A stretch of DNA of 64,000 nucleotides from Escherichia phage VEc74. Shown here piece by piece: positions 1-64,000 of the stretch. A model generated the notes under the pieces. The model did not search any database and had not been told where the DNA came from. It saw only the letters and a program-made list of their open reading frames with translations. Location of the stretch: the sequence record MT932213.1. One strand, given 5' to 3'. Positions within the stretch are counted from its first letter, which is position 1. The number at the start of each line of letters is the position of its first letter. The position numbers and the translations under genes were made by a program.

Positions 1-2178
1 TTAGGCCGCAAGGGCCTTCATAGTTTTAGCGATTTGGGAAACTTCATCATCACTTAAAGAGTTGCGATAACCGATGAAGTCAGAAACAATACGGAATTTC
101 TTGGTAAACTCAGCAACCATTTTATCACTGTTTTTTGAAGCATTATTTGATAATACATCAAAAAGATTAGTTACTGTCCAGATGTCATGACCGATGGTAT
201 CTCTTCCACCATTAAAATATACACCCTGTAATGAACTAACCATATTAGCAAGTCGTGTATATTCTTCAGAAACTTCATCTACACTGAAGTACTTCATCAT
301 AAAATCTAACTCAGGATACTTGATAATTTTATCAATATATCGTTTAGCTGAACTTGAATAACCTACATACTTATCATAATCTACATCATCAAAAGCATCT
401 ACATATAAATCACGCAAAGCTTCAAAAATACATTGGCACTGACCGAGTTCTTTTACCTTTTTCTGTAAAAGCGGACGAATAACATAAAATTCATTAATTC
501 CAATAAGATTAGCCATACGAATCAAAATATTCATAGATGGATGACAAAGAGATGTAGTACCATCCATAGAGAAAATATCAGAACGATGCATATACGCTAC
601 ATAACCAGTAATTTCATCTGCTTCTGACGTAAGTGTAAATAGTTCCTCTTTTTCCCAACGCCCATCTTTAATTTCAAACTTAAATGCTGTAGCAGCTTTA
701 GGACGAGGAGCTTTACTTTTAACTACCTTTGGAATATAGCTTTTAACTAAAGCTTCAATTTCTGACAAATAATGAATGTTAACTTCATCACTTTCGAACA
801 TCGCCATAATATCAGGGAGTAAATCAATCTGCGATTCTACTTCTGGATTAATAAACAGAAGACGCTCATTGTGATGAATATTCAAAGTGTTATTAAATTC
901 ACTATCATCTAACGCACGTGCTAATCCACGGACAATATTAACACGATTTTTAATATCATCAATAACGATATTAATTTTTGTTGTATTAATACCAAACAGA
1001 CGATAGCTTGATGCAACGGCTGAAGTTTCATGGCTTTGCTTAATACGTTTCAGCCGAGGGTCAAGATTTACTTCATACACAACTCCTGCATTGCATAACT
1101 TACTATCAGGTTCAAACATGCTCTGCATCTTTTTATATGACAGATTTTTAGTCGTGAATTTGACTGAATTACTAATCATATAATCTCGAGCAGAATACCC
1201 CATCTTCATCAATTCACGATATGTATGACGAGGAGATGTAGATTCTTTAAATCGTTTTACATCTTCATTAAATGCTTTCTCACTGAGTTCTTTAACTCGT
1301 TCAATAATATTTTTACGAGTACGATCATCCAGTGAAAGAGCCTCGCGAGATGGAGCAATATCAAGTGAACCCATTGGAAACTTAATGTAATTCACTTCAT
1401 TGCGAATGCTTAGCCAGTTACGGTCTCTAATAACACCATCGATAGGATAAACAATACCGCCGTAGATAGCATACAATCCACCACGATCAGGCCAGTATCT
1501 TTCTGGATTTACGCCGTAATAATCATCGAAATCCGGAAAATAATCAATTTCGCGGTCAAGACCATTAATGATAGCCAAATCTTTGAACGGTCGCATGATA
1601 TAAGAAACTTCATAAGCAAAGTTTCTAAAGTCTTTTTCTTCAACTGGAACTACGATTTCAATACCAGTTTTATCATCTGGACCCATTTCTTTTACGAATG
1701 TAGGTTTAATTTGTGGACCATCGCCATCCATGTAAGCTACATAACCACGAATTTCACCTTTATGATATGAAGTAATACTAAACGTATCAGTATAACTAAA
1801 CGGAGATTTAGAACCTAAACCAAATCCGCCAATAAAGTCATTAGATTCAGCTTTAGATGAACTGAAGTATGAATTATACAGACCAGGAGAATTATCATCA
1901 CCTTGAATATCAAAATCACTCATACCCGGACCAAAATCTCGGCAAACAAATCGCGGGTCTAATCGTCCTGGAACTTGAATGATAAATTTTTCAGGATTTC
2001 CATTGAGAGCATGGGCATCAATCATGTTAGTAATCAATTCACGGACTACTGCGCGAATCTTGTTTGTATACAAATCAGATGACAGAATTTTAAATACTTT
2101 AGGAGATGCTGTGATGCTAAATGCTTTTGATTTAGAACCATTACCAAGAATTGTTTCTTTTTCAGTGGTGATAATCAT
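1..2178 (-). CDS. rIIA: rIIA protein (rapid-lysis / exclusion locus)
   Basis: 725-aa ORF whose stop codon is at the window edge; length and position directly upstream of the gene 39 region match T-even rIIA. Confidence 0.85.
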
Positions 2179-2188
2179 AATTTCCTCA

Positions 2189-2392
2189 TTAATTCATATT
2201 ACGTTTAATAACTTCGGCAACTTCTAGTAGTTCATCTTTAGTTGCAGTGTCGGATTGAATTTTATCTCTAATATCTTTAAAGCGGTTTTTAAATTCTTCG
2301 GCTTCTCCCATATCGAAAAAGCGTTGAATGATTCTATATTCTCGATGAACTGCTTTATCAAAAAGTTCTAAATTTACTTTATATGATTTCAT
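2189..2392 (-). CDS. small hypothetical protein (rIIA.1 position)
   Basis: 67-aa ORF between rIIA and gene 39, same strand, preceded by an early promoter. Confidence 0.5.
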
Positions 2393-2417
2393 TTCAATAT
2401 CCTCATTTGCCCAATTA

Positions 2418-2447
2418 ATTATACCACATCCTTGTGGTAAAGTAAAC
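2418..2447 (-). promoter_or_regulatory. T4-type early (sigma70) promoter
   Basis: minus-strand GTTTAC, 17-bp spacer, TGGTATAAT extended -10, 26 nt upstream of the 2392 start codon. Confidence 0.6.
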
Positions 2448-4264
2448 TACTGGCTCATCCATTCTTTGCGAAGGTCAGCATTATCTCCCATGAGCATTTC
2501 AAAAAGCTCTTTCCAGTTCTCAGGAAGTTTAACAACATCATATACTGGGTTTTGAATCATCTCACGATATTCAGATTTTTCCAAAGAGCCAAGTCCTTTA
2601 ATATAACGGATGCTATGTTTAGGTAGAGCATCTTTGGCACTCTCATATTCAGCGACTGTATAAAACCATTCTTGTTTTTTACCGACCTGAGCGATGATTA
2701 CAGGAGTTTTGACAAAGCGAATTCGTCCTTGCTCAAACAGTTCTGGCCAATTACTAAAAAATCCGAGCAGAGAAGGATAAATGCTTCCTAGACCATCATG
2801 GTCAGCATCAGTCATAATAGCAATATTATGATAATTCAAGTTTTCAGCTTTTTCACCAAGAACTAATCCAGTGATTGCGCAAATATCAAATAGTTCTTTG
2901 TTTTTAAGCATATCTGCATAAGACATACCCCAACTGTTGAGAACTTTACCACGCAATGGATAACCACCGTGAAGTTCTTTATCACGAACATCAATAAGAT
3001 ATCCGATAGCCGAATCACCCTCAGTCAAGAAAAGAGTAGTGTCAGCATCTTTACCACAAAGATTCGCTTTGATATGTTTATGAACCTTAGCTTTAGAAGC
3101 CTTTTTAGCTGCTTTAGTTTCTGCTGCTTTTTCTGCCGCCAATTTACGAGCCAAAGCAGCTTCAATAATCGGCATTAGAATTGCTTCATTATTTAGAATA
3201 GCACGTGAAATCTTTTTAGCATCAAGTTGAATATGACTACGAATTTCGCCAAATGGAGAAGTCAAACGCTCTTTAGTTTGAGAATCAAATCGCATGTTTT
3301 TCATATCACGGACAAACATAACGATAGTCAAACATTCTTTGACACGCGCTTTAGTCACATCAATTTTGAACTTACGTTTGATTTGTGGAATAAGGTCTTC
3401 ACAAATATCATCCATAACACAGTCAATATGATGGCCACCATTCTTAGTATGAATGTTATTCACATAAGTTAATTGACGAAAACCATCCGGTGAACGACCA
3501 ACCGCAATAGAACAATTTTCTTGTTCTTGAACAATAGCATGTTCATCATACTGTCGTGCATATTTCTTAAAATTACCCTGAACCTTTTTACCATTAAAGG
3601 TAAATTGAATATCAGGATAAACAACAGCAAGTGTCTGGAGACGATCTAATGTAATGTCAAGATAAACTTGGGACAGCTCATTAGTTTCAAATGACATAAA
3701 ATCAGGAATGAAAGTAACACGAGTTCCTTTCCATTTTCCAGGAATATCTTCCCATGATTTATTTTCCATGCCATTTGAACAACGAACTACAATATTATTT
3801 TGACCGTCGCCAGTTTCACCGACAAACATCACAGAAAAAATGTTTGTCAAACTAGAACCAACACCATTCATACCGCCAGTGACGCGCTCTTTATCATCAC
3901 CGAAGTTACCACCTGCTTTTGGAATAGTCCATGCGGCAACAGGACCAGGAATTTCTTCACCGGTAGGTGTTTTAACCATCGCCTGTGGAATACCACGACC
4001 GTTATCTTCAACTGTTACTTGATTGTTTTTAATAGTAACATTAATTTTATTTGCGAATTTAAACTTAGTACGAATACCTTCATCTACTGAGTTATCGATA
4101 ATTTCATCAATAAGCTTAACAAGACCAGGTACATACTGAACACTTTCCCATTTACCAAACAGAAAGCGCTCATGCATTTCATTAGCTGAAGAGCCAATGT
4201 ACATGCCGCTACGCTTTTTGATATGTTCAATATCGCTCAGAATTTTAATTTCATTCTTAATCAT
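2447..4264 (-). CDS. 39: DNA topoisomerase II large (GyrB-like ATPase) subunit, continuous gene 39+60 form
   Basis: 605-aa ORF with GHKL ATPase and TOPRIM-like motifs; uninterrupted, unlike the split 39/60 arrangement of T4; ATG is the second codon of the tracked ORF. Confidence 0.9.
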   Translation of the reverse strand: MIKNEIKILSDIEHIKKRSGMYIGSSANEMHERFLFGKWESVQYVPGLVKLIDEIIDNSVDEGIRTKFKFANKINVTIKNNQVTVEDNGRGIPQAMVKTPTGEEIPGPVAAWTIPKAGGNFGDDKERVTGGMNGVGSSLTNIFSVMFVGETGDGQNNIVVRCSNGMENKSWEDIPGKWKGTRVTFIPDFMSFETNELSQVYLDITLDRLQTLAVVYPDIQFTFNGKKVQGNFKKYARQYDEHAIVQEQENCSIAVGRSPDGFRQLTYVNNIHTKNGGHHIDCVMDDICEDLIPQIKRKFKIDVTKARVKECLTIVMFVRDMKNMRFDSQTKERLTSPFGEIRSHIQLDAKKISRAILNNEAILMPIIEAALARKLAAEKAAETKAAKKASKAKVHKHIKANLCGKDADTTLFLTEGDSAIGYLIDVRDKELHGGYPLRGKVLNSWGMSYADMLKNKELFDICAITGLVLGEKAENLNYHNIAIMTDADHDGLGSIYPSLLGFFSNWPELFEQGRIRFVKTPVIIAQVGKKQEWFYTVAEYESAKDALPKHSIRYIKGLGSLEKSEYREMIQNPVYDVVKLPENWKELFEMLMGDNADLRKEWMSQ

Positions 4265-4291
4265 CACTTATCCTCGTTTGGTTTCGGGAAT

Positions 4292-4317
4292 ATTATACTC
4301 CGGTAATCATAAAGCTA
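4292..4317 (-). promoter_or_regulatory. middle-promoter candidate (MotA box TAGCTTTA, 12-bp spacer, TATAAT)
   Basis: minus-strand TTTAGCTTTATGATTACCGGAGTATAAT about 28 nt upstream of the gene 39 ATG. Confidence 0.35.
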
Positions 4318-4334
4318 AAGGCCCGAAGGCCTTT
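4317..4334 (-). terminator. GC hairpin (GGCC-UUCG-GGCC) followed by a U-rich tract
   Basis: inverted repeat aaaggcc cgaa ggccttt immediately 3' of the 4334 stop codon. Confidence 0.45.
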
Positions 4335-4603
4335 TATTTAAAACGAATAGTTGAATCCTTAAAGAACAGCCCAGAACATACTGTTCCTTCTACTTTCTGC
4401 CCGGTAGGTCCAATAGCACGAAATCCAGTATGCTGGAAATCATTTTCAGAGCAACCGAACCAATTATATCCAGTGATTTCAATATTAGTAAAACCACTTG
4501 AAGACAAAACTTTAGTTGCATTATCAGCATCAGTACATCCTACTAAAGACACTGCTAATACTAATGCTGCGATAGAACGATTAATATATTTCATAATTTT
4601 CAC
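4334..4603 (-). CDS. predicted lipoprotein
   Basis: 89-aa ORF with signal peptide and lipobox (LVGC). Confidence 0.5.
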   Translation of the reverse strand: MKIMKYINRSIAALVLAVSLVGCTDADNATKVLSSSGFTNIEITGYNWFGCSENDFQHTGFRAIGPTGQKVEGTVCSGLFFKDSTIRFK

Positions 4604-4971
4604 TTAAATTTAATGGCTTGAAGAAGACTAATAACTCTCAAGCGACTTCTTTCATCTTTAACTGTAAAGGAAAGAGGGTCACCAGATTTCATAGTGATAG
4701 TACATGCAAAATCAAAATCTTCTGTGACTTCTTCGAAGAAGTCAAATTCTTCATCATAAATTAGAACACTACTTTGCAGACTGTGAAGAGTTTTTCCAGC
4801 ATTTCCAGATGCTGTACCAATCATTGTAACATTATGACCTTTCATATCTTCAACGATAAATTCACTAGTCAATATTACAGCATTAATAGAACTATTCCTA
4901 TTACTAGCAGAAAGTAGAAATTTCTGTTCTTCACCTTCGCGAATACGATATTTCTTATCCATTTTAAACAT
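4600..4971 (-). CDS. hypothetical protein
   Basis: 123-aa ORF, start overlaps the stop of the upstream gene. Confidence 0.45.
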   Translation of the reverse strand: MFKMDKKYRIREGEEQKFLLSASNRNSSINAVILTSEFIVEDMKGHNVTMIGTASGNAGKTLHSLQSSVLIYDEEFDFFEEVTEDFDFACTITMKSGDPLSFTVKDERSRLRVISLLQAIKFK

Positions 4972-4973
4972 AA

Positions 4974-5150
4974 TTATCCCTTAAGTAAGTCGTAAAATCC
5001 GCCATTCACATGCTTAGGAGCAGAAGCCCGACGAGTAGACAAACGATGACATTTAGGGCAAACATCATTTTCTCGTTCAGAAATCTTTTTAATTTTTTCA
5101 TATTCATGCCCGCAATCTTCGGATTGGCATTTATAATCATACATTGGCAT
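4974..5150 (-). CDS. small zinc-ribbon protein (CxxC...CxxC)
   Basis: 58-aa ORF MPMYDYKCQSEDCGHEY...CPKCH, hand-translated; fills the gap between two tracked ORFs. Confidence 0.4.
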   Translation of the reverse strand: MPMYDYKCQSEDCGHEYEKIKKISERENDVCPKCHRLSTRRASAPKHVNGGFYDLLKG

Positions 5151-5152
5151 AA

Positions 5153-5572
5153 TTATTCCTTAAAATGTGCTTTCAACATCTGATACAAGGACCATGCCTG
5201 TTCATTATTTTCAATAGTAACTTTCATTACCGGGAATTCTGTGAAATCTTCTATTTGTTCTTGCTCTTCCTGCTCTTGTTCTTCAGCAGCCTGATATGGA
5301 TTTTCCACTTCATCAAAGAACCCAGCTTCGTTAGTAGAGAGCCAGATAAAGTTTTCGTCAAGAATATCACCGTGTTTTGCATATCCAATTGTGCCAGTAG
5401 ATGTCACAATTTTAGTAGGACGCCCAAGATAATCAGCATCTAAAATTTTAAAAGGTTCCATACCTAAACGTCGTGCGTAGATTCCGTTATCAGTATGGTC
5501 TTTAATAAAATTTTCTTGAGCTTGTTTATTTTTGAATTGATACCATTTATTAACTTCAAATTTAATAGCCAT
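5153..5572 (-). CDS. hypothetical acidic protein (goF position)
   Basis: 139-aa ORF with an [10 protein letters not shown] acidic tract. Confidence 0.45.
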
Positions 5573-5787
5573 TAATAAATTTCCTTCCAGTAAGTTGTGC
5601 CATCTTCAGTAATTTCACGAAATACACCGTAAATTGGTTGTTTATCACCAACCTTTTCATACACATAAACCGAAGTCAAGTGAGTAAACTTAATGGTGTG
5701 TTCCTTTTGAACTACTACCAAATCTGGATCAAATAATACATCTTCAAATTCGTCATTAGTGCAGTTCTGAACAATTTTACGTTTCAT
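5572..5787 (-). CDS. hypothetical protein (cef position, 71 aa)
   Basis: 71-aa ORF with ATGA-type overlap to the upstream gene. Confidence 0.4.
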
Positions 5788-5800
5788 TACAATTTCCTCA

Positions 5801-6070
5801 TTAATTGAACAGTGGAGCGATGCGTTTCAGAAGAGTAGCAGTACCTTTGGCAAATTTTACATCATGAAAAACAGTTTCTTCTTCTGTAACAACACGAACT
5901 TTAATGTTTTCACAATCCCAATTTTTACGAACAATCTTCAAAAGCTCCAGTAAATCTTTACATTCAGCAATATCGATAACACATCCACGAGAATCTTCCA
6001 TTATCGCACGATAACCGTAAGCCATACCATAATCGTTGAAAGATTGCTCGATGATAATTAAGTTTTCCAT
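5801..6070 (-). CDS. hypothetical protein
   Basis: ORF starting MENLIII at the ATG; the tracked upstream extension uses a TTG. Confidence 0.45.
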   Translation of the reverse strand: MENLIIIEQSFNDYGMAYGYRAIMEDSRGCVIDIAECKDLLELLKIVRKNWDCENIKVRVVTEEETVFHDVKFAKGTATLLKRIAPLFN

Positions 6071-6091
6071 TTTATTCTCCAAGTTGTTTTC

Positions 6092-6140
6092 TGCATCAGT
6101 AGTTGATATTGATATAGTACCATAATCAACTACTGATGCA
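6092..6140. repeat. perfect 16-bp inverted repeat (stem-loop) with a 17-nt loop
   Basis: TGCATCAGTAGTTGAT ... ATCAACTACTGATGCA; the loop carries a promoter -10-like TGGTACTATA. Confidence 0.7.
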
Positions 6141-6168
6141 TATAGTTTTATGAAAAAAATTTTAAACT

Positions 6169-6657
6169 TTATGCATAGAGAGCATTGCTATAGTGTTTAA
6201 TCCAGCTTTCAGGAATGACTTTATATGTTCCTAAAAATACCACATTGTACAGCTTAACGCCATCTTCTACCCATTGATCAGTAATGTATCCACACATAGC
6301 GCGAGTATAAACAGCCTTTCCATCATCTTTGATAAATTTAAATTCACAAGGAGCAATGAACTTGATAGCTTGACCGAGTTTCCACTTAAAGTCTACACCT
6401 ACATGCGAAGTATCAATCGTTTCAATTCCTTTAGCAGGAACAGCTTTCAAAAACGCAGGCTCAAGAAATTTCCATCGAACATAACCAAACTGAGGTTTAG
6501 ACTTTCCATCTTTAGGAATGATACGCACTTTTACTTCAGAATCTTCATCTTTAACACCATGTTTAAGCTGAATGCTTACAATTTCAACCAATTTTCCTGC
6601 TGCCTTAGAACGGGATTTATCAGATACACGAGCAATTTCACCGATATTAATATTCAT
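6169..6657 (-). CDS. motB: MotB-like protein
   Basis: 162-aa ORF at the motB position (T4 MotB is 162 aa). Confidence 0.5.
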   Translation of the reverse strand: MNINIGEIARVSDKSRSKAAGKLVEIVSIQLKHGVKDEDSEVKVRIIPKDGKSKPQFGYVRWKFLEPAFLKAVPAKGIETIDTSHVGVDFKWKLGQAIKFIAPCEFKFIKDDGKAVYTRAMCGYITDQWVEDGVKLYNVVFLGTYKVIPESWIKHYSNALYA

Positions 6658-6733
6658 AATTATCTCTCACTTGTTAAAAAGATTTTATACTCCACAGGAC
6701 CATTATACTCTGGTCCCAAGAGTTTGTAAACTA

Positions 6734-7273
6734 TTAATTCAAAATAGCTACCACTGCACTACGAGGTACTACGCTAAAATCACCTGCATGAACAACGTTC
6801 AGAAGTTCAACACCATCTTCAATCCACTGGTCTGTTACCCAACCACAGACCGAAACAAATGGGGTCTTGATAGCTACAGCACGAGTTAGAAGGTCAGTAG
6901 GATCGCATTCTTGAAAGAGGATGAACTCTGCTTCAAAAACTATAGTTTTAATTACTTCATCATTATCTAAACGGTGTACTCGAATCACGTAAGCTTTATT
7001 CTTATCATACCAGTTACTTTTTGAAAAGCTTTTAATCACAAACTCGCCTTCACCAAAAACATTAGTCAATGCTTTATAACCCAAATTTAGTTCAGTAGTT
7101 TTAATTTCAGTTTCAACCAGTTTGTAGGTTTTGCCGATTTCAATAGCGGTAGTCATAGTAGGTTCCTTAATTTCCAGCGGTTTAACAGGGCATACATAAG
7201 TGCTTACAACATCAAAATCAATCAGCTTAGCTACCGGATTTGGTGTGTATTCAGGATTATAATTAAATTTCAT
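6734..7273 (-). CDS. MotB-related paralog
   Basis: 179-aa ORF whose C-terminus (GWVTDQWIEDGVELLNVV) parallels that of the adjacent MotB-like protein (GYITDQWVEDGVKLYNVV). Confidence 0.45.
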   Translation of the reverse strand: MKFNYNPEYTPNPVAKLIDFDVVSTYVCPVKPLEIKEPTMTTAIEIGKTYKLVETEIKTTELNLGYKALTNVFGEGEFVIKSFSKSNWYDKNKAYVIRVHRLDNDEVIKTIVFEAEFILFQECDPTDLLTRAVAIKTPFVSVCGWVTDQWIEDGVELLNVVHAGDFSVVPRSAVVAILN

Positions 7274-7275
7274 AA

Positions 7276-7776
7276 TTATCTCATTTCAATAAAATCTACG
7301 AGTTCAGCATGCGATTTGCGGAACATTACTTGGTGCCCACCAATGATAACTTCATCTTCAGGAACTTCATATATAGCAAGATAAAATCCTTTAGAAGCTA
7401 ATTCTTCACGCTCTTCTCGTGTGAACCATCTCATCATATCATATTCACTAGCGAAAGCAAAATGATAAAGAGCTATAAACCATCCTGGAATATGATATTC
7501 TACTCCAACATAATCTTTCTTGAACTTAGTATTAATTACTATATTAGCGTTTTTAACTAATAGTTTATCTTCGTGTGGTAAAGGAATTCTTTTATTATTA
7601 TCGCTATGATGCATAAAATTAGGTCTGTCATAACCTACGTGTAATAGCCACTCTTCGCTCCATGAATCTATTATACTCCTGTACGGCGTTATTTGAACAC
7701 AAAGATTTCGACGTATTGTTATAGCATCTTCATAATCAAGAATACTAAACGATGATTCAACACGATAAATTTTCAT
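7276..7776 (-). CDS. hypothetical protein
   Basis: 166-aa ORF downstream of an early promoter. Confidence 0.45.
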   Translation of the reverse strand: MKIYRVESSFSILDYEDAITIRRNLCVQITPYRSIIDSWSEEWLLHVGYDRPNFMHHSDNNKRIPLPHEDKLLVKNANIVINTKFKKDYVGVEYHIPGWFIALYHFAFASEYDMMRWFTREEREELASKGFYLAIYEVPEDEVIIGGHQVMFRKSHAELVDFIEMR

Positions 7777-7803
7777 TTTATTATCCTCAGTAGCTATGGT
7801 GTT

Positions 7804-7833
7804 ATAATACCATAACTAACCGAGGAAGTAAAC
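7804..7833 (-). promoter_or_regulatory. T4-type early promoter
   Basis: GTTTAC, 17 bp, TGGTATTAT on the minus strand. Confidence 0.5.
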
Positions 7834-7839
7834 AACTTT

Positions 7840-8523
7840 TTATCGTTTTGTTGGAAGAGACAGAGGATCGCAATCTTCCTCTGACGGAGCATCTTCAAGA
7901 CCCATAGCGTATCGCAAAGCATACTTCATCATCAGGATGTCTTTCGCACAGTCATGAATAGAATCATGCGCAACGAATCCATCTAAAGTTCCTTTTGGAA
8001 GAGGACACGTGGTCATATCACGAACAAGCAGAAGTGCTTCAATTCTGGTACGAATATCACGCTGATTCCAGAATTTACATGGTTCTAACTTAAATGTGTC
8101 AAGCTCATTCTCAGAAACACCATTAAAACGTTGAATATCACGAATAAGATCGACTAAAATTGGAAAATCAAACGACATTCCACGGCACCAGCCTTGAGAT
8201 TTCCAAGGATCGATATTATGTGCATTGATGTAATCATTAAATTTTGCAATACCGTCAATAGTGCTTACATCTTCATCTGATGGTGCAATATTTTTTCTAG
8301 CTTCAGGTGATTGATTTTTCCACCATTCAATAGTGCTTTTAGTAAAAAGACGATGTCCTTTTTGGCTTTTTAAATCAAATTTGATTTTAATGCCACGTGA
8401 AACTAATTCATCAAACGTTTCAACGACTTCTGGATTAGGGTCAAAAGCAATTACAGCCAAATCAATAACAGCTGCTTTTTCACCACTTCCCATTGTTTCA
8501 AAATCTATAATAAAATCAAACAT
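7840..8523 (-). CDS. dexA: exonuclease A (DnaQ-like 3'-5' exonuclease)
   Basis: 227-aa ORF with an N-terminal DxE exonuclease motif (FIIDFETMG). Confidence 0.8.
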   Translation of the reverse strand: MFDFIIDFETMGSGEKAAVIDLAVIAFDPNPEVVETFDELVSRGIKIKFDLKSQKGHRLFTKSTIEWWKNQSPEARKNIAPSDEDVSTIDGIAKFNDYINAHNIDPWKSQGWCRGMSFDFPILVDLIRDIQRFNGVSENELDTFKLEPCKFWNQRDIRTRIEALLLVRDMTTCPLPKGTLDGFVAHDSIHDCAKDILMMKYALRYAMGLEDAPSEEDCDPLSLPTKR

Positions 8524-8765
8524 TAAACTTTCCTCGCTAAATCGCGAATTTGGCCTACAGTATAGTCTTGAATATAAACTTTATTAATAGGTTCATCAAT
8601 AAATTTTGCCATAGATTCAATATCTTTTTGCATCTCTTCAAGACTGTATATTATCTTTAAAGCTTTTTCGCGAATAGTAATATTTTCAGGACCAGAATTT
8701 TTCTCAATGACAGCTTTAACATTTGTCATAAGAGATTTAAATTGGTACCAACTTAATTCAATCAT
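8523..8765 (-). CDS. hypothetical protein (dexA.1 position)
   Basis: 80-aa ORF. Confidence 0.4.
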   Translation of the reverse strand: MIELSWYQFKSLMTNVKAVIEKNSGPENITIREKALKIIYSLEEMQKDIESMAKFIDEPINKVYIQDYTVGQIRDLARKV

Positions 8766-9018
8766 TAATAATCGCCTTATAAAGATAGCTAATTTCGCCT
8801 AAAACATAATCATTGATTGTAACAGTTTTCACTTCACCGCAAAAGAATTCTAACGCAATTAAATCTCGTTCAATTTCTTCTAATTGAAGCATCAACTTAC
8901 TAGATTCAATTTTTACAGTTTCACGATTTTTGCTATAAGCTATTTCATAAATTTCGCTTACTTTATCTTGAAGAAGATAAAACTGATCTTTAGTTATTTC
9001 CACTAATAGCTTCCTCAA
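8758..9018 (-). CDS. hypothetical protein (dexA.2 position)
   Basis: 86-aa ORF. Confidence 0.4.
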   Translation of the reverse strand: MRKLLVEITKDQFYLLQDKVSEIYEIAYSKNRETVKIESSKLMLQLEEIERDLIALEFFCGEVKTVTINDYVLGEISYLYKAIIND

Positions 9019-9024
9019 ATTTAA

Positions 9025-10344
9025 TCATACATAAAATACATCATAACGACCACGGGTAACACCAACATAAAGAAGTTGTTGAGCTAATTCAGCATCTGCA
9101 TAATGAATACAAGGCGTATAAATGAAAGCACGGTCTACAGACATACCCTGAGCTTTATGGAATGTTGATGCAGGAAGTGCTTTCACTTTACTGAACTGTG
9201 ATTTAGCATCCCAAAAATCGCTCCATGGGGCTTTTCCGCCTTTATTCCAATTTTTATAAGTTTCTGCCGTTTTACCTAAAAATAGGTTAAACTTATACAA
9301 TTCTTCATCGGATGAAATTATTTTAATCTTTTCACGATAATATTCATCATCGCCGTAAGTTTCTACTGTTAAATCCCAATGACGAATTAGATATTCTCCA
9401 GGAACACCACGAGCTTTAACAAATGTTGATGTATACTCTGCTTCTATAATACGAACTAATTGTCCGTTATTAAAAATAATTTCTGACACAGGCTTTCCAT
9501 CAATTTTATATGTTTTAATTAATGGTTCCTGCATTACAATAATTTCACCGACAATAAAATCTTTATCAGTTTCAAAAATCTTTTTACGAATAATGCTATT
9601 TAACTTGTCAACAGATTTATTCGTAAATGCCATTACGCGATTTTCAAACAAATCATCTAGTGATTTGACGATTGAAAAATAATTTACCATAAAATCGCGT
9701 AAAGCGGTATCACCAGTAAATCCACGTACTCCATGCCCGTCAACAACTTTATCATAAATCCACTTACCGTTACGAACGTCAGTAGCTACATCAATAATAG
9801 GAGCATTACTGCGTTTAACTTCAGTAAGTTCACACTGATAAAAATCTTTGTGTGTAAAGAATGGACTGATATAAGCAGTATTTTCTCCTGGGTCAACAGG
9901 TCTAATTTGCTTATTATCACCTATTCCAATTATAGTACACCAAGGTGGAATAGTTGAAAGCAAAATTTTAAATAGCTTTCTATCATACATTGACACTTCG
10001 TCGCAGATTAATACTCTGCATTTAGCTAAATCCGGTACTTCTTTTTGTTCAAAAAGAACGTTTTCTTCATATGTTACCGGGTTAATTTTAAGAATACTAT
10101 GAATAGTACTTGCTTCTTTCCCTGATAGTTTTGAAAGAATCTTTTTAGCTGCATGAGTAGGAGCTGCTAAAATAATACCAGTTTCACCCGTAGATATTAA
10201 AGCTTCAATGATGAACTTAGTAAGAGTAGTCTTACCAGTACCAGCAGGTCCATTAATAGTTACATGATGTTTCTTTTCTTTAATAGCCTTCATAACAATG
10301 TTAAAGGCATTTTTCTGGCCTTCTGTCAAATCATCAAATGTCAT
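9025..10344 (-). CDS. dda: Dda DNA helicase (SF1B)
   Basis: 439-aa ORF with Walker A GPAGTGKTT and helicase motifs; matches T4 Dda length. Confidence 0.85.
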   Translation of the reverse strand: MTFDDLTEGQKNAFNIVMKAIKEKKHHVTINGPAGTGKTTLTKFIIEALISTGETGIILAAPTHAAKKILSKLSGKEASTIHSILKINPVTYEENVLFEQKEVPDLAKCRVLICDEVSMYDRKLFKILLSTIPPWCTIIGIGDNKQIRPVDPGENTAYISPFFTHKDFYQCELTEVKRSNAPIIDVATDVRNGKWIYDKVVDGHGVRGFTGDTALRDFMVNYFSIVKSLDDLFENRVMAFTNKSVDKLNSIIRKKIFETDKDFIVGEIIVMQEPLIKTYKIDGKPVSEIIFNNGQLVRIIEAEYTSTFVKARGVPGEYLIRHWDLTVETYGDDEYYREKIKIISSDEELYKFNLFLGKTAETYKNWNKGGKAPWSDFWDAKSQFSKVKALPASTFHKAQGMSVDRAFIYTPCIHYADAELAQQLLYVGVTRGRYDVFYV

Positions 10345-10652
10345 CGGAAAGTCCCTGCAATTGGAATACTAACAATACGCCCAGTATCTAAAATTCGCTG
10401 ATATAATCTTTGTGTGTCTACGTCAGGCTTAACATGTTTAACTTCTATTTTATTAAACCAAAATTTACGTGGAGTCTCAACTAATCTTGGAATTCCCTTA
10501 CCTAAAGCTAGTTGATACTGCTCTTTAAGAGTGGTAAATACTTTATCAGCAATCTTCCATTCAAAAAATACAGCAGGGCGATGTTCATCAAGCGGAACTG
10601 GCGCCGTAAATCCGTCTTTGTCTCGGTAAACTATCGCATATACATAAACCAT
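10341..10652 (-). CDS. hypothetical protein (dda.1 position)
   Basis: 103-aa ORF. Confidence 0.45.
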   Translation of the reverse strand: MVYVYAIVYRDKDGFTAPVPLDEHRPAVFFEWKIADKVFTTLKEQYQLALGKGIPRLVETPRKFWFNKIEVKHVKPDVDTQRLYQRILDTGRIVSIPIAGTFR

Positions 10653-10653
10653 A

Positions 10654-11400
10654 TTATCCTCGGATAAGTTTAAAAATTGAACAATTCAGCGGATATCCTT
10701 TTTTCAGTTTAAGTTTATCAATAAAAGACAAGTTTTGATACCGCTCTACACCTTGAATAATTTTATCACACATATCATATTGCATTTCTGCTTCTGACAA
10801 CTTTTTCACAATTTTCCAATCCGAGCCTTTAAGAAGAACGTTCAGTTTAACAACTTCAGCGCCTTCTGCTATGCGAGAACCATCAATACGAGCTTTAAGT
10901 GCTATAATCCTCAGCTTAATGTCAGAGGTCTGTTTTGATTTAGAAAGCTGAGAAATGTGTTCAATTCGGTTTTCACGTTTTTTCTGTATAGCTTTAATTT
11001 GATTATAAGTCTTTTTGATTTTAGCCCATTTCTTTTCATCTAAATTTAGTTTATGAACTTTTTTCGCAGATGAACGACCAATTCGCAAAGCAAATAAATC
11101 ACGCTTTTCAATCAACTCTTCTAAAGTATAATCAGAACGAAATGTATTATACTTTTTCTTTACTGCAATAACATTCCCTTTAATGTATCCAATGTTATTA
11201 TCAAAACGTTCTAATGATAATTTCTCTCCTTCAATACGATTATCAAAAGGTTCTCCTGAGTAAGCACAAACTTTTTGATCTAAAATGTTCTTAATGTAAT
11301 TGAAGTCTAAGTTAAAATCTTTAGAACGTCTTTTTGCAGATGCCTGAGTATGCTCTAGACGACGTTTAATTTTACGAATTTGATTATTAGACAGTTTCAT
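10654..11400 (-). CDS. hypothetical basic protein at the srd position
   Basis: 248-aa lysine/arginine-rich ORF between dda.1 and modA. Confidence 0.4.
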   Translation of the reverse strand: MKLSNNQIRKIKRRLEHTQASAKRRSKDFNLDFNYIKNILDQKVCAYSGEPFDNRIEGEKLSLERFDNNIGYIKGNVIAVKKKYNTFRSDYTLEELIEKRDLFALRIGRSSAKKVHKLNLDEKKWAKIKKTYNQIKAIQKKRENRIEHISQLSKSKQTSDIKLRIIALKARIDGSRIAEGAEVVKLNVLLKGSDWKIVKKLSEAEMQYDMCDKIIQGVERYQNLSFIDKLKLKKGYPLNCSIFKLIRG

Positions 11401-11437
11401 ATTTTTCTCACATCTTACGGACGGGTTAACTACTTAT

Positions 11438-11467
11438 ACTATAACATTTTTACTTTAACTTGTAAAC
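11438..11467 (-). promoter_or_regulatory. T4-type early promoter
   Basis: GTTTAC, 17 bp, TATAGT, with an A/T-rich upstream element. Confidence 0.5.
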
Positions 11468-11523
11468 AACTTTATGAAAAATGCTTTAAAACTTTCATGG
11501 TATAATGAATCTAAGTCCTTCCA

Positions 11524-12126
11524 TTATAGATTAAATCCTTCAAAATCAAGAGTATAGATAGTGTATGTTGAATACTTTTTGTACTCATATCTATCTGCAA
11601 TTCTAAATACACTTCCAGCTGGTATCATTACTTCTTGTTCATCTGAAACTAATTCCATATTACGATAACGATGACTATCCGGAAACTTAAAGTTTGGATT
11701 GTATTCTTTACAGCGTAGAGCTTTTATAGCATACTCCTGGAAATTGAATACCATAGGAGCTTTGAATTCAAAAATAACTTGTGTGTTATATTCTAAACCA
11801 GAAGCAAAATGTAGAGCTATATTTTTATCATATGAAGCTGATACTACTTTATCAAATGTAATAATATCAATTCCTTGATTTAATACTTGTTTAGTCTCAG
11901 CTGGAACACCTCTCCAAAGAGGTTTATCGTTTGGTTCCAAACGAGATTTGATTATTTCATTTAACCAAGTATGGTCATCTGGCTTATTAGTAATACAATG
12001 AATTAAAAGTTCAATTTCAGATAAATTAAACCCTTCAGAAAGTAATTCTTCACGAATAGAAGCACGCACCGATGCATCCATTGATTTTATTTTAAAATCT
12101 TTTAGTTGCATTACTGAGTATTTCAT
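11524..12126 (-). CDS. modA: ADP-ribosyltransferase ModA
   Basis: 200-aa ORF with R-S-E type motifs (LWRGV, VSAS, EQEVMIP); tandem with a ModB paralog. Confidence 0.75.
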   Translation of the reverse strand: MKYSVMQLKDFKIKSMDASVRASIREELLSEGFNLSEIELLIHCITNKPDDHTWLNEIIKSRLEPNDKPLWRGVPAETKQVLNQGIDIITFDKVVSASYDKNIALHFASGLEYNTQVIFEFKAPMVFNFQEYAIKALRCKEYNPNFKFPDSHRYRNMELVSDEQEVMIPAGSVFRIADRYEYKKYSTYTIYTLDFEGFNL

Positions 12127-12746
12127 TCAACTACCTCAATATCATAAACTTTAAATGTTCCAAATGAATCGTGTAATTTTTCTTTTGAAATAGAAGTTAT
12201 TCTATACTTTCCAGTTGGAATCATCCATTCTTGTTCACGCACAATCATCATTAAGTTATCAGTACGCTCTGAATCTAGCCCATCAGTATCTTCATACGTG
12301 TACTTAAACTCAGTATTAGGAGAAGAAAGTATAATATCGCTGATATGGTCAGAGTAATTAAAAGCTTTATCAGTTTTTAAACGAAGTATTGTTTCAGTGA
12401 AATATTCAGCATAAGAAAAAGAACACGCTGTATGCAAACTAGTAGTAAATGAATCTACCCTATTTGTTGAAAATACATCTCCAACCTGTAAATTTTCTAT
12501 TATTTCTTTTGTCGATTTTGATATACCACGATATAATTGATAAGGCGATTTAGTTAAATGCTTTTTAATGATTTCATTTAAATGCTTATGAAGAGCTTCA
12601 TTCTTTTTGGCTTCCATACATTGCCAAAGAATTGACTGTTCAAAGTCAGTAAATTTTTCACAGACCTTTTTATACATATCATATTGAAAATCAACGCTTT
12701 CAGCTTTTATAGATAACTGTTCAACATCTGCAAGATTAATAATCAT
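12123..12746 (-). CDS. modB: ADP-ribosyltransferase ModB
   Basis: 207-aa paralog of ModA (YRGIS, EQEWMIP). Confidence 0.75.
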   Translation of the reverse strand: MIINLADVEQLSIKAESVDFQYDMYKKVCEKFTDFEQSILWQCMEAKKNEALHKHLNEIIKKHLTKSPYQLYRGISKSTKEIIENLQVGDVFSTNRVDSFTTSLHTACSFSYAEYFTETILRLKTDKAFNYSDHISDIILSSPNTEFKYTYEDTDGLDSERTDNLMMIVREQEWMIPTGKYRITSISKEKLHDSFGTFKVYDIEVVE

Positions 12747-12772
12747 GATAGCCTCCGTATACTTCAGAAGCT

Positions 12773-12802
12773 ATCATATCATTGTTAGAAAGGAAAGTAA
12801 AC
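12773..12802 (-). promoter_or_regulatory. T4-type early promoter
   Basis: GTTTAC, 17 bp, TATGAT upstream of modB. Confidence 0.5.
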
Positions 12803-12813
12803 AACTTTTTGAA

Positions 12814-12996
12814 TTATTTTGCCCAGGGAGCCCAAGGCGGAGGGTCAAGATGGTATGAAGCTAGTTCTTCTAGAAGAGCATCTGGGGCTTCAATTCCATA
12901 ATTCTGTAATACTATACGGTACTCTTTCTTATAATCACTAGAATCATTCTGGATATTCGTAGAATGATTATCTTCTAACATCTCAAATAAATCCAT
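12814..12996 (-). CDS. hypothetical protein
   Basis: 60-aa ORF. Confidence 0.4.
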   Translation of the reverse strand: MDLFEMLEDNHSTNIQNDSSDYKKEYRIVLQNYGIEAPDALLEELASYHLDPPPWAPWAK

Positions 12997-13004
12997 ATTA
13001 ATTC

Positions 13005-13475
13005 CTAGCGATAAAAACCAAATTGACGATTAGCTTCAATAATCTTTCTTTCTTCTTCGGACATTCTCCAGCGTAGTCCAACATCAAAATGAGCCCAGAC
13101 CATCTTAACAAATGCGTGTATGTCTTTAATATCTTCAATAATGAACGTTTTACTTTTAAAAGGCTGACTCGCTAATTTAACTTTATCATCTTCAAACAGG
13201 TCAAAAAGACCGTATTCATGAGCTCTTTTATAGCCTTTAATAGTTAAAGCCTCAGAAGAAGAAAACGGTGAATCGGTATTATGCAAAATATCTTCAGTAT
13301 GCTTTATAATTAGAATAACATTTTCTGGATATTTTCTTTCTTTTATATCTTTAATTAAACTATCTGGATTTTCTGCTAAAGGAATAATCAATGAGCAATT
13401 TTTATCAAGCGTATTTACTGATTTACCTTCTTTAGACATAAATTCTATTGAATAATGTTTTGCTACTTCAATCAT
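13005..13475 (-). CDS. hypothetical protein
   Basis: 156-aa ORF. Confidence 0.45.
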
Positions 13476-13632
13476 GTGATTTCCTTTTGCCTACTAATGG
13501 ACCGTCGGGAATTTTGTTTTCCTGGATATACTTCTCATTTTCTTCCATCATTTTACTACCAATTTTAAGAAGCAAATCCATTGCTTCATTTGCTTTAGCT
13601 TTAGCCTCTTCTAACGTCATATCTTTGTTCAT
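13468..13632 (-). CDS. small hypothetical protein
   Basis: 54-aa ORF with ATGA overlap at both ends; hand-translated. Confidence 0.35.
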
Positions 13633-13832
13633 GATTTATCACCATAGATGTCTCTCATCAATTTAAGCGCTGAGCGTTCTAATTTCTTTTCTTTCTCAGC
13701 ACTAATCATTGATTTCATCCATTCTTCCGATTCATTCTGCATTTCTTTATTTGCTTGTTCAACCCAACCATCATCAATATACATTGAGTTTGGTCTACTG
13801 AACCATTCAAGCATCTTCTTCAGAACTTTCAT
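13629..13832 (-). CDS. hypothetical protein
   Basis: 67-aa ORF. Confidence 0.4.
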
Positions 13833-14304
13833 TTGTTTTACCTAAAACAATAGTAGGAGCATCGTCAAATTCATGAATTTTGAGTAAATTTGGATTTAAA
13901 TTATTCCATACATAATAAATAAAGTATGATAAAGCATCTTCACTCGCAATTATAAATTTATTTCCTTTATCTATTTTCCAGTCATATACTGAATCGTACG
14001 AATAAAAAGATAAAGGGTTATCATTATATTGTTCTGCGCTAACATTAATGTATTCGGATTTAGTAAATGCTTCAATTGCTCTAAACGGACTATTTGACAC
14101 AGTTTCAATAATTCCGATCTTTTTAAGTTTTATTTCAGCATCTTCTGGAACTGGCATTGAAACGAAATTTTCTACGAGATACATAGGGTTACGATAACCC
14201 TTATCAATCATTACGGCTACAGTAATTGGAACATCTTTAGCAAACGACATACTATTACTGCTAATATACATTTCAAACAAAATCGCTTCCATAATTTTCC
14301 TCAA
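13807..14304 (-). CDS. hypothetical protein
   Basis: 165-aa ORF. Confidence 0.45.
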
Positions 14305-14642
14305 TCACAAGATGTAGATGAACAACTAGAATCACAAGAACTTCCACATGAATCGCCCGTCCATACATGAACAGGAACATTAGTATCATATGAATCAGAA
14401 CTAGACTGTGTATTCTGTGTATTAGATGATGTAGTAGGTGTTGACCAGCGCCAAGGATTTTTATAATATTCTTGGGCTTCTTCATAAGTCATAGTAACTG
14501 CTTCTACTGTTCCATCTCCCATATAAACATATTCAACTACAGTTAAAGGAAGGTAATCGTTTGAAATAGGAACTACACCTTCCCCAGGAGTTGTAGAGAA
14601 AAAATCCGTAAAGAAACTTTTAAACCAATTAAAGATAAACAT
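14301..14642 (-). CDS. hypothetical protein with a Cys/Ser-rich C-terminal tail
   Basis: 113-aa ORF ending [18 protein letters not shown]. Confidence 0.45.
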
Positions 14643-14854
14643 TACAAAAAGCCTCTTTGAAATTCGACTCTTTGAAATCCACCCCAGTCAGTGTATCGCA
14701 TTTCAGCATTGAACTCGACTGAACCATCTGCATGCATCATGAATGAATGCGTGACGATATCACAATCCCAGCTTTTCATACCCCATTTATCAGAGATAGC
14801 TTTATCAAGAACCTTCTGGAGGTCTTCATTTGGTTTAATCCAACGATTTAACAT
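14642..14854 (-). CDS. hypothetical protein
   Basis: 70-aa ORF downstream of a hairpin-plus-promoter unit. Confidence 0.4.
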   Translation of the reverse strand: MLNRWIKPNEDLQKVLDKAISDKWGMKSWDCDIVTHSFMMHADGSVEFNAEMRYTDWGGFQRVEFQRGFL

Positions 14855-14880
14855 GGTGTTCTCCTCTATAAGATATTTTT

Positions 14881-14910
14881 ATTATACCATACTCATTTTG
14901 GAAAGTAAAC
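14881..14910 (-). promoter_or_regulatory. T4-type early promoter (part of a PeSL-like unit)
   Basis: GTTTAC, 17 bp, TGGTATAAT. Confidence 0.55.
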
Positions 14911-14924
14911 CGTTTAAATGAAAA

Positions 14925-14946
14925 AAGGACTCCCGAAGGAGTCCTT
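14925..14946 (-). terminator. rho-independent terminator after soc
   Basis: GGACUCC-UUCG-GGAGUCC hairpin followed by UUUUUU on the minus strand. Confidence 0.65.
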
Positions 14947-14950
14947 AAAT

Positions 14951-15196
14951 TTATTCACCAGTTACTTTCCACAAATCTTCATTTGCAGCAATCCATGCAG
15001 CACGTTGATTTTCTTCATATACTGTAGAATATGCTGCTTTTTCTGAAGGGAATATCTGGTAATGAGCACCAGAAATTTTGTGAACGTCAGAATAAAGAGG
15101 GAAAGCTACAGAAATTTCCTTTCCTTCAATTTTCTTATTTCCATCTAATTTCTGCTCAAATGTTTTGATATTAACATAACCGCGAGTACTAGCCAT
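14951..15196 (-). CDS. soc: small outer capsid protein Soc
   Basis: 81-aa ORF between the mod region and gene 56, with a late promoter and terminator. Confidence 0.75.
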   Translation of the reverse strand: MASTRGYVNIKTFEQKLDGNKKIEGKEISVAFPLYSDVHKISGAHYQIFPSEKAAYSTVYEENQRAAWIAANEDLWKVTGE

Positions 15197-15226
15197 GTAA
15201 TTCTCCTTTTATTTAAATTACATGAT

Positions 15227-15234
15227 TATTTATA
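15227..15234 (-). promoter_or_regulatory. late promoter (TATAAATA)
   Basis: exact TATAAATA on the minus strand about 30 nt upstream of the soc ATG. Confidence 0.6.
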
Positions 15235-15278
15235 ATAATTCTCACGGCTTTTAAGTCGTCGTTTAAATAAACGAGCTA

Positions 15279-15797
15279 TTAATAACCTCGGTCTTGACGT
15301 GCGAAATTTTCAGCATTTTTCAGGTAATAAAGTTTAAAGATTTCTTCAGCCGTAAGACCAAGACCTTGGAACATGTTCAGAACAAAATGGAGAATATCAA
15401 TCATTTCAAATTTAATTTCCAACTGGTCTTGTGGAGACAAATCAGTAATCAAAGTTTCACGGCGTTCACCATGCTGCGACTTCCAAGGTTTCCATACAGC
15501 AGATGCATCTTTTTCGCCGTTGCTCATACCACCAAGAGAAGTCAAAAGTTCGCGGAATTCATCATCAATATAATCTTTCTGATTGCGCAGCCAATCAACA
15601 ACTTCACCTGCAGTAGCCAAATCATCAGGATGACGGTTATATTCAGGTTTATCTTTAGCTAAACGAACCTGCAAAGATTTCTGCATATCAAGCATAACTT
15701 GCAGCGGGTCTTTTTCATCACCGAGAATATCCCAGTATTCATTTTGAGCTTTATCAGCGCCTTCGATCAATTGTGAACATTCATTAAAGTATGCCAT
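15279..15797 (-). CDS. 56: dCTPase/dCDPase gp56 (MazG-like)
   Basis: ORF starting MAYFNE at an internal ATG with an AAGGA RBS; the tracked N-terminal extension is hydrophobic and likely spurious. Confidence 0.7.
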   Translation of the reverse strand: MAYFNECSQLIEGADKAQNEYWDILGDEKDPLQVMLDMQKSLQVRLAKDKPEYNRHPDDLATAGEVVDWLRNQKDYIDDEFRELLTSLGGMSNGEKDASAVWKPWKSQHGERRETLITDLSPQDQLEIKFEMIDILHFVLNMFQGLGLTAEEIFKLYYLKNAENFARQDRGY

Positions 15798-15868
15798 TAT
15801 TTTTCCTTTCAATTCATGGATTAGTAGATTAATTATACAATAAATATATAAAGCAATAAGGAGGACAT

Positions 15869-16069
15869 ATGGTACAAAAATTAATGGCACTTGTTAATGC
15901 CATCAAAGGTAATAAAAAGCGTATAGCTTTTACTATTTCTGCTATGGTAGGAATTTTACTCTGGAACTTTATTTTATCACCTGTTGCAATTGCGCATGGT
16001 ATTAATATTCCAGTAGTTACTCTTGATACATTCGTAGATTTAGCATTTGCTTTAGTTGGGTTAATTTAA
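15869..16069 (+). CDS. small hydrophobic protein encoded on the opposite strand
   Basis: 66-aa ORF with two predicted TM segments, AAGGAGG SD before the ATG, no minus-strand ORF in the 56-61 intergenic interval. Confidence 0.35.
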   Translation: MVQKLMALVNAIKGNKKRIAFTISAMVGILLWNFILSPVAIAHGINIPVVTLDTFVDLAFALVGLI

Positions 16070-17094
16070 ATCTTAGCATATTTAGATAACCGCATTTTAG
16101 CCATCAACCCCTGGGCAATATTATTTTTCATATATTCCATAATTTGTTCAGGGGTTGCACCTTCCTTTCTAATCATATCATTAACATCTTTTGATTTCCA
16201 GGGAGATTTATCCCAAAACATAACCCTTTCTCCTGCATCAACTAATTTAGTCATTCGCTTAATAGTGTCAGGATGACGAGGTTCATTATCTAAAACCCAC
16301 ACTCGTCTATCTTTAAATGGAACAATTTCTAGGTCTAATTGACCACCCGTAATAGCTATACCATTTTCAATAAAAAGTGAATCTATAGGTCCTTCTAGAA
16401 CATATACATCGCCATCTTTAACTCGTTCGACTCCATAGATTTTTGTTGCCTCAGGATAAGCTTTGATGGTGATATATTTTTGAGGAGCATCTTTCTTTAA
16501 TGCACGTCCTTGAAAAGACTCAGCTTTTCCACTAGCATTATAAATTGGAATAACGAGACGAGGCTCAGGTATTTCCTTTTTATATGTTCCCGGTGCTATG
16601 CTATTAACTAATTTAGGCCATTCAGTTGTAAACCAAAGATATTTCCATTTATCCTTTGGAATACAACGAGCTTTTACGTATTTTATAATTGGATGGTCTT
16701 CCGTCAGTTTATCTAATCTAACACATGACGGAAGAGATTTAATTATTTTCTTCTCAGGTTGTTTAGGAAGTTCTTTAGGTTTTTCTACTGGACGACTTTT
16801 ACCTTTTTCTTTTCTTATTTCAAAGATATACTCACGATATAAATCAGGTTCAAACTCCTTTAAATATATTCCGATTGGTGCATGATAGTTACAGTTATAA
16901 CAATGAATATTTCCTTCATTATTATCACCATAATACCATCCACGAGCTTTATTCTGGTCGGTTTTTGAATCTCCACAAACAGGGCATCTAAACCGTAATT
17001 TAAAAGTTGAACTATTATTTACTTGTGTGAATTTAGGTAAATGAGCTAATGCACGATACGCAAACTCATTATCAATCCAAGGTATTGATGACAT
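16066..17094 (-). CDS. 61: DNA primase gp61
   Basis: 342-aa ORF with an N-terminal zinc ribbon (CPVCGDS...HCYNC) and a TOPRIM-like core. Confidence 0.85.
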   Translation of the reverse strand: MSSIPWIDNEFAYRALAHLPKFTQVNNSSTFKLRFRCPVCGDSKTDQNKARGWYYGDNNEGNIHCYNCNYHAPIGIYLKEFEPDLYREYIFEIRKEKGKSRPVEKPKELPKQPEKKIIKSLPSCVRLDKLTEDHPIIKYVKARCIPKDKWKYLWFTTEWPKLVNSIAPGTYKKEIPEPRLVIPIYNASGKAESFQGRALKKDAPQKYITIKAYPEATKIYGVERVKDGDVYVLEGPIDSLFIENGIAITGGQLDLEIVPFKDRRVWVLDNEPRHPDTIKRMTKLVDAGERVMFWDKSPWKSKDVNDMIRKEGATPEQIMEYMKNNIAQGLMAKMRLSKYAKI

Positions 17095-17096
17095 TT

Positions 17097-17261
17097 TTAC
17101 TCTTCTTTTTCTTTAGATTCCTCTTTTTTCTTTTTAGGAATCTGTTCAGGACCTTTATTTACTACAGCGCCTGACGTTGTTCCGGTAGAGATATTTTCAG
17201 GATTACCACCTGAATCTCCAGCGACCATATCTTCTTTGATAAATTCTTTATATGTTTTCAT
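17097..17261 (-). CDS. small protein with a capsid-targeting-sequence-like N-terminus
   Basis: 54-aa ORF MKTYKEFIKE..., GAGG RBS, start abuts the stop of the upstream gene; hand-translated and below the ORF-track cutoff. Confidence 0.4.
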   Translation of the reverse strand: MKTYKEFIKEDMVAGDSGGNPENISTGTTSGAVVNKGPEQIPKKKKEESKEKEE

Positions 17262-17262
17262 A

Positions 17263-17889
17263 TTAACCTCTATTCATAAAAGCATTAAAAATTTGGTCAT
17301 CAATAGAAACATTTACTTTAGACTGTTTTTCTGATGGTAATTCATATCCACATATTACAATTTTGTGATCAATATCAAAATACACAGAAGCAATATGATT
17401 AATGATGTTTTCAGTAAAGTCTAAATCAACATCAATATCTTTTTGACCACAGCCCAAAGGATAAATAATGCGAGTAATTCGATTATCTTTAACAAAGATT
17501 CCACCGACATACTCTGTGCTGCGTTTAAAGTCTACACGCCGACGAAATGAAAAATATTCAGGCTCTTTATGAGCTCGGCTCATAGGGCACAACGAATAAC
17601 TAGAATAAGAGATGTCAAATCCTACGCCTTCAATATGAACTAAATTGTCATGATTAAACCAATTATAATCATATGCCAAGTCCATTAGATTGTCATATGT
17701 GAAAGGCACCGGATTAACATCATTGGTCACAAGCATATAATTGGCAACTGCTATAATTTCATTATTTTTAACGAATACAAACCGTGATTGATGCGAATGA
17801 CCTGGACCTGCGTTTTCACGATTAATGATATAACACTGGGCACCTTTATATTTGTACGTGTCTTTACACTTGTGCATTTGATAAAGCAT
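17263..17889 (-). CDS. hypothetical protein (61.1/61.2 position)
   Basis: 208-aa ORF. Confidence 0.5.
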   Translation of the reverse strand: MLYQMHKCKDTYKYKGAQCYIINRENAGPGHSHQSRFVFVKNNEIIAVANYMLVTNDVNPVPFTYDNLMDLAYDYNWFNHDNLVHIEGVGFDISYSSYSLCPMSRAHKEPEYFSFRRRVDFKRSTEYVGGIFVKDNRITRIIYPLGCGQKDIDVDLDFTENIINHIASVYFDIDHKIVICGYELPSEKQSKVNVSIDDQIFNAFMNRG

Positions 17890-18182
17890 TATTCACCTAC
17901 TACTTCAGCGATGATATTTTTATTATTGAAGTTTTTATCGCAATACAGAACATAATTATACTGCATTACACCACCAGACTTAAGTTGTTTTTGCACTTCA
18001 GCTTTCATTTCAGGACGATCGCGCTCAACGATATTCATAATATCTGCTTCAATTTGAGTTTCAACCTCAGTCTGATCAGCAGTCATAGACCATTCGCACA
18101 AATCTTTATCATAACCTGCCATAGCAGGCTGAGCAGCACAAGAAGCTAAAGCAAAAATTGTAGCAAAGATAAATTTTTTCAT
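17889..18182 (-). CDS. sp: Spackle periplasmic protein (superinfection exclusion)
   Basis: 97-aa ORF with a signal peptide at the 61.3 position; T4 Sp is 97 aa. Confidence 0.6.
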   Translation of the reverse strand: MKKFIFATIFALASCAAQPAMAGYDKDLCEWSMTADQTEVETQIEADIMNIVERDRPEMKAEVQKQLKSGGVMQYNYVLYCDKNFNNKNIIAEVVGE

Positions 18183-18210
18183 GATAATCTCCTCAGTAGT
18201 TTATGTTTAT

Positions 18211-18240
18211 ATAGTATCTCAATTTCCAATAAAAGTAAAC
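18211..18240 (-). promoter_or_regulatory. T4-type early promoter
   Basis: GTTTAC, 17 bp, TACTAT. Confidence 0.5.
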
Positions 18241-18242
18241 AG

Positions 18243-18539
18243 TTATTTTAAAACTTTTGCATAATCACATGTTACAAACTGTTTCTCTAGCTTGACGATT
18301 TTACGAAAGTATCTTTTGCATTGACGAATCTGCCTCTTCGTAGGACGTACAGCAAACTTAATAAATTCCACTCGACCAAATGGAGGACTTTCTTCTGCTG
18401 GAATATCTAACACCAATTCCCACGTATCTGCAATAAGTGCTTTGAATTGCGTATTTTTCCTGACGTTATACGGAGTAGGTTTAAATAAAACAATATGCAT
18501 ATTATCCTCGGCAATCCACTTCACATACTTTCTTGTCAT
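18243..18539 (-). CDS. hypothetical protein (61.4 position)
   Basis: ORF overlapping the dmd 3' end; start taken at the first ATG. Confidence 0.4.
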   Translation of the reverse strand: MTRKYVKWIAEDNMHIVLFKPTPYNVRKNTQFKALIADTWELVLDIPAEESPPFGRVEFIKFAVRPTKRQIRQCKRYFRKIVKLEKQFVTCDYAKVLK

Positions 18540-18684
18540 CAATGAAAGCTTTAACTAATGCTTTATTAACTTCAGCATATTGAGTAGTAGCCCATTGAAC
18601 GTCATCTTTCATCATTGTGATTTCTTTAGTAAACATGCTTTCATTCTTAAACCACCCCATAAAAACTACCTTTACCAATTCCAT
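18502..18684 (-). CDS. dmd: Dmd (discriminator of mRNA degradation)
   Basis: 60-aa ORF immediately downstream of gene 41; size and position match T4 61.5/dmd. Confidence 0.55.
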   Translation of the reverse strand: MELVKVVFMGWFKNESMFTKEITMMKDDVQWATTQYAEVNKALVKAFIDDKKVCEVDCRG

Positions 18685-18713
18685 AACAATCTCCTCATTT
18701 AACCAACAAGACT

Positions 18714-18743
18714 ACTATACCATAGTCTTGTCAGCTTGTAAAC
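18714..18743 (-). promoter_or_regulatory. T4-type early promoter
   Basis: GTTTAC, 17 bp, TGGTATAGT; the -35 overlaps the gene 41 stop codon. Confidence 0.5.
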
Positions 18744-20170
18744 TAAAATTTTAATTCATTTGCCAAAGCATCTAACTGAGCTCGAGCTGATTCGTTTCTT
18801 TGATAGCGATTCTGTTCAGCCTGAATCTGTTGTGAACCTGCTACTTCGTTCACTTCAGTTGGAGTAGAATCTTGTTCAATTTCTACCCATTTCTGATTTC
18901 CTTTTTGAACACCCATCAAAAACTTATTCCATTTATTCTTATCACCATATCGTGATTTGATTTGCTTAATGAGCTGTTGTTCAGCAGCTGCTAGCTCCTC
19001 GGTTTCAATGACCGCAAGCATAAAATCAGCTGTTGCTGGAAGACCAGCAGATTCTGCAATATCGCTCATGTTAACATCAGAAGAATCCCAAGCTTGTTTG
19101 CCGACCTGTGCTGCAGTCCAAAGAACAGTTTCGGTTTCAACAGCCAAAGCACGCAATTCCTCTGCAATAGCTTTAACAGTTGTGTAACTATTTTCTGAAT
19201 AAACTCTGATGCGGCAAGATTTACAAATACCTAGATAGTCGACAATAATGATTGTTGGAACAAAATTCTTTTTGAGCTTCAATTCGTTTAAAAGTGATCG
19301 AAATGTATTAGCATCTGCTCCGCCAGTAGGATACTGTTTAACGATTAAACGACCGAGAGTAGATTTCTCACGCCATTTTTCCATTTTTCCTTTATACTCA
19401 GCGTAAGAAATATGCCCATCATCAATGTCATCAAGAGAAACATCAAGCATATTAGCATCAATACGTTTAGCACAGACTTCTTCTGCCATTTCCATGGAAA
19501 TGTAAAGAACATTATGTCCGAGCTGCAAATAATCTGCTGCCAATGAACACAATCCTAATGACTTACCAACGTTAACGCCAGCCATTAAAACGTTCAGTGT
19601 TCCAGTCTCAGCTCCGCCTTTAGTAATTTTGTTTAGAATTCTGAGTTTAAATGGAACCTTACGAGCTTTATTCATATAAGATAGCCAACGTGCTTCGTAG
19701 TCATCCATCCAATCATGACCAACGTAGCTATCAAATGAAATAGATAATGCTTGGCGCATGATGTCAGGAATAGCACCAACGTCCGGCATTTTCTTATTTC
19801 GTTTTTCCGGAGGAAGCTCAGCATTAGTTTGAATTTCGATTATTTTAGACGTAGCATTAAACATCGCCCTTTGCTGAACATATTTTTCTGTTTCTTTTAT
19901 TAACCAACTGTGGTCTTCTGGAGAATCAGCTAGTTTTGAAATAAGTGTTTTTACACCAGAATATTCTGTTTCAGTAAATGAACTATTTTCTAATGCAACA
20001 TTTAACGCATTAATAGATGGAACGCTATGATACTCATTGACATGAGATTTAATTAATTTGAATGTATTTTTAGCTGGACCACTTTCAAAATATTCTGAAT
20101 CCATATATGGCCAAACTTTTGAAAAATAAGCTTGATCAAATATGAGATGAGAAAGAATAATTTCTACCAC
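18743..20170 (-). CDS. 41: replicative DNA helicase gp41 (DnaB-like)
   Basis: 475-aa ORF with Walker A GVNVGKS and DnaB-family motifs. Confidence 0.9.
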   Translation of the reverse strand: MVEIILSHLIFDQAYFSKVWPYMDSEYFESGPAKNTFKLIKSHVNEYHSVPSINALNVALENSSFTETEYSGVKTLISKLADSPEDHSWLIKETEKYVQQRAMFNATSKIIEIQTNAELPPEKRNKKMPDVGAIPDIMRQALSISFDSYVGHDWMDDYEARWLSYMNKARKVPFKLRILNKITKGGAETGTLNVLMAGVNVGKSLGLCSLAADYLQLGHNVLYISMEMAEEVCAKRIDANMLDVSLDDIDDGHISYAEYKGKMEKWREKSTLGRLIVKQYPTGGADANTFRSLLNELKLKKNFVPTIIIVDYLGICKSCRIRVYSENSYTTVKAIAEELRALAVETETVLWTAAQVGKQAWDSSDVNMSDIAESAGLPATADFMLAVIETEELAAAEQQLIKQIKSRYGDKNKWNKFLMGVQKGNQKWVEIEQDSTPTEVNEVAGSQQIQAEQNRYQRNESARAQLDALANELKF

Positions 20171-20179
20171 ACTTACTCC

Positions 20180-20524
20180 TTAAAAGAATTTAAATTTTTT
20201 CTTTGACCTTTTATTAAATGCATCTTGTAGTTGCATTGTAATACATTTTTCTACATGAGGAGCTAACTCAGCTTTTCTTTCTTGGTCAAGAACAGCAAAG
20301 TCCATTACAACCTTTCCATCAACCCAATCCAGTTTAGTTACATACACTATATGTGTAGAACCATCTTCTAGTTTAATGACAATCTCCTGGATAACATTTT
20401 CCATAGCGGATTTAATTATCTTAAGAGACTCATTAAAAAGACGTTCTTTTCTTTCTTCTTCCCCCTCCGAAGAGGGGGATTCATCGATAATTTCTAGATC
20501 TAAATCTAAATCATCTTTATTCAT
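20180..20524 (-). CDS. 40: gp40 (head vertex assembly chaperone)
   Basis: ORF of about 114 aa between uvsX and gene 41; start placed at the ATG overlapping the uvsX stop. Confidence 0.5.
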   Translation of the reverse strand: MNKDDLDLDLEIIDESPSSEGEEERKERLFNESLKIIKSAMENVIQEIVIKLEDGSTHIVYVTKLDWVDGKVVMDFAVLDQERKAELAPHVEKCITMQLQDAFNKRSKKKFKFF

Positions 20525-21698
20525 TAAATTCTTCCATATCACTTAACTGTTCGAGGTCAGTTTCTAAATCAGCTGCTGATTTACTTTTACTTTCTGGAGA
20601 TTTAAATTTTTCAACCTTTGAGTTAATCAATTCATCAACTTCAGCTTCAACAATTTCATTACTATCAATAGCACCTAACTGATAAGCACGTTTAATAGCA
20701 TCTCGGAATGGTTGATGCTTAAATAAAGGCCCCCAGAATGTAGTGCAGTTAGTATCTTTTGCACGCCAAGATTTTTCTTCGCGAATCATCTCGCCGGTTT
20801 CTTCATCAAGAAATTCACGAGCATACCAACCATTCTTAGGTTTTACTACAAATCCTAATTCTAGAGCCATATCTAACAATCCAGAATAAGGATCGATACC
20901 ACCGTCAAATTTAACATCAATAAAGAATTTACTTTTTTCTTTAACTGTACGAGATTTTTCTACATTTAGAACAAATTGATACCCCTGAAGATCAGAACCA
21001 TCTTTAATTTGACGCTTACCGATAATGAATACGGTATCAGCCGAATACATTACGCCTGTACCACCTGTCATCACGGTTTTACTGAACATTTCAATGGTTT
21101 CAATTGTATGGTTAACCGCGACGCACGGAATATTTTTAATGCTAAAATAAGGAGTAACAATACGGAATAATGACTTCAGTGATTTAGCACGAGTCATATC
21201 TGCCACAGATTTTTCATTCAAGGCATCTTCCGTTTCTTTCTTAGAAGCCATATTACCGATTGAGTCGATGAATACAATAACTTTTTCACCGCGCTCAATA
21301 GCTTCAAGCTGATTCACCATATCAATTTTCAGTTGTTCAACTGACTGGATTGGCGTATGAATTACTCGTTCCGGGTCAACTCCCATAGATCGCAAATAAG
21401 CTGGAGTGATACCAAATTCGCTATCATAGAATAGACAAACCGCGTCAGGATATTTGTTCAAATACGCCGCAACCATAGTCAAAGACATATTTGATTTAAA
21501 GTGTTTAGAAGGACCTGCAAAAATGGTTAAACCAGACTGCATACCGCCATCAATCGCACCGGAAATAGCGATATTAAGCATTGGAATTTTAGTACGAATT
21601 ACATCCTTTTCATTAAAGAATTTAGATGTAGTCAGTTCAGCAGTCATTTTAGAAGTGGAAGCTTTAATCAAACGGGATTTTAAATCTGCAATAGACAT
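20517..21698 (-). CDS. uvsX: UvsX recombinase (RecA-like)
   Basis: 393-aa ORF, clearly T4-UvsX-like over the N-terminal region but not identical. Confidence 0.9.
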   Translation of the reverse strand: MSIADLKSRLIKASTSKMTAELTTSKFFNEKDVIRTKIPMLNIAISGAIDGGMQSGLTIFAGPSKHFKSNMSLTMVAAYLNKYPDAVCLFYDSEFGITPAYLRSMGVDPERVIHTPIQSVEQLKIDMVNQLEAIERGEKVIVFIDSIGNMASKKETEDALNEKSVADMTRAKSLKSLFRIVTPYFSIKNIPCVAVNHTIETIEMFSKTVMTGGTGVMYSADTVFIIGKRQIKDGSDLQGYQFVLNVEKSRTVKEKSKFFIDVKFDGGIDPYSGLLDMALELGFVVKPKNGWYAREFLDEETGEMIREEKSWRAKDTNCTTFWGPLFKHQPFRDAIKRAYQLGAIDSNEIVEAEVDELINSKVEKFKSPESKSKSAADLETDLEQLSDMEEFNE

Positions 21699-21775
21699 TC
21701 ATTTTTTCCATAGGCATCATTATATTTTCCTCACTGGTTAAAGATAGAGTAATTATAACACAATAAATTTAGGCA

Positions 21776-22624
21776 TTAATCAACTGCTATTGGATGAATA
21801 GCATTAAACTTATGAAATGCTTCTGATTTTTCTTTACGCGAAACACACATGCGAAGAACCTTTAATGGCTCGTCTTCTTCACCCAACGATTTTCGTTTTT
21901 CAATATTCGATGTTTTCCAACGAGCTTGCTCTGGAAACTCTCTATTGATTTGCTCAAGCGCTCTATTATGTTTAGAATTACTACGAATTGAACTGCACCC
22001 ACCAGGAGCTTGTGCTTTTCCAGATACAACCAGATATTTGAACAAGGCCAAATGCGGATAACCTTGATTAATTAAATTGAGAAATGCATACATATCTTCA
22101 CATAAATCAATTTTTCCATACCCAATTTGTTCTGTCGTAAGTTTTCCGAGGTCATACCATGTATTCGTGAATCCATATGAATTTTCACGATAATTACCCC
22201 AAGATGAAGTAATTTTAAAAATAGGTAGACGAGCATGGCCATGATAATACCCACAATCCATGGCATCTTCAACGTATTGAATCAATTCATAGAACTGTTC
22301 ACGAGTTAATTGATTGACTTTATCTACGCAACGCCGATCATCTCTTTTTCGCATTGAACTCATACGAATAGTAGTATCATCGTCAATCATCCAAATTCGT
22401 TGACCTGCATACATATCAGTAATTGCTTTACGAGTTCCAGCAATTCCGTTTACATCATCAGGAATAGTTATAATTTTAGCTCTAGACCCATAGGCATCAT
22501 AATAAGCTTTTTCTTCATGTTCACGCACTACAATATGCGGTTCATAATCAGTCGGAAACATATCAAGGGCAGAAACTGCCCCGACACGCTGATAACTTGG
22601 AATTACGAATTGAATCATTTCCAC
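21776..22624 (-). CDS. putative DNA (hydroxymethylcytosine) glycosyltransferase at the beta-gt locus
   Basis: 282-aa ORF with a DDD (DxD-like) motif, between uvsX and gene 42 where T4 encodes beta-gt. Confidence 0.4.
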   Translation of the reverse strand: MEMIQFVIPSYQRVGAVSALDMFPTDYEPHIVVREHEEKAYYDAYGSRAKIITIPDDVNGIAGTRKAITDMYAGQRIWMIDDDTTIRMSSMRKRDDRRCVDKVNQLTREQFYELIQYVEDAMDCGYYHGHARLPIFKITSSWGNYRENSYGFTNTWYDLGKLTTEQIGYGKIDLCEDMYAFLNLINQGYPHLALFKYLVVSGKAQAPGGCSSIRSNSKHNRALEQINREFPEQARWKTSNIEKRKSLGEEDEPLKVLRMCVSRKEKSEAFHKFNAIHPIAVD

Positions 22625-23355
22625 TCACCTTTATAGTCTTTTTTCACAATATGAGTTTCGCCAGTATTCCACCAATGATCAACCAAGTAAAAATGACGAG
22701 AATATACATGAAGACTTCCAACATTCCATATAATAGAACCTGCTTTATACTGACGAGTTGAATCGCCTGCATTCAAATCAGATACTAATTTATCTAATAC
22801 GTATTTTTGCCATGCATAATCATTACGGAATCCGAAGACCACGTCATTTGAGCGCATGCTTACTACTGCATTGACTTTCTTATCACGAATCAGGTATTGT
22901 ACTGTATTAGTACACATGAAATCTGACATACCATCTTTATTGTAGTCAAATTGCATGGATGGACGAGTATAAATCATGATACCACGTCGAGAATCAGGAT
23001 TTTGACCAAGTTCAGCTAAACACATATCATACTGAGCATAGTTATCTTCTGACCAGATAGCCCAACCATAATTCGAGTTAATTTCACCTTTAGAAGATGC
23101 TACTTGTTGCCAAATCTTCGGTGTTTCACCCGGAATATCTTTAACGAACAAGCTTTTAGATTTATACCATTCAAGTTCACGCTGAATGTATTCATCATTA
23201 AGAGCGCCAAAAATAAACGGTTCATCTGCTACAAATGATGCGCCAATAATTTCAATAGTTTTAACGCCGGTTTTATCAACTACGAAATCTTTTTCCTTTA
23301 ATGCAAGTCCCAAATGAAGACGGATTTCTTCAACTGTCATAGAGTCACTAATCAT
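22615..23355 (-). CDS. 42: dCMP hydroxymethylase gp42
   Basis: 246-aa thymidylate-synthase-fold ORF; T4 gp42 is 246 aa. Confidence 0.9.
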   Translation of the reverse strand: MISDSMTVEEIRLHLGLALKEKDFVVDKTGVKTIEIIGASFVADEPFIFGALNDEYIQRELEWYKSKSLFVKDIPGETPKIWQQVASSKGEINSNYGWAIWSEDNYAQYDMCLAELGQNPDSRRGIMIYTRPSMQFDYNKDGMSDFMCTNTVQYLIRDKKVNAVVSMRSNDVVFGFRNDYAWQKYVLDKLVSDLNAGDSTRQYKAGSIIWNVGSLHVYSRHFYLVDHWWNTGETHIVKKDYKGEWK

Positions 23356-23362
23356 TTAAACC

Positions 23363-23512
23363 TCAATTGATACATTCATATTTAACTTGTAACAGTAATA
23401 AGCTCCAACCTAAAATAATAGTTGGAATCATAAGAGGAACCGTTACACTATAGTATATACTTATTATAATCATCAAGATTAAAAGCAACACTGCTATAAT
23501 TTTGCTTTTCAT
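23363..23512 (-). CDS. small membrane peptide
   Basis: 49-aa hydrophobic ORF with ATGA overlap to the imm stop; hand-translated. Confidence 0.35.
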   Translation of the reverse strand: MKSKIIAVLLLILMIIISIYYSVTVPLMIPTIILGWSLLLLQVKYECIN

Positions 23513-23760
23513 TCCTTCTCTCTGATGATAATTACTTGATTTGGCTGTGCAGACTTTTTGGTTTCACCCGCAATTGACCAAATAAATGTAATAAACCAAC
23601 CAATAATTGACCAGTTAAACAGTAAAGACGTGAAAAAGATTCCTACTGTCGATTTTGACCCACGCATCAAGGCGATGAACCATGGAAGCATGTATATAAT
23701 AATAGCCAACACGCCTGAAACTAAAACCATAAAAATCGAACCTGCTACTAAAGTTTCCAT
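23509..23760 (-). CDS. imm: immunity (superinfection exclusion) membrane protein Imm
   Basis: 83-aa two-TM ORF between gene 43 and gene 42. Confidence 0.8.
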   Translation of the reverse strand: METLVAGSIFMVLVSGVLAIIIYMLPWFIALMRGSKSTVGIFFTSLLFNWSIIGWFITFIWSIAGETKKSAQPNQVIIIREKE

Positions 23761-23767
23761 CTTTTCC

Positions 23768-24148
23768 TCACTTAGTCAAATTTTTTACGCATGAATTATA
23801 AGAATTCACTACATACTCCATCGGAGCATTTTTACCAGTACGCCATTGGTAATTATTAGCCCAATTAGCCCAAATTTCGGCGCAGTAGTTTTCAATTTTT
23901 TCTTCGCGTGTAATTACATCCGAATTACGATATGCTTGAGCAGATTCATCTGGACGAATAGCTTCGTCAAAATTCGCCTGCATTTGTTCTACTGTTTGCT
24001 TTGGAGCTTCTTTATAACACTTGACATTAGGATTATAAAATTTGCTTGAACAGTTTACAATTTTTCCTACATCAGACTGATTTACTACCGGTCCTTGAGC
24101 TACACAACCAGTAAGACCTAATGCAATAACCAAAATAGCGATTTTCAT
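23768..24148 (-). CDS. predicted lipoprotein
   Basis: signal peptide with lipobox (LTGC); start taken at the ATG, the tracked start is a TTG. Confidence 0.5.
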   Translation of the reverse strand: MKIAILVIALGLTGCVAQGPVVNQSDVGKIVNCSSKFYNPNVKCYKEAPKQTVEQMQANFDEAIRPDESAQAYRNSDVITREEKIENYCAEIWANWANNYQWRTGKNAPMEYVVNSYNSCVKNLTK

Positions 24149-24182
24149 TTCATTCTCCAAATCCGTATCAGTTGATAGTTGT

Positions 24183-24212
24183 ATAGTACCATGGAAGAAC
24201 AGTCTTGTAAAC
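24183..24212 (-). promoter_or_regulatory. T4-type early promoter (part of a PeSL-like unit)
   Basis: GTTTAC, 17 bp, TGGTACTAT, plus an A/T-rich upstream element. Confidence 0.55.
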
Positions 24213-24295
24213 AGTTTTGTGAAAAATTTTTTAGGGAATTCTAAAGGTCCAGAATCATCTGTTTTTCATAAGTATAGATTTATATTACTTGTATG

Positions 24296-24320
24296 AAAAA
24301 GGGACCCGGAGGTCCCTAGA
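24296..24320 (-). terminator. rho-independent terminator after gene 43
   Basis: GGGACC-UCCG-GGUCCC hairpin followed by UUUUU. Confidence 0.6.
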
Positions 24321-24329
24321 TTTATTCTA

Positions 24330-27026
24330 TCAGCCAAACAGGAAGTCTAACGAAGCTTTTTCTTCATAGTCCATACCAGCCGATTCACACATGCCCGCAA
24401 GCGGTTTAACAAACGATTTTTGGAACAAAGTTGAGTAGTCAATCCAAGATAGTACATCAGAACGAATTTCTTTTGGAAGTTCTGTGCCCGACGGCCAAGC
24501 AATGCACTTGTCACCAAATGGATTTCCTTCACGTAATGGAAGAACCATTACTTTATTTCCATCCAAAATTGGAGCTACACCCAGACCGCTAACAGCTCGA
24601 CGATAAGTTAGCACACCACGAATATGGAACGGACATTTAAATCCTGGCCAACCTTTATCATCATATTTCGCTATATCGTTCGCAGTTTTTACTTCAGCAA
24701 TAACTTTATAGTCGAGTTGACGATATTCTTTCTCGAAGTTCTTGTAATATTCTTGGACAGACTCTTCACCTTCTTGAAGAATACGCCGAATACTTTCTTC
24801 GAGAGCTTCTTGCACTGCTTTTGGTGTTGAACTCTGTTGAGTTTCCATACCCATGATTTTTAGATGCGGTTCAGCAAATCGCTTATCTTCCATATCATAA
24901 ACGTTCAGAGCATAACGTTTTTTCGCTTTCCAAAATCCACCAACGCCCTTTGAACCAAGTGGAGGACAAGAAATAGCTTCACGGTCCATATGCATCAGAT
25001 GCTCGCGGTTATTCATATAATCACATAACTCGCGATATGCAACATCAATCATAGGTTCCATCTTTTTCTTACCGAACTGATTCATGAATTCAACCAAATC
25101 GTTCTGCTCTTTGAATCGGTCAAGACCAACTTTTTCAATAACTTTATCTACACAAACATATACCGAATCAGTATCACCTGCTGCGATGAAATCTTCACCA
25201 TTAGTTCCGCATACTTTATTCAGATATTCATTAATTTTACGAGCAATCCACTGAATACCAACTTGACCGAAAATTGTGATAGCAGTAGCATTTCGCAAAT
25301 CATAATAACGGAAATGAATATTACCAAGAGCACCATAAAGACTGTTAATAAGAATTTTACGGTTCAGCTGATTTGTATTAGCAAGTGTAGCTGCTTTTTC
25401 ACATTCCTCAATCAGACTATTGAGAACAGATTCAGTATAATTCGATAGTTCATTTAAGAAATCATCACTGAACTTAACATATCGTTCAACTTCTGGTTTA
25501 GTTGAACAGGACCCTGCGCCTTTCATAATAATCTTTTTAATAGCTTCGGCATTCATTTCTTCAGCGAACATTTTCTTTTTCCAATCTTTACGCTGGAAAA
25601 ATACTTTAGCGATTTCCTTTGGAATGATACCTTCTTGATGCTTATCATACATCCATCCATTCGGAGAACAAGAATATTCATCACTCGGTTTAGGAGCTGT
25701 TCCTGCGATATATTCATGAATTGGATGAACTTTAAACTGCCCACGAATAGTCTCAGGACTAATGTTAACCTGACGAATAATGCTCGGATACAGAGACGTC
25801 AAGTCAAAACTCATAATATATCGACGAGCAATTGGTTTAGGTTCAAATACAAATGCACCCGGAAAACTTTGTTTAACGTGCGAACCTTGCTGAGGAATAA
25901 CCTTATGTTCACCTTTCAATGAGTTAAAAATAATAGCATCCCAAGTTTTAATAGGACTCATTACACCAGAAAAAGGCATTTTAGCATAATAAGACATACT
26001 TAAAACTAGATCGATAAACCCACGAATTTTATCAATTGCTTGAACTGATTCTACGTCAATGATGTTATAACTAATGTATCGTTGATGATTAGTCTCACGA
26101 AGTTTATTAATAGGACCGTCGTATGGTAATTTACCCTTTTTGGTTTCATGTTGAGCAACTGATTCCAAAGAGAATGACGGCAAATTAGTAAAAGCGAATT
26201 TCTTGTACAAATCTAAATAATCAAGAATAGATACGCCATCAATAGAATAAATTTCTTTGCTACCGTACATATTTTGAATTAGTTTAGATTTTACCCGACC
26301 GATTGGAGAGAAGCGTTTCATACTACGTTCACCGAGAACCATTTTAACGCGATTCATGATATACGGAACGTCAAATCCCTCAATATTCCAACCAGTAAAA
26401 ATAGCAGGTCGTTTCTGTTCCCAGAGATTGATATATTCCATGAGCATATCACGCTCATTATCGAATGGCATATAAATTACTCGGTCAAGAATTTCTTGAG
26501 GAACTTCATCACCACCTTCACAGTCAAGCTTAGCAGCTAACTTTGCATCCCATTTTGATACTGAACCATACATTGAATTCAAAAGGTCGAAAACATAAAA
26601 ACGATCATCAATTGAATCATAATGAGTGATAGCATCAATTTCATATTCAGCTTTCATTGGGTCAGGAAATTTATCACCAGTAACCTCAATGTCACAATTA
26701 GCTACACGAACAAATTTTCGGTCATAAACAATTTCTGAACCGTATGTATCACTGATATAAGCGAGTTTAAAATCGTTCATACCGAGAGCTTCGAGACCGA
26801 TGTCTTCCATTCGTTTCATCCAATCTCGAGCATCTTTCATTGATGGAAATTTTTGAGGAGCACAGTTTTTACCATAGATGTCTTTATATTTTGACTCTTC
26901 CTTACAATGCCTAAACATAGTTGGAAGATATTCTACTTCACGAGTACGTTCCTTTCCGTTTTCATCAATATAACGTTCAACAATGTTATTTCCGACTGTT
27001 TCGATAGAGATATAAAATTCTTTCAT
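24330..27026 (-). CDS. 43: DNA polymerase gp43 (family B)
   Basis: 898-aa ORF with exonuclease and polymerase motifs; identical length to T4 gp43. Confidence 0.95.
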   Translation of the reverse strand: MKEFYISIETVGNNIVERYIDENGKERTREVEYLPTMFRHCKEESKYKDIYGKNCAPQKFPSMKDARDWMKRMEDIGLEALGMNDFKLAYISDTYGSEIVYDRKFVRVANCDIEVTGDKFPDPMKAEYEIDAITHYDSIDDRFYVFDLLNSMYGSVSKWDAKLAAKLDCEGGDEVPQEILDRVIYMPFDNERDMLMEYINLWEQKRPAIFTGWNIEGFDVPYIMNRVKMVLGERSMKRFSPIGRVKSKLIQNMYGSKEIYSIDGVSILDYLDLYKKFAFTNLPSFSLESVAQHETKKGKLPYDGPINKLRETNHQRYISYNIIDVESVQAIDKIRGFIDLVLSMSYYAKMPFSGVMSPIKTWDAIIFNSLKGEHKVIPQQGSHVKQSFPGAFVFEPKPIARRYIMSFDLTSLYPSIIRQVNISPETIRGQFKVHPIHEYIAGTAPKPSDEYSCSPNGWMYDKHQEGIIPKEIAKVFFQRKDWKKKMFAEEMNAEAIKKIIMKGAGSCSTKPEVERYVKFSDDFLNELSNYTESVLNSLIEECEKAATLANTNQLNRKILINSLYGALGNIHFRYYDLRNATAITIFGQVGIQWIARKINEYLNKVCGTNGEDFIAAGDTDSVYVCVDKVIEKVGLDRFKEQNDLVEFMNQFGKKKMEPMIDVAYRELCDYMNNREHLMHMDREAISCPPLGSKGVGGFWKAKKRYALNVYDMEDKRFAEPHLKIMGMETQQSSTPKAVQEALEESIRRILQEGEESVQEYYKNFEKEYRQLDYKVIAEVKTANDIAKYDDKGWPGFKCPFHIRGVLTYRRAVSGLGVAPILDGNKVMVLPLREGNPFGDKCIAWPSGTELPKEIRSDVLSWIDYSTLFQKSFVKPLAGMCESAGMDYEEKASLDFLFG

Positions 27027-27084
27027 AGATATTCCTTAGTTTATAGCCCGAGTTATTAGGCTCTTGATATATTATACTCCAATT

Positions 27085-27102
27085 AAGGGGCCGAAGCCCC
27101 TT
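27085..27102 (-). terminator. GC hairpin (GGGGC-UUCG-GCCCC) between regA and gene 43
   Basis: inverted repeat directly 3' of the regA stop; weak U-tract. Confidence 0.45.
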
Positions 27103-27104
27103 GC

Positions 27105-27473
27105 TTAATTACCAATCGTATATTTAGGAACGAGTTTCCATTCATGTTTTTGTTTAAAAGAAATAACTCGGAAGTTATTAGTTAAATCTTTCATAAAAGT
27201 TCTTTGACCAGGAACGATTTCAATCAGTCCCCAATCTTCTAATAGCCATGCAATCGAATCACGACGAACTTCATCTTCTTCTGTCATTTCAACTTGGCGA
27301 CCATCCATACGAAGCATTTCTTTAAAATGAACGATATAGTATAGTCCTTTTTTCTGAAGAATATGACAGGACTGATACAGAACTTTATCTTTATTATTAG
27401 CAATTCCCATACGAGTCAAAGTTTCTTTTACTTTCAGAAAATCTTCAGGTTTTTTAAGAGTAATTTCAATCAT
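27105..27473 (-). CDS. regA: translational repressor RegA
   Basis: 122-aa ORF between gene 62 and gene 43. Confidence 0.8.
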   Translation of the reverse strand: MIEITLKKPEDFLKVKETLTRMGIANNKDKVLYQSCHILQKKGLYYIVHFKEMLRMDGRQVEMTEEDEVRRDSIAWLLEDWGLIEIVPGQRTFMKDLTNNFRVISFKQKHEWKLVPKYTIGN

Positions 27474-27474
27474 T

Positions 27475-28038
27475 TTACCATTCCAATGCTAGTTTTTTGA
27501 GTTGTTTCTGTTCTTTTACGTTCTTAGTCACTTCTTTCAAAAAATCATCCGTGACTAAACCTTTTAGTTCTTTTAATACTAAAGGTAGTTTTCCGTTTTT
27601 AGTAAGAATTGATTTATAGTTAATTGCATCATTTGTATTAACTTGATACCGCTTAGCAAGTAACTTAATAATCAATACTTCGGTGGAATCTTCAACCAGT
27701 TTTGCCCATTTACCATATCTTTTACCACGAGGAACTGCAGCCATCAGATAATTAAAATGAGCTTCATCACTTAATCCAGAACCGATTAAATTCATAGCAT
27801 ATACAGCTGGCATGCACTCTGGAAATTGTGATAATGCATTTTCGACCATGAATTTTGAATAATCTTTTTGAGCAATAGAGCATTTAGTTTTATTATTAAT
27901 AGCTCCAATTATTTCAAAAAATTCATTTTCAGCTTTTTCCTTAAAAGAATCAGCAGCAGATTGGACAGCTGTCCAATCTTTTGAATACCAAGCAACTTGA
28001 TGCTCGTTTAATTGAATATCATCTTCAAATAAGCTCAT
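27475..28038 (-). CDS. 62: clamp loader small subunit gp62
   Basis: 187-aa ORF adjacent to gene 44. Confidence 0.8.
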
Positions 28039-28039
28039 A

Positions 28040-29014
28040 TCACTTCCACTGCATTTCGCATGCCAATTGAATGAAAAGATATGCTAAATGTAACTCAGTA
28101 TTAGCCGCAATTCCATGATACTGGTTATTTTCACCAACAATTTCATACATACGAATAATACTTTGCGGAGTTACACGTGAATAAATTTCTTCGGCAAGTT
28201 TACCTACGAACCACGAATAATCAGCTGCATATTTTGGCGCTAAAGCTCTGAGCTGTTTAACATCTTTATTTTTGAGAGATTCAAGAACATCATCAATAGC
28301 ACCACGATCGTTAGTAACCAGTGATAAAATACCAGCATCCAAAACACCTTTAGATGAATAACTATCGAGCTCACCAATAGTTTTACGAAAATCAGGAAAA
28401 TTCTTTTTAACCAAAGCTGCTACAACTTTCATATCAGCTATAGCAATTCCTTCGCGCTTACAGATTTCAGTCAATCGCCGAATCATCTGCTTCATCATTT
28501 CAATTTTATCTTCATCGGTCGGTTGACCGAACGTAATAACTCGGCAGCGTGACTGAAGCGGTTTAATAATACCATCAATATTGTTAGCAGTAATAATAAT
28601 ACTACAGTTTGAACTATAAGCTTCCATAAAGGAACGAAGATGTCGCTGAGACTCTGCTAACCCTGAACGGTCAAATTCATCAATAACAATTACTTTTTGA
28701 CGACCATCAAATGAAGCTGCACTAGCAAAATTAGTCAAAGGACCACGAACGAAATCAATTTTACAATCTGACCCATTCACAAACATCATATCAGCATTTA
28801 CGTCATGACACAATGCTTTTGCTACAGTTGTTTTACCTGTTCCTGGAGAAGGAGAATGAAGAATAATATGTGGAATCTTACCTTTACTTGTAATAGATTT
28901 AAAGGTTTCTTTATCAAAGGCGGGAAGAATACATTCATCGATAGTAGATGGACGATATTTCTGTTCAAGAATGTGTTCTTTTTCATTTACAGTAATCATA
29001 ATTTCCTCATTCAA
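28040..29014 (-). CDS. 44: clamp loader ATPase gp44 (RFC-like AAA+)
   Basis: 324-aa ORF with Walker A SPGTGKTT and Walker B VIVIDEFD. Confidence 0.9.
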
Positions 29015-29030
29015 GTTTTAGTGTAAATTA

Positions 29031-29050
29031 TAAAGGGCCGAAGCCCTCTA
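29031..29050 (-). terminator. GC hairpin (GGGC-UUCG-GCCC) after gene 45
   Basis: inverted repeat followed by UUUAUAAUUU. Confidence 0.45.
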
Positions 29051-29737
29051 TTAAAAATCGTGGGTAGAATCAGCTTCAAGAGCTACTACATAATTCGCAT
29101 GTTCACCTTCAAATTTAGCAGCACCTTGTTTACCTTTTGCCCAGAGCAGAAGTTTATAATTTCCTGGTTGCATTTTCATATTTGCCATATTGATAATGAA
29201 ATTAAATGTATTTTCACCATCATAATCACCAAGAGTCAAAGAATATTTAACACGAGTCAAAGCAGAATCTTCTACTTTATTAAAACCGTTAATTACGATT
29301 TTACCTTCTTTTACTGTGATAGCAATTGTATCAATCTGCAGACCACGAGATACACGCAACAGCTGTTGAAGGTCTTCAGCTTTAATTTCAGTAACAACAG
29401 ATGCTACCGGGAATGGAATTGGTTTATTAGGAGCAACTACTGTACTCGGATCGGCTGCTGGCCAAAAAATTGTTGAGCGGGCATCAGCAATTTTAATATT
29501 TCCATCTTCTGACTGGGAAATTTCTGCATCATCATTAACTAGAGACAGAATACCGAGAAAACCGTTCAAATCGTAAATTGCTACATCAAAATCAATAACG
29601 TCAGAAATATTTGCTTCCGCATAAGTTGTACCATTAACTGCACGAGTCATAATAAATTGACCAGATTTAAGCATAATACCGGAGTTAATAGTAGCGAAAT
29701 TTTTAAGCAGAGCAGTAGTATCTTTAGACAGTTTCAT
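29051..29737 (-). CDS. 45: sliding clamp gp45
   Basis: 228-aa ORF; length and position match T4 gp45. Confidence 0.85.
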   Translation of the reverse strand: MKLSKDTTALLKNFATINSGIMLKSGQFIMTRAVNGTTYAEANISDVIDFDVAIYDLNGFLGILSLVNDDAEISQSEDGNIKIADARSTIFWPAADPSTVVAPNKPIPFPVASVVTEIKAEDLQQLLRVSRGLQIDTIAITVKEGKIVINGFNKVEDSALTRVKYSLTLGDYDGENTFNFIINMANMKMQPGNYKLLLWAKGKQGAAKFEGEHANYVVALEADSTHDF

Positions 29738-29766
29738 GTAATTTCCTTCAATTCAAATGAGATTTA

Positions 29767-29792
29767 ATTTTATAACTAATTTAATAAAGCAA
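29767..29792 (-). promoter_or_regulatory. middle-promoter candidate (MotA box TTGCTTTA)
   Basis: TTGCTTTA followed 11-12 bp later by TAAAAT/TATAAA upstream of gene 45. Confidence 0.35.
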
Positions 29793-30182
29793 TTAACGAT
29801 TAAAATCAGCTGCGATTGTTTCGGCAACAATTTGAGCAGCAACAATCAGACGTTCATCTGCATTACCGCAATAATCATCTTCAAGACGTTCACCACATGA
29901 AGTCATAATAAATTTAGCACCGGCGTTTAGGGATTCTGCAGTATGTTTGCGCATTAGTTCAATCCATTTATTACTTACTTCACGATCGATAGCTTCATAA
30001 TACGCATGACGAGCAGGTGCAGATTTAATTTTATTCTGAATAACTTCCATTGCGTTATCAGAAAGAGACAAAACCCATGCTCGACGAATTTTATTTTGGT
30101 TTTGTGGATTTGATTCAGAACGCACGTGTTTTGGCTGAATATCTTTTACATCAACAGTATAATTCACAGTAATTTTAGTCAT
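29793..30182 (-). CDS. rpbA: RNA polymerase-binding protein RpbA
   Basis: 129-aa ORF between gene 45 and gene 46. Confidence 0.55.
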
Positions 30183-30191
30183 AATACACCT

Positions 30192-30380
30192 TTAGTCATA
30201 ATAATCAGTAACAGTCCAAGCTTCATTTCTATTGGACATTATTTTCGTATATTCTGCTTTAAATGCATTCTTAAGCATAGATTCAGTAACTATATGCTCT
30301 TCATTAGAAAAATTATTTCTCAGAATATATCGTTTTATTTCAGGAATAGTTAATAGATGCTGTCCAGTTGAATATTCCAT
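30192..30380 (-). CDS. hypothetical protein
   Basis: 62-aa ORF. Confidence 0.4.
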   Translation of the reverse strand: MEYSTGQHLLTIPEIKRYILRNNFSNEEHIVTESMLKNAFKAEYTKIMSNRNEAWTVTDYYD

Positions 30381-30435
30381 GTTTTTCCTCCATAGAGATT
30401 ATACTCTAATAAATTAAAGCATAATCTCTTATAAA

Positions 30436-32118
30436 TTAAACCATTACAGTAAATCGACCAACTTTTTTCATTTGAAGATGCTGACCATATGCTTGTGGGT
30501 CATGGTCTCTATGTGAAATAACAAAAACATTAGTATTTTTTAAACTATCTAAAATAGTTGAAATAGCTTTTACGCCTTCAACATCAGTTGCTGAATCAAA
30601 AACTTCATCAAGAATTAGTGTGTTTATTTTAACACCTGAAACTTTTTCAGCAATATCGCGCCAAGTAAATAAAAGAGCAATATCAATTCGTGCTTTTTCA
30701 CCTTGACTAAATGAAGCATAACTAAAATCTTCACGACCACGGGATTTAATTGTCTCATTAAATTCTTCATCTAATGTAAACACATAATCCGCTTCCATTA
30801 TTTTAAGATAATGGTTAATCTGCTTATTAAATAATGGAATGTACTTTTTAATAATAGCACCTTTAATACCAGAATCTTTGAGCATATCAGTCAAAATTCC
30901 TCTGTGGTATTTTTCCATTACTAAATTAGTTTTTGTCTTAACAATTTTATCAAGTTCTTCTTGAAGCAGTGCTATTTCATCGGCATGGTCAATAAACTCA
31001 GATGATGCTTTTTCTATAGCCGCTTTAACTTTTTTAGCTTTATCTACCGTCGTGATTAGAGATTGCTTTTTATTGCGAATATCATTTGCCAACGTCTGCT
31101 GGGTTTTAATATTATCTCGGTATTCATCAACAAGAACTTTTAAATTATCACGGTGTGTTGAAAGCTGTTCAAACGAATGCGTGCATTCAGAAACTTTATC
31201 TTTAATTTTAGAAACAACTTTATCACCGGAACTTAATTGTGACAAACAGGTTGGACATAATCCACCTTCGTGATACATATTAATGACTTTATTATACGAG
31301 TCAATTTTTGATTTAATTAAAAATGCTTCTTGGCCGATTTTATTAAATGCATCAGTCGGGTCTTCATCCAAAACAATATTAACTAATCTTTCATTAGCTT
31401 CTTCTATTTCCGATTTTAGCGTTCTAGCTTCCTTTGCCAAATCGTCATACATATTCTGTAGACGAGTAAGGTTGTCACCAGACAATTTTTTCTGTCGTTC
31501 AACATTATCGTTATATATTTTAATTTGTTGGATAATACTATCTTTTTTAACATCAAGCACTTGGTTTTGTGAATTTAATTCACGTATTAGTGCTTTATTA
31601 AGCTTATCCATTTCAGCTAATGTTCCTACCTCGAGCAGGTCTTCGACAAGTTTTCTTCTTGCAGGAGTGGATAGGCCCATAAAAGGGGTATATCCAGCCG
31701 TGCCGAGTACGACGATCTGTTTGAAACTGGCGTATGACATTCCGATAAGCTGTTCAAATTCTGCTTGGAAATCTTTACTGCTGGCAGATTCATTAAGACG
31801 TGTACCGTTAACGGTGATTTCGAAAACATTTGGTTTTTGTCCTCTTTTAATATAGTATTTTTTCTCATCATATTCCATCCACAATTCAACTAAAAGTTCT
31901 TTCTTATTTGTACTGTTTATTAATTGGCCTTTCTTTACATCACGAAATGGCTTGCCAAAAAGCCCAAATGTGATGGCTTCTAACATAGTAGACTTTCCAC
32001 CGCCATTTCGTCCAGTAATAAGAGTTTTTTGAACCTTATCTAATTGAATGTCAATAGGATTTCCACCTACTGACATTATATTTTGATACCTAACTCGGTT
32101 TAGTTTAAAATTCTTCAC
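30436..32118 (-). CDS. 46: recombination endonuclease subunit gp46 (Rad50/SbcC-like ATPase)
   Basis: 560-aa ORF with Walker A GRNGGGKST, central coiled coil with CPTC zinc hook, and C-terminal signature/Walker B. Confidence 0.9.
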   Translation of the reverse strand: MKNFKLNRVRYQNIMSVGGNPIDIQLDKVQKTLITGRNGGGKSTMLEAITFGLFGKPFRDVKKGQLINSTNKKELLVELWMEYDEKKYYIKRGQKPNVFEITVNGTRLNESASSKDFQAEFEQLIGMSYASFKQIVVLGTAGYTPFMGLSTPARRKLVEDLLEVGTLAEMDKLNKALIRELNSQNQVLDVKKDSIIQQIKIYNDNVERQKKLSGDNLTRLQNMYDDLAKEARTLKSEIEEANERLVNIVLDEDPTDAFNKIGQEAFLIKSKIDSYNKVINMYHEGGLCPTCLSQLSSGDKVVSKIKDKVSECTHSFEQLSTHRDNLKVLVDEYRDNIKTQQTLANDIRNKKQSLITTVDKAKKVKAAIEKASSEFIDHADEIALLQEELDKIVKTKTNLVMEKYHRGILTDMLKDSGIKGAIIKKYIPLFNKQINHYLKIMEADYVFTLDEEFNETIKSRGREDFSYASFSQGEKARIDIALLFTWRDIAEKVSGVKINTLILDEVFDSATDVEGVKAISTILDSLKNTNVFVISHRDHDPQAYGQHLQMKKVGRFTVMV

Positions 32119-32330
32119 AAAAGATTCCTTTTAATGTATCTTTTAGACCATTCTATCATATCATCATAATCTAAAAAGTATTCATCAAATTCAGCCATGC
32201 AAACAACACCTTGTGCTGCTTTTGATGTGATATAAATTATTCCAACATATCTAGAATCTTCTTCGGTGTAATCAATATTTGCTATGAATTCATCGTTAAT
32301 GTCAAATGTCGAAAACTTCACAGTATGCAT
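32115..32330 (-). CDS. hypothetical protein (46.1 position)
   Basis: ORF starting at the internal ATG (MHTVKF). Confidence 0.4.
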   Translation of the reverse strand: MHTVKFSTFDINDEFIANIDYTEEDSRYVGIIYITSKAAQGVVCMAEFDEYFLDYDDMIEWSKRYIKRNLL

Positions 32331-32565
32331 CCTTAATACAAGATACAGCCATATCTTGTAATGATTTAGGTGTGTCATTATCTAAAATGTTGAAGTTAAA
32401 AGATACAGCCCAGTCAGTGCAGACCGTAACCTTTTTAATACAATTATCTTCAACCTCTAGTGGTTCAAACCAGTATTCAATAATTTCTTTATGCCCAATA
32501 TCATCTTTTACTTCGCATTCAAAATGCTGACTCATCATAACATTTTTAAATTCATCAAAAGTCAT
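32302..32565 (-). CDS. hypothetical protein (46.2 position)
   Basis: 87-aa ORF. Confidence 0.4.
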   Translation of the reverse strand: MTFDEFKNVMMSQHFECEVKDDIGHKEIIEYWFEPLEVEDNCIKKVTVCTDWAVSFNFNILDNDTPKSLQDMAVSCIKDAYCEVFDI

Positions 32566-33581
32566 TGTGTTGCCTCTACATATAACTGATTTGCATATTG
32601 AATAAGTGCTTCGCGATCAGAATCAGTGATGTCTGGAATTGCATTAATGTATTCTTCCATCAACGTCTGAAGAGATTGAACTTCAACCTCTTCGCTATCA
32701 TCTGACTCGACAGAGTTATCAATCTTTGACACAACTCGTAATGAATGCACAACTTTTTCTAGTTCAGATTCGAACTTCGTCAGATTTTTGTCTACCTCAG
32801 TTACTATAACACGTACTGATAGATTTGTAAAATCTTTATAGTCAATTTTTCCCTTAAATGGATATTGAATTCGACGATGCCAGGTAGTGTTGTTTGGAAT
32901 AAATTCCATTCGTTCTGTTTCTGTATCAAACATCCAGAACCCACGAGGGTCATTCTCGTCACCTGCTGTTAGTGTCCATGGTGTCCCAATATATCTGACG
33001 TTAGCAGCCTCAGAGATAGTATGGAAGTGACCAGACCACACCTCTTTATAAGTCTTAAGGAAATCAGGTTCAAGACCGTGAGATTTCATTCCTTTATAAA
33101 AATAAAATCCATTCAGCTCCCAATGACCAACACAAAAAGAAGCAGATGAAGTTTTGATGTGTTCAAGAATTTCACCAGTATTTTCTTCACACATCCAAGG
33201 AATTAAATCAATCAAGCATCCGTCAAAATCTACTGTAGTAGGCTTATCATATACTTTAACATTAGGATATTTAGCTAAAAGCTCAGTAGAAGCATTTGGA
33301 GTTAAAGTATTTTTAAAGTGCATATCATGGTTTCCTACAACAGTATGTAGGGTAATACCAGCATCATCAAGCATTTGAACTATTTCACGGGCAAACTCCA
33401 TAGTTTTATGTGTGATTGCTTTTCGCACATCAAAAATATCGCCGTATTGAATCCATGTAGTAATTCCGTTTTTCTTAGAATATTCTATCGCTTGCTTAAT
33501 TCCATCTAATTGGATTGATTGAATCCACTCATCATCAGCTTTAACGCCTAAATGCCAATCACCTAAATTTAAAATTTTCAT
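32562..33581 (-). CDS. 47: recombination endonuclease subunit gp47 (Mre11/SbcD-like phosphoesterase)
   Basis: 339-aa ORF with metallophosphatase motifs (GDWH, GNHD). Confidence 0.9.
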   Translation of the reverse strand: MKILNLGDWHLGVKADDEWIQSIQLDGIKQAIEYSKKNGITTWIQYGDIFDVRKAITHKTMEFAREIVQMLDDAGITLHTVVGNHDMHFKNTLTPNASTELLAKYPNVKVYDKPTTVDFDGCLIDLIPWMCEENTGEILEHIKTSSASFCVGHWELNGFYFYKGMKSHGLEPDFLKTYKEVWSGHFHTISEAANVRYIGTPWTLTAGDENDPRGFWMFDTETERMEFIPNNTTWHRRIQYPFKGKIDYKDFTNLSVRVIVTEVDKNLTKFESELEKVVHSLRVVSKIDNSVESDDSEEVEVQSLQTLMEEYINAIPDITDSDREALIQYANQLYVEATQ

Positions 33582-33718
33582 ATATCAAGAACCGTCATTG
33601 AAATGCAAAATAAAATTATTGAAATAAATCCATCTGGAGTGCTAAAGAACCCAATCCAACATGCTCTAGTGAATAGATAAAATGCGAGAAAAAGTATCAC
33701 ATATCCAAGAAATATCAT
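33578..33718 (-). CDS. small hydrophobic peptide
   Basis: 46-aa ORF MIFLGYVILFLAFYLF..., stop overlaps the gp47 ATG; hand-translated. Confidence 0.35.
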   Translation of the reverse strand: MIFLGYVILFLAFYLFTRACWIGFFSTPDGFISIILFCISMTVLDI

Positions 33719-33741
33719 TATATCAAACTCCGTATAAAGCT

Positions 33742-33759
33742 AAAGGGCCGAAGCCCTTT
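33742..33759 (-). terminator. GC hairpin (GGGC-UUCG-GCCC) overlapping the alpha-gt stop
   Basis: inverted repeat followed by UUUAGCUUUAUA. Confidence 0.45.
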
Positions 33760-34960
33760 ATTTTGTAATAATGTCAAACTGCTCTTTAAAGCAGAAGCTT
33801 GAATCTTGATGCTGATACAAAAATTCATAAGCTTTTTCGCGTTCACGGTCATAAAGAGCTCGGTCAGATGACAGTTCTTTAATACGTTCAAATGTTGATT
33901 CCATGTCATTTTCATCAAACCAAACGATACCGCTATCGTGCGAAATTAATGGAGTATTATCAACACGGAATTTTAAATTTTCGCCAGTAGATTTCCAAAA
34001 TACTGGAATTGTTCCACATGCACCAAGCTCGAGATGAGTATATTCTAAAGAACGCTGTAGATATTTTTTATCTAATTTACTCAGCTGATAACCAAATCCG
34101 GATTTACTCATGCGTTCAAGCATTTCGCTATTTACATAACGGTCGAGAATTTGCGTCGGCAAATTAGGAGCAATTTTAATTTGGTCTACTTGATGAAGAC
34201 GATAATACTCGTATGGAATTCCTTTTTCTTTAATAGGAATGAACGCTGGAGAACGTTCCAGACCTTCCATAATAGTACTTAGTCCTGCAGGTTTAAGATG
34301 TTTTTCGTGAAAATCAAACATCTGATAAAAGCCTTTCCATGTAGTAGTACGACCAATCCAACGATTGATATTCATGTTAATTTCAGAAACATCTTTCCAG
34401 TAGGTTGATCGAACCTTCGCAATATCCATGGGAGGCTGAAAGTTATATACGGTCGGTGCTTCTTCAATATCATCAAATAGAGAAACAGTTTCCGGATACC
34501 ATTCTTTCATCAGAACTTTATTAAAATCACCATTATCAGAATGGCTAAAAATAACATCAGCCCGACGAACAGTTTCTTCTAATCCCAAATTTCGACGCAA
34601 AGAAAGAGAAGAATGGTCATGCTGATAAACTACAACACGAACCGAAGGTTTAATGTTATCAATAATTTTTTTATAGTTATTAATGGTGTCTTCTTCAACT
34701 GAAGTAGCAGGAACTGAATTGATAACTAGAATATCACAATCATTTACCAGCTTAAGCGTTTTATCGTATTCTTTTGCCAATAAAACCGGAATTGAAAATG
34801 ATTTATAATCATGCGCGCAATTACGAGTAAATGATTTATCTTTAGCATAAACCAAAGTTACTTCATGACCATTTTTAATAAACCAATCACGCTGCTCAAG
34901 AGAAAATTTAGTTACACCGCAACCTTCAAGACCTCGAGCCATAAAAATGCATACTTTCAT
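33758..34960 (-). CDS. agt: DNA alpha-glucosyltransferase
   Basis: 400-aa ORF; length and position (between 47 and 55) match T4 alpha-gt. Confidence 0.8.
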   Translation of the reverse strand: MKVCIFMARGLEGCGVTKFSLEQRDWFIKNGHEVTLVYAKDKSFTRNCAHDYKSFSIPVLLAKEYDKTLKLVNDCDILVINSVPATSVEEDTINNYKKIIDNIKPSVRVVVYQHDHSSLSLRRNLGLEETVRRADVIFSHSDNGDFNKVLMKEWYPETVSLFDDIEEAPTVYNFQPPMDIAKVRSTYWKDVSEINMNINRWIGRTTTWKGFYQMFDFHEKHLKPAGLSTIMEGLERSPAFIPIKEKGIPYEYYRLHQVDQIKIAPNLPTQILDRYVNSEMLERMSKSGFGYQLSKLDKKYLQRSLEYTHLELGACGTIPVFWKSTGENLKFRVDNTPLISHDSGIVWFDENDMESTFERIKELSSDRALYDREREKAYEFLYQHQDSSFCFKEQFDIITK

Positions 34961-34984
34961 TTAATATCCTCATTGTTTTGGTTT

Positions 34985-35009
34985 ATTTTACCAAAAATTT
35001 ATAAAGCAA
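34985..35009 (-). promoter_or_regulatory. middle-promoter candidate (MotA box TTGCTTTA, TAAAAT)
   Basis: box and -10 correctly spaced, about 25 nt upstream of the alpha-gt ATG. Confidence 0.3.
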
Positions 35010-35026
35010 TATAGGAGCCGAGGCTC

Positions 35027-35200
35027 CTATCCGCATAATACGCCATACAGAGGCTCATTAGAGCTTCTAAATTTTATGCGCTTATATGTTATAGTTCCTT
35101 CTGCTTTAGCTTTATCGTGAGCCTCTTTAAAGCGTCTCATCATTTCTACTTTAGAGGAACGAATTTTATTATAATCTATTTCAGAAGTCTGGGTGTTCAT
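35027..35200 (-). CDS. small basic protein
   Basis: 57-aa ORF, hand-translated; its stop overlaps a GGAGC/GCUCC hairpin. Confidence 0.35.
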   Translation of the reverse strand: MNTQTSEIDYNKIRSSKVEMMRRFKEAHDKAKAEGTITYKRIKFRSSNEPLYGVLCG

Positions 35201-35203
35201 CTT

Positions 35204-35410
35204 TCACAGTTGCCACCATTTTTTGACTTGATAAGAATCAACCCACACTTTCATATTAGGGTCTGCTCTTACAATAGGAGGATTAACTTCTTTAATTGAA
35301 CTATCATGGTATTCTTTTTCAGAAATTTTCACACAAAGATGACCGTTCAAAGATTCAGTAAATCCTGCATTAATTTTAAGACGCTTGAATTTTACGTGTG
35401 TAAGCATCAA
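35204..35410 (-). CDS. hypothetical protein
   Basis: 68-aa ORF. Confidence 0.35.
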   Translation of the reverse strand: MMLTHVKFKRLKINAGFTESLNGHLCVKISEKEYHDSSIKEVNPPIVRADPNMKVWVDSYQVKKWWQL

Positions 35411-35693
35411 TCATATCCTCAATCTGCGATCTAGTAGTCTTCCAAAGAATACTAATGAGTTCATCATTATATGGCTGTTTTAGAATATCCCGACTTTTCT
35501 TGATAGCATATTCGTATTGAGCAAAATTATTGTTTTCAGCTGCAATTTGAGCGTGTTTATAAAGACGGTTCAGTTCGCGTTTGTTTTTAGACAATAACTT
35601 ATTTGCTTTTCTTTCTGCTTCAAGACGGTTCTTTTCTTCAATAGAAGAAATAAGCTTTTCCACTTCATCATTAATTTCGGGTTTATCAGTCAT
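35376..35693 (-). CDS. hypothetical protein
   Basis: 105-aa ORF. Confidence 0.45.
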   Translation of the reverse strand: MTDKPEINDEVEKLISSIEEKNRLEAERKANKLLSKNKRELNRLYKHAQIAAENNNFAQYEYAIKKSRDILKQPYNDELISILWKTTRSQIEDMIDAYTRKIQAS

Positions 35694-35694
35694 A

Positions 35695-35913
35695 TTATTT
35701 CTCTAATATAAAATAAAAATCATCATCTGTTAAATGATACCGATAGTTTAATTCTACACCATTAGATTTAAAAGCGGTATCATACGGATTTTCTGGATCA
35801 ATATCAATGTCAAGAGCTAAAACTTCCCTGAGATACATTTTAAGTAAATAGGGAATAGCTTCAACTTCAGGTATTTCTTCCAAGAATCCGGAGAGGTTAA
35901 TCGTTAGCCTCAT
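35695..35913 (-). CDS. hypothetical protein
   Basis: 72-aa ORF. Confidence 0.4.
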
Positions 35914-36460
35914 ATAAAAAATCCAAACTAGGAGAATCGTCTACAACACTTTTCTTTTCAGCCCCTGGTGTTCTATAGGTTGATTCTTCGTAATGCGTCA
36001 TTTTATCGTAGATGTCTTGAATAAAAGTTTCATCTACTAACGCAACCATATCGTCGTCACGACTGTCATAGACATTGTGAACGAAGTAACTATATTTCTT
36101 TGCAACTTCCTTACGTTCTTTTTTAATACGTTGGACGAATGCATTAAAACAAGCTTGAGTTATATATGCATGTGGGTTTTTATATTTCGTTTCATCAAAA
36201 TTATGAAGTCCCTTAATAGAAGCTTCTATACCATCTGCAATCATTTCTTGTTTCCAAGACTGGGTGTATCCTGAAAAGTTGAAACGTTTAGATAAGCCTT
36301 CTGCAATAAGCATAATGGCTAATCCGATAGTATCATTCTGACGAACTACTTTATTTGGGTCTTTATTATTTGCTAATTCTGTTTTCCAATCAATAATAGC
36401 TTGTAAAAGCTCTTTATTGTTTACGTAATTATATTTAGGCTTAGTTTCTGGCATTTTCAC
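35897..36460 (-). CDS. 55: late-transcription sigma factor gp55
   Basis: 187-aa ORF at the expected position; true start may be 2 codons downstream. Confidence 0.85.
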
Positions 36461-36534
36461 CTCTTAGCTCAATTCATAGATCTATTATATCATAATATTT
36501 GAAGATCTATCTTAAAGCATAGAGGATGAATCAG

Positions 36535-36804
36535 CTATCTAAGTAAACAGTATGCTTGGAATACTTTCTCCATCATCTTTTTAAATTCATGAATATCTAT
36601 ATAATGACTAGTTAAATCAGCATGATATAAAAAGTCTAAAAACTTTTCATGTGTGCTAACATATTCGCTTTCATTTAATTCAGAAACATGGCTTTCCCAA
36701 TATCCAACACCAGTCTTATTTGGGAAAAATGAAATTTTCATGTATTGGTCAACATAGAAAATGCCATAATTTTCAATAGTAATAGAAATATTAATAAATT
36801 TCAT
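36535..36804 (-). CDS. hypothetical protein
   Basis: 89-aa ORF. Confidence 0.4.
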   Translation of the reverse strand: MKFINISITIENYGIFYVDQYMKISFFPNKTGVGYWESHVSELNESEYVSTHEKFLDFLYHADLTSHYIDIHEFKKMMEKVFQAYCLLR

Positions 36805-37016
36805 ACATTCATCAACTTAGCCGCTTCAAGAGCTGCATCTAGTGAATCAAATTGATCGACATATTCAATCAATTCGCCGTAATTAGCATATAACCACCAT
36901 TGGCTAAATTCATACTCAAGGATAAATCCATTTCCTTCAATTTGAGTTAAACCAATGCCATTTGTATTTACTTCATATCCGGCAAGACGCAAATCATTGA
37001 TAAGAGATTCATTCAT
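36801..37016 (-). CDS. hypothetical protein
   Basis: 71-aa ORF. Confidence 0.4.
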   Translation of the reverse strand: MNESLINDLRLAGYEVNTNGIGLTQIEGNGFILEYEFSQWWLYANYGELIEYVDQFDSLDAALEAAKLMNV

Positions 37017-37018
37017 AA

Positions 37019-37345
37019 TTATACCTTAGTAATTTTCAGATCAGCAAATTTTTTCTTGCGTTGATTTTTCATACGACGAATAGTTTTATCAGAAATTTCA
37101 TGCTTTTGATAAGCTTTAGATTCTACACCAAAAGCTTTAACATCAAATTCTGACAAGATATATTGAACCAACAATTCACGAATAGTATTTCGTCCAATTT
37201 TCTGATCATTCTGTTTCATCATCTGATGAAGCTCTTTTTCCCATTTATCCAAAATTTGAGGAGTTACAATATCGCCTTTTTCTAGCAGAGAAACTACTTT
37301 ATCATATGCATAAGAATTGATGGCGTTTTTAATTTGAATAGTCAT
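37019..37345 (-). CDS. hypothetical protein
   Basis: 108-aa ORF. Confidence 0.45.
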   Translation of the reverse strand: MTIQIKNAINSYAYDKVVSLLEKGDIVTPQILDKWEKELHQMMKQNDQKIGRNTIRELLVQYILSEFDVKAFGVESKAYQKHEISDKTIRRMKNQRKKKFADLKITKV

Positions 37346-37380
37346 ACATTATCCTCAATTGCGTTAAAATTTTATTATCC

Positions 37381-37400
37381 AAAAAGGGCCGAAGCCCTTA
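37381..37400 (-). terminator. GC hairpin (GGGC-UUCG-GCCC) followed by UUUUU
   Basis: inverted repeat overlapping the 37398 stop codon. Confidence 0.55.
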
Positions 37401-37598
37401 GCTAAACTGTTTGGCGCCCTTCCAGCCTTCGTACATCATTGCGGCTGATATTAATATTGCTCCTGCGCATTTTGAATATTTGTGATTCCAAAACCAGTTC
37501 AGAAAAACTTCGTCATCAATACCTTGTGCTATCATATTTTCAAAGAACTGACGACGAGCTTCAGCAATTCGCTGCGATAATTTAGATTCAGGATTCAT
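37398..37598 (-). CDS. hypothetical protein
   Basis: 66-aa ORF. Confidence 0.4.
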   Translation of the reverse strand: MNPESKLSQRIAEARRQFFENMIAQGIDDEVFLNWFWNHKYSKCAGAILISAAMMYEGWKGAKQFS

Positions 37599-37737
37599 TT
37601 AAATTTCCCAATTACCGTTTTCATCAATAAATTTAATCCAGTCATTTACTGACCATTTGGTCGTATCGCCTTTTGGAGAAACATTTAAAGTGTATAGCCC
37701 TTGCTTAAAAAGCATGCGTTTGATATTCATATTTTCC

Positions 37738-38031
37738 TCAGCTGTAACGATAACACTCGTTTGATTTACGTTTAGCAACTCGTTGAGAAGTATTATAATC
37801 AAAATCATCGTCAATGTAAACTGATTTTTTCAACTTTCTCACTTCGCCGCGTAATTGACGATTTAACTCATCTTTAACTTCTGAATCAATGCCTTTCATT
37901 CTACGCCATTTATCTGAGCGAAAAATGTTTTCAACCATATCTTTATGACTTACACCATCAGGAGCTTTACGCTTTCCGAAATAGTCATAATCACGCACTT
38001 TTAAGTCTTTACGACGATACGTTTTACCCAT
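37738..38031 (-). CDS. hypothetical basic protein
   Basis: ORF starting at the internal ATG (MGKTYRR); the ATG overlaps the stop of the upstream small ORF. Confidence 0.4.
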   Translation of the reverse strand: MGKTYRRKDLKVRDYDYFGKRKAPDGVSHKDMVENIFRSDKWRRMKGIDSEVKDELNRQLRGEVRKLKKSVYIDDDFDYNTSQRVAKRKSNECYRYS

Positions 38032-38200
38032 GGAGTTTAATTTCCTTAGCAACTGAACTAAATACAGCACGATCACAAATCATACGTTTGTTCCATTTAA
38101 TCACAGTATAATGAACATCTAGATCATCGACTGCTGTAACAATAACGATATGTCCGTTAACACGATAATACTGGTCAATTTTAATCTCTTTATCAACCAT
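38024..38200 (-). CDS. small hypothetical protein
   Basis: 58-aa ORF downstream of an early promoter; hand-translated. Confidence 0.35.
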   Translation of the reverse strand: MVDKEIKIDQYYRVNGHIVIVTAVDDLDVHYTVIKWNKRMICDRAVFSSVAKEIKLHG

Positions 38201-38230
38201 ATCAATTCCTCAAAGGTAATTCATATGTTA

Positions 38231-38260
38231 ATAATACCACGGTTTGAACTTGTTGTAAAC
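38231..38260 (-). promoter_or_regulatory. T4-type early promoter (part of a PeSL-like unit)
   Basis: GTTTAC, 17 bp, TGGTATTAT with an A/T-rich upstream element. Confidence 0.55.
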
Positions 38261-38340
38261 AACTTTGTGAAAAATATTTTAGGGAATGATAAGAAAGGAA
38301 CGATAGCTTAGAATGGTAATATACAGAATGTGAGAAAGAA

Positions 38341-38356
38341 AGGCCCAGAGGGCCAG
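38341..38356 (-). terminator. GC hairpin (GGCCC-UCU-GGGCC) followed by a UUUCUUUC tract
   Basis: inverted repeat directly 3' of the nrdH-like stop. Confidence 0.5.
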
Positions 38357-38358
38357 TC

Positions 38359-38682
38359 TTAATCTTCTATGATATCTCTATCATATCCAAGTGAAATGAG
38401 AGTTTCTTTGAAGTGTTTAATGTTCTTTTGTCTAGAATCATTAATGAAAATGACTGGATAACGAATGTTAAGAGATGTGAATCCAGCGCGTTTAGCAAGA
38501 GATACAATCAGCGGACGATCATACTCAATCTTACCATTATTTGTAAGAACTTTATAGAAAGTAAAAGGAGCATTGAGCTCCTTTAGAAGTTTTGTAACTG
38601 ATTGACATCCAGGACAACGACCTACTTCATCTGGAATTCCATAGACTTCAATCTTATTCTTTAAGTTCGAGTTTTGTTCCAC
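38359..38682 (-). CDS. nrdH: glutaredoxin-like protein NrdH
   Basis: CPGC active-site motif; start inferred at a GTG preceded by AAGGAA, since the tracked N-terminal extension overlaps the next ORF. Confidence 0.5.
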   Translation of the reverse strand: MEQNSNLKNKIEVYGIPDEVGRCPGCQSVTKLLKELNAPFTFYKVLTNNGKIEYDRPLIVSLAKRAGFTSLNIRYPVIFINDSRQKNIKHFKETLISLGYDRDIIED

Positions 38683-38965
38683 GAGAAATAATTCCTTGGT
38701 AAGCCCAATAAGGAGGATTAACAGAATCCTCACCAGAGTTTTCTTCAGGAAAATAAACCTGGATAACGAAGCCGGATTCATCAAAGGTGAAATAAGTAGT
38801 AGGCAGTTCACCTAACAAATCGGCACGAGCGTTGATTTCTTCGAGGTCTTGTTCACGTCCAGCCCAGAAGCTTGGGTTCAGACTACATTCATAGAAATAA
38901 TAGTCATTACCGAACATATCAAAACCATTCCAACTCTCTACTACATACCGCTCAAAACTAATCAT
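38654..38965 (-). CDS. hypothetical protein
   Basis: 103-aa ORF. Confidence 0.45.
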   Translation of the reverse strand: MISFERYVVESWNGFDMFGNDYYFYECSLNPSFWAGREQDLEEINARADLLGELPTTYFTFDESGFVIQVYFPEENSGEDSVNPPYWAYQGIISRGTKLELKE

Positions 38966-38967
38966 AA

Positions 38968-39183
38968 TTAAGCCTTTTTATCAAGAACCGCATTCAGCTT
39001 GTTAGTAATTTTATCCAGACGCTCATTGAACTCACTAGAAGATAAGCCCTTTTCTGGAGAAATTAAACTAATCACGAAAAATATAGCAATAAAAGGAATA
39101 AGGAAAATAGCTCCAACTGCCATAAACAGAAAGAATGTTACAGTTGTAAGAAAATCAGCTAAACCTTTACGAAATTTATACAT
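38968..39183 (-). CDS. small membrane protein
   Basis: 71-aa ORF with two hydrophobic segments. Confidence 0.45.
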   Translation of the reverse strand: MYKFRKGLADFLTTVTFFLFMAVGAIFLIPFIAIFFVISLISPEKGLSSSEFNERLDKITNKLNAVLDKKA

Positions 39184-39298
39184 ATTTTACCCTTAATTGA
39201 TTAACCAAGCATTGATAAGCACTAAACTATACTGCGAATAAAATTCTGGACCAAAATGAAAAATCATATCATTTATAGTATCCATAATATAATTCAAT

Positions 39299-39769
39299 TT
39301 AATCATGTTTCCACACCCCATCGGTATTTGACCAAAGTCGCTGATTATCTGATCCTCGCCACAGCTTTTTAGTCGGAAGATTTTTCTCATACTTCCCATC
39401 AATAATAACATCAACATATTTAAGCATTTCTAGTTGTTTAATATCTTCAAATTTATATCCTGTCCACAACCAAATGCTTTTATTGGGATAAAGATTTTTT
39501 ACTGTTTGAACGATGCAATGAATAACATCTCGGTTATCAGGATAGAGAGGGTCTCCTCCAGTTATAGTTAATCCTTCTATATAATCATTATTCAAACATT
39601 CAATTAATTGTTCTAGTGTTTCACCAGTGAATGGAATACCATTTCTAGCATTCCATGTTGATTTATTATAACACCCTTCACATTTATGCAAACAACCTGT
39701 AACGAAAAGAACGACCCTGCAACCAGGGCCATTCACAAAATCGCAAGGATAAAATCTATCATAATTCAT
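39299..39769 (-). CDS. nrdG: anaerobic ribonucleotide reductase activating protein NrdG (radical SAM)
   Basis: 156-aa ORF with a CxxxCxxC cluster (CLHKCEGC). Confidence 0.9.
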   Translation of the reverse strand: MNYDRFYPCDFVNGPGCRVVLFVTGCLHKCEGCYNKSTWNARNGIPFTGETLEQLIECLNNDYIEGLTITGGDPLYPDNRDVIHCIVQTVKNLYPNKSIWLWTGYKFEDIKQLEMLKYVDVIIDGKYEKNLPTKKLWRGSDNQRLWSNTDGVWKHD

Positions 39770-41583
39770 TGGTGTTTAACCCTATGCATGATTTCTTTAT
39801 TTTTGCCGAGATTAAATCCACGTTCGTTCGGATTTCCCAAATAACCACATGTTCTTCTTATGGTATTCATCTTTTTAGGATCAGTTTCTCCACAAATAGA
39901 ACAAACAAATCCGTTTTCAGTAGGAGTCATTTCATGGGTACTTCCACATGTAAAACATTTATCCACTGGCATATTAACACCAAAATAATCTAAATGTTGT
40001 GCAGCATAATCCCATACGGCCTCAAGACCTTTCAAGTTATTTTTCATATCAGGAAGTTCAACATAAGAAATGTGACCACCTGTCGCAATGAAATGATATG
40101 GCGCTTCACGAGAAATCTTTTCAAACGGAGTAATATTTTCTTCTACTGAAACATGGAAACTGTTAGTGTACCAGCCTTTATCGGTAACATCTTTTACACT
40201 TCCATATTTTTCTGTATCAAGTTTACAGAAGCGATAACAAAGGTTTTCAGCAGGAGTCGAATATAAACTAAAAGCAAATCCGGTTCTTTCAGTCCACTGT
40301 TTAAGATGAGCATTCATTTTAGTTAAAATTTCTCGTCCAATATCACGACCGGCAAGAATATTCAATTCGTGAATACCAATGTATCCTAAAGACACTGAAC
40401 TTCTGCCGTTTTTAAATAACTCAATTATATCGTCATCAGGTTTAAGACGAACCCCGAATGCACCTTCTTGATAAAGAATAGGAGCAACAGTAGCTTTAAC
40501 TCCTTTTAAGGAACTAATTCTACACATCAAAGCTTCAAAACATAAATCCATTCGCTCATTGAACAATTCGATAAATTTCTGTTCATTGAACTGTGTTCCA
40601 ATATAAGAATCTAATGCGATACGAGGAAGATTCAGTGTTACAACACCAAGATTATTACGTCCATCAAGAATTTCATTACCGGTTGAATCTTTCCACACAC
40701 CCAAGAAACTGCGGCAACCCATTGGAGAAACAGGAATAGATGAGCCGGTGATAGCTTTATTGTTCTTAGCTGAAATAATATCAGGATACATTCTTTTGCT
40801 TGCGCACTCTAGAGCAAGCTGCTTAATATCATAGTTCGGATCGTCTTTATAAAGATTAACACCTTCTTCAACAAACATAACAAGCTTAGGGAAAATAGGA
40901 GTTATCCCATCACGACCAAGACCTTTAATACGATTTTTCAGAATTGCTTTCTGAATCATTCGTTCAGTCCAGTCAGTTCCCGTACCAAATGTAATTGTTA
41001 CAAAAGGCGTTTGTCCGTTTGAACTAAAGAGAGTGTTTACTTCATATTCATAAGCTTGAAATGCATCGTATACGTCTTTTTCTGTTTTAGATTGAGCATA
41101 ATTCAACGCATCAGCGATTTGCCATTTTTCTGCATCCTCAATATGTTTTGCATAGGTGCGTTTAACATAAGGAGAAAGTACTTTATCTACATTCGCAAAA
41201 GTCGTTCCGCCGTATTGGTGAGAAGCAACCTGTGCAGTAATTTGTGCCATAATTGCAGTAGCAACACCGATTGATTTAGGAGTTTCAATCTGTGCATTAC
41301 CAAGCTTAAATCCATTCTCAAGCATTCCTTTTAAATCTACTAAACAACAATTAGTAAATGGAAGAGCAGGGGAATAATCAATATCGTGGAAATGGATAAT
41401 TCCGCTTTCATGCGCTTTCATAATAAAAGACGGGACCATATTTTTGGCAATGTGTTTAGACACAATACCAGCCATAAGGTCCCGTTGAGTTGGAAAAACA
41501 CGAGAATCTTTATTAGCATTCTCGTTTAAAAGGTCTTTATTAGTTTTATGAATCAATCCTTCAATTTCTTTTTCAATTGTCAT
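39766..41583 (-). CDS. nrdD: anaerobic ribonucleoside-triphosphate reductase NrdD
   Basis: 605-aa ORF with a C-terminal zinc ribbon and glycyl-radical region; T4 NrdD is 605 aa. Confidence 0.9.
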   Translation of the reverse strand: MTIEKEIEGLIHKTNKDLLNENANKDSRVFPTQRDLMAGIVSKHIAKNMVPSFIMKAHESGIIHFHDIDYSPALPFTNCCLVDLKGMLENGFKLGNAQIETPKSIGVATAIMAQITAQVASHQYGGTTFANVDKVLSPYVKRTYAKHIEDAEKWQIADALNYAQSKTEKDVYDAFQAYEYEVNTLFSSNGQTPFVTITFGTGTDWTERMIQKAILKNRIKGLGRDGITPIFPKLVMFVEEGVNLYKDDPNYDIKQLALECASKRMYPDIISAKNNKAITGSSIPVSPMGCRSFLGVWKDSTGNEILDGRNNLGVVTLNLPRIALDSYIGTQFNEQKFIELFNERMDLCFEALMCRISSLKGVKATVAPILYQEGAFGVRLKPDDDIIELFKNGRSSVSLGYIGIHELNILAGRDIGREILTKMNAHLKQWTERTGFAFSLYSTPAENLCYRFCKLDTEKYGSVKDVTDKGWYTNSFHVSVEENITPFEKISREAPYHFIATGGHISYVELPDMKNNLKGLEAVWDYAAQHLDYFGVNMPVDKCFTCGSTHEMTPTENGFVCSICGETDPKKMNTIRRTCGYLGNPNERGFNLGKNKEIMHRVKHQ

Positions 41584-42053
41584 TTTAAACTCTTTCTAAG
41601 CTGCTTCTTAAATGAAGCTATTAACTGTGTTTTGGTGTCAGATTCATTATATTCAAATCCTCTTTGAAGCATCTCGGCCATCATTTCCTCTTTTCCTAAA
41701 CGAGAAAATTCCTTTGATTTATCTCCAACAAAGTTAGGGTGAATATTATTTTGGGTGTAATCGGATTTTAAATAAGTAAGTAAATTTTCTAACCATTCAA
41801 GATAATCAACACCTTGTCCCTTTAAGCCAGAACGATTAAATTTATGCTTCATTTGACCTTCTGCGGCATTGCAGAGATTACAAAGCAATCCACGCACCTT
41901 TCCTGCTTTTGGTCCATTTAATTCATGGTCATGGTCAAGATGATTAGCTTGAACATCAGGATTTAGTTCTCGTTGGCAAATTAAGCATTTACCGTTTTGT
42001 GCATCATAAAATTTCTGTTTTTCTTCTTTATATAATTTGCCAGTCAATAACAT
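41580..42053 (-). CDS. 49: endonuclease VII gp49 (Holliday junction resolvase)
   Basis: 157-aa ORF with an N-terminal CxxC zinc site and HNH-like core (DHDHE). Confidence 0.85.
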   Translation of the reverse strand: MLLTGKLYKEEKQKFYDAQNGKCLICQRELNPDVQANHLDHDHELNGPKAGKVRGLLCNLCNAAEGQMKHKFNRSGLKGQGVDYLEWLENLLTYLKSDYTQNNIHPNFVGDKSKEFSRLGKEEMMAEMLQRGFEYNESDTKTQLIASFKKQLRKSLK

Positions 42054-42094
42054 AATAAACCCTTACCTTAAATAGATAAGGGTATTTATTATTT

Positions 42095-42580
42095 TTAAGT
42101 ATTGTAAAACATTTGATGCAATCGCTTATATTGCCGAATCATTTGGTCAGAAAAAGAAATTTGAGTTTCAAGCCATTCAATGTACTCTGCGGCAGCTTGC
42201 ATTAAATTTCCTTCATAACCATCGTTATTTTCTTGTGCAGCTAATTTAGCTAATGCGTATGAAATATGTTCACCTTGAAAATCGGCTTTAGGCTTCTGAA
42301 CAACTTGATTAGTTCGCTCTACAACTTCTTCAATTTCGCCATTTTCGACTGATTCAGTATTCCACAAACACCAATACGTAATTGGTTTATCGTAGATGTT
42401 AATAATCTTTCCATCAGAAAGTTCAATTTCAATAATTCCAGTATCAGGCTCTATATCATCTTCACATTCTTTTGCAAGTTCACGAACTTTAAAGACAGTA
42501 CCTGCGCTAAGTTCCGGCCAGTAATTACATAGCCCTGTATCAGCACGATTAATTCTAAACCACTTATCTACTGTAATCAT
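42095..42580 (-). CDS. pin: Pin (inhibitor of host Lon protease)
   Basis: 161-aa ORF from the ATG, at the expected position after gene 49. Confidence 0.5.
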   Translation of the reverse strand: MITVDKWFRINRADTGLCNYWPELSAGTVFKVRELAKECEDDIEPDTGIIEIELSDGKIINIYDKPITYWCLWNTESVENGEIEEVVERTNQVVQKPKADFQGEHISYALAKLAAQENNDGYEGNLMQAAAEYIEWLETQISFSDQMIRQYKRLHQMFYNT

Positions 42581-42703
42581 GTCCCATCTCCATATCAATT
42601 AAGTCATTTATCGTTGGTTCATTATATACTGTTTCTTCATCAGTGTAAACCGGTTCTTCCGGCTCTGGCTCTACAGTTTCCCATCTAGCCGCCCACCAAG
42701 GTT

Positions 42704-42889
42704 TTATAGCGTAATCCATTCTCGTACTGTCTGAGTTACTACACGTTCTCGAAGCTCAACCAGTTCAACGGTAGGAACTGCATAATACCAGTCAGAATGA
42801 TAAGAACCTGAGCGAGATTCATTTACAGCCACATGTACATTATGTTTTGGACTAAAAATAAACACACTGACGATATTGGCATTTACCAT
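42704..42889 (-). CDS. hypothetical protein
   Basis: 61-aa ORF. Confidence 0.4.
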   Translation of the reverse strand: MVNANIVSVFIFSPKHNVHVAVNESRSGSYHSDWYYAVPTVELVELRERVVTQTVREWITL

Positions 42890-43036
42890 CTTGCACCCAG
42901 TCTTCTATTTCGATAGGTTTAAGATAATCGGAAAAATCGAAATCATAGTTTTCTGAAAATGCATCGTGGTCTTCGATGATTTCGCTCAGAACTGCATCAA
43001 CATCTAATTTATTTTCAATAGTCATTTTTTCACCAA

Positions 43037-43246
43037 TTAATTTCGCAATTTATTAAGTTCTTCATAATCAATCCAGGATTCTAATCCTGATGGCAAATCA
43101 GATTCAATTTCCCAAAGAAGTTCTTCAATTTTATGAAGACGATCTAATTCTTCAGCTGGAATAGTAACCATTGATGGAGTTCTTGATACACTAATATCGT
43201 AAATCATATTTACCCCAGTTTGACCATACAATCGCCGTATTTCCAC
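43037..43246 (-). CDS. hypothetical protein
   Basis: 69-aa ORF. Confidence 0.4.
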   Translation of the reverse strand: MEIRRLYGQTGVNMIYDISVSRTPSMVTIPAEELDRLHKIEELLWEIESDLPSGLESWIDYEELNKLRN

Positions 43247-43425
43247 TTAGAAATAGACTTTTCGCCGTTAGAATAATAAACTTCGAGTTTAGCACGATTA
43301 TTTTTAATTTGAATAACCTTGGCTGTCATCAAAGTTCCATACCCATAGTAAACTGCAACTTCATCACCTACATATACCGCGCTTCCGCGATAATCATGGA
43401 TATAATCAGTTCCTTCGAGCATCAT
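43210..43425 (-). CDS. hypothetical protein
   Basis: 71-aa ORF. Confidence 0.4.
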   Translation of the reverse strand: MMLEGTDYIHDYRGSAVYVGDEVAVYYGYGTLMTAKVIQIKNNRAKLEVYYSNGEKSISKWKYGDCMVKLG

Positions 43426-43685
43426 TTAAAGTATTCCCGCAATTGGTCAAATCCACCAATATGACTTCCATCAGGAGCAAATACCTGGGGCATTGTCAAG
43501 CCGATTTGAGTATCACGACCTAGTTTAGTCAGAAGCTCAGCGATTTTCTCATCATCAAAAACACCTTTTTCCGGCATAATGTTGATAAATTCAAACGGCT
43601 GTTTCTTCACGGTCAAAAGACGTTTTGCATTATCGCAATACACACATTTATGAATGTTGCTATCATAACCATATACTTTAAACAT
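43422..43685 (-). CDS. nrdC: glutaredoxin/thioredoxin NrdC
   Basis: 87-aa ORF with a CVYC active site; T4 NrdC is 87 aa. Confidence 0.8.
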   Translation of the reverse strand: MFKVYGYDSNIHKCVYCDNAKRLLTVKKQPFEFINIMPEKGVFDDEKIAELLTKLGRDTQIGLTMPQVFAPDGSHIGGFDQLREYFK

Positions 43686-43686
43686 A

Positions 43687-43929
43687 TTATTCCTTAATTC
43701 CTAGTACTTGTTTAAAAGTCTCGTCGTAATCAAGACTTTGGCCCGTTTGTTCTTTATGTTTGTATATAATATCACTTACTTCTGATAGCATATTTTTATA
43801 TGAACGAGTTAAAGCAGATTTAAGCACGCTGTATCTATCAGGAAATTTACCATGTTCATTATAATAAGCTATTGCTAATTCACGGACTGCCTTTTCAGCA
43901 GTCTCCATATATTCTTTACGCTTGGTCAT
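43687..43929 (-). CDS. hypothetical protein
   Basis: ORF from the internal ATG (MTKRKEY); the tracked extension overlaps the upstream gene. Confidence 0.4.
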
Positions 43930-44230
43930 TTTCTTCTCGGTCAAATCGGTGTTTACAATGGCGACATTTATAACGAAGATTATTAGTCTGCCAATGGACC
44001 AATTGCACCTGTTCAGTTCCACATTCAGGGCAATTAGGAACGTTTTTAGAAGCGCGTTCGCGGCGTTCAACCATGACCATTACAGAATCCCAATTAATAG
44101 GGCTGCTATAATCATCACAACCATGAATCTTTCCACGCATTTCCAAATCGTCTTCTTCACCAGCCATAATAATTTTAATTAGACTAGAATTACTTGAAGC
44201 TGCAATGTCTTCTAATAGACGCTTTTTCAT
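43916..44230 (-). CDS. zinc-ribbon protein
   Basis: 104-aa ORF with CPEC...CRHC. Confidence 0.45.
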
Positions 44231-45153
44231 TTCAATACCTCAATAGCATTACGTAAACCATTTGCTTTTGCATTAAGAGCTTTTAACAATTTGGTGTGTT
44301 CTGCAATTTGGGCTTCAACTTCAATCAAACGAGCATTGAGATATTCGCGTTCTTCTTTCATAGTATCATTCCCATGATTGGATTTTGGCGTAGGTTTAAA
44401 TTCACTAGGGTCCTTTAATTTAATAACAAATTTAGTTTCAAACAGTGAAAGACCATAATTCGTATTATCATCAAAGGATTTGACTACATCCATATCAGAT
44501 AATAACACGCGCAAATTATAAGCCAAAGAACTAATAGTTTCGTTATGTTTATTAGCTTCGCGTGGTTTCATATATGGAAGATTTTTATATATCTCGTGCG
44601 GAGCACAAATGATAATTGACAATTCAAATTGTCCATTTTGGGATGATGGAGTGAATTTAGCCGTAACCCAGTCTTTTACATTCACATTAATAGTACGGTT
44701 ATCACCATGACAAAACAGTCTACGAGAATGCTTAAAAAGCATATTCACGTTATTATTGAATTCGTGTGAAAATTCACTAGCAAATTTTTCTTTACTATCT
44801 TTAGAAAACCATTCTTCTAAATAAGTTCTTTTCACGTCGTTAATAATATTAAATGTAACAACACTAGCATTTGATACATTAGTCTCAATGTAGTTTGGAT
44901 ACATAAATTTTTTAACATTATTAACAGCTATCACAGAAGATAGTAATCGGGAACGTTTGAACCACTCGAGCAAAGAACCAAGAGAATGTGAATACGCATT
45001 TTGTGTATCTTTACAAATATGGTTTTCCCATCCAATATAGTCTAAAAAATCACGAAGAATATTATTGATTACTGCTCTGTGTCCGATCTGATAATTACGG
45101 TGTTTAGTAATAAGACTGTCAAAATAATCAATATAATGTTTACGAGTTTTCAT
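44227..45153 (-). CDS. hypothetical protein, member A of a four-gene tandem paralog family (C-terminal coiled coil)
   Basis: 308-aa ORF; shares central and C-terminal heptad-like motifs with the next three ORFs. Confidence 0.55.
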   Translation of the reverse strand: MKTRKHYIDYFDSLITKHRNYQIGHRAVINNILRDFLDYIGWENHICKDTQNAYSHSLGSLLEWFKRSRLLSSVIAVNNVKKFMYPNYIETNVSNASVVTFNIINDVKRTYLEEWFSKDSKEKFASEFSHEFNNNVNMLFKHSRRLFCHGDNRTINVNVKDWVTAKFTPSSQNGQFELSIIICAPHEIYKNLPYMKPREANKHNETISSLAYNLRVLLSDMDVVKSFDDNTNYGLSLFETKFVIKLKDPSEFKPTPKSNHGNDTMKEEREYLNARLIEVEAQIAEHTKLLKALNAKANGLRNAIEVLK

Positions 45154-45207
45154 GTTCTTCTCACTTGGTTAATGGTTTATACTCCGAGCCATCCTTGGCT
45201 TTAAATT

Positions 45208-46209
45208 TTACTTAATTAACTGTAAAGCTTGTTCAAGACGATCCAGGCGATTAACAGATTCTTCCCAAATCCTTTTAGCCTGCTCATATTCTTTCTGCGC
45301 TTTGTTAGAAATTTCTAGAACTTCTTTATAAGCTTTTTCTAGTGCAATAACTTCTGGACGAATTTCTACCGGTTCAGGTGAATCATCAAGATTATCCATT
45401 AGTTCCTCAAGGGTAGTTTCTTCTTTAGGAGTATTCACAATTTCATCACATTTTTGTTGGTAAATTTCTTTATCAGTAGGTGAATAAGCACATTTCACTT
45501 CACGAAGACTAATTACAATTTTATATCCTTCCCAGCCGCACATATTCTTAAAAGGATATGTATGAATATTTTCTACTGTTTCCATACAAAGTAATGCGGT
45601 CTCTAATTGACGAGTTATAGTGCTAGCAATTGAGAAAAATTTATTAATATTCTTTTGGTTAGCTTCTGGTGTAAAAAATCCATAATTCACAAAAATAGAT
45701 ACTTTATTTTTATCAAGTTCATATTCTTTTATGATAATCATATCAGAAGCCAAAGGATGAATTTGACGATAATCGCCATAACATAATTTAGAAGCTGATT
45801 TTAGAATTTGCTTCTTAAAAAGTCTGAAATTACTAATCCAACGACGAGTAAAAATATTCTCAGGGTCTTCTTTGACATTAAGATGATAAGAATTAACATC
45901 ACCGAACCAATTATATCCTACTACATCTTTGGTTCGTTTAATTTCTTTCCCAAAATTACCAAGAATATCCCGATTAACCAAATATGAAAGAAGACGAGAC
46001 TCTTTAAAGGTTTTCTTGATAACATCTTTATCTACACGGCTAGAAATTTTACGAATTTCATGAATAAATTTAGTAGAAGAAACAATACTTGCATCAACAC
46101 TATTGAGCCACTGATTGATAATAGAAATAACGCTATTTTGGCCAAACATCGGTATAGCTTTACCATCAATAACGCTATTGAATGATTTGATATATTCGTT
46201 ACGAGTCAT
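45208..46209 (-). CDS. hypothetical protein, paralog family member B
   Basis: 333-aa ORF from the ATG (MTRNEY); the tracked TTG extension lies inside the promoter. Confidence 0.55.
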   Translation of the reverse strand: MTRNEYIKSFNSVIDGKAIPMFGQNSVISIINQWLNSVDASIVSSTKFIHEIRKISSRVDKDVIKKTFKESRLLSYLVNRDILGNFGKEIKRTKDVVGYNWFGDVNSYHLNVKEDPENIFTRRWISNFRLFKKQILKSASKLCYGDYRQIHPLASDMIIIKEYELDKNKVSIFVNYGFFTPEANQKNINKFFSIASTITRQLETALLCMETVENIHTYPFKNMCGWEGYKIVISLREVKCAYSPTDKEIYQQKCDEIVNTPKEETTLEELMDNLDDSPEPVEIRPEVIALEKAYKEVLEISNKAQKEYEQAKRIWEESVNRLDRLEQALQLIK

Positions 46210-46237
46210 AATAATCTCCTCAGTAGAAAGTAAGAAC

Positions 46238-46267
46238 ATTATACCACATCCTTGTGGCAAAGTAAAC
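46238..46267 (-). promoter_or_regulatory. T4-type early promoter
   Basis: GTTTAC, 17 bp, TGGTATAAT; near-identical to the promoter at 2418-2447. Confidence 0.6.
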
Positions 46268-47286
46268 TAGTTCAGTGCATTTAGTGCATTGTTCAGTTTA
46301 GAACGTTGCTTTGTCAGATTTTGAACCCTTGACTGAGCTTGTTCTAACGCCTTTTCAGCTTCTAACACTTCATTGGTCGCTTTAACGAGTTCATCATCTA
46401 CTGCCTTAAGGGACTTCTCAATCGCATCCGCGTGCCATTTTTCAACAGGTTTAAGACTCGGATTTTCAATAGGAAGAAAATTCACTTTATTGAATTTCCA
46501 TGCATCTTTATTACCTGAACTATACATCCAAAATTTAGGATCATTTGACGAGTAATTAGATAAATTTAAGTTATCTTGCACTTCCTGCTTTTTCTCTTGC
46601 GGGACTTCGTCCTTTCTCAAAAAATCGTATTTAAATGAAACGATCATATCAAGTTCATATGATGTTGTATCTAACTTAAATCGTTCAAAACGAGGTAAAA
46701 TCTTAGATTGAACAGCAGCAACAACATCCATATACTTAAATGCTTCTGTCAACTGTGATTTAAGGCATTCACAAATTGAAAGAGAATTTTTTGTATTAGG
46801 TTTAAAGCTAATTCGTGCAGTTCTATTATTTTCTTTTAACGGTCTTACTTCCATCTGAAGAGTATAACCATCAAATTTCAGATTCTTTAAGTTAATATCA
46901 GAGCCTTTTAATCGACTAGCAGTAGACAAAATTTGCTTTAATTGTCTACGGAACAGAGCAATAAATCTCCATTCAATACGATAATGATTTGGATTGAAAA
47001 ATCCAGATGATAAATCGACCTTACTTTGACCAACGCCTTGAACAAATAGAGGATTTTTATAATCAATAGTTTTACAGAAATCGGTGAGCTGCTCACGAGC
47101 AGTCATTTGTGTAATATACCCCGCTTTATTAAAATGACGTAACCATTCACTGCTATTCATATATTTAAAGTGAATATCACGATTAACTTTATCAGGGTCT
47201 AAATTATTTTGGCACAAAAATGTCATAACATCACGAGTATAGCTGGCATTACGAACCATATCTTCAATTTGAGAACGAGTTTTCAT
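46267..47286 (-). CDS. hypothetical protein, paralog family member C
   Basis: 339-aa ORF. Confidence 0.55.
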   Translation of the reverse strand: MKTRSQIEDMVRNASYTRDVMTFLCQNNLDPDKVNRDIHFKYMNSSEWLRHFNKAGYITQMTAREQLTDFCKTIDYKNPLFVQGVGQSKVDLSSGFFNPNHYRIEWRFIALFRRQLKQILSTASRLKGSDINLKNLKFDGYTLQMEVRPLKENNRTARISFKPNTKNSLSICECLKSQLTEAFKYMDVVAAVQSKILPRFERFKLDTTSYELDMIVSFKYDFLRKDEVPQEKKQEVQDNLNLSNYSSNDPKFWMYSSGNKDAWKFNKVNFLPIENPSLKPVEKWHADAIEKSLKAVDDELVKATNEVLEAEKALEQAQSRVQNLTKQRSKLNNALNALN

Positions 47287-47294
47287 GGTGTTCC

Positions 47295-48209
47295 TTAAGA
47301 TTTAAGTAAATCAACAATTTTAATTAACTTTTCACGCTCAGATTTAGCTTTACTACTCAATCCGGATAGTCTGAAAATTTCATCGTCATATTGTTGAATA
47401 GAAATATTCAGCTCTTCAATTTGCTTATTAAAATAATCAATTTGTTCAGAATGTTTTTCGTTACTACGAACTGGTACAGGTTTTGTAGGCAATTTAGTTA
47501 AACTGGATTCATCCGGGCGATAAATTAAAATGCAATTTGAACCAATAGGGCATTTTGCACCAGATGAATATTCTAATGTTCCGGCTTCTTTTAAAACTTC
47601 AAAAGCTAAACAGAGATGATGCCCCATATTGACATAATCTGTAGAGTGAGCGCTGACGTAATAATCATCTCCACGAGTACTAAATTTAAAGCATTTAAGG
47701 TCTTCTGTATTATTAGTTTTAAAAATCATTTGTTTATCTAGACCTTTAGCCAATCGAGCGCCTAATGCTAATAATCGTCGTTGATTTTCCCACAAATCCG
47801 CAATCATTTGGTCGAATGATAATTTCGGCATTAGTCGACCATAAAGGTCGTATCCTTTATTATAATTGCGAAGGATTTCACTCGCATTAATACGAGACAA
47901 TGCTCCAATTTTATTAAGGGCTTTCATAATGCGATTAGATAAACTCATTCCAGACCCGTTTGTTCGCTGTAAATGTTTTTCTAATCCAAATCCAATATCA
48001 ACTTTAAATTTATCTAAAATTTCAGCATGAACATCTCTGTCAATAACATTCAAATCCAAAGTTGGGTTAAATCTATGAAAAAATTTATCTGGCTCTCCAC
48101 GACGAAATACAGTCCATTCATTCATCATTTTTTTATTAACTAAAGATTTAATTACTGCATTGACATTATTAATTACTACTGACATATTTTCCTCACTCAA
48201 TTTTACCAA
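47295..48209 (-). CDS. hypothetical protein, paralog family member D
   Basis: 304-aa ORF. Confidence 0.55.
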   Translation of the reverse strand: MVKLSEENMSVVINNVNAVIKSLVNKKMMNEWTVFRRGEPDKFFHRFNPTLDLNVIDRDVHAEILDKFKVDIGFGLEKHLQRTNGSGMSLSNRIMKALNKIGALSRINASEILRNYNKGYDLYGRLMPKLSFDQMIADLWENQRRLLALGARLAKGLDKQMIFKTNNTEDLKCFKFSTRGDDYYVSAHSTDYVNMGHHLCLAFEVLKEAGTLEYSSGAKCPIGSNCILIYRPDESSLTKLPTKPVPVRSNEKHSEQIDYFNKQIEELNISIQQYDDEIFRLSGLSSKAKSEREKLIKIVDLLKS

Positions 48210-48594
48210 TTACGCGGAATAAGATTGAACAGACTATATAAGTACCACATATAGATTGAACTAATGCCATTCCAAAGAACCAAACAATATTATCAAACCA
48301 TGTCTGTTTTACGTCGAAAGGACGTAAACTTACAGTAATATTATCACCTTTTTCTATTGATGAATACATCTCTGGGGAAATATATTCGCTAAATCTATAA
48401 CCGTCTTTGAGTTCATATACAGCAATAAACGATAAACTAGACCCCTTTCCTTGAGTTCCTGTAAGGGTATTAACTACAGTAACATCATAATCTTTATAAT
48501 GCATATAATCATTAATAGCATAATAACCATATGCAACTACTACACATAAACAGCATATCAATAAATTCAATCTTTTAATTATCAACTGTTTCAT
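48193..48594 (-). CDS. membrane protein
   Basis: 133-aa ORF with N- and C-terminal hydrophobic segments. Confidence 0.5.
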   Translation of the reverse strand: MKQLIIKRLNLLICCLCVVVAYGYYAINDYMHYKDYDVTVVNTLTGTQGKGSSLSFIAVYELKDGYRFSEYISPEMYSSIEKGDNITVSLRPFDVKQTWFDNIVWFFGMALVQSICGTYIVCSILFRVIGKIE

Positions 48595-48623
48595 AATAAT
48601 CTCAATTAAAAGGGCTTAGAACC

Positions 48624-48648
48624 ATTATACCATCCTTAGTATAAAGCG
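48624..48648 (-). promoter_or_regulatory. middle-promoter candidate (CGCTTTA box, TGGTATAAT)
   Basis: box, 12-bp spacer, and extended -10 upstream of the 48594 start. Confidence 0.3.
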
Positions 48649-48649
48649 G

Positions 48650-49177
48650 TTATGCGAGTACCGTCTTTAACCGTTCTTCAAACTTCCGAAGAGTATTCTG
48701 GCGTTCAGCTCTTTGCTTTTTGTAAGTTTCGATACGCTCTGAAATGAGAGTGTATCGTTCATTTACTGATTCTTTCATAAAATCAGGAATTTCACGAGAA
48801 GCTTTAATCTCGTCAAATTTATCAATAACAGCTTGCTCTTCAGCAATTAAGTTATCATACATCAAAATATCTTTCTTGATGAACTCAATATCTTCTTGAG
48901 TTACACGAGATAATTTAGATGCTTTATCCTTTTTGTACTGTTCGTTAGTATCACGAGACCAGTGTAATGTACGATTTTTATTCGTATTTTTGTAAATTTC
49001 TACAATACCAATCTCATCAATAATAACGATCCAATTCCAACGTGATTTGTAAATTTGTCCTCCATCAACAGTGATTTCACCTCCGATTGAGATGTCATTA
49101 AAGAACTTGCTTTGTGCTTCAGATTTAAATTTACCATCGTTGTAATTTACCAGGTTGAAAATATCTTTAGCGTTCAT
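48650..49177 (-). CDS. hypothetical protein
   Basis: 175-aa ORF. Confidence 0.5.
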   Translation of the reverse strand: MNAKDIFNLVNYNDGKFKSEAQSKFFNDISIGGEITVDGGQIYKSRWNWIVIIDEIGIVEIYKNTNKNRTLHWSRDTNEQYKKDKASKLSRVTQEDIEFIKKDILMYDNLIAEEQAVIDKFDEIKASREIPDFMKESVNERYTLISERIETYKKQRAERQNTLRKFEERLKTVLA

Positions 49178-49205
49178 TTTGTGTTCCTCCGTAGTTGATA
49201 GTTGT

Positions 49206-49235
49206 ATAGTACCACAGAGGAACAGTCTTGTAAAC
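49206..49235 (-). promoter_or_regulatory. T4-type early promoter
   Basis: GTTTAC, 17 bp, TGGTACTAT. Confidence 0.55.
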
Positions 49236-49237
49236 CA

Positions 49238-49552
49238 CTAAAAGAAACTTCTTTCACAATTTTTTCCACTGAACCACGCGCTCACTGCTTTCTTAGTCTC
49301 AGGAGCAGTGTTATCCATAAACCATTCAAAGGCAGCCTTTTTATGATTCTGGAGGGCTTCTCGGGCTTTAATCTGTTCACGGTCTATTAACACTAACATA
49401 TGAGCCTTTCTTGTCACCATGGGCTTCTTATGATTTTTTGAATATTCCCAATCATTTGTCCATCGCATCGTTGTTGCGAATTGAAGTACAGCTTCTTTAA
49501 TCTTAGTTTCGTAAATTTCACGAGCCTTTGAGTATAACATCACTACCTCCAT
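49238..49552 (-). CDS. hypothetical protein
   Basis: 104-aa ORF. Confidence 0.45.
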   Translation of the reverse strand: MEVVMLYSKAREIYETKIKEAVLQFATTMRWTNDWEYSKNHKKPMVTRKAHMLVLIDREQIKAREALQNHKKAAFEWFMDNTAPETKKAVSAWFSGKNCERSFF

Positions 49553-49641
49553 TTACCAGTTTAATTCTAGTCATCTTTTTAATGGCAGTCCATATAATCT
49601 ATTTCTGAACTGCCTTTTTGTCTTAGAAGGCCTCTTATGAA

Positions 49642-50610
49642 TTATTTCAGAAGAGTAACCTCAGCAATTTCTTCCCAACCGTTTTTGTCGGTCATAATAA
49701 AGTCAGCAAGATAAAGAGCAGTACGCAGTGAAACATTGCGTAAACGGTTAACATTGACTTTCATCCATGATAATGCTTTATAAGTTTCTTCATCAGAAAG
49801 ACCGCGCTTTTGCATCATGTCGGTTGAAAGAATAACATCTTCAACCCTGACCATAATTTCTTCATTAGTGTGAACACCCAAATCCAAATAAACTGAGCGG
49901 GACACTAATGCTTGTAAATGTGGAGCAAGTTTAGTACCACGGTCTAATTCGCGGTCAATATCAACGTTTGTGATAAAAACAATCGTTCCTTTAAATTCAA
50001 ACTCACGGTCAATGCCTTTTTCTTCTAAGTAAGAAGATGCAGTGCTCCAGCAGACTTTACGGGTCTCTCCAGTGTCCAGAGCAGCTTTCAGAAGATTAAG
50101 AATGTCCATATCAGAGAAAACATCCACATCATCAATCAAAAGGACAGAATTCTCTTCACGATTATTCCAAAGCTGCTCATAAAGACCGATACCCGAGATT
50201 TTACCATTGATGCTTTTATATTCAATGTATCCAATATCATTTGCTTTATTCAAAGCTTTATCTAAAGAATACGTTTTACCAATACCTGCTGCTCCCGAGA
50301 TAATTAATGAACGAATGTTTCCGTTAATAATACCATTCGTCATCATTCCCATAACATTAAATCTTTTATTAATGCGGGTTTTCATATCTTCATATGATTC
50401 TTTAACTTCTTCAACTTTTACACCATCATATGAAATGTCTGATTTGTAAACCCAAACACCGCGACGTTTACCATCAATTTCAACAAAAACTTTACCATCT
50501 CCTTGTGCATCTACCGGAGCATTATCTGGGAACCATTCGCCTAAGAGCTCAAAAGTTCCAGAGATTTCTTTACCGAAGTAGATACCCTTATTGATAGTTA
50601 CAGTTTTCAT
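49642..50610 (-). CDS. AAA+/P-loop ATPase
   Basis: Walker A GAAGIGKT and Walker B VLLIDDVD; start at the ATG (MKTVTI), the tracked start is a TTG. Confidence 0.6.
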   Translation of the reverse strand: MKTVTINKGIYFGKEISGTFELLGEWFPDNAPVDAQGDGKVFVEIDGKRRGVWVYKSDISYDGVKVEEVKESYEDMKTRINKRFNVMGMMTNGIINGNIRSLIISGAAGIGKTYSLDKALNKANDIGYIEYKSINGKISGIGLYEQLWNNREENSVLLIDDVDVFSDMDILNLLKAALDTGETRKVCWSTASSYLEEKGIDREFEFKGTIVFITNVDIDRELDRGTKLAPHLQALVSRSVYLDLGVHTNEEIMVRVEDVILSTDMMQKRGLSDEETYKALSWMKVNVNRLRNVSLRTALYLADFIMTDKNGWEEIAEVTLLK

Positions 50611-50644
50611 TTTATTCTCCAAATCTGTATCAGTTGATAGTTGT

Positions 50645-50674
50645 ATAGTACCATAAAGCTTTATGCTTGTAAAC
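50645..50674 (-). promoter_or_regulatory. T4-type early promoter (part of a PeSL-like unit)
   Basis: GTTTAC, 17 bp, TGGTACTAT. Confidence 0.55.
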
Positions 50675-50699
50675 AGTTTTGTGAAAAATTTTTGAAATA

Positions 50700-50722
50700 A
50701 AAAAAGGAGCCCGAAGGCTCCC
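50700..50722 (-). terminator. rho-independent terminator
   Basis: GGAGCC-UUCG-GGCUCC hairpin followed by a run of 7 U. Confidence 0.6.
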
Positions 50723-50724
50723 TA

Positions 50725-51738
50725 TCATTTATAATAACTTCGGTGGTTTTCAAGATAAACCTTCTCAAGGAAGTCATCCCAAAAACCCATGTCTACTTTT
50801 TGCTGCATACCGTTCTTAGAAGCTTCAGTAGATGCTGCTTCTACTTGATCGACCACATCTTCCAAAAACTCTTGAACCGTTTTAAATGGATGTTTACCCA
50901 ACTTCACGTCGAGAATAAATGGAGCGTCTTGAAGTGGATAAACCAAGTCACCAGTTTTGTAAATTTCCAATAGTTGAAGTCCACCACGACAAGCATGGCT
51001 CAGAGCTTTCCAGTCAATACCTTCGTTGGCTTCGGCCTTACGGGCACGTTCACCATATTCAGCATCTAATTTGTTCAGTGACTGCTTAAGCTCAATAAGA
51101 GAAAGCGTTGTCTGATATTTACGACCCAACACAGTGTAGAACGTTTGTGGGCCTGTTTTCTCATGATTATGGAACACCCATTCACAGAATTCGTTTTCTG
51201 GAAGACGATGCTTAATATCTTCAACTTTAGTACGACGCTGCTTAATGGAACCGTCTTCTTGGTAATCAACCCATTGCTCAGGGATTTGATTAACTACTTT
51301 CAATACATCACGTAATGCAGCCAAACGAGAACCCTTGACCCCGTATTTAGAAGCTTGCTTACGGACATATCCTAAATAGGATTTCATGTTAGTCGTATAA
51401 AAACGAGAACGGTTGTCTTGAATAAACTTCCACACATCAGGCAAATCAGATTTAACCATTAGTTCAGGTGGAGTGTGAAGCATATCTAATGCTACGGTTT
51501 CACCATCTGCTGCTAATTTAAAGAAATATTTAAGACTGTATAGTTCATGGTCAATATCATCTTTAGTGTTTTTAGATGATGTGTTGTTAGTGTTTTTACT
51601 CATGTGCTCTTTGACATTTCCGATAAGAATATCACGAGCAGGAGGAACAAAAATTTCTTTAAAATCTACATCAGATTCTGGGGTAGAAGTTCCATAAAGA
51701 TGACTACCAAAATAGCTTTTCATTACTGTTTTCATCAT
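50725..51738 (-). CDS. predicted nucleotidyltransferase (Pol-beta superfamily fold)
   Basis: N-terminal GS-x9-DVD motif (GSHLYGTSTPESDVDF) with downstream acidic residues. Confidence 0.55.
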   Translation of the reverse strand: MMKTVMKSYFGSHLYGTSTPESDVDFKEIFVPPARDILIGNVKEHMSKNTNNTSSKNTKDDIDHELYSLKYFFKLAADGETVALDMLHTPPELMVKSDLPDVWKFIQDNRSRFYTTNMKSYLGYVRKQASKYGVKGSRLAALRDVLKVVNQIPEQWVDYQEDGSIKQRRTKVEDIKHRLPENEFCEWVFHNHEKTGPQTFYTVLGRKYQTTLSLIELKQSLNKLDAEYGERARKAEANEGIDWKALSHACRGGLQLLEIYKTGDLVYPLQDAPFILDVKLGKHPFKTVQEFLEDVVDQVEAASTEASKNGMQQKVDMGFWDDFLEKVYLENHRSYYK

Positions 51739-52196
51739 TCAGCCTTATATTCAATAACAGGACATACTTTAGCTTTACGAGCTTTTAAAAATTCGACGAT
51801 AATCGATTTCTTGGGTTGAATAGGAGGTAAACCTTTATACGCCCTATCAATATTTTCTACGTGTAAAGCATAATCCTTTTTCCATTTATAGTCTTTATAT
51901 TTTTCATGCAAATGTGCAGGAATAACAAATGAACCGATAATAAGTAAAACAACCAAAAGCGCAAGTATAAATGCCGATGGAAGAAGAGTCCATAAACTAC
52001 CGAAAATAAGCCAACGTTGTAGGCTTTCTGCACAAATAATTGTTAGCCCTACGAGTATAGCACACCCAAAAATAGAAACGAAAAATGTAGGAATGGCAAT
52101 AGACCAAAAATATGCGCATAGTGTCTTAGGTCGTTGCCATTCATCGTTAAACAATTTGAATAATTTATAGTGCCAAGAGTTTTCATTAATAATCAT
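51735..52196 (-). CDS. membrane protein
   Basis: 153-aa ORF with three or four hydrophobic segments; ATGATGA overlap with the nucleotidyltransferase start. Confidence 0.5.
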   Translation of the reverse strand: MIINENSWHYKLFKLFNDEWQRPKTLCAYFWSIAIPTFFVSIFGCAILVGLTIICAESLQRWLIFGSLWTLLPSAFILALLVVLLIIGSFVIPAHLHEKYKDYKWKKDYALHVENIDRAYKGLPPIQPKKSIIVEFLKARKAKVCPVIEYKAE

Positions 52197-52198
52197 AA

Positions 52199-52720
52199 TT
52201 ATCCTTTCATTGAAGGCGTAACGGTTGTTAAATACTTAATCATAGCTTCAGCTTCTGATTTTGATAATGAAATTTCTCCATTGTTTTGACGAATAGAAAT
52301 AAAATCCGGATGACGGTCACCACCAGCTTTTAAAACACACATATAAGTATCAGTTTCATCTTCAATATCTGAAATGATTGAAGCAGTTCCACACGAATGT
52401 GGTTTTTGATAAATCAATACAGCTTTTCTTCCACCGTTTGACTGTTCATAAACTTTTAACACATCAAACAAATCACTTCTTTTATCAATAGCTAAGATGT
52501 TGTTTTCATCTTCAATATTAAATCCTTCGGATACTTCATAAAGTGTCACCCATAAATCACCTATATCGATAGTAGCATTTTCCTTTCCATGACTTTCAAG
52601 AGCATGACAAATTTTCTTAATTTCGTCATAACTCATTTTAATAATATCATCTCCTTGACTAAGGAAGATGTCATTTTTAAATTCAACACGAATTAAACCG
52701 CTTCCACTTGAAATAAACAT
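52199..52720 (-). CDS. hypothetical protein (paralog pair, member 1)
   Basis: 173-aa ORF; C-terminus resembles that of the next ORF. Confidence 0.5.
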   Translation of the reverse strand: MFISSGSGLIRVEFKNDIFLSQGDDIIKMSYDEIKKICHALESHGKENATIDIGDLWVTLYEVSEGFNIEDENNILAIDKRSDLFDVLKVYEQSNGGRKAVLIYQKPHSCGTASIISDIEDETDTYMCVLKAGGDRHPDFISIRQNNGEISLSKSEAEAMIKYLTTVTPSMKG

Positions 52721-52726
52721 ATTTCC

Positions 52727-53260
52727 TCACTTTGAAATCATAGTTGGAATAACAGAATCAAGATAAGTTTTTAGTGCAATAGCTTCGTCTTTGTTTAATG
52801 TAATGATATGTGATCGAAAATCGTCAATTTGACGAATAGATACTATATTTCCCTCTTCATAGCATTTTGACACATTTAAAATAGTTTCATCATTATGATT
52901 ACAGGAGTTAGTAATAATAGCATTACATTTTTTAAACCATTTTAAATTATGTTTTATTTTAGTAGAATCATAAAAATATTTAATGTTAGTTATAAAATTA
53001 TCCCAATTATTAATTGATAAGCACATTGACTCGCTTTTAATATTAAATCCTGGGCATGAAGAATAAAAATGAATTTTATGCTCATCATTAATGCTTACAA
53101 TTTTATCAGTGTAAGCATATTCAATTTGGGTTAAACGAACAATTTCGCTAAGCGTAAAATATAACATGTCATCTTCTTGCGTCAAACGATACATGTTATT
53201 TACTTTTTCTATAGCCAATTCACCAAAAAGTGGACTAACTTCTAATACTAATCGTTTCAT
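52727..53260 (-). CDS. hypothetical protein (paralog pair, member 2)
   Basis: ORF from the ATG (MKRLVLEV); C-terminal similarity to 52199-52720. Confidence 0.5.
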   Translation of the reverse strand: MKRLVLEVSPLFGELAIEKVNNMYRLTQEDDMLYFTLSEIVRLTQIEYAYTDKIVSINDEHKIHFYSSCPGFNIKSESMCLSINNWDNFITNIKYFYDSTKIKHNLKWFKKCNAIITNSCNHNDETILNVSKCYEEGNIVSIRQIDDFRSHIITLNKDEAIALKTYLDSVIPTMISK

Positions 53261-53419
53261 ATTGATTCTCTTCGACTCGCTCACAATTACATACTCCTTT
53301 GAATAATATCAATAATGTTGTTCACCAAATTATAAGTAAACATTGGGTAATTATATTGAATCATCACATACACAACAAACAAAACTTTCATTCTCTTCTC
53401 CTTGGCAGTTGACAAGATT

Positions 53420-53449
53420 ACTATACCATAACCTTGCCAACTTGTAAAC
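53420..53449 (-). promoter_or_regulatory. T4-type early promoter
   Basis: GTTTAC, 17 bp, TGGTATAGT. Confidence 0.5.
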
Positions 53450-53451
53450 CA

Positions 53452-53625
53452 TTAAATGACGTTTTCAATAAAATTCTGAAGCTTTGTGTGAGCATCAACC
53501 ATGATTTTCATTTCTTCTTTGGCGAAAGCTGTACCTCTTTCCCGAGAAGAATATTCATAGTCAGAAACTGCATTAGCATATTCTTCAATTAGCTTCATTA
53601 AAAACATCTGCTTTTCAGTTTTCAT
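53452..53625 (-). CDS. small hypothetical protein
   Basis: 57-aa ORF with a GGTGG RBS; hand-translated. Confidence 0.3.
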   Translation of the reverse strand: MKTEKQMFLMKLIEEYANAVSDYEYSSRERGTAFAKEEMKIMVDAHTKLQNFIENVI

Positions 53626-53809
53626 TATTCCACCTAATCATTTCAAGATATTGAACTAACTTAGCTTTAGATTTGTCCAAATCCTTTTTAGTTGCTTCTA
53701 TACCGTCGTATGAATATCCTTCACAATGCTCAACTGCCAATTGATATGAATCTATTTCAATATCACGTGCTAATTTAATGATTTTTTCAAACTGTTCACG
53801 TGTTAGCAT
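53615..53809 (-). CDS. hypothetical protein
   Basis: 64-aa ORF. Confidence 0.4.
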   Translation of the reverse strand: MLTREQFEKIIKLARDIEIDSYQLAVEHCEGYSYDGIEATKKDLDKSKAKLVQYLEMIRWNNEN

Positions 53810-53811
53810 AC

Positions 53812-54015
53812 TTAAACTCTCGTATTATGATCGATAATTTCATCAAGAAACATATCTAACGCTTCTAAAGCATTATCCACTTTAGTTTCAAAGTCTTTAA
53901 TGCCTTTATTCGAAATACCCGATGAATACCAAGCAAAGTCAATCAGCTCTTCATCTGCTTTACGAATTAAAGCTACCAATTCCTTAATTTTATCCGCTTG
54001 TTCGATACTAATCAT
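53812..54015 (-). CDS. hypothetical protein
   Basis: ORF from the internal ATG (MISIEQ). Confidence 0.4.
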   Translation of the reverse strand: MISIEQADKIKELVALIRKADEELIDFAWYSSGISNKGIKDFETKVDNALEALDMFLDEIIDHNTRV

Positions 54016-54203
54016 TATTCCACCACATATGAAAGAGAGAATATTGCACACGCCATGTGAGTTGCAACTTCATCACACATATTATAACGTTTCTTGAGAA
54101 GTTCTACAAGTTCTTCACTAGTAACTTCATCCATGTCGACGAAAAAATCACCATTAATGATGACGTAGATATTTCCTTCTTGATTAAGTGCTTCAATTTT
54201 CAT
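54015..54203 (-). CDS. hypothetical protein
   Basis: ORF from the ATG (MKIEALN) with an AAGAGGAG RBS. Confidence 0.4.
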
Positions 54204-54231
54204 GATGTTCTCCTCTTTATCCGATGGTTGT

Positions 54232-54261
54232 ATAGTACCACAGCTCAAACGGAAAGTAAAC
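54232..54261 (-). promoter_or_regulatory. T4-type early promoter (part of a PeSL-like unit)
   Basis: GTTTAC, 17 bp, TGGTACTAT. Confidence 0.55.
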
Positions 54262-54271
54262 CGGTAAAATG

Positions 54272-54296
54272 AAAAAAGTCTCCCGAAGGAGACTAA
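54272..54296 (-). terminator. rho-independent terminator
   Basis: GUCUCC-UUCG-GGAGAC hairpin followed by UUUUUU. Confidence 0.6.
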
Positions 54297-54298
54297 TG

Positions 54299-54685
54299 TT
54301 ATTCGAGGGAAAGAAGATACTTACTTTGGTAAAACATTCCAGTAATATCATCTATCGTGCTTTGAATGGCTGGAGGCATTTCTTTATAAATGCTGTTAGA
54401 TTGATCTAGTATGTGATCAATCATTTTAATTGTGTCGGTAGGAAGTTTACTGGCATCTGGAATTGAAGGTGTGTATTTTCTACCAGAATACCCCAAATAT
54501 TGCTCACCAAATTTATCAATCAAATCTGGCAACTCGGAGAAAATAAAATCGTATGCTTTGTGTCTAGCATAACTTTTAGTTTCAAAATGTGCAGAATGAA
54601 AATAAGCTTGTGCAGCCATTAATAAACCTAAGTATTCATCTGCCTTTGAAGGTTTTCCACTTTGTGAAAAGTCGCTGAATTTCAT
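54299..54685 (-). CDS. hypothetical protein (rI.-1 position)
   Basis: 128-aa ORF. Confidence 0.45.
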
Positions 54686-54975
54686 TCAGTCTCCAATTTA
54701 ATGTTCATAATTCTAGCGTATGATTGTGCCATCTCCGCGCCTCGCTCTATACATTCAAAATCAGAAGAGCACGGGTCATTTTTATAGGTCGTTCTCATAA
54801 AACTATAGAATTGTTCAGACGATTCTACGCTTTTATTTTCAAAAAGCATATAAACGTGCCTAATACCAGATTCCATAAATTTATCAAAATGAGGATCGAC
54901 ATTCGCTTCAATCGATGGAGATAAAACAAATGACAATCCTAGCATGGCAAATAGTGCCGTTGCTTTTAAGGCCAT
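54682..54975 (-). CDS. rI: lysis-inhibition regulator rI (periplasmic)
   Basis: 97-aa ORF with a signal peptide directly upstream of tk; T4 rI is 97 aa. Confidence 0.65.
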   Translation of the reverse strand: MALKATALFAMLGLSFVLSPSIEANVDPHFDKFMESGIRHVYMLFENKSVESSEQFYSFMRTTYKNDPCSSDFECIERGAEMAQSYARIMNIKLETE

Positions 54976-54987
54976 AAAGGCCTCCTA

Positions 54988-55200
54988 TCATTTTTGTCCT
55001 GTATTTACTTTATGCCGATGCACGGCCTTAACTTTATCAAGGTATTTTTCAAAATTTCGCAATCTAGTATAGTCTGCCGGAGATTGGTTGAGTGATACTT
55101 CTCGACGCAAAGCTGAAATGATATTTCCAACTTCCCTACGAATTTCATCTAATTGAAGCACAGTAAGATTGCGAAGTTGCTTTTCAGTTAATTGTAGCAT
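54988..55200 (-). CDS. hypothetical protein (rI.1 position)
   Basis: 70-aa ORF. Confidence 0.4.
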
Positions 55201-55242
55201 ATATACCCCTTTAGTTAGATAAACCTATTTATAACTTTTGCA

Positions 55243-55824
55243 CTAACCGAGCTTTTTAGTTAATTCATTCCAATGTTTTCTACACAAAGAAACATAAATT
55301 TCATCGCCAATACAGATTTGATTACCTTCTTTAACTGGTGTTCCATCTTCCATTAATCGAGCTGTCATAATCGCTTTTTTACCACAATGACAAACTGCTT
55401 TTAGTTCAATAAGTTTATCTGCAATCGCTAAAAGTTCTTTAGAACCTTCAAATAATTTTCCAGCGAAATCAGTCCTTAGCCCATAAGCCATAACAGGAAC
55501 ATTATATGTATCAACAATTCGACTTAATTGATGCACTTGTTCAGTTTTTAAAAACTGAGCTTCATCTACAAATACGCAATGAATATCTTTTTGTGCTTCA
55601 GCCCATTTATAGAACTCGAAAATATCCATATCATCTGTAATAATATTCGCTTCCTGCTTAATTCCAATGCGAGAAACGACTTCACAGACAGAATCGCGAG
55701 TATCAATAGCAGGCTTAAGAACTAATACACTCATTCCACGCTCTTTATAATTATGCGCAGCAGTCAAAAGAGAAGCAGATTTTCCAGCATTCATTGCTGC
55801 ATAAGTAAAAATTAAACTCGCCAT
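55243..55824 (-). CDS. tk: thymidine kinase
   Basis: 193-aa ORF with P-loop AAMNAGKS and a C-terminal zinc site (CHCG...C). Confidence 0.9.
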   Translation of the reverse strand: MASLIFTYAAMNAGKSASLLTAAHNYKERGMSVLVLKPAIDTRDSVCEVVSRIGIKQEANIITDDMDIFEFYKWAEAQKDIHCVFVDEAQFLKTEQVHQLSRIVDTYNVPVMAYGLRTDFAGKLFEGSKELLAIADKLIELKAVCHCGKKAIMTARLMEDGTPVKEGNQICIGDEIYVSLCRKHWNELTKKLG

Positions 55825-55825
55825 C

Positions 55826-56014
55826 TTAGTCCTTAGTTAAATTTTCTAAATATGTTTCTAAATCATTTTCAGCTTTATCGATAGATTTTACTAATTCGTA
55901 ATATGTTTCGGCATCTCCATAATCAGAAGATAATTCAAAAGACAAATCCTTTTCTAAACTAATAATTTCACCAACTAAAAATAATATTTCGTTCTTTTGT
56001 TCGCGAGTAATCAT
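55826..56014 (-). CDS. hypothetical protein
   Basis: 62-aa ORF. Confidence 0.4.
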   Translation of the reverse strand: MITREQKNEILFLVGEIISLEKDLSFELSSDYGDAETYYELVKSIDKAENDLETYLENLTKD

Positions 56015-56202
56015 AAGGAATTTATATAATCAATGAGTTCTTGTTCTTTATTATCGAATTCTTTAGAAAGTTCTTCATACTCGTTTGCACTAAAAGGACC
56101 ACATTCATTACAAACTTTTTCCAATTCACTATTTTTATCCATAACTTCGTGGATAAGAGAAAAGAGTTTGTCTTTTTGTTCTTTGCTTAAACTCATAACC
56201 AT
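56011..56202 (-). CDS. hypothetical protein
   Basis: 63-aa ORF. Confidence 0.4.
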   Translation of the reverse strand: MVMSLSKEQKDKLFSLIHEVMDKNSELEKVCNECGPFSANEYEELSKEFDNKEQELIDYINSL

Positions 56203-56420
56203 GTCACCTTTAAGCAGTATTCTTCTACATGCTGTTTACGACCTTTCTTATCAATAAAGGTATATTCAACGAATGTTCCAATGTAGTCTTTATCTACATC
56301 ATGTGGACTATTAATTGGACATTTAGTGCGACAAATGCGTTCCCATTGACGAATAATTACTGCCTTATTCTTTGGGTCATATGGATGTGGATAATGTATA
56401 TTCATAATAATGGTTCCCAA
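56193..56420 (-). CDS. hypothetical protein
   Basis: 75-aa ORF. Confidence 0.4.
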   Translation of the reverse strand: MGTIIMNIHYPHPYDPKNKAVIIRQWERICRTKCPINSPHDVDKDYIGTFVEYTFIDKKGRKQHVEEYCLKVTWL

Positions 56421-56869
56421 TCAACAATCACAATTTCTAATTTAGAGGAATACGTATCTAAAATCCCCTCAATAATATCCCAGTTCCCTTTACCTATGCC
56501 TGCACCAATCCTAGGCATATAGATTGTAGGTTTAATCAGTTTATTTTCACCGAACTCATTTAATTCTAACATACAATTCATTAAAGCGGAATATTCAAAA
56601 TGAGGTCCTGGTTGAAATTGAGTATAAAGATTAAAGCAGTAAGCTTTATGAGTCCTAAAGTATTTTTCATAAACTGAGTAAGAACCAAGTTTAGTTACAT
56701 CACCCCATTCAGTCTGTAATTTATCAGCTTCCAAAATTTTAGGGAAAGCTTTGGTTAATTGACCCGCTACGCCTGAACCCATAGTATGAAAACAATTGCA
56801 TCCATGCGCAATATTTTTACCTTCAGCGAAAAGGGCGACAATATCGCCCTTGATATATTTTACAATCAT
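56402..56869 (-). CDS. macro-domain protein (ADP-ribose binding/processing)
   Basis: 155-aa ORF with macro-like motifs (HGCN...MGSGVAG; IGAGIGKG). Confidence 0.5.
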   Translation of the reverse strand: MIVKYIKGDIVALFAEGKNIAHGCNCFHTMGSGVAGQLTKAFPKILEADKLQTEWGDVTKLGSYSVYEKYFRTHKAYCFNLYTQFQPGPHFEYSALMNCMLELNEFGENKLIKPTIYMPRIGAGIGKGNWDIIEGILDTYSSKLEIVIVDWEPLL

Positions 56870-57213
56870 CTAGTACTCAATCCTCGATTATAAGAATCTA
56901 CCAAACGGTCAACCATTGAATGACAAGCGGCTTTATCTTTCTCCTCCGCAACTGAACATTCTAAAGTATTCCACTTTTTAGCATATCGTTTTAATAATGT
57001 ATCGTTTTTGTATCTGCTTGATTTATCTCTTTCTCCGTCTTTATATGCATATATTAATTTCTGTGCAAATTCAGCTTGGCATGCTTTATTTTTCCCACAA
57101 TAATCTGCCGCAGTGCGGTTTACATATTCTCTAATTTCAGTATATGATGTATCTGCTGACGCAGAAGCAGAAAATGAAATTAATCCTATACATAAAACCA
57201 AAATTTTAGTCAT
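56866..57213 (-). CDS. secreted protein (vs position)
   Basis: 115-aa ORF with a signal peptide. Confidence 0.45.
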   Translation of the reverse strand: MTKILVLCIGLISFSASASADTSYTEIREYVNRTAADYCGKNKACQAEFAQKLIYAYKDGERDKSSRYKNDTLLKRYAKKWNTLECSVAEEKDKAACHSMVDRLVDSYNRGLSTR

Positions 57214-57751
57214 TTACTATTTCCAAAAGTTTATTATTTTTAAGGTAATTAGCCTTTTCTAGGACTTCAGAAGCATATTTAGAACCAGCTTTAACATTCC
57301 ATCCCGAATTATAAGAGGATATTGCTTTTCTTATATCGCCCTTATGTATATTTAACCAATAAGAAAGTTCAATGTACGCCCAGGAAGCTGAATTGGATCG
57401 TTTATTCAACATTCTTTTTATTTCAGCATCGGTCATATTATAACCAAGTTCCTTAACTCTCGCTCGCATAGTAGGCAAATAATTTTGGAACATTCCATAA
57501 GCGTGATGCTTTGGTTTAGATTTTAAATTAACTCCGCCAGAGCTTTCTTGCCATAAAATAGCAGCCATTATATGACCTAATCCGCTCTTGTGGATATTTT
57601 TATGTGTTTTATATTTTCCATCCTTAGAAAATTGTTCCCCGAATTGATACGCGTAACGCATGTTATCGAGTTGGACATTACTGAAAGTATGCTCGGAGCT
57701 ATGTGCCATCATTGAAATGGCCAATAGACCAGCGAGTAGTGCTTTTCTCAT
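57206..57751 (-). CDS. periplasmic lytic-transglycosylase-like protein (SLT domain)
   Basis: signal peptide plus ILWQESSG...GMFQ motif. Confidence 0.5.
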   Translation of the reverse strand: MRKALLAGLLAISMMAHSSEHTFSNVQLDNMRYAYQFGEQFSKDGKYKTHKNIHKSGLGHIMAAILWQESSGGVNLKSKPKHHAYGMFQNYLPTMRARVKELGYNMTDAEIKRMLNKRSNSASWAYIELSYWLNIHKGDIRKAISSYNSGWNVKAGSKYASEVLEKANYLKNNKLLEIVND

Positions 57752-57758
57752 GCTTACC

Positions 57759-58220
57759 TCATTGAGTTTTAATTACTGCTTTAGAAGCCTTTCCTGGTAA
57801 ACGACGACTGTTAATAATTGCCATCCTGCATTGAAGCGACGGGTCTTTGAACTTCGCATTAGGTTTACAAACTGTAAATCCAAGCCAAAGATTTCCATCT
57901 GTGATTTCTAAACGTCCAGGACGATATTCAACCCCATCAATAAAATCCTCGTCAATGTCAGGACGCGGAGGCATACTCAGGAATTCATTAACTTCTAAAA
58001 CATGGTCTTTTATTTTATGGAATAATTCAAAAACGTATGTCTCATCAATCTCCCGTTGAATTGCGCGATCAAGAAGATGCTGAGAATATTTTAGATGAAA
58101 CGATGAGACTCCTGCTGCTTTTGACGCCTCACGAATCTCATTGTTAATTTGACGAAACTCCGACTCAAAGTGACGACGAAGCTTATTTCGACGGATAAAA
58201 ACTTCTGTATTGATAGTCAT
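57759..58220 (-). CDS. regB: RegB endoribonuclease
   Basis: 153-aa ORF; size and position match T4 RegB. Confidence 0.7.
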   Translation of the reverse strand: MTINTEVFIRRNKLRRHFESEFRQINNEIREASKAAGVSSFHLKYSQHLLDRAIQREIDETYVFELFHKIKDHVLEVNEFLSMPPRPDIDEDFIDGVEYRPGRLEITDGNLWLGFTVCKPNAKFKDPSLQCRMAIINSRRLPGKASKAVIKTQ

Positions 58221-58247
58221 GTTATTCTCCTCTTAACTGATAGAAAA

Positions 58248-58277
58248 ATTATACCACAGTCAAGAGGAAAAGTAAAC
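58248..58277 (-). promoter_or_regulatory. T4-type early promoter
   Basis: GTTTAC, 17 bp, TGGTATAAT upstream of regB. Confidence 0.55.
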
Positions 58278-58279
58278 AG

Positions 58280-58600
58280 TTATTCTTTAAATCTAATCAA
58301 TTTATTCATAGACTTTGAAACTTCGGCACGAACCTCATGTAGATTTTTGAGCTGTTCAAGACGCTGCGTATAGTAAGCAATTTCATCTTCTTCGAGACAG
58401 TCCTGTGAATCTTCTTTAAGATAACGTGCATAGTCCTGGAAAGCTTTACGGACTACTTCCTGGAAGTCATCAAGACTTTGAATTTTCTTAGGAGCAACAG
58501 ATACACGACGAGGGGCAGTATAATACTCATAACCAAACCCTGCGCTTAATTGAGCCATTAGTATTTTTCCTCTGGTTGGAACACTGCACGACAAGCCCAC
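58280..58600 (-). CDS. hypothetical protein
   Basis: 106-aa ORF. Confidence 0.4.
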
Positions 58601-58860
58601 ATACTGGCTTCTTTGAGTTTCGTTTTAGCAATAGTTAACTGATCGAGGCTTTCGGCGTAATTCTTCGCGAGTTCATCATCTTCACAGCTATCAAATGCTT
58701 CCCAAAATTCATCGTATAAAGCATCAAAGATAAGTCCTAAACGAACTTCAGCGTCTTTAATAGCATTTACTTTACCGATTTTTTCGTCGGTATGTGGCTT
58801 ATAACCTTTAATATCTTCAATCATATTTGACTTCCTCACCAGTACATAAATCGTATTCAA
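58558..58860 (-). CDS. hypothetical protein
   Basis: 100-aa ORF. Confidence 0.4.
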
Positions 58861-59038
58861 CTAAACGAATAGGTTCATGAATGCCATATCCCTGAACAGA
58901 AATTTCTGTAGTAGGATAAATTCCATTAATATCACCCATGTTCCATGCTTCGTTAAATTGCTGTTCGCCTGAATTACTAAACCATTCGGCGAAAGCATTT
59001 AGCACATCTTCAGAACCTTCAATAATTATCTTTGCCAT
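58817..59038 (-). CDS. hypothetical protein
   Basis: 73-aa ORF. Confidence 0.4.
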   Translation of the reverse strand: MAKIIIEGSEDVLNAFAEWFSNSGEQQFNEAWNMGDINGIYPTTEISVQGYGIHEPIRLVEYDLCTGEEVKYD

Positions 59039-59400
59039 TACAAACTCTCGGTAAAGGTACGAGCGATAACATCGCGCTGCTGTTCCGGAGTCAGAGAGTT
59101 AAAGCGAACTGCATAACCGGATACACGAATGGTCAGCTGCGGATATTTTTCCGGATGCTTAACTGCATCTTCCAGAGTTTCACGACGCAGAACGTTAACG
59201 TTCAGGTGTTGACCACCTTCAATTTTAACTGTAGGCTGTGGCTCAATTTCAATTTCACGGGCATGCAAACCATAGAAAATTTCTGGGTCTACAAAAGAGT
59301 CCTCTTTAAAGGTTTTAGAAACGATAATTCGTGCTTGAATACCATCTTCAAAATAAATAGTACCTTTATGTGTGCCTTCAAGAATTTGATATGCTTTCAT
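59038..59400 (-). CDS. autonomous glycyl radical cofactor (GrcA/YfiD-like)
   Basis: 120-aa ORF with the glycyl-radical signature RVSGYAV near the C-terminus. Confidence 0.75.
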
Positions 59401-59407
59401 ATAAACC

Positions 59408-59740
59408 TCAATTAGAAAATAAATTTATCCAAGATTGTTCTTTAATTAAAAATGGCTCAGAATCATATGCCATTAAACTCTGTGTGATTAGTCCTTTAAA
59501 AGGCCCATCAATAAATTCCATGGTAAAATATGGAATTTTATTCATTAGCCGTGCATTAGGAGCAGTGCACAAAACTCTGCATCCTTTGAATACACCTTTT
59601 TGTAATTTGTATTGTTTGGGATAAAATTCGCTTAAAATGTTGTTATTTGCCAAAATTTCAAAATGATTCACCAATTTATTTTTAATAGTTTTTGGCGAAA
59701 AATAAAGATATTCGAAAAGCTGAGTGTCTGTCATCATTGC
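59408..59740 (-). CDS. hypothetical protein
   Basis: ORF from the internal ATG (MMTDTQ). Confidence 0.4.
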
Positions 59741-60273
59741 ATTCCAATTACGAAAAACTGTGGACGAGTAATACCACCAATACAACATTTAATATTACAG
59801 CAGCAGTGTACAGTGTCAATATGGACACTATAAATCTTATCCATATCAGGAGATTTGACAGGCTCATCAATTATATATAAAATTCGCGAAAGCGATAAAC
59901 CTCTGAACTTGCTTCCTTTATTACCAATAAAACTGCGCACAGAATCAGTAAATAAACGAAAACGTATATCATCATTAGAATAACGCGAAAATTCCTTTTT
60001 AATGTTATTTGCAGAAATTTTAGCGTAAGCTGAAGTATTAGAAAGAACAATAACTGTTCCGCCATCATACAACCAATTAGCAGCAAAGTTAGTCACAGCA
60101 ATTGATTTACCGGATTGACGTCCACCATCTAGTCGAAGTGTACAATACTGTTTAAGTAAGTCTTCAAATGGCGGGATATATTCGTTTTTACAAATTTCTT
60201 CTACTCTAGCATCAGAATGGTGTGTAAAAGCATTCATCAGGGATAGATAAGGACCAGTTAAAAATGTTCTCAT
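59734..60273 (-). CDS. P-loop NTPase-like protein
   Basis: Walker A GGRQSGKS and Walker B ILYIIDEP; start at the internal ATG (MRTFL); the Cys-rich C-terminal tail overlaps the next ORF. Confidence 0.4.
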   Translation of the reverse strand: MRTFLTGPYLSLMNAFTHHSDARVEEICKNEYIPPFEDLLKQYCTLRLDGGRQSGKSIAVTNFAANWLYDGGTVIVLSNTSAYAKISANNIKKEFSRYSNDDIRFRLFTDSVRSFIGNKGSKFRGLSLSRILYIIDEPVKSPDMDKIYSVHIDTVHCCCNIKCCIGGITRPQFFVIGMQ

Positions 60274-60309
60274 TTTATTCTCTCTAAATTTGGGCCATTC
60301 CATGGCGCA

Positions 60310-60341
60310 TGAATTGTCCATTTCTGTATTTACCCATTACC
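60310..60341. repeat. 32-bp direct repeat, copy 1 (flanks the ip cassette)
   Basis: TGAATTGTCCaTTTCTgTATTTACCCATTACC; 30 of 32 identical to the copy at 60946-60977. Confidence 0.6.
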
Positions 60342-60414
60342 GCACTTGGGCTCGACCTTATTACAGGTTGGCGGGAATCCCTCACAGAATCATGAGGTCC
60401 AGGTTGTTCCCATG

Positions 60415-60888
60415 TTATTTGAACGATTTAACGTACTGAATAGAACCTTTACTATTCACAAAGGCAATTTTACCATTTTTGTTATACATAGTAGCAGTAC
60501 GTTGATAGCCATAAGTTTGCTTACCAGATTGATAACCAACTAATGCAAAATTATCTTCACCCATTTTATTCTGTTTAGCGCGAATGCGTTCATGACCATG
60601 TGCCATAAGAACCTTAGCATCACCAGTTGCAATGGATCGACGAGTTTTTTCATCTTCAACTGTATTAACAAAGTCGTCAAATGAATCAAATTTAGCATGA
60701 GATTTATTATACAGTTTTCCATCTACTGCATAATTATATCCTTGTACATCCATCTCAACTTCTGTACCATCATCTAATACAGCAGTAATTTTCTGTCCTT
60801 TTTTAAATTTCAAAAGATCAGTAAAAGATTCAGCAATAATTTGAGAATTAATAGCTGCCTCAGTAATAAATTCTTGATATGTTTTCAT
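60415..60888 (-). CDS. internal protein with capsid targeting sequence (IPII-like)
   Basis: 157-aa ORF starting MKTYQEFITE, the CTS shared by T4 internal proteins. Confidence 0.6.
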   Translation of the reverse strand: MKTYQEFITEAAINSQIIAESFTDLLKFKKGQKITAVLDDGTEVEMDVQGYNYAVDGKLYNKSHAKFDSFDDFVNTVEDEKTRRSIATGDAKVLMAHGHERIRAKQNKMGEDNFALVGYQSGKQTYGYQRTATMYNKNGKIAFVNSKGSIQYVKSFK

Positions 60889-60945
60889 GTATATCCTTTA
60901 AATGTAAATAGTTTTATTCTTTAAGTTTTGGACAATTCATGCGTG

Positions 60946-60977
60946 TGAATTGTCCGTTTCTATATTTACCCATTACC
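60946..60977. repeat. 32-bp direct repeat, copy 2, preceded by a 10-bp stem hairpin
   Basis: TGAATTGTCCgTTTCTaTATTTACCCATTACC with GGACAATTCA/TGAATTGTCC hairpin at 60930-60955. Confidence 0.6.
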
Positions 60978-60996
60978 AGGTTCGAACTCGGCTTTA

Positions 60997-61561
60997 TTAA
61001 GAATTACCGCGGGCTGCATTAGCAACGGCGTAAGCGTACTGAACATTAGCGTCTTTAAACGTACCTTTAGAGGTATCTAGTTCTGCCTTAAAGCCACCTT
61101 TAGTCATAACCTCGGCGAATTCTTTACGGAAAGCCATTGCATCAAGACTTCTCCATGATGATTTGTGCTTGGCGAATTCAAGACCAGCGTAGTTGACAGC
61201 CTTAGCTAATTTATTATCAATAACCCATTTACCAGCTTTAGGCACAAACACCGGGCCTTTCTGTTTAGAGAACAGTTTTAAATTCCAGCGACGAAGGTCA
61301 CCGTCGGCTTTAACAAAAGCTGCGTCTAAGTTACTAGCAACAACATCCTGAATATGGCCAAATTTAAGCCCATCAACTTCAATATTTAGATCGGTACGCC
61401 AGCGAAGTCCTTCCCAAGCGAAAGCTTTAAAGTCGGAAGCCTTTGTAGCTAAGTACCGTTCAATAGGAGCCGTTTCCCGATCGATAGGTCCACTCATCTT
61501 TATTAATGCCTTTGGCCTTTTCCACAGAAGCTTCAGCGATAAATTCTTTATACGTTTTCAT
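60997..61561 (-). pseudogene. internal protein III-like gene with its CTS leader in a different reading frame
   Basis: 33-codon ORF MKTYKEFIAEASVEKAKGINKDEWTYRSGNGSY (61460-61561) overlaps the 166-aa body ORF (60997-61497) in another frame; the junction lies at a G-run. Confidence 0.45.
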
Positions 61562-61577
61562 GTGTTTCCTTTAATTT

Positions 61578-61895
61578 TTATTCTTTAGGGAAGTTTTTAG
61601 AATATGCATCATAAAGCTTATTTCCAATACGGCGGAAAACTCTAGCCGCAAAACGATTTTCTGGGTTTTTAATCATGATTTGCATCATATAAGTACCCGC
61701 GTCAGAAAGAGCTTCTTCATAGTACCCATTAATTTCTTTAAGAGTCCTACGTTTACCACCAGGACCATCAACAGTGATTTTCCATTTACCTGTAGAAGTG
61801 CGACTTGGCGGCTCAACTTGTTCAATCCAGATATAACCACCTTCTACACGTTGTCCTGCAGCAGATTCTGCAATAAATTCTTGATAGGTTTTCAT
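61578..61895 (-). CDS. internal protein with capsid targeting sequence
   Basis: 105-aa ORF starting MKTYQEFIAE. Confidence 0.6.
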   Translation of the reverse strand: MKTYQEFIAESAAGQRVEGGYIWIEQVEPPSRTSTGKWKITVDGPGGKRRTLKEINGYYEEALSDAGTYMMQIMIKNPENRFAARVFRRIGNKLYDAYSKNFPKE

Positions 61896-61949
61896 GTGTT
61901 TCCTTTAAATATTTTAATTAGTAATTTGTCTCTTCAAGTAACTGTGAAT

Positions 61950-61979
61950 ATACTATCACAATTCCAAGAGAAAGTAAAC
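61950..61979 (-). promoter_or_regulatory. T4-type early promoter
   Basis: GTTTAC, 17 bp, TAGTAT. Confidence 0.45.
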
Positions 61980-61983
61980 AACT

Positions 61984-62952
<969 letters not shown>

Positions 62953-62971
<19 letters not shown>

Positions 62972-63315
62972 TCACTCACAAACTCTTTCATTGACTCATT
63001 TTCAATATAAGACATGTAGCTATTATATTCCTTTAATTGTATTTTGTAATCCTTTTTTCTTTGCCAATTTATTTTAAAATTATCATAATGAAAATATAAA
63101 ATGATACCAAAGAATGAAAACAATGAAATAATTTTAGTATAACAAAGCTCACTCCAAACTTCTGTTATATTTACTGTGCCGTCGATGTTTAAAATAAGAC
63201 AGTCAATTAACAATCCAAAAAGACTACCCGCAAGAGCTGCAGCCAACGCCACAGCAAAAATTAAAAATGACTCAGGAAACGAATATTTGACTTTATTTAG
63301 TTTTGGCTTTTGCAT
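62953..63315 (-). CDS. membrane protein
   Basis: 120-aa ORF with two hydrophobic segments. Confidence 0.45.
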
Positions 63316-63689
63316 CGTGATTCCTTAACAAATTTCATAATTTCATCAAATTCATACGCAGCAAGTTTAAGCTGATGTTCCTTTTTAATCTTTTTACACT
63401 GTGCTTTCCAATCACGTACGCGTTTACGATAATGTCTTCCTTGATACCAGTATCCTACCCAATTTACGGGTACTAATAAAAGTGGAACTATTAATGGAAG
63501 AATTAGCATTAACACAAGTATTTCGCCAGAATCAATATCAGTCATAACATCTAAAACACCTCCAATAATCAATAGAATTACAAATGATATAAGTATAACA
63601 GGACCTATTAATACATCAGTAGAAATTATCTGACGCTTTAATTCATACTTCAACGGTTTACTTGGAAGGTATAGTGATGGTTTTGACAT
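63297..63689 (-). CDS. membrane protein
   Basis: ORF from the internal ATG (MSKPSLYL) with two TM segments. Confidence 0.45.
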   Translation of the reverse strand: MSKPSLYLPSKPLKYELKRQIISTDVLIGPVILISFVILLIIGGVLDVMTDIDSGEILVLMLILPLIVPLLLVPVNWVGYWYQGRHYRKRVRDWKAQCKKIKKEHQLKLAAYEFDEIMKFVKESRCKSQN

Positions 63690-64000
63690 ATTCTCTACAT
63701 TCCTTAACAAATTTTTCTAGTAATAAATCACTTTCAAAATTAGGATTTTCCACTAATTTATCAAAAAGATCATCAACAATATTCAAGATATTTCTTTTAC
63801 TAAGAATACGTTTATTTTCATGCTTCGTTTCAGAATCAACTATAAGAGTAAAGAAATATTTCTTTCCCTGAAATTTTACCGTAGTATCAATATAGAATAA
63901 ATTTGACTTTTGTAAGTTACGTTTAAACCATGCGTCACTTAAACTATAAACACCGAGATAATCAAAATCGTCGTTTAAATAACAAACTGTCCATTCAGGA
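63670..64000 (-). CDS. hypothetical protein, 5'-truncated by the window edge
   Basis: open minus-strand frame from the window end to a stop at 63670-63672; hand-translated. Confidence 0.35.

What the first reader, a model, noticed from the sequence alone, without database searches (positions are those of the whole stretch)
21776..22624. Non-canonical glycosyltransferase at the beta-glucosyltransferase locus, with alpha-gt present
Between uvsX and gene 42, where T4 encodes the 351-aa beta-gt, this phage has a 282-aa ORF with a DDD (DxD-like) motif and no obvious similarity in length to T4 beta-gt. A canonical-size alpha-gt (400 aa) is present at 33758-34960. The hmC-DNA sugar pattern may therefore differ from T4, for example a T2/T6-like second glucosylation or another sugar.
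Basis: partly seen in the sequence, partly recalled or inferred. Interest (0 to 1): 0.5.

Follow-up and report, generated by a model that had tools for sequence, protein, structure and literature searches.

The report
T2/T6-type second glucosyltransferase for phage DNA
The gene is the well-known T2/T6-type "beta-alpha" glucosyltransferase, which adds a second glucose to glucosylated hydroxymethylcytosine in phage DNA; it is the usual arrangement in T4-like coliphages, so the finding is correct but ordinary.

Summary
The ORF is real. It lies on the minus strand between uvsX (20517-21698) and gene 42 (22615-23355). Its true start is most likely the ATG at 22618, which overlaps the gene 42 stop as ATGA and gives 280 aa, not the GTG at 22624.

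It is the beta-glucosyl-HMC-alpha-glucosyltransferase (ba-gt, ggt, "TAGT") of T2/T6-type Tequatrovirus phages:
- The protein is 100% identical to the annotated ba-gt of phage Bas39 and 99% identical to those of T2 and T6.
- It matches PHROG 842 at E=2e-89 and Pfam TAGT PF20691 above the gathering score.
- The gene is present at 90-99% nucleotide identity in 474 deposited phage genomes.
- It is unrelated to T4 beta-gt by BLASTP, and no beta-gt homologue was found in the window.
- An AlphaFold model resembles GT-A (GT2-like) enzymes, whereas published work classes T4 beta-gt as GT-B.

A canonical alpha-gt (91% identical to T4's) is at 33758-34960. Published T6 deletions of this gene convert gentiobiosyl-hmC DNA to alpha-glucosyl-hmC DNA. 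LC-MS of phage QOTSP, whose enzyme differs by one residue, shows about two-thirds gentiobiosyl-hmC and no beta-glucosyl-hmC.

"Non-canonical" is not, because T4's alpha-gt plus beta-gt pair is the rare case. The finding is already known and of low interest.

The parts
21776..22618 (-). ba-gt (ggt/TAGT): beta-glucosyl-HMC-alpha-glucosyltransferase, 280 aa from the ATG at 22618. The DDD (DxD) motif is at residues 79-81.
   Evidence: PHROG 842 at E=2e-89; Pfam TAGT 38.9 bits against a 27.5-bit cut-off; 100% identical to Bas39 ba-gt; 99% identical to T2 and T6.
22615..23355 (-). Gene 42, dCMP hydroxymethylase, which makes the hmC precursor. Its TGA stop overlaps the ba-gt ATG.
   Evidence: Pfam Thymidylat_synt; annotated dCMP hydroxymethylase in matching records.
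33758..34960 (-). alpha-gt, DNA alpha-glucosyltransferase (400 aa). It makes alpha-glucosyl-hmC, the acceptor for ba-gt.
   Evidence: 91% identical to T4 alpha-gt; Pfam AGT E=5e-236.
15279..15797 (-). Gene 56-type dCTPase/dUTPase (172 aa from the ATG at 15797). It belongs to the pathway that excludes unmodified C from phage DNA.
   Evidence: PHROG 173 NTP pyrophosphohydrolase E=3e-46; same position as the T2/T6 dCTPase upstream of the primase gene.
20517..21698 (-). uvsX recombinase. This is the downstream landmark gene and is not part of the modification pathway.

Best explanation
The ORF encodes the T2/T6-type beta-glucosyl-HMC-alpha-glucosyltransferase (ba-gt, also called ggt or TAGT). The proposed pathway runs as follows. 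Gene 42 makes hm-dCMP, and hmC is incorporated into DNA at replication. Alpha-gt (33758-34960) then transfers glucose from UDP-glucose in alpha linkage to about three quarters of the hmC residues. Finally this GT-A-fold, DxD-motif enzyme transfers a second glucose from UDP-glucose onto the first one in beta-1,6 linkage, giving gentiobiosyl-hmC. An inverting mechanism is assumed because its nearest structural relatives are GT2-like enzymes. The phage DNA is thus predicted to carry hmC, alpha-glucosyl-hmC and gentiobiosyl-hmC but no beta-glucosyl-hmC. The second sugar hides alpha-glucosyl-hmC from host defences that read it, for example the Brig1 glycosylase and the BapA deglucosylase. Shown here: gene identity, synteny, family membership, fold class and absence of beta-gt from this window. 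Taken from the literature: the chemistry and the defence-evasion role. Inferred: that this particular phage has a T6-like high proportion of diglucosylation.
Confidence: 0.95

Rival explanations
1. The enzyme replaces T4 beta-gt. It would glucosylate naked hmC directly, in beta linkage, at the sites alpha-gt leaves free, so the DNA would be fully monoglucosylated as in T4.
For: It occupies the same locus as T4 beta-gt. Some deposited records label it 'b-gt' or 'putative beta-glucosyltransferase'.
Against: No sequence similarity to T4 beta-gt and no Pfam PF09198 hit. The fold class is GT-A here, while T4 beta-gt is GT-B according to PMC13216743. T2, T6 and Durham phages with this enzyme retain about 25-33% naked hmC and have no detectable beta-glucosyl-hmC. 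T6 delta-ba-gt DNA gains alpha-glucosyl-hmC rather than naked hmC.
Confidence: 0.02
2. The enzyme transfers a different sugar or builds a different linkage, such as arabinose or another hexose. This would give a modification not seen in T2 or T6.
For: The TAGT family is diverse and includes members in phages that lack alpha-gt and beta-gt (PMC13216743). Homologues at 28-66% identity exist, and their products are unknown.
Against: The window protein is 99-100% identical to enzymes from phages with chemically defined gentiobiosyl-hmC. No other sugar-nucleotide biosynthesis or glycosyltransferase gene was seen near it.
Confidence: 0.02
3. The gene is present but inactive or weakly active in this phage, as in T2 with about 5% gentiobiosyl. 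The DNA would then be essentially alpha-glucosyl-hmC plus naked hmC.
For: Near-identical enzymes give very different diglucosylation levels in T2 and T6. Deposited T6 records carry an amber codon (MH550421) or a DDD-to-DD deletion (AP018814) in this gene, so lesions do occur.
Against: The window ORF is intact, with DDD and all family-invariant residues present, including R11 which T2 has lost. It is 100% identical in protein to Bas39. It differs by one residue from QOTSP, whose DNA is about two-thirds gentiobiosyl-hmC.
Confidence: 0.1

Closest known systems
Beta-glucosyl-HMC-alpha-glucosyltransferase (ba-gt / ggt) of phages T2 and T6 and many Tequatrovirus isolates (PHROG 842)
   Same: 99-100% protein identity, the same 280-aa length, the same locus between uvsX and gene 42, the same ATGA overlap with gene 42, and the same partner alpha-gt.
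   Different: Only a few substitutions. Against T2: R11 instead of H, and P251 instead of S. Against T6: Y40, D55 and R106 instead of N, G and H. There are 13-27 nucleotide differences in total, most of them silent.
Pfam TAGT (TET-associated glycosyltransferase, PF20691), GT-A fold, GT2-like
   Different: It is a divergent member (E=1e-9 only). It is associated with a gene-42 dCMP hydroxymethylase pathway rather than a TET/JBP dioxygenase. Its acceptor is a sugar on DNA (alpha-glucosyl-hmC) rather than the hydroxymethyl base itself, according to the literature.
T4 beta-glucosyltransferase (beta-gt, Pfam PF09198, GT-B fold)
   Same: Same genomic slot next to gene 42. Both presumably use UDP-glucose and form a beta linkage on modified phage DNA.
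   Different: No detectable sequence similarity. The length differs, 351 aa against 280 aa. The fold class differs: GT-A here, GT-B for T4 beta-gt according to PMC13216743. The acceptor differs: hmC for T4 beta-gt, alpha-glucosyl-hmC here. T4 also has the segA homing endonuclease between uvsX and beta-gt, which is absent here.

Membership tests
T2/T6 beta-glucosyl-HMC-alpha-glucosyltransferase (ba-gt, PHROG 842) | Full-length, high-identity sequence match to the T2/T6 enzymes | tested here: met
   99% identity to T2 and T6, 100% to Bas39 ba-gt; PHROG 842 E=2.2e-89 covering 2-277 of the 282-aa query and 3-269 of the 270-position profile.
T2/T6 beta-glucosyl-HMC-alpha-glucosyltransferase (ba-gt, PHROG 842) | Located between uvsX and gene 42, in a genome that also encodes alpha-gt and dCMP hydroxymethylase | tested here: met
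T2/T6 beta-glucosyl-HMC-alpha-glucosyltransferase (ba-gt, PHROG 842) | Transfers glucose from UDP-glucose in beta-1,6 linkage onto alpha-glucosyl-hmC in DNA, giving gentiobiosyl-hmC | not testable with these tools
   Supported only by the literature on near-identical enzymes: T6 deletion mutants (PMC11078745; bioRxiv 10.64898/2026.02.25.707755) and LC-MS of QOTSP and relatives (PMC13390438).
Pfam TAGT PF20691 (GT-A superfamily) | Profile score above the curated gathering threshold | tested here: met
   38.9 bits against 27.5; profile positions 2-205 of 205. Homologues P0001-P0011 also carry PF20691.
Pfam TAGT PF20691 (GT-A superfamily) | GT-A nucleotide-diphospho-sugar transferase fold with a DxD metal/nucleotide-sugar motif | tested here: met
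T4 beta-glucosyltransferase (PF09198, GT-B) | Sequence homology to T4 beta-gt | tested here: not met
   BLASTP best E=2.2 over 8 residues. No PF09198 hit for the window protein, while T4 beta-gt scores E=9e-98. tblastn of T4 beta-gt against the whole window gives E>1.
T4 beta-glucosyltransferase (PF09198, GT-B) | GT-B two-Rossmann-domain fold | tested here: not met

The most novel reading that the evidence does not exclude
The most novel reading still open concerns the enzyme family rather than this gene. The large, long-known difference in diglucosylation between T2 (about 5%) and T6-like phages (about 70%) might be caused by T2's R11H substitution. R11 is otherwise invariant and sits in the N-terminal IPSYQR motif of ba-gt. 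On this reading the window phage, which keeps R11, would have T6-like heavily gentiobiosylated DNA. Alternatively, this phage's enzyme could have an undetected extra acceptor or sugar specificity.
Probability: 0.15. Interest if true: 0.3.

Novelty: already known. Interest (0 to 1): 0.07.

Why it matters
For annotation, it shows that this phage is a T2/T6-type Tequatrovirus, not a T4-type one, with respect to DNA hypermodification. It is predicted to carry gentiobiosyl-hmC, alpha-glucosyl-hmC and about a quarter to a third naked hmC, and no beta-glucosyl-hmC. That pattern predicts its behaviour towards host defences described in the literature. These include partial shielding from the alpha-glucosyl-hmC glycosylase Brig1 and from the deglucosylase BapA, sensitivity to the hmC glycosylase Brig3, and sensitivity to GmrSD/BrxU-type type IV enzymes. 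It reveals no new biology: the enzyme, its locus and its product have been known since the 1960s (chemistry) and 1990s (gene).

Tried and rejected
- T4 beta-gt homology was rejected. BLASTP gave no hit, Pfam gave no PF09198 match, and tblastn of T4 beta-gt over the whole window found nothing.
- Sequence search of the PDB found no solved relative, only chance hits at E>1. Fold assignment therefore needed a model.
- The promoter and terminator scan of 21500-23900 gave counts at the level of shuffled sequence, so no regulatory claim is made from it. The TGTTATAAT just downstream of the ba-gt stop looks by eye like an extended -10 for uvsX but was not tested.
- The first DNA alignment meant to check the DDD deletion used wrong coordinates and was redone by script.
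- I did not fetch the Durham phages EL, BGP and Geo (intermediate 1:2:2 sugar ratio) to correlate enzyme variants with sugar ratios. Their gene coordinates were unknown and would have cost many calls.

Full report
**Observation**

The ORF listing shows a 282-aa ORF (GTG start) at 21776..22624 on the minus strand. It is flanked downstream by a 393-aa ORF at 20517..21698 and upstream by a 246-aa ORF at 22615..23355. The downstream ORF matches UvsX-like recombinase families. The upstream ORF matches the thymidylate-synthase family and is annotated dCMP hydroxymethylase (gene 42) in matching phage records.

The sequence around the start reads ...AAAGGTGAGTGGAAATGATTCAATTC.... The gene 42 reading frame ends GGT GAG TGG AAA TGA, and the ATG at 22618 overlaps that stop as ATGA, preceded by a GGTGAG Shine-Dalgarno-like element. 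T2 and Bas39 annotate this ATG as the start, giving 843 nt and 280 aa.

The DDD motif is there as WMIDDDTT. The 400-aa ORF at 33758..34960 is 91% identical to T4 alpha-gt and matches Pfam AGT at E=5e-236. GC content across the gene (0.34-0.38) is like that of its neighbours.

**Identity**

- The protein hits PHROG 842, 'beta-glucosyl-HMC-alpha-glucosyltransferase', at E=2.2e-89 over its whole length.
- It hits Pfam PF20691, TET-associated glycosyltransferase (TAGT), at 38.9 bits against a gathering score of 27.5.
- Megablast of the gene against 50,697 phage records finds it full length at 90-99% identity in 474 records. These are almost all Escherichia, Shigella, Yersinia and Salmonella T4-like phages, and the gene is commonly annotated beta-alpha-glucosyltransferase.
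- A 24-kb stretch of the window is 96.5-97.1% identical to Tequatrovirus genomes.
- At protein level the window enzyme is identical to that of Bas39 (FriedrichMiescher).
- It differs from T2 by R11H and P251S, from T6 by Y40N, D55G and R106H, and from QOTSP by D24N.
- T2 and T6 have the same uvsX / ba-gt / 42 / imm order.
- T4 instead has uvsX / segA / beta-gt / 42.

**Not a T4 beta-gt**

BLASTP against T4 beta-gt gives only 8-residue chance matches (E=2.2). The window protein has no PF09198 hit, while T4 beta-gt scores E=9e-98. tblastn of T4 beta-gt against the whole 64-kb window finds nothing (E>1), whereas alpha-gt and the TAGT each occur once.

**Fold and mechanism**

No solved structure is detectable by sequence. 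A search of 5.8 billion proteins returned 11 relatives, down to 28% identity by BLASTP, nearly all carrying PF20691. In the 9-sequence alignment the following are invariant: the N-terminal IPSY-R motif, GI..TR, M-DDD, and a C-terminal GG-S..R.

- mannosylglycerate synthase and hyaluronan synthases
- sugar-nucleotidyltransferases of the same fold class, including the top hit

**Function from the literature**

- T2 and T6 DNA carry alpha-glucosyl-hmC and beta-1,6-glucosyl-alpha-glucosyl-hmC (gentiobiosyl-hmC). The figures are T2 about 70% and 5%, T6 about 3% and 72%, with about 25% naked hmC in both (classical references are listed).
- Deleting this gene in T6 gives DNA with only alpha-glucosyl-hmC. 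That DNA is more sensitive to the Brig1 glycosylase in vivo and in vitro (PMC11078745), and BapA releases glucose from it (bioRxiv 10.64898/2026.02.25.707755).
- LC-MS of ten Durham Tequatrovirus phages found hmC, alpha-glucosyl-hmC and gentiobiosyl-hmC but no beta-glucosyl-hmC. These phages encode alpha-GT plus a TAGT 'at the position syntenic with' T4 beta-GT.
- QOTSP and six others have about one-third hmC and two-thirds gentiobiosyl-hmC (PMC13390438).
- QOTSP's gene is 97.9% identical in nucleotides to the window's, and its protein differs by one residue.

**Prevalence**

According to PMC13216743, only 6 of 753 GT-encoding phage genomes combine alpha-GT with beta-GT, namely T4 and close relatives. 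The vast majority pair alpha-GT or beta-GT with a TAGT. The window's arrangement is therefore the norm and T4 is the exception, so 'non-canonical' applies only from a T4-centric view.

**Verdict**

The feature is an already known, experimentally characterised gene present in hundreds of sequenced phages. What cannot be read from the sequence is the exact fraction of diglucosylated hmC in this phage. From the single-residue difference to QOTSP and the presence of R11, I infer a T6-like high fraction, but this is untested.

**Side observations**

1. All three T2 records carry R11H at a residue that is invariant in the family alignment. This could be the cause of T2's low gentiobiosylation.
2. 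The two T6 genome records each carry a different apparent lesion. MH550421 has CAG to TAG at codon 10, so the CDS is annotated from an internal Met as 261 aa. AP018814 has lost one GAT of GATGATGAT, giving DDD to DD.
3. The window's alpha-gt has an A7 run at nt 289-295. This is the position of the poly-A 'contingency locus' reported for T2 agt (bioRxiv 10.1101/2025.10.21.683753).

Noticed in passing
L003:7283-8125, L006:3295-4137, L007:3295-4137 (T2 records), compared with window 21776-22618: All three T2 records carry R11H (plus P251S) in ba-gt. R11 lies in the N-terminal IPSYQR motif and is invariant in the 9-sequence family alignment down to about 30% identity. This substitution could make the T2 enzyme a hypomorph and explain the classical 5% (T2) against 72% (T6) gentiobiosyl-hmC difference. 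The window has R11.
   Followed up: partly
L001:4138-4983 (T6 MH550421) and L004:7135-7974 (T6 AP018814): The two deposited T6 genomes each show a different apparent lesion in ba-gt. MH550421 has an amber codon (CAG to TAG) at codon 10, so its CDS is annotated from an internal Met (261 aa, lacking the first beta-strand). AP018814 has lost one GAT from the GATGATGAT repeat, turning the DDD motif into DD. These may be stock mutations or sequencing errors. The window gene reads GAC GAT GAT and is intact.
   Followed up: partly
window 33758-34960 (-), nt 289-295 and 892-897 of the alpha-gt gene: The alpha-gt gene contains an A7 run at nt 289-295 and an A6 run at nt 892-897. The first coincides with the poly-A tract at bases 288-296 reported as a reversible frameshift 'contingency locus' in T2 agt (bioRxiv 10.1101/2025.10.21.683753).
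   Followed up: no
window 23363-23512 (-): A 49-aa, strongly hydrophobic ORF lies between gene 42 and imm and matches PHROG 3610 (unknown function, E=1e-25). It is annotated as hypothetical in Bas39 and has no annotated counterpart at this position in the T4 record.
   Followed up: no
window 21699-21775 compared with L002:5571-6236 (T4): T4 carries the GIY-YIG homing endonuclease gene segA between uvsX and beta-gt. The window, like T2 and T6, has only a 77-nt spacer there. The spacer contains TGTTATAAT, which looks by eye like an extended -10 upstream of uvsX.
   Followed up: no
window 15279-16065 compared with L003:203-982 (T2): T2 has a DNA methylase (dam-like) gene between the dCTPase and primase genes. 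The window, like T6, appears to lack it, because dCTPase (15279-15797) is followed closely by the primase ORF (16066-17094). The Durham study notes that presence or absence of a Dam-like gene separates phage groups with different glucosyl to gentiobiosyl ratios.
   Followed up: no

Follow-up and report, generated by a model that had tools for sequence, protein, structure and literature searches.

The window that we analysed is a 64,000 nt stretch of Escherichia phage VEc74 (sequence record MT932213.1), a T4-type phage with ~96% nucleotide identity to T4. In its nrdC-tk accessory region, a placement made by an initial annotation from the sequence and borne out by T4-type synteny, four minus-strand ORFs lie in succession (44227-45153, 45208-46209, 46267-47286 and 47295-48209). 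By synteny with the T4 record, they are one-to-one orthologs of T4 nrdC.3, nrdC.4, nrdC.5 and nrdC.6, respectively, genes that are known but have received little study. In order of transcription, the genes are the following:

47295..48185, minus strand: nrdC.6 ortholog, 296 aa, first gene of the array; Pfam PF26899 Phage_T4_Y05B, phrog_2257.
46267..47286, minus strand: nrdC.5 ortholog, 339 aa, the published anti-Dsr1 gene; Pfam DUF7235/PF23882, phrog_2351.
45208..46209, minus strand: nrdC.4 ortholog, 333 aa; Pfam PF26897 Phage_T4_Y04OP, phrog_1435.
44227..45153, minus strand: nrdC.3 ortholog, 308 aa, last in the array; phrog_1435, Pfam family as for nrdC.4.

The initial annotation had given these ORFs lengths of 308, 333, 339 and 304 aa. 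The array and the first three lengths stand, and the last was corrected. Precisely, the 304-aa reading of nrdC.6 begins at a TTG, and a GAGG ribosome-binding site precedes an ATG at 48185, which opens an N-terminus kept in orthologs of several genera (MSVVINN in T4-like phages, MSQAIN elsewhere); hence, nrdC.6 is a protein of 296 aa. The ATG of nrdC.4 is preceded by a GAGGAG ribosome-binding site, only 8 nt separate nrdC.6 from nrdC.5, and the stop codon of nrdC.3 overlaps the nrdC.2 start. Two promoter-like elements lie within the array:

46266-46238, minus strand: early-type sigma-70 promoter upstream of nrdC.4; (G)TTTACT, 17-nt spacer, TGgTATAAT.
45176..45205, minus strand: degenerate copy of the same promoter upstream of nrdC.3; TTTAAA, 18-nt spacer, TATAAA.

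The first confirms an early promoter that had been placed at 46238-46267, between the second and the third gene. It reads TTTACT-17-TATAAT with an upstream TG and has 10/12 consensus matches; T4, Gaprivervirus RZ, Dhakavirus JS10 and Mosigvirus phi25-307, hence four genera, all have the -35 GTTTAC and the -10 GTATAAT unchanged, and the record of fPS-65, a phage with all four genes intact, independently lists the same site among its predicted early promoters. The degenerate copy failed the consensus scan; by sequence comparison, its spacer (CCAAGGATGG..GGAG) resembles the JS10/phi25-307 promoter. Since no convincing terminator was found ahead of the 46266-46238 promoter, the promoter alone does not prove the split into two transcription units that had been proposed.

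In the Pfam search, the nrdC.5 ORF matched DUF7235 with 406.9 bits (cut-off 30, E 8e-122) over model positions 1-307 of 307. No such match was given by nrdC.3, nrdC.4 and nrdC.6, which hence fall outside DUF7235. Both nrdC.3 (1e-100) and nrdC.4 (2e-168) matched phrog_1435 over its full length, and PF26897 is the precomputed assignment on all nrdC.4 homologs and on the nrdC.3-derived part of entry P0224. For nrdC.6, the match was to phrog_2257 (8e-152), with PF26899 as the precomputed assignment on all 105 homologs. Neither an enzyme or catalytic signature, nor a named domain, nor a PDB relative was found for the four proteins. The earlier statement that no catalytic or known-domain signature is visible holds as regards catalytic and named domains, and has to be amended as regards DUF-type Pfam families, three of which exist here (DUF7235/PF23882, PF26897 and PF26899). 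Judged by a thioredoxin-fold domain hit or a CxxC active site, the proteins do not qualify as thioredoxins or glutaredoxins, and Pfam and NCBIfam gave no thioredoxin/glutaredoxin hit; the "thioredoxin" labels in many GenBank records are propagated from the locus name nrdC, so that hundreds of phage records are systematically misannotated.

We compared the four proteins by all-against-all profile alignment with HHalign. The pair nrdC.3-nrdC.4, which has PHROG and Pfam family in common, gave a probability of 97.9% (E 5e-13), and nrdC.4 aligned with nrdC.5 nearly end to end with E 1.6e-6 to 2.6e-4 (about 1e-6 to 3e-4), a match whose probability fell from 90% to 42% once more close homologs were added. 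These two pairs were significant, and the direct comparisons of nrdC.6 with nrdC.3, nrdC.4 and nrdC.5 were not (E 0.005-0.2), with no help from extra close homologs. We then considered a syntenic single-copy gene from five other Tevenvirinae genera (group S, five sequences only), located in those genera just upstream of nrdC.2/nrdC. Group S matched all four proteins with probabilities of 90-97% and E 1.5e-6 to 2.7e-10 over 139-248 columns, namely nrdC.6 with 96.4% (E 1.3e-9), nrdC.5 with 96.8% (E 2.7e-10), nrdC.4 with 90.2% and nrdC.3 with 91.7% (E 7.7e-7). As a specificity control we used ~30 ORFs of the same AT-rich loci, most of which gave E > 0.02, and three of which scored 0.001-0.016. 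Given these E-values and this control, the resemblance of the four ORFs exceeds chance.

Raw pairwise BLASTP was too weak to decide beyond nrdC.3-nrdC.4, and leave-one-group-out HMMs recovered nrdC.3 and nrdC.4 and missed nrdC.5 and nrdC.6 at significant E, because the mixed alignments dilute the signal. A HMMER search of 1.84 billion representatives with the nrdC.4 profile returned 7 proteins only, none of the nrdC.5 or nrdC.6 types, and no homologs were found beyond T-even-like phages. By these searches this is a narrow family, with groups that HMMER by itself cannot connect. A 260-aa upstream neighbour in other genera, tried as a fifth family member, was rejected (E > 0.1).

The alignments are collinear across 140-250 columns, non-coiled regions included, and four conserved blocks follow in the same order in all four proteins, among them a central motif and a C-terminal amphipathic helix. 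The recurring central motif of the initial annotation is real: the three motifs quoted there and EFSHEFNNNVNMLFKHSRRLFCHG of the 308-aa ORF occupy the same profile-alignment columns, as block 2 of the four. The block 2 motifs and the C-terminal segments are the following:

47733..47810, minus strand: block 2 motif of nrdC.6, QMIADLWENQRRLLALGARLAKGLDK, residues 126-151 of the 296-aa protein; AF2 helix pair H124-133/H135-145.
46891..46971, minus strand: block 2 motif of nrdC.5, WRFIALFRRQLKQILSTASRLKGSDIN, residues 106-132.
45766..45846, minus strand: block 2 motif of nrdC.4, RRWISNFRLFKKQILKSASKLCYGDYR, residues 122-148; AF2 helix pair H116-130/H132-142.
44695..44775, minus strand: block 2 motif of nrdC.3, EFSHEFNNNVNMLFKHSRRLFCHGDNR, residues 127-153.
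47298..47450, minus strand: C-terminal amphipathic helical segment of nrdC.6, residues 246-296; AF2 helices 243-272 and 278-295; heptad test weak.
46270..46446, minus strand: C-terminal heptad-like helix of nrdC.5, residues 281-339; a/d score 0.85, reached by 3/300 shuffles.
45211..45357, minus strand: C-terminal long helix of nrdC.4, residues 285-333; AF2 helix 285-332.
44230..44355, minus strand: C-terminal heptad-like helix of nrdC.3, residues 267-308; a/d score 0.85, reached by 6/300 shuffles.

The heptad test was a crude score of a/d hydrophobic periodicity evaluated against 300 shuffles; by it, the heptad signal is clear in nrdC.3 and nrdC.5, the latter also with weak coiled-coil matches in Pfam, and weak in nrdC.4 and nrdC.6. 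K/E/A/L-rich heptad-like C-termini had been described for all four proteins, and the segments are indeed present, as long AF2 helices in nrdC.4 and nrdC.6, with the heptad character clear in only two of the four proteins, nrdC.3 and nrdC.5. The AlphaFold2 models of nrdC.4 (pLDDT 81.6) and nrdC.6 (pLDDT 77.7) have their structural elements in the same order, and Foldseek cross-hits between them had probability 1.0, yet TM-scores of 0.3-0.5 and high rmsd.

Two readings of this resemblance have to be weighed. It could be compositional or convergent, a product of AT-rich genes and coiled-coil tails rather than of common descent, as most pairs show marginal similarity in raw BLASTP and coiled-coil segments draw spurious weak matches. 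We consider this extremely improbable and already largely refuted: the similarity is collinear over four ordered blocks and reaches non-coiled regions, HHalign gives E 1e-6 to 3e-10 via the syntenic intermediate against controls mostly at E > 0.02, and the Foldseek cross-hits agree with common descent. On the combined evidence of HHalign, group S, shared blocks and Foldseek, nrdC.3-nrdC.6 are true paralogs, as the initial annotation had it, and three separate Pfam/PHROG families are joined into one proposed superfamily. The tie of nrdC.6 to the other three depends on the five-sequence group S and on the low-TM Foldseek matches.

One member of the array has a published phenotype. T4 nrdC.5 overcomes Dsr1, a sirtuin (SIR2) NADase defence, restoring T4 plating (Srikant, Guegler & Laub, eLife 2022; PMC9391042), and plasmid-expressed nrdC.5 is by itself able to rescue a T4 clone on hosts with Dsr1 (PMC9391042). 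The cloning primers SS-45/SS-46 of Srikant et al. align without any mismatch to 47265-47286 and 46267-46287, and the encoded protein has 96.8% aa identity to T4 NrdC.5 at the same genomic position. By sequence and position, ORF 46267-47286 is the published anti-Dsr1 gene, the phenotype being that of the T4 allele. One-to-one orthology to characterised T-even proteins, named beforehand as counting against the initial annotation, is in fact what we found, with T4 nrdC.3-nrdC.6, of which nrdC.5 is characterised. The anti-defence role proposed for the array holds for nrdC.5 (anti-Dsr1, PMC9391042); for nrdC.3, nrdC.4 and nrdC.6, with no phenotype in the literature searched, we infer it and regard them as good candidates. 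They share the architecture and the four conserved blocks of T4 NrdC.5 (Y05A, DUF7235), but belong to other Pfam/PHROG families, the relationship being confined to the superfamily level.

Diversifying selection, also proposed for the array and frequent in arms-race genes, was not seen gene-wide: dN/dS relative to T4 (Nei-Gojobori, gene-wide, one genome pair) was 0.15-0.26 in the array, and its neighbours had values of 0-0.36. Variation takes instead the form of copy number, plus whole-allele replacement at nrdC.3, with two allele classes. In this regard, nrdC.4 is absent from ~30 of ~500 Tequatrovirus records, ESCO47 retains two copies only, and other genera carry one, two or three copies, with each nrdC.3-nrdC.6 orthogroup kept across three or four genera.

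These data bear on two further readings. It is possible, but unlikely, that nrdC.5 alone is a counter-defence gene and that the other three have drifted to unrelated early roles (host takeover, regulation) or are redundant and being lost; the lack of a phenotype for them in the searched literature, the cross-group identity of just 15-25%, the losses of nrdC.4, including its deletion in a natural variant, and the two copies of ESCO47 would fit this reading, whereas purifying selection on all four genes, the retention of the orthogroups, which argues against decay, and the preserved architecture and blocks speak against it. Alternatively, the four proteins could form one hetero-oligomeric complex through their C-terminal helices, with a single function rather than four inhibitors. 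The long amphipathic helix that ends all of them and the close spacing of nrdC.6 and nrdC.5, which are apparently co-transcribed, are in line with it. We judge it quite improbable, as plasmid-borne nrdC.5 is sufficient for the rescue, other genera do with fewer copies and nrdC.4 can be lost in nature.

We consider it probable that nrdC.3-nrdC.6 are an early-expressed, non-enzymatic family of defence inhibitors, expanded from one ancestral gene. Serial tandem duplication of one ~330-aa accessory gene would have produced the four genes. A variable helical region would form the N-terminus of each protein, followed by the conserved helix pair of the central motif, a small core of beta-hairpin/helix/beta-hairpin build, a disordered linker and, at the C-terminus, an amphipathic helix with a probable role in oligomerisation. 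With early transcription from T4 early promoters of the sigma-70 type, including the one inside the array, the proteins would be made before the late proteins and most likely act as stoichiometric binders that neutralise host immune sensors. Precisely, nrdC.5 would bind Dsr1 directly, perhaps at its capsid-recognising TPR sensor, so that NAD+ depletion is prevented; the three paralogs may act likewise on other Dsr1 variants or other defence proteins, and the copy number of each phage may mirror the defences carried by its hosts.

The mechanism suggested for nrdC.5, binding of the sensor region in competition with the trigger, is by analogy with DSAD1 (DSR anti-defence 1) of SPbeta-like Bacillus phages which, in the published account, inhibits DSR2 by binding its sensor region in competition with the phage structural protein that triggers it. 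Like nrdC.5, DSAD1 is a phage protein that neutralises a defence-associated sirtuin NADase. Unlike nrdC.5, it targets DSR2, triggered by the tail tube protein, and not Dsr1, triggered by the major capsid protein; it is not known to occur in arrays of tandem paralogs, and the likeness is of function, with no sequence or structure relationship detected. Phages are known to meet NADase defences metabolically, through the NARP1/2 pathways, and nrdC.5 and its relatives might likewise counter NAD+ depletion indirectly or enzymatically, for example through NAD+ or ADP-ribose metabolism or through the trigger, rather than by binding; we hold this to be very improbable. The T4 dmd-tifA-adfA "anti-TA island" and the alt/alt.-1/alt.-2 duplications are comparable in that they, too, are accessory genes, early and dispensable, that cluster in variable regions and are gained, lost or amplified depending on host defences, but consist of unrelated small proteins or ADP-ribosyltransferase paralogs, and not of four copies of one ~300-aa non-enzymatic family. 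Also listed for comparison were the RNAP alpha/Rpb11 dimerisation domain and lambda gpU-like tail terminator/tail completion proteins.

A bolder version of the defence-inhibitor reading, which we regard as speculative and rather doubtful, is that NrdC.3-6 are modular early sensor blockers, the variable N-terminus of each paralog being tuned to a different clade of TPR sensors (Dsr1 variants, Avs7 and relatives) that would carry nuclease, kinase or NADase effectors and would all detect the phage major capsid protein. If so, a T-even phage would hold a small "antibody-like" repertoire pre-empting capsid sensing, and copy number together with allele swapping, as at nrdC.3, would set host range. 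The conservation pattern suggests that specificity may reside in the variable N-terminus rather than in the conserved core and the C-terminal helix. Even in T4, the reference phage of the T-even group, most of the nrdC-tk accessory region is without assigned function, and nrdC.5 is the sole functionally characterised gene here; its membership in this family makes three "hypothetical proteins", often mislabelled "thioredoxin", concrete counter-defence candidates.

The 3,983-bp array interval matched 506 phage records, with T4, T2, RB27 and their relatives at 96-97% identity. Using the T4 annotation AF158101.6 as reference, we assigned each of the four ORFs to one T4 gene, to whose product the array protein is 90-97% identical in amino-acid sequence. 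Every gene of this region lies on the minus strand.

Genes of the array, in transcription order
47295-48209, minus strand, nrdC.6 ortholog, one-to-one with T4 AF158101.6
46267-47286, minus strand, nrdC.5 ortholog, 339 aa, one-to-one with T4 AF158101.6
45208-46209, minus strand, nrdC.4 ortholog, 333 aa, one-to-one with T4 AF158101.6
44227-45153, minus strand, nrdC.3 ortholog, 308 aa, one-to-one with T4 AF158101.6

The array is preceded by nrdC.10 (AAA-type), nrdC.9, nrdC.8 and nrdC.7 (membrane protein, 133 aa) and followed by nrdC.2, nrdC.1 and nrdC. The four same-strand ORFs and their lengths stood as initially annotated, except for the 304 aa given to nrdC.6, a length that depends on a TTG start (start region 48185-48209). 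We favoured the ATG at 48185, giving 296 aa, because it is preceded by a GAGG ribosome-binding site and because the N-terminus that begins there, M-S-x-x-I-N, is kept in orthologs of several genera. The nrdC.6 gene in the T4 GenBank record (L007 7461, the T4 locus) is annotated with 275 aa, and judging from sequence this probably falls short by about 21 aa. For nrdC.4, the start that gives 333 aa is backed by a GAGGAG ribosome-binding site and by orthologs.

Concerning the neighbours, nrdC.2 (43916-44230, 104 aa) carries a zinc-ribbon motif, CPEC...CRHC, its start shares 4 nt with the nrdC.3 stop, and it gave weak PHROG matches to the 'NrdC-like thioredoxin' and Lar-like restriction-alleviation families; in JS10, VR26 and PEi26 an ORF labelled nrdC.2 comes after the array or the single-copy gene, and at the other loci the short ORF in this place carries no name. 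Conservation is extreme in the AAA-type gene nrdC.10 (49642-50622), which matched 1,311 phage records, jumbo phages and phages of Vibrio, Aeromonas and Acinetobacter among them; ahead of it (region 50645-50723) are a promoter, TTTACA-17-TACTAT, and a strong terminator hairpin at 50723-50704. In GenBank the label 'thioredoxin', widely given to genes nrdC.2 to nrdC.11 (window 43400-50700) in hundreds of phage records, derives from the locus name alone, and a 2026 DRT1 paper discusses nrdC.8 as 'nucleotide reductase'. No thioredoxin or glutaredoxin hits were obtained among the four array proteins.

The four array genes are paralogs, as initially proposed, and on this PHROG and Pfam assignments, HHalign comparisons, a bridging gene and structure models concur. 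Both nrdC.3 and nrdC.4 match phrog_1435 over the full length and share Pfam PF26897, whose name, Phage_T4_Y04OP, already unites the two T4 proteins; in HHalign they matched each other at 97.9% (E 5e-13). An exhaustive HMMER search of 1.84 billion cluster representatives with the nrdC.4 profile returned seven proteins, one of them of nrdC.3 type (8e-7). The alignment of nrdC.4 with nrdC.5 was collinear over about 236 columns (E 1.6e-6 with small alignments, 2.6e-4 with large ones). Compared directly with the other three array profiles, nrdC.6 did not reach significance (E 0.005-0.2), hence its link to the array rests on the bridging gene.

This is a single gene of 324-352 aa found at the equivalent position in Jiaodavirus JD18, Moonvirus Merlin, Winklervirus CHI14, Karamvirus AS6 and Kanagawavirus PEi26. 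Its five-sequence profile (group S) matched all the array types.

Group S profile against the array profiles
nrdC.6: 96.4%, E 1.3e-9
nrdC.5: 96.8%, E 2.7e-10
nrdC.4: 90.2%, E 1.5e-6
nrdC.3: 91.7%, E 7.7e-7

The PEi26 protein bridges the groups even by itself (nrdC.6 at 2.8e-6, nrdC.5 at 2.2e-5). As a control, the 260-aa gene family adjoining the single-copy gene showed no match to the array profiles. We also scanned all the coding-strand ORFs >=200 aa in seven loci; clear profile matches came from the syntenic gene only, and the controls were mostly clean, with weak matches from three other ORFs (Yen9_6961 to nrdC.5, E 0.001; Apost_10835 to S, 0.016; Merlin_8010 to nrdC.4, 0.012).

The recurring central motif of the initial annotation is real: the three strings quoted for it fall in identical columns of the profile alignments, and EFSHEFNNNVNMLFKHSRRLFCHG, aligned in the same columns, is its nrdC.3 counterpart. 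Four blocks recur in order in the array proteins, and this motif is the second.

Conserved blocks, from N- to C-terminus
Block 1: F/L-K/N-K-x-x-x-L-S...L..F
Block 2: central motif, terminating in G-D/S-x-R/K
Block 3: L...L...MD-V-V
Block 4: C-terminal helix

In AlphaFold2 models, built from alignments for nrdC.4 (pLDDT 81.6) and nrdC.6 (pLDDT 77.7), block 2 is a helix pair, the structural elements follow the same order and both proteins terminate in long helices. The heptad-like character initially ascribed to all four C-termini was clear, in a simple heptad test, for nrdC.3 and nrdC.5 and weak for nrdC.4 and nrdC.6. In Foldseek searches of BFVD the nrdC.4 model found an nrdC.3-type protein (5e-9) and the nrdC.6-type protein of JS10 (3.4e-5), and the nrdC.4 and nrdC.6 models had in common seven distant targets, from T4-like phages of Pectobacterium, Enterobacter, Acinetobacter, Erwinia and Yersinia. 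TM-scores were low (0.3-0.5); proteins made of several parts with flexible linkers should give such values, and therefore we considered the fold evidence for paralogy as supporting, not decisive.

Two promoter-like elements were located inside the array.

Promoter elements
46266-46238, minus strand, early-type promoter between nrdC.5 and nrdC.4: GTTTACT, 17-nt spacer, TGgTATAAT
45176-45205, minus strand, degenerate promoter copy upstream of nrdC.3: TTTAAA, 18-nt spacer, TATAAA

The -35 and -10 elements of the first are invariant in T4, RZ, JS10 and phi25-307, phages whose flanking proteins share just 30-50% identity, and the fPS-65 record has a predicted early promoter annotated at the same junction. 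The promoter was correctly recognised in the initial annotation; the two separate transcription units into which it was said to split the array were not shown, since no convincing terminator was found ahead of it, and it is better described as an internal promoter boosting the two distal genes. The spacer of the degenerate copy carries a CCAAGGATGG..GGAG motif, resembling the promoter of JS10 and phi25-307. With this copy before nrdC.3, it seems that gene and promoter moved together, the promoter being part of whatever unit was duplicated or imported.

Gene order inside the array is conserved across genera, and copy number is variable.

Array genes per genome
Tequatrovirus: four (nrdC.6, nrdC.5, nrdC.4 and nrdC.3 types)
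Gaprivervirus and Dhakavirus: three, without the nrdC.3 type
Mosigvirus phi25-307: three, without the nrdC.4 type
ESCO47: two
Five further genera: one array-type gene each

Within Tequatrovirus, nrdC.4 is missing from roughly 30 of about 500 records, as counted by identity bands, and nrdC.3 alleles form two sharply distinct classes, at >=90% identity (139 records) and about 61% (356). The dS of nrdC.3 (44227-45153) relative to T4 is 0.23, against 0.07-0.15 for neighbouring genes; allele classes and raised dS suggest mosaic replacement by recombination. The diversifying selection initially proposed was unsupported gene-wide: dN/dS between the window and T4 was 0.15-0.26 for the four genes, which are maintained by purifying selection. 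What diversifies the array is gene duplication, gene loss and the replacement of alleles.

The array was found naturally contracted in four contigs, including two of metagenomic T4-like phages (L016 3570-4900 and L017 1931-3261). In this variant nrdC.4 is deleted and nrdC.5 broken, leaving a 115-aa N-terminal ORF, while the fusion protein P0224 joins nrdC.5 residues about 146 to 270 in frame to the C-terminal part of nrdC.3, starting at the block 2 motif (junction KFNKVN/MLFKH).

Distant T4-like phages also show signs that the NrdC.3-6 superfamily became multi-copy independently. Acinetobacter phage Acj61 has two proteins with adjacent accessions (BFVD E5E4A1 and E5E4A2), both matching the nrdC.4 model, and Yersinia phage fHe-Yen9-01 (L008 6961-7902, 13947-14825) has one clear member and, across nrdC.10 from it, a possible second. 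Some array homologs bear names as proteins of Bacillus cereus, Enterococcus faecalis, Salmonella or E. coli; their contigs are either tiny or about 167 kb long, and these are almost certainly T4-like phage sequence in bacterial assemblies and not bacterial homologs.

The anti-defence role initially suggested is published for one of the four genes, in the one relevant experiment that the literature search brought up. Srikant, Guegler and Laub (eLife 2022, PMC9391042) reported that a T4 clone short of accessory genes failed on ECOR17 and infected it again after deletion of dsr1, that cloned dsr1 protected MG1655, and that T4 nrdC.5 overcomes Dsr1. Their primers SS-45 and SS-46 exactly match window 47265-47286 and 46267-46287, and therefore the 339-aa ORF is the published anti-Dsr1 gene. 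Dsr1 is a SIR2 NADase, whose TPR sensor, common to Avs7, is reported in a 2026 preprint (PMC12803255) to be triggered by the phage major capsid protein. The array genes are early genes. We propose that their products would be non-enzymatic binders, made early and neutralising the sensors of host immunity ahead of the late proteins; nrdC.5 would bind Dsr1 directly, and the C-terminal helix may mediate oligomerisation. The nearest mechanistic analogue is DSAD1, which blocks DSR2 via sensor binding, and the likeness to nrdC.5 is by analogy. As for nrdC.3, nrdC.4 and nrdC.6, their sequences place them in the counter-defence family of nrdC.5, and they too may be anti-defence genes.

The array genes are long-known T4 ORFs, one with a function already published, and the union of nrdC.3 with nrdC.4 had been made by Pfam. 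A T4 specialist would not find the result surprising. We did not find in databases or searchable literature the joining of PF26897, DUF7235 and PF26899 (three PHROGs) into one superfamily, its origin from a single-copy ancestral gene, or the conserved internal promoter. Membership of this family offers a direct and cheap experimental route to functions for three conserved T-even genes.

Follow-up and report, generated by a model that had tools for sequence, protein, structure and literature searches.

Two diverged y05I/MobD.1 family members encoded in tandem upstream of a membrane-protein gene in a T4-like phage

Introduction

Two adjacent open reading frames (ORFs) of a T4-like phage, referred to here as ORF-A and ORF-B, encode two diverged members of the y05I/MobD.1 protein family, which is restricted to T-even-like phages. 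They are located in the window, a stretch of 64,000 nucleotides from Escherichia phage VEc74 (MT932213.1; Tequatrovirus). The statements on the identity and evolution of the pair, taken jointly, are close to certain, and ORF-A, ORF-B, a small membrane protein, and NrdC.11 are probably members of one unit. The best explanation overall combines family membership, the common unit, an allele slot, and partnership with the membrane protein, and as a whole it is given slightly more credence than doubt. The observation is correct but ordinary: the genes are common in T4-like phages and dispensable, hundreds of deposited genomes of T4-like phages carry nearly identical copies of both, and the pair is already assigned to a single family without an annotated function in Pfam and PHROGs. 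No functional study was found in the literature on “mobD.1” and “y05I,” and the sole mention of “mobD.1” found by full-text search is in a review table, as a map position. By itself the finding matters little; its useful by-products are comparative. The full module is missing from the model phages, owing to mobD in T4 and to frameshifts in T2, which may explain why no function is known. Furthermore, the conserved core, a C-domain gene tightly coupled to a membrane gene near the gene of a predicted RNA-end nucleotidyltransferase, provides a concrete experimental target, and the Pfam name “putative transcription factor,” together with similar database names, has no support and should not be propagated.

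Identity and Paralogy of the Two Genes

The original prediction described two ORFs of 173 and 177 aa as a tandem paralog pair sharing a C-terminal motif. Both ORFs are present, on the minus strand (Table 1), and both quoted motif strings were found in them. The paralogy had been understated: BLASTP aligns residues 3–171 of ORF-B with residues 16–182 of the 185-aa form of ORF-A at 25% identity (E = 2e-9), such that significant similarity extends well beyond the quoted segment, and the N- and C-terminal Pfam models of the family each match both proteins. Briefly, PF24449 (T4_y05I_N; curated cut-off, 24.9 bits) matches ORF-B with 113.7 bits (E = 7e-33) and ORF-A with 145.1 bits (E = 1e-42), and PF24448 (T4_y05I_C; cut-off, 27 bits) matches them with 81.5 bits (E = 6e-23) and 71.7 bits (E = 7e-20), respectively. 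Both proteins match phrog_1502 from end to end (E = 2e-66 for ORF-B and 2e-75 for ORF-A), and a profile search of the window in six frames identified exactly these two copies. ORF-A is 95% identical to T4 MobD.1, ORF-B is 96.5% identical to its RB18 ortholog RB32ORF097c, and both lie between mobD.2 and nrdC.11, as expected of this family in T4-like phages. Of the two in-frame starts of ORF-A, the GTG has a better Shine-Dalgarno sequence (AAGGAG, approximately 9 nt before it) than the ATG.

Table 1. Features of the y05I locus in the window.
Feature	Coordinates	Strand	Remarks
nrdC.10, AAA+ gene	49642..50622		AAA-family Pfam matches
Separate early promoter-like site for nrdC.10	50645..50674	minus	Consensus search
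Intrinsic terminator, end of unit	50704..50723	minus	8-bp stem, 5 GC pairs, 4-nt loop, T-run
NrdC.11, predicted RlaP-family (PF10127) Pol-beta nucleotidyltransferase	50725..51738	minus	Start overlaps stop of membrane gene (ATGA)
Basic membrane protein, 153 aa	51735..52196	minus	pI 9.3; start 2 nt after ORF-B stop
Segment swapped for HNH homing-endonuclease gene mobD in T4	51740..52701	minus	blastn, window vs T4
ORF-B	52199..52720	minus	Second y05I-family paralog, RB32ORF097c type; 173 aa; acidic, pI 4.75
GATGAAACT microhomology, ORF-B arm of A::B hybrid junction	52352..52360	minus	9-mer
ORF-A	52727..53284	minus	T4 MobD.1 (Y05I) ortholog; 177 aa (ATG 53260) or 185 aa (GTG 53284)
GATGAAACT microhomology, ORF-A arm of A::B hybrid junction	52883..52891	minus	9-mer
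mobD.2-like small ORF	53287..53415	minus	First gene after promoter; 42 aa (ORF call), 34 aa in T4
T4-type early promoter-like site	53420..53449	minus	GTTTACA-N-TGGTATAGT; upstream of mobD.2 and the pair

In comparisons with related phages, dN/dS ranges from 0.03 to 0.14 for ORF-B and from 0.17 to 0.95 for ORF-A, the figure of 0.95 depending on very few substitutions (dS 0.01), and the neighboring genes show values of 0.00–0.33, mostly below 0.1. These values indicate that both ORFs are genuine protein-coding genes and that purifying selection acts on them, though less strongly than on their neighbors. ORF-B is conserved at 90–99% across approximately 430 genomes. An AT-rich region (GC 0.31) and a pairwise identity of just 25% might suggest that chance or composition explains the similarity and that the ORFs are not genuine genes, a reading refuted by the pairwise E-value together with the independent HMM matches, purifying selection, and hundreds of orthologs.

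Transcription Unit and Neighboring Genes

From the promoter, the unit comprises mobD.2, ORF-A, ORF-B, the small membrane protein, and NrdC.11 and ends at a strong terminator, and the junctions of the pair, the membrane gene, and nrdC.11 are 2-nt or overlapping. The promoter-like site is the best sigma-70-like site of the region, with 10 of 12 matches and a TG extension. The pattern GTTTAC-N15-TGGTA occurs 16 times in the window, always on the minus strand, against 0.76 occurrences expected by chance. In the annotation of vB_EcoM_Lutter, a promoter and a terminator are found at the positions homologous to the two sites that bound the unit. Early expression of the unit is suggested by the promoter consensus and these annotations, and inspection by eye of the pair for a MotA-type middle promoter yielded nothing convincing. 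The first gene matches phrog_3515 (E = 4e-22), its homologs are labeled mobD.2 in T4, T2, and RB18, and a homolog in another T4-like locus (L026) matches the Pfam family Phage_T4_Y05J. An Rfam scan of 49400–54400 found no RNA family.

The original prediction stated that the pair follows the membrane protein and precedes an early promoter. The direction has to be reversed: because the genes lie on the minus strand, transcription passes through the pair before reaching the membrane gene, and the T4-type early promoter-like site is located upstream of the pair and would drive it. The prediction further suggested that the pair may belong to the accessory module of the AAA+/nucleotidyltransferase cluster. 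The pair, the membrane protein, and NrdC.11 do appear to form one unit, but the AAA+ gene nrdC.10 falls outside it, cut off by the strong terminator and preceded by its own promoter-like site.

The membrane protein has two long hydrophobic blocks (residues 29–60 and 62–98), matches phrog_944, annotated “membrane protein” (E = 1.5e-50), and is 99.3% identical to its counterpart in RB18/RB32, RB32ORF096c; His9, Cys27, and Cys145 are invariant in seven aligned homologs. It covers just positions 85–229 of the 235-position PHROG profile, and fusions with the y05I C-terminal domain were therefore searched for; none was found among the 120 matches listed of 146, all of which are 83–179 aa long. NrdC.11 is 97.9% identical to T4 NrdC.11 and matches PF10127 with 44.1 bits (cut-off, 23) and phrog_388 with E = 3e-136. 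T4 NrdC.11 has been assigned to cluster 5 of the RlaP family, which extends damaged RNA 3′ ends, an activity shown for the Pseudomonas enzymes alone (PMC12776372). NrdC.11 of the window is thus a predicted RlaP-type RNA 3′-end nucleotidyltransferase.

Conserved Adjacency in T4-like Phages

Counts of phage records with tblastn matches are 1504 for NrdC.11, 912 for the membrane protein, 727 for the y05I family, and approximately 433 for the B-type protein (at least 80% identity). Co-occurrence was assessed on these record counts, as an IMG/VR scan gave 14 loci, too few for statistics. The distributions are nested in the order given, and the independent distribution that would have spoken against a module was not observed. 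The order of y05I gene, membrane gene, and nrdC.11 recurs in Mosigvirus, Dhakavirus, Jiaodavirus, and unclassified T4-like contigs, although the linkage is not obligatory, as T4 has ORF-A alone.

A gene for a y05I protein or for its C-terminal domain (y05I_C) adjoins the membrane gene in RB18, Mosigvirus APCEc01, and Dhakavirus VR5. A stand-alone C-domain of 83 aa (L018) and one of 73 aa in Klebsiella Jiaodavirus JEC (E = 1e-20) are each encoded 2 nt upstream of the membrane gene, as is a B-type protein that is the sole y05I copy at its locus (L026; 57% identical to ORF-B). In Mosigvirus and Dhakavirus, the sole copy is A-like. The adjacency with its 2-nt spacer is kept in at least four lineages despite otherwise changed surroundings, and a C-domain gene located 2–10 nt upstream of the membrane gene is an ancient, invariant element.

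Plasticity of the Locus and Origin of the Pair

Tequatrovirus phages carry A and B in tandem, and phages with a single A-like copy and phages with a single B-like copy both exist. Judging from these comparisons, the A-type and B-type genes appear to be alternative alleles that occupy one slot immediately upstream of the membrane gene. The occurrence of the B-type as sole copy in L026 and of the A-like type as sole copy in Mosigvirus and Dhakavirus favors an origin of the pair from the joining of two alleles over a tandem duplication in situ.

The slot is a recombination hot spot, at which swaps of A cassettes, an A::B hybrid, frameshifts in T2, a natural deletion in Bas43, and a replacement by mobD in T4 have occurred. 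The dS between ORF-A and diverged alleles is 0.23–1.3, compared with approximately 0.1 in the flanks. The hybrid gene (P0011 of L021) is A-type up to the 9-mer GATGAAACT and B-type beyond it. In T2, all three genes (A, B, and the membrane gene) carry frameshifts. In T4, homology with the window breaks sharply at 51739 and resumes at 52702 (blastn), and the replaced segment contains the membrane gene and ORF-B except for its first 19 nt. T4 thus retains ATGTTTATTTCAAGTGGAA, i.e., the start codon and six codons of ORF-B, as a 19-nt remnant, after which it diverges; the ribosome-binding site, the ATG, and the first six codons are fused to unrelated sequence. T4 keeps copy A as an intact MobD.1 but no longer has B or the membrane gene. 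These two genes have been lost or damaged jointly in T4, T2, and Bas43. The T4 gene mobD is promoter-less and embedded in the unit, comparable with mobE and segG, and the review describing it gives its activity as “ND” and its target as “unknown” (PMC2988022). The nrdC.11–mobD.3 fragment was lost in a viable genome-reduced T4 (PMC9825161), indicating that the y05I genes are dispensable.

T4 is the reference genome, and its arrangement (MobD.1, mobD, nrdC.11) differs from that of the window by a clean replacement with sharp boundaries; hence it might be regarded as ancestral, with ORF-B and the membrane gene inserted later. Such a polarity is very improbable, being contradicted already by the ORF-B remnant in T4, by the presence of the y05I and membrane gene arrangement in other genera, and by the numbers of records: true mobD (at least 95% identity) is found in just 47, compared with approximately 430 that carry B and the membrane gene.

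Possible Functions of the y05I Family

In ORF-A and ORF-B, the N-terminal domain is variable, and the conserved C-terminal domain ends in ...SIRQ...K.EA.A...YL..V.P.M. Both proteins are soluble and acidic, and across the family the median pI is 4.9 and the median net charge −8 (range, −3 to −20), with N-domains of −3 to −12 and negative C-domains in 10 of 13 cases. An exhaustive HMM search of 1.84 billion representatives gave 19 matches, all from T-even-like phages, and there is accordingly no distant cellular relative from which a function could be borrowed. Among 25 members, Pfam searches at E-values up to 10 identified nothing beyond the two y05I models and DUF7189, and HMMs of NCBIfam and of PADLOC, which covers anti-phage defence and related families, did not match ORF-A, ORF-B, the membrane protein, NrdC.11, or NrdC.10.

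The invariant position of the C-domain gene upstream of the membrane gene leads to the proposal that the y05I proteins act in the cytoplasm as partners or regulators of the basic membrane protein. In this model, the C-domain would serve for docking and the variable N-domain for specificity, two copies would provide two specificities, and the whole would constitute an early module for interaction with the host that is not essential and may be linked to RNA-end repair by NrdC.11. The charges of the acidic y05I proteins and of the membrane protein are complementary, which is counted in favor of the partnership. This mechanism, in which soluble partners of the adjacent membrane protein act in a non-essential early module, is possible and is proposed tentatively, as it falls well short of being probable. 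T4 has an intact MobD.1 without the membrane protein, implying that copy A is tolerated, or functional, alone. Against the partnership stand the lack of a fused protein among the membrane-protein matches listed, the possibility that adjacency in a gene-dense early region reflects shared history rather than shared function, and a predicted structure of good confidence (pLDDT 85) without an informative structural neighbor.

It is rather unlikely that the genes are functionally unrelated to their neighbors and that the tandem is a neutral by-product of recombination, in a hyperplastic region, between phages differing in their alleles. The region from rI.-1 to nrdC.11 is full of small variable ORFs, swaps, and deletions, with an endonuclease insertion, natural and laboratory phages are viable without these genes, the dN/dS values exceed those of the neighboring genes, and T4 keeps A without B or the membrane gene. 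A neutral by-product is nevertheless difficult to reconcile with the survival of the C-domain gene/membrane gene adjacency and its 2-nt spacer in at least four lineages, with the 90–99% conservation of B at dN/dS 0.03–0.14 in approximately 430 genomes, and with the finding that three phages have B and the membrane gene lost or damaged jointly.

The proteins might instead bind nucleic acid, either as transcription regulators or as β4-α binders of ssRNA or ssDNA that feed damaged RNA ends to NrdC.11. The Pfam family name and the adjacent gene for an enzyme of the RlaP family, which extends damaged RNA 3′ ends (PMC12776372), point in this direction, as does the predicted structure. The AF2 model of ORF-A, built from a 25-sequence alignment, has a secondary structure of (β4-α)(β4-α) followed by (β5-α), such that the N-domain holds two β4-α-like units and the C-domain one. 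A topology of this kind is not sufficient to define a fold. The model of ORF-B, built from five aligned sequences, reached pLDDT 41.6 and could not be used. The β4-α repeat topology is that of PUR-α, Whirly, and PC4. The first and last β-β-α units of the y05I protein are weakly homologous (hhalign probability, 73%; E = 3e-5), and in the search for internal repeats the middle unit gave no signal. Structure searches of BFVD returned family members only, other than a phage “Whirly transcription factor” matched at E = 0.09 with TM-scores of 0.23–0.28.

Several results argue against nucleic-acid binding, which is judged unlikely. The whole family is acidic, including most C-domains, and none of the 25 members matches helix-turn-helix or other DNA- or RNA-binding Pfam models at E-values up to 10. 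No PDB entry reached E below 1e-3 in Foldseek, where TM-scores were at most 0.38; the matches are generic modules of β-sheet plus helix (e.g., tandem PH domains, sliding clamps, and a dioxygenase), and PUR, Whirly, and PC4 entries are absent from the best 50. Among PDB sequences, neither the full-family profile nor the C-domain profile had a significant match. Two specific assignments lack support: the “transcription factor” label, as the 25 members match no DNA-binding Pfam model at E-values up to 10 and the net charge of the family is approximately −8, and the PUR/Whirly/PC4 fold, for which Foldseek against the PDB found no significant similarity to a solved member.

The preferred partnership with the membrane protein can be extended further. 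The y05I C-domain protein, the basic membrane protein, and the RlaP-type NrdC.11 may together constitute an early counter-defence module of T-even-like phages, responding, e.g., to host RNA-damaging nucleases, an extension that is decidedly doubtful. If it is correct, the fast-swapping acidic N-domains would be specificity determinants or decoys, two tandem alleles would broaden the range of host factors handled, and such biology would have been missed in T4 because mobD erased half of the module.

Comparison With Known Systems

The predicted topology of the y05I proteins, with its β4-α units, is similar to that of PUR-α, Whirly, and PC4; y05I differs from them in being acidic and in having no significant structural or sequence match to them. 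The free-standing homing-endonuclease cassettes of T-even phages resemble the system in locus, not in proteins: T4 mobD occupies the exact place of ORF-B and the membrane gene, and the window has no mobD.

Stand-alone y05I_C or DUF7189 (PF23819) proteins of Klebsiella Jiaodavirus and of Yersinia, Serratia, and Erwinia phages share with the window the C-domain and the position directly upstream of a homologous membrane protein, but lack the N-terminal domain and have a total length of 63–83 aa. The relationship of DUF7189 to the C-domain is weak, with a match to ORF-B at E = 5e-5, which is below the cut-off, and matches in 8 of 25 family members. Jiaodavirus also has a tandem pair, made up of a DUF7189 gene and a y05I_C gene.

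Among the closest known systems is T4 MobD.1 (UniProt Y05I; PHROG 1502), of which ORF-A is the ortholog, likewise positioned after mobD.2; ORF-B has the identical two-domain architecture and matches the same models, but shares just 25% identity, and T4 carries one y05I copy whereas the window carries two. Finally, RB32ORF097c and RB32ORF096c of RB18 and RB32 are direct orthologs of ORF-B and the membrane protein in identical order, and, apart from being annotated merely as hypothetical proteins, they show no difference of substance from the genes described here.

Paralogy and Family Assignment

The two open reading frames (ORFs) considered here, the MobD.1-type gene (ORF-A) and its neighboring paralog (ORF-B), are both present as originally predicted, with the quoted C-terminal strings, and the proposed paralogy holds over a wider region than was first seen. 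The two proteins align essentially end to end, past the quoted segment (25% identity, E = 2e-9, BLASTP), and each separately matches the Pfam domains T4_y05I_N (E = 7e-33 and 1e-42) and T4_y05I_C, referred to as the C-domain (E = 6e-23 and 7e-20), and the full length of phrog_1502. ORF-A could also be 185 aa long, starting at an in-frame GTG (53284) that has AAGGAG ahead of it. T4 MobD.1 (UniProt Y05I) is the ortholog of ORF-A (95% identity), and the counterpart of ORF-B is labeled RB32ORF097c in the RB18 annotation; ORF-B is found at an identity of at least 80% in 433 phage records (tblastn). A family profile search detected only these two y05I copies in the 64 kb window. Against five related phages, dN/dS is 0.03–0.14 for ORF-B and 0.17–0.95 for ORF-A, the value of 0.95 deriving from very few substitutions, and 0.00–0.33, mostly below 0.1, for the genes neighboring the pair. 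The family of the pair is thus a known one, catalogued before and common among the T4-like phages sequenced to date.

Transcription Unit and Locus

At 80–99% identity, the 2-kb stretch around the pair has matches in 505 records of the phage collection, nearly all of them T4-like phages (genus Tequatrovirus) of Escherichia, Shigella, or Yersinia, the closest being vB_EcoM_Lutter (97.6%). Every gene here lies on the minus strand, and the pair is surrounded by well-known T4 genes: tk, rI.1, rI, rI.-1, and the mobD.x and nrdC.x ORFs.

Features of the locus, in order along the minus strand
Order	Feature	Coordinates	Strand	Remarks
1	Early promoter-like site	53449..53420	minus	motif GTTTAC-N15-TGGTA at 53424-53449
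2	mobD.2-like small ORF		minus	
3	ORF-A	52727..53260	minus	177 aa
4	ORF-B	52199..52720	minus	173 aa; start 6 nt past ORF-A stop; own GAGG
5	Membrane protein	51735-52196	minus	153 aa; start 2 nt past ORF-B stop
6	NrdC.11		minus	start overlaps stop of membrane gene (ATGA)
7	Strong terminator	50723..50704	minus	
8	Second early promoter-like site, then AAA+ gene nrdC.10	50674..50645	minus	

The motif GTTTAC-N15-TGGTA, which fits the T4 early-promoter consensus, occurs with at most one mismatch at 16 sites in the window, all on the minus strand (0.76 expected by chance), including 2422-2447, 18718-18743, 50649-50674, 53424-53449, and 54236-54261. Together, the 16 sites seem to chart the T4-type early promoters of the window, and promoters and a terminator are annotated at equivalent places in the Lutter record. 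The order of promoter, genes, and terminator on the minus strand implies that the predicted promoter drives the pair, that the membrane protein comes after the pair, and that nrdC.10 falls in the next unit. The original prediction, which was right as an observation, had placed the pair after the membrane protein and ahead of a promoter, and had proposed a module shared with an AAA+/nucleotidyltransferase cluster. With the strand and the direction of the promoter set right, part of this interpretation stands: the pair falls into one predicted unit with the membrane protein and NrdC.11, but nrdC.10 follows the terminator and has its own promoter-like site. Separately, an extra 161-aa ORF, absent from the window, lies between nrdC.10 and nrdC.11 in T2 (L001, 2413-2898) and in some metagenomic relatives, among them L021 (6160-6645); in L021 it is tagged as Pfam Mod_ADP_RT, an ADP-ribosyltransferase-like family.

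Replacement, Frameshifting, and Loss

Homology between the window and T4 ends at 51739 and restarts at 52702; between these breakpoints, the membrane gene and ORF-B give way in T4 to mobD, an HNH homing-endonuclease gene. T4 still has the beginning of ORF-B (its ribosome-binding site and ATG with the six codons that come first), and therefore the arrangement of the window is older than that of T4. A leader ORF of 23 codons begins with this remnant, and its TGA and the ATG of mobD overlap (ATGA; L003, NC_000866, 7209-7280, minus strand); mobD appears to use the translation start signals of ORF-B through coupling. True mobD (at least 95% identity) is found in 47 records only. T2 DNA (L001, LC348380) is 96.7% identical to the window, with five deletions of 1–2 nt (equivalent to window positions 52094, 52341, 52570, 52933, and 53159), a pair each in A and B and a single one in the membrane gene, so that all three are frameshifted and the annotation is fragmented; the deletion pairs in A and in B each total 3 nt, and the frame is regained after ~230 nt. 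Several T2 records share one match length, 1993 nt. In the BASEL phage Bas43, a deletion has removed the mobD.x ORFs and ORF-A; all that is left, directly past rI.-1, is a fusion ORF of 96 aa that closes with C-terminal sequence of ORF-B. The membrane gene of Bas43 is truncated. Furthermore, the nrdC.11-mobD.3 fragment is lost in a viable genome-reduced T4 (PMC9825161); the genes of this locus are dispensable in the laboratory.

Linkage of the C-Domain Gene with the Membrane Gene

When 1.84 billion representative proteins were searched exhaustively with a profile, only 19 y05I matches emerged, all T-even-like and including C-domain-only proteins of 75–83 aa. An 83-aa C-domain gene in an IMG/VR T4-like contig and a 73-aa one (E = 1e-20) in the Klebsiella Jiaodavirus JEC both stop 2 nt ahead of the homologous membrane gene, and in both genomes further ORFs lie between the membrane gene and nrdC.11. 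The JEC gene is preceded by a DUF7189 gene, and DUF7189 is weakly similar to the C-domain. The record counts of the neighboring genes are nested: NrdC.11 (1504), membrane protein (912), y05I (727), and B-type (~433). ORF-B and the membrane gene are jointly replaced, frameshifted, or truncated in T4, T2, and Bas43. Conserved adjacency, nested counts, and joint damage thus show that the C-domain gene is linked most strongly to the membrane gene, more loosely to NrdC.11, and to nrdC.10 by proximity only.

Recombination and Origin of the Tandem

The y05I slot is a hot spot for recombination. By identity, the homologs of ORF-A form four groups, most of them at roughly 80–90% and the others near 95–99%, 45%, and 30%, and the dS of ORF-A is 0.4–1.3 where that of the flanks is ~0.1. 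Homology with RB18 is lost just upstream of ORF-A (53286) and regained within it (52861), the swapped cassette comprising an extra small ORF and the ~133 first codons of ORF-A. The metagenomic protein P0011, the sole y05I gene product at its locus in L021, joins an A-type N-domain to a B-type C-domain at the 9-nt string GATGAAACT, which is common to A (52883-52891) and B (52352-52360). Other single copies are P0010, a protein with 57% identity to ORF-B from the T4-like contig L026, and the A-like protein of Mosigvirus and Dhakavirus. We infer that one slot has two alternative alleles, A-type and B-type, which became joined in tandem in Tequatrovirus; the pair could still stem from an old duplication in situ. 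The membrane protein beside the hybrid (L021, 4549-5022) is itself mosaic: its N-terminal and middle parts are Mosigvirus-like, and ~40 C-terminal residues are identical to the window type. Leads of modest use from these comparisons are the replacement by mobD, which left a remnant of ORF-B, together with the hybrid, the swapped alleles, and the core of C-domain and membrane genes.

Annotation of Nearby Small ORFs

In database records, gene names have widely led to wrong annotations. MobD.x proteins, including T4 RefSeq mobD.4 and many ORF-A orthologs, are mislabeled [quoted passage not shown] nrdC.8-nrdC.11 "thioredoxin," the ORF-A fragments of T2 "prohead core scaffold protein," and a 61-aa DUF7438 ORF "helicase loader." DUF7438 (Pfam) covers many of the small ORFs that separate rI.-1 from the pair (mobD.2a, mobD.3, and mobD.4; window 53452-54250, minus strand) and past tk (tk.1 and tk.2; window 55826-56202, minus strand), as listed in the tables of L021-L023; these make up a further group of small paralogs, dispersed or in tandem. 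A "Phage_tudor" ORF lies directly upstream of the y05I gene in some relatives. Three adjacent ORFs of 304–350 aa (nrdC.4, nrdC.5, and nrdC.6-like; window 45208-48209, minus strand) each have a coiled-coil-like end and show no significant pairwise similarity by BLASTP (E = 0.06–0.16); if paralogs, they have diverged too far for this method.

Clues to Function

The AF2 model of ORF-A (pLDDT 85, above 90 in the N-domain; pTM 0.62) predicts two β4-α units followed by a β5-α unit; the first and last β-β-α units of y05I are weakly similar. Foldseek found no significant match to the model in the PDB and family members only in BFVD, the sequence profiles likewise matched nothing in the PDB, and no further model in Pfam, PADLOC, or NCBIfam matched y05I. 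The family is acidic throughout (median pI 4.9, net charge about -3 to -20) and has no hydrophobic segment. This acidity, the lack of other Pfam or PDB matches, and the remaining clues speak against calling the proteins a "transcription factor." In contrast to y05I, the membrane protein has a basic pI of 9.3; it belongs to no Pfam family and has 146 homologs, apparently all of T4-like phages. Its conserved motifs are N-terminal SWH and LCxYFW and C-terminal KARKxKxCP; His9, Cys27, and Cys145, invariant in the window and in the homologs of records L005, L006, L018, L021, L024, and L025, lie at presumably cytoplasmic ends and could form a metal site linking both tails. The evidence is compatible with, and does not prove, a non-essential early module for host interaction in which y05I proteins would be the membrane protein's soluble partners. 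NrdC.11 is a member of the RlaP family; in bacteria, RlaP enzymes extend damaged RNA 3′ ends by one or two nucleotides and contribute to the recovery of tRNA function (PMC12776372).

What the first reader, a model, noticed from the sequence alone, without database searches (positions are those of the whole stretch)
56402..56869. Macro-domain protein encoded alongside the phage ADP-ribosyltransferases
The 155-aa ORF four genes downstream of tk shows macro-domain-like motifs (HGCN...MGSGVAG; IGAGIGKG). The same genome encodes ModA and ModB ADP-ribosyltransferases (11524-12746). A macro domain could bind or remove ADP-ribose, modulating phage-induced ADP-ribosylation or countering host ADP-ribosylating defences.
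Basis: partly seen in the sequence, partly recalled or inferred. Interest (0 to 1): 0.45.

Follow-up and report, generated by a model that had tools for sequence, protein, structure and literature searches.

The report
T4 Tk.4 macrodomain, anti-DarTG2 factor AdfM
This 155-residue phage T4 protein (gene tk.4) is a real macrodomain, and a 2025 preprint already showed it protects T4 from the bacterial DarTG2 defence that ADP-ribosylates phage DNA, so the finding is correct but known.

Summary

The function is already published. The HIDEN-SEQ preprint (bioRxiv 10.1101/2025.11.20.689424) found tk.4 as the only T4 gene needed on a DarTG2 host. A clean knockout sensitised T4, and the gene was renamed adfM. 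Its enzymology was not done.

This work adds three points:
- Tk.4 is not DarG-like in detail. An invariant Gln84 sits where DarG and TARG1 have their catalytic Lys.
- Tk.4 shares the Asn/Gln pair that mutagenesis showed to be needed for thymidine-ADP-ribose hydrolysis in SCO6735 (PMC9411070).
- The family is stand-alone: 2,759 phage records and at least 521 bacterial loci. No DarT was found next to any of the 79 loci examined.

The link to ModA/ModB is not. Novelty: already known. Interest is low.

The parts
56402..56869 (-). tk.4 / adfM coding sequence, 155 aa, a single macrodomain with no other domain
56762..56806 (-). Loop 1, residues 22-36 (HGCNCFHTMGSGVAG). Contains invariant H22, G23, N25, C26, G33 and A35.
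   Evidence: Invariant in 63 phage relatives and 79 bacterial relatives. N25 aligns to PhiKZ AdfM N23 and SCO6735 N27, both shown by mutagenesis to be needed for DNA de-ADP-ribosylation (PMC13309987, PMC9411070).
56618..56620 (-). Codon CAA for Gln84, at the end of the strand carrying N80-L-Y-T-Q84
   Evidence: Invariant in 63/63 and 79/79 relatives. Aligns to the catalytic Lys84 of TARG1, Lys80 of T. aquaticus DarG and Gln85 of SCO6735, whose Q85A mutant is inactive (PMC9411070).
56486..56509 (-). Loop 2, the phosphate-binding loop, residues 121-128 (IGAGIGKG) followed by W130
   Evidence: G122, G124, G128 and W130 are invariant or nearly so. G124 aligns to SCO6735 G128, whose G128E mutation lowers activity (alignment).

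Best explanation
The ORF is T4 tk.4, now named adfM. It is a small stand-alone macrodomain enzyme of the ALC1-like class, made from the minus-strand gene run regB-vs.1-vs-tk.4-tk.3-tk.2-tk.1-tk. When the host DarT2 toxin ADP-ribosylates thymidines in single-stranded phage DNA and blocks replication, Tk.4 binds the ADP-ribose through its two glycine-rich loops and hydrolyses the thymine-ribose bond. This releases free ADP-ribose and restores unmodified DNA. The chemistry is most likely of the SCO6735 type rather than the DarG/TARG1 type. Gln84, held in place by Asn25, positions the distal ribose and a water-mediated step breaks the bond; no catalytic lysine is involved. Status of each step: macrodomain identity and fold are shown here. 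The requirement for tk.4 against DarTG2 is shown in the literature (genetics, preprint). Glycohydrolase activity on dT-ADPr and the Gln/Asn mechanism are inferred from homology.
Against: No enzymatic assay of Tk.4 is on record; the preprint says only that enzymatic removal 'seems likely'. Tk.4 lacks the catalytic Lys of DarG/TARG1. It also lacks two features the SCO6735 authors tie to that enzyme's mechanism and high DNA activity. These are the 5-6 residue longer mobile loop with Lys89, and Val25, which is an invariant Gly23 in Tk.4. Inactive SCO6735 Q85A still inhibits DarT in vitro by interaction, so a non-catalytic contribution cannot be excluded. The genetic evidence comes from a preprint and one DarTG2 system.
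Confidence: 0.78

Rival explanations
1. Tk.4 neutralises DarTG2 mainly without catalysis. It would bind and inhibit DarT2, or shield ADP-ribosylated DNA, acting as a stoichiometric inhibitor or reader.
For: Catalytically dead SCO6735 Q85A, DarG K80A and TARG1 K84A all inhibit DarT activity in vitro, SCO6735 most strongly (PMC9411070). Tk.4 lacks the DarG/TARG1 catalytic Lys.
Against: Tk.4 has no counterpart of the C-terminal DarT-binding domain of DarG: it matches only positions 2-146 of the 338-position NCBIfam DarG model. The residues needed for hydrolysis in SCO6735 (Asn, Gln, loop glycines) are invariant across 142 relatives. Most of those relatives have no DarT nearby to bind, which fits selection for catalysis.
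Confidence: 0.08
2. Tk.4 tunes the phage's own ADP-ribosylation programme by erasing marks placed on host proteins or RNA-linked marks by Alt, ModA or ModB.
For: The same genome encodes ModA and ModB. SCO6735 and TARG1 also remove Glu/Asp-linked protein ADP-ribose.
Against: From established knowledge, Alt, ModA and ModB modify arginine, a linkage not known to be cut by ALC1-like macrodomains; this was not tested here. There is no genomic linkage, with about 44 kb between the genes. Tk.4 relatives are found in 2,759 phage records against 1,010 for ModB relatives, including many genera not seen in the ModB summary. In the transposon screen the only reported tk.4 phenotype was DarTG2-specific.
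Confidence: 0.04
3. Tk.4 is mainly a small-molecule enzyme, such as an ADP-ribose-1''-phosphate phosphatase or an O-acetyl-ADP-ribose deacetylase. That would fit the 'phosphatase' and 'O-acetyl-ADP-ribose deacetylase' labels in databases. It would act in RNA repair or NAD metabolism.
Against: These labels are transferred annotation, not assays. The only phenotype on record is DarTG2-specific. The T4 Pnkp/Rnl1 repair pathway does not produce ADP-ribose-1''-phosphate (established knowledge). The invariant Asn/Gln pair matches the DNA-ADPr hydrolase SCO6735, whereas Poa1p has Ser at the Gln position (alignment).
Confidence: 0.06

Closest known systems
T4 Tk.4 = AdfM (anti-DarT factor Macrodomain), bioRxiv 10.1101/2025.11.20.689424
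   Same: It is the same gene. The protein is 154/155 identical (H90 here, N90 in T4), in the same position between vs and tk.3.
   Different: Nothing of substance. The window comes from a close T4 relative (98.7% DNA identity), not from a T4 record held in the collection.
SCO6735 (Streptomyces coelicolor) and BT1257 (Bacteroides thetaiotaomicron), the Gln-type stand-alone ALC1-like macrodomains (PMC9411070; PDB 5E3B, 2FG1)
   Different: Only 21-28% identity. Tk.4 lacks the 5-6 residue longer mobile loop and its Lys89. It has an invariant Gly23 where SCO6735 has Val25 and Ser32 where SCO6735 has Lys34. It carries its own signature, HGCNC...N-L-Y-T-Q.
DarG2 antitoxin macrodomain (T. aquaticus 5M31/5M3E, M. 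tuberculosis 5M3I)
   Different: Gln84 replaces the catalytic Lys80. There is no C-terminal DarT-binding domain and no adjacent darT. It scores 30 bits against the NCBIfam DarG cut-off of 250 and 35.6 bits on the PADLOC DarG model.
PhiKZ gp104 'AdfM' of chimalliviruses (PMC13309987)
   Same: A phage-encoded stand-alone macrodomain that counters DarTG2. The Asn (N23 there, N25 here) is shared.
   Different: It belongs to a different subfamily. gp104 is a close DarG relative: E 9.4e-25 to Mtb DarG, PADLOC DarG 132.9 bits, and it keeps the P-T-K lysine motif. BLASTP between Tk.4 and gp104 aligns only 23 residues. The two phage lineages therefore reached the same counter-defence from different macrodomain subfamilies.
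Human TARG1/OARD1 and yeast Poa1p
   Different: The TARG1 catalytic dyad Lys84/Asp125 corresponds to Gln84 and Gly126 in Tk.4. Poa1p has Ser at the Gln position and acts on ADP-ribose-1''-phosphate.

Membership tests
Macro domain (Pfam PF01661) | Score above the curated gathering threshold | tested here: met
   28.1 bits against a cut-off of 22, E 2.1e-6, covering profile positions 2-113 of 118.
Macro domain (Pfam PF01661) | Three-layer alpha/beta/alpha macro fold with two glycine-rich ADP-ribose-binding loops | tested here: met
ALC1-like macrodomain class (TARG1, DarG, SCO6735, Poa1p) | Closer in structure and sequence to class members than to MacroD-type, viral, macroH2A or PARG-type domains | tested here: met
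T4 AdfM (Tk.4) | Orthology to T4 tk.4 by sequence identity and synteny | tested here: met
   154/155 aa identity, flanked by vs and tk.3 as in T4.
T4 AdfM (Tk.4) | Needed for plating on DarTG2-expressing hosts | not testable with these tools
   Reported for T4 in 10.1101/2025.11.20.689424; not tested for this phage.
DarG antitoxin (NCBIfam NF048014) | Score above the equivalog cut-off, with macrodomain plus C-terminal DarT-binding domain | tested here: not met
   30 bits against a cut-off of 250. Only model positions 2-146 of 338 are matched and the protein ends at residue 155.
DarG antitoxin | Catalytic lysine (Taq/Mtb K80) in the P-T-K motif | tested here: not met
   Gln84 occupies this column in hhalign and MAFFT alignments and is invariant in the family.
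DarG antitoxin | Encoded next to a darT toxin gene | tested here: not met
   The neighbours here are vs and tk.3. No DarT2-like ORF was found in 79 bacterial loci of the family (phmmer at E up to 1) and there is no conserved neighbour. Caveat: a single DarT2 query has limited sensitivity.
SCO6735/BT1257 subclass | Gln at the catalytic-Lys position, supported by the loop-1 Asn (Q85/N27) | tested here: met
   Q84 and N25 align to Q85 and N27. Both are invariant.
SCO6735/BT1257 subclass | Mobile loop five residues longer than in DarG/TARG1, and Val/Ile at position 25 | tested here: not met
   BT1257 and SCO6735 carry a 5-6 residue insertion after the Gln relative to Tk.4. Tk.4 has an invariant Gly23 at the Val25 column.
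SCO6735/BT1257 subclass | Hydrolysis of thymidine-linked ADP-ribose on DNA | not testable with these tools
   Needs a biochemical assay. Inferred from the genetics and the conserved residues.
MacroD-type macrodomains | N-x(6)-G-G-[VLI] and G-[VIA]-[YF]-G motifs (recalled from established knowledge) and nearest structural neighbours of MacroD type | tested here: not met

The most novel reading that the evidence does not exclude
Tk.4 would typify a third, biochemically unstudied subgroup of ALC1-like macrodomains. Its signature is HGCNC...D49...N-L-Y-T-Q...IGAGIxGGxW, Gln-type but with the short loop of DarG/TARG1. The subgroup is spread as a stand-alone gene through about 5% of sequenced phages and at least 521 bacterial genome loci, with no DarT partner found nearby. 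T4-like phages would then have recruited a general bacterial macrodomain rather than an orphaned DarG antitoxin, whereas chimalliviruses took a DarG-like one. The enzyme might use a lysine-free chemistry with a wider substrate range, such as protein Glu/Asp-ADPr or RNA-ADPr, than DNA thymidine alone.
Probability: 0.4. Interest if true: 0.35.

Novelty: already known. Interest (0 to 1): 0.15.

Why it matters
It closes the question rather than opening one. T4 carries layered counter-measures against DNA ADP-ribosylation: AdfA, AdfN/30.3 against guanine modification by DarT1, and Tk.4/AdfM against thymine modification by DarT2.

One point remains of value. The published description treats Tk.4 as a DarG homologue. 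Residue-level comparison shows it lacks the DarG/TARG1 catalytic lysine and instead carries the Asn/Gln pair of SCO6735. Mutants meant to inactivate it should therefore target N25 and Q84, not a lysine. Two unrelated macrodomain subfamilies now share the name AdfM.

Tried and rejected
1. I looked for a DarT toxin next to bacterial relatives, to test the 'orphaned antitoxin' origin. None turned up in 79 loci with a P. aeruginosa DarT2 query. Clustering the three genes on each side gave no family present in more than 8 of 79 loci, and those were housekeeping genes such as ArgC, IleRS, SecA and ABC transporters. The origin from DarG is therefore not supported.

2. Two apparently bacterial homologues from Bacilli and Culicoidibacterales MAGs were inspected as possible cellular ancestors. 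Both contigs are T4-like phage DNA and were set aside.

3. A direct BLASTP of Tk.4 against PhiKZ AdfM aligned only 23 residues. The two are not one family below class level.

4. The promoter and terminator scan of 55000-59500 gave no more sites than shuffled sequence: 17 against 17.6 expected. No transcription claim rests on it.

5. Pfam found nothing for ModA or ModB; PHROGs did.

6. The Aravind-group survey of viral NAD/ADPr systems (PMC9503650) was searched for a prior prediction about Tk.4. The T4 and DarG passages returned did not mention it.

7. The CmdTAC paper (PMC11618068) mentions macrodomains only in its reference list.

Full report
**What is there.** The window is a close relative of phage T4: 98.7% DNA identity over 55000-58500 to many T4 records. 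The ORF at 56402-56869 on the minus strand runs from ATG to TGA and encodes 155 aa. It is gene tk.4. It lies between vs (56866-57213) and tk.3 (56193-56405) and overlaps each by ATGA. The gene run on the minus strand is regB, vs.1, vs, tk.4, tk.3, tk.2, tk.1, tk. The protein differs from T4 Tk.4 at one residue, H90 for N90. Some GenBank records already label it 'macro domain-containing protein' or 'phosphatase'. Because the genes are on the minus strand, tk.4 is upstream of tk in transcription, not downstream.

**Is it a macrodomain?** Yes.
- Pfam Macro scores 28.1 bits against a gathering score of 22.
- PHROG 335 matches at E 5.7e-65.
- PDB sequence searches hit only macrodomains: BT1257, Poa1p, SCO6735, DarG and TARG1.
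- An AlphaFold2 model built on 63 relatives has pLDDT 95.0 and pTM 0.91.
- Foldseek puts TARG1, Poa1p, BT1257 and DarG on top.

Tk.4 therefore belongs to the ALC1-like class.

**What is already known.** The HIDEN-SEQ preprint (bioRxiv 10.1101/2025.11.20.689424, November 2025) infected a DarTG2-expressing E. coli with a T4 transposon library. It found tk.4 as the single significant hit. A clean knockout became sensitive to DarTG2, and the gene was named adfM, for anti-DarT factor Macrodomain. The authors pointed to structural similarity with M. tuberculosis DarG and wrote that enzymatic removal of ADP-ribose from DNA 'seems likely'. No enzymology or point mutants were reported. This fits earlier work showing that T4 lacking adfA and adfN (gene 30.3) stays DarTG2-resistant, so a further factor was expected (PMC11825919). 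Independently, a macrodomain of chimalliviruses, PhiKZ gp104, was also named AdfM. It was shown in vitro to remove DarT2-made ADP-ribose from DNA, and an N23A mutant had reduced activity (PMC13309987).

**Residue-level comparison.** In 63 phage relatives at 34-97% identity, the invariant positions are G23, N25, C26, G33, A35, D49, N80, Y82, Q84, P119, I121 and G124. H22, C24, M30, T83, G122, G128 and W130 are nearly invariant. In 79 bacterial relatives, D49, N80, Y82 and Q84 are again 79/79. None of these four lies in the two peptide patterns used to fetch those loci.

Gln84 falls in the column of the catalytic lysine in three independent alignments:
- an HMM alignment to TARG1, where it matches Lys84;
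- a profile-sequence alignment to T. aquaticus DarG, where it matches Lys80 of FPTKK;
- a MAFFT alignment of 13 sequences.

Tk.4 therefore lacks the residue whose mutation inactivates DarG and TARG1. This has a precedent. SCO6735 of Streptomyces coelicolor, and its 54%-identical relative BT1257, also have Gln there. SCO6735 cleaves DarT-made thymidine-ADP-ribose faster than DarG or TARG1 and rescues E. coli from DarT. It loses all activity as Q85A and nearly all as N27S; Asn27 holds Gln85 in the productive rotamer (PMC9411070). Tk.4 Q84, N25, G122 and G124 align with SCO6735 Q85, N27, G126 and G128. Tk.4 N25 also aligns with PhiKZ AdfM N23.

Tk.4 is not simply an SCO6735 orthologue, however. 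It lacks the 5-6 residue longer mobile loop with Lys89. It has an invariant Gly23 where SCO6735 has Val25 and Ser32 where SCO6735 has Lys34. Identity is only 21-28%.

**Relation to DarG and to the other AdfM.** Tk.4 scores 30 bits on the NCBIfam DarG equivalog against a cut-off of 250, and covers only the macrodomain part of the model. It scores 35.6 bits on the PADLOC DarG model, where PhiKZ gp104 scores 132.9. gp104 matches M. tuberculosis DarG at E 9.4e-25 and keeps the P-T-K motif. BLASTP between Tk.4 and gp104 aligns only 23 residues. Two different macrodomain subfamilies thus carry the same name and perform the same counter-defence.

**Distribution and origin.** tblastn finds relatives in 2,759 of 50,697 phage records. 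These include T4-like phages of Escherichia, Klebsiella, Vibrio, Aeromonas and Acinetobacter, and also Campylobacter, Pseudomonas and Microbacterium phages and phages of about 86 kb and 157 kb genome size. A scan of one genome per bacterial species returned at least 521 loci, many inside megabase-size chromosomes.

In the best 79 loci, no ORF resembled a P. aeruginosa DarT2. No neighbour family was shared by more than 8 loci, and the shared ones were housekeeping genes. The family therefore looks like a stand-alone cellular macrodomain, as SCO6735 is, and not like a DarG that lost its toxin. Two 'bacterial' homologues were in fact T4-like phage contigs binned into MAGs.

**The ModA/ModB idea.** They lie about 44 kb away. 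ModB relatives occur in 1,010 phage records against 2,759 for Tk.4 relatives, and several host genera with Tk.4 relatives do not appear in the ModB summary. From established knowledge, Alt, ModA and ModB make arginine-linked ADP-ribose, which ALC1-like macrodomains are not known to cleave; that point was not tested here.

**Verdict.** The most likely mechanism is hydrolysis of DarT2-made thymidine-ADP-ribose on phage DNA by a lysine-free, Asn25/Gln84-dependent active site of the SCO6735 type (confidence about 0.78). Three minor rivals remain:
- non-catalytic DarT2 inhibition;
- erasure of the phage's own ADP-ribosylation marks;
- ADP-ribose metabolite processing.

The gene's identity, its domain and its biological role are all already in the record, so novelty is 'already known' and interest is low. 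The residual points that are not in the cited papers are the Gln-for-Lys difference from DarG, the distinct HGCNC...NLYTQ short-loop subgroup, its stand-alone spread in bacteria, and the fact that the two AdfM proteins are not the same subfamily.

Noticed in passing
55826-56014 (-) and 56011-56202 (-): tk.1 and tk.2, the two small genes between tk and tk.3, are paralogues. Both match Pfam DUF7438 (E 4.6e-15 and 7e-19), which suggests a tandem duplication. Their function is unknown.
   Followed up: no
56866-57213 (-): vs (valyl-tRNA synthetase modifier) lies directly upstream of tk.4 and overlaps it by ATGA. The HIDEN-SEQ preprint reports vs as the most strongly depleted T4 gene in M9-glucose compared with LB. 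It has no Pfam match.
   Followed up: no
L002 (JBOFGC010000414.1) and L003 (JBOFQK010000158.1): Contigs deposited as Bacilli and Culicoidibacterales MAGs carry Rnl1, a Dda-like helicase, PNKP, dCMP deaminase and a T4 spanin. They are T4-like phage DNA binned into bacterial MAGs. In L002 the macrodomain gene lies two genes after RNA ligase 1.
   Followed up: partly
window 56402-56869, compared with PhiKZ gp104 (PMC13309987): Two phage proteins from different macrodomain subfamilies have both been named AdfM: T4 Tk.4 (Gln type) and PhiKZ gp104 (DarG-like, Lys type). This could cause annotation mix-ups.
   Followed up: yes
window 11524-12746 and 55000-58500: The window does not match any T4 record in the collection exactly. 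DNA identity is 98.7% over the tk-regB region, and its ModB is at best 96.6% identical to T4 ModB and 92-95% to other T-even phages. It comes from a T4 relative, not the reference strain.
   Followed up: no
56831-56851 (+): A terminator-like hairpin (8-bp stem, 5 G-C pairs, T-rich tail) lies on the strand antisense to the 5' end of tk.4. The region holds 4 such sites against 2.0 +/- 1.5 in shuffles, so it is probably chance.
   Followed up: no
L048, L030 and other bacterial loci: In four bacterial loci the Tk.4-type macrodomain gene lies within three genes of a protein with an N-terminal Nudix-like sequence followed by a winged-helix-like C-terminal part. I judged it NrtR-like by eye; no Pfam scan was run. 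It might hint at a link to ADP-ribose/NAD regulation.
   Followed up: no
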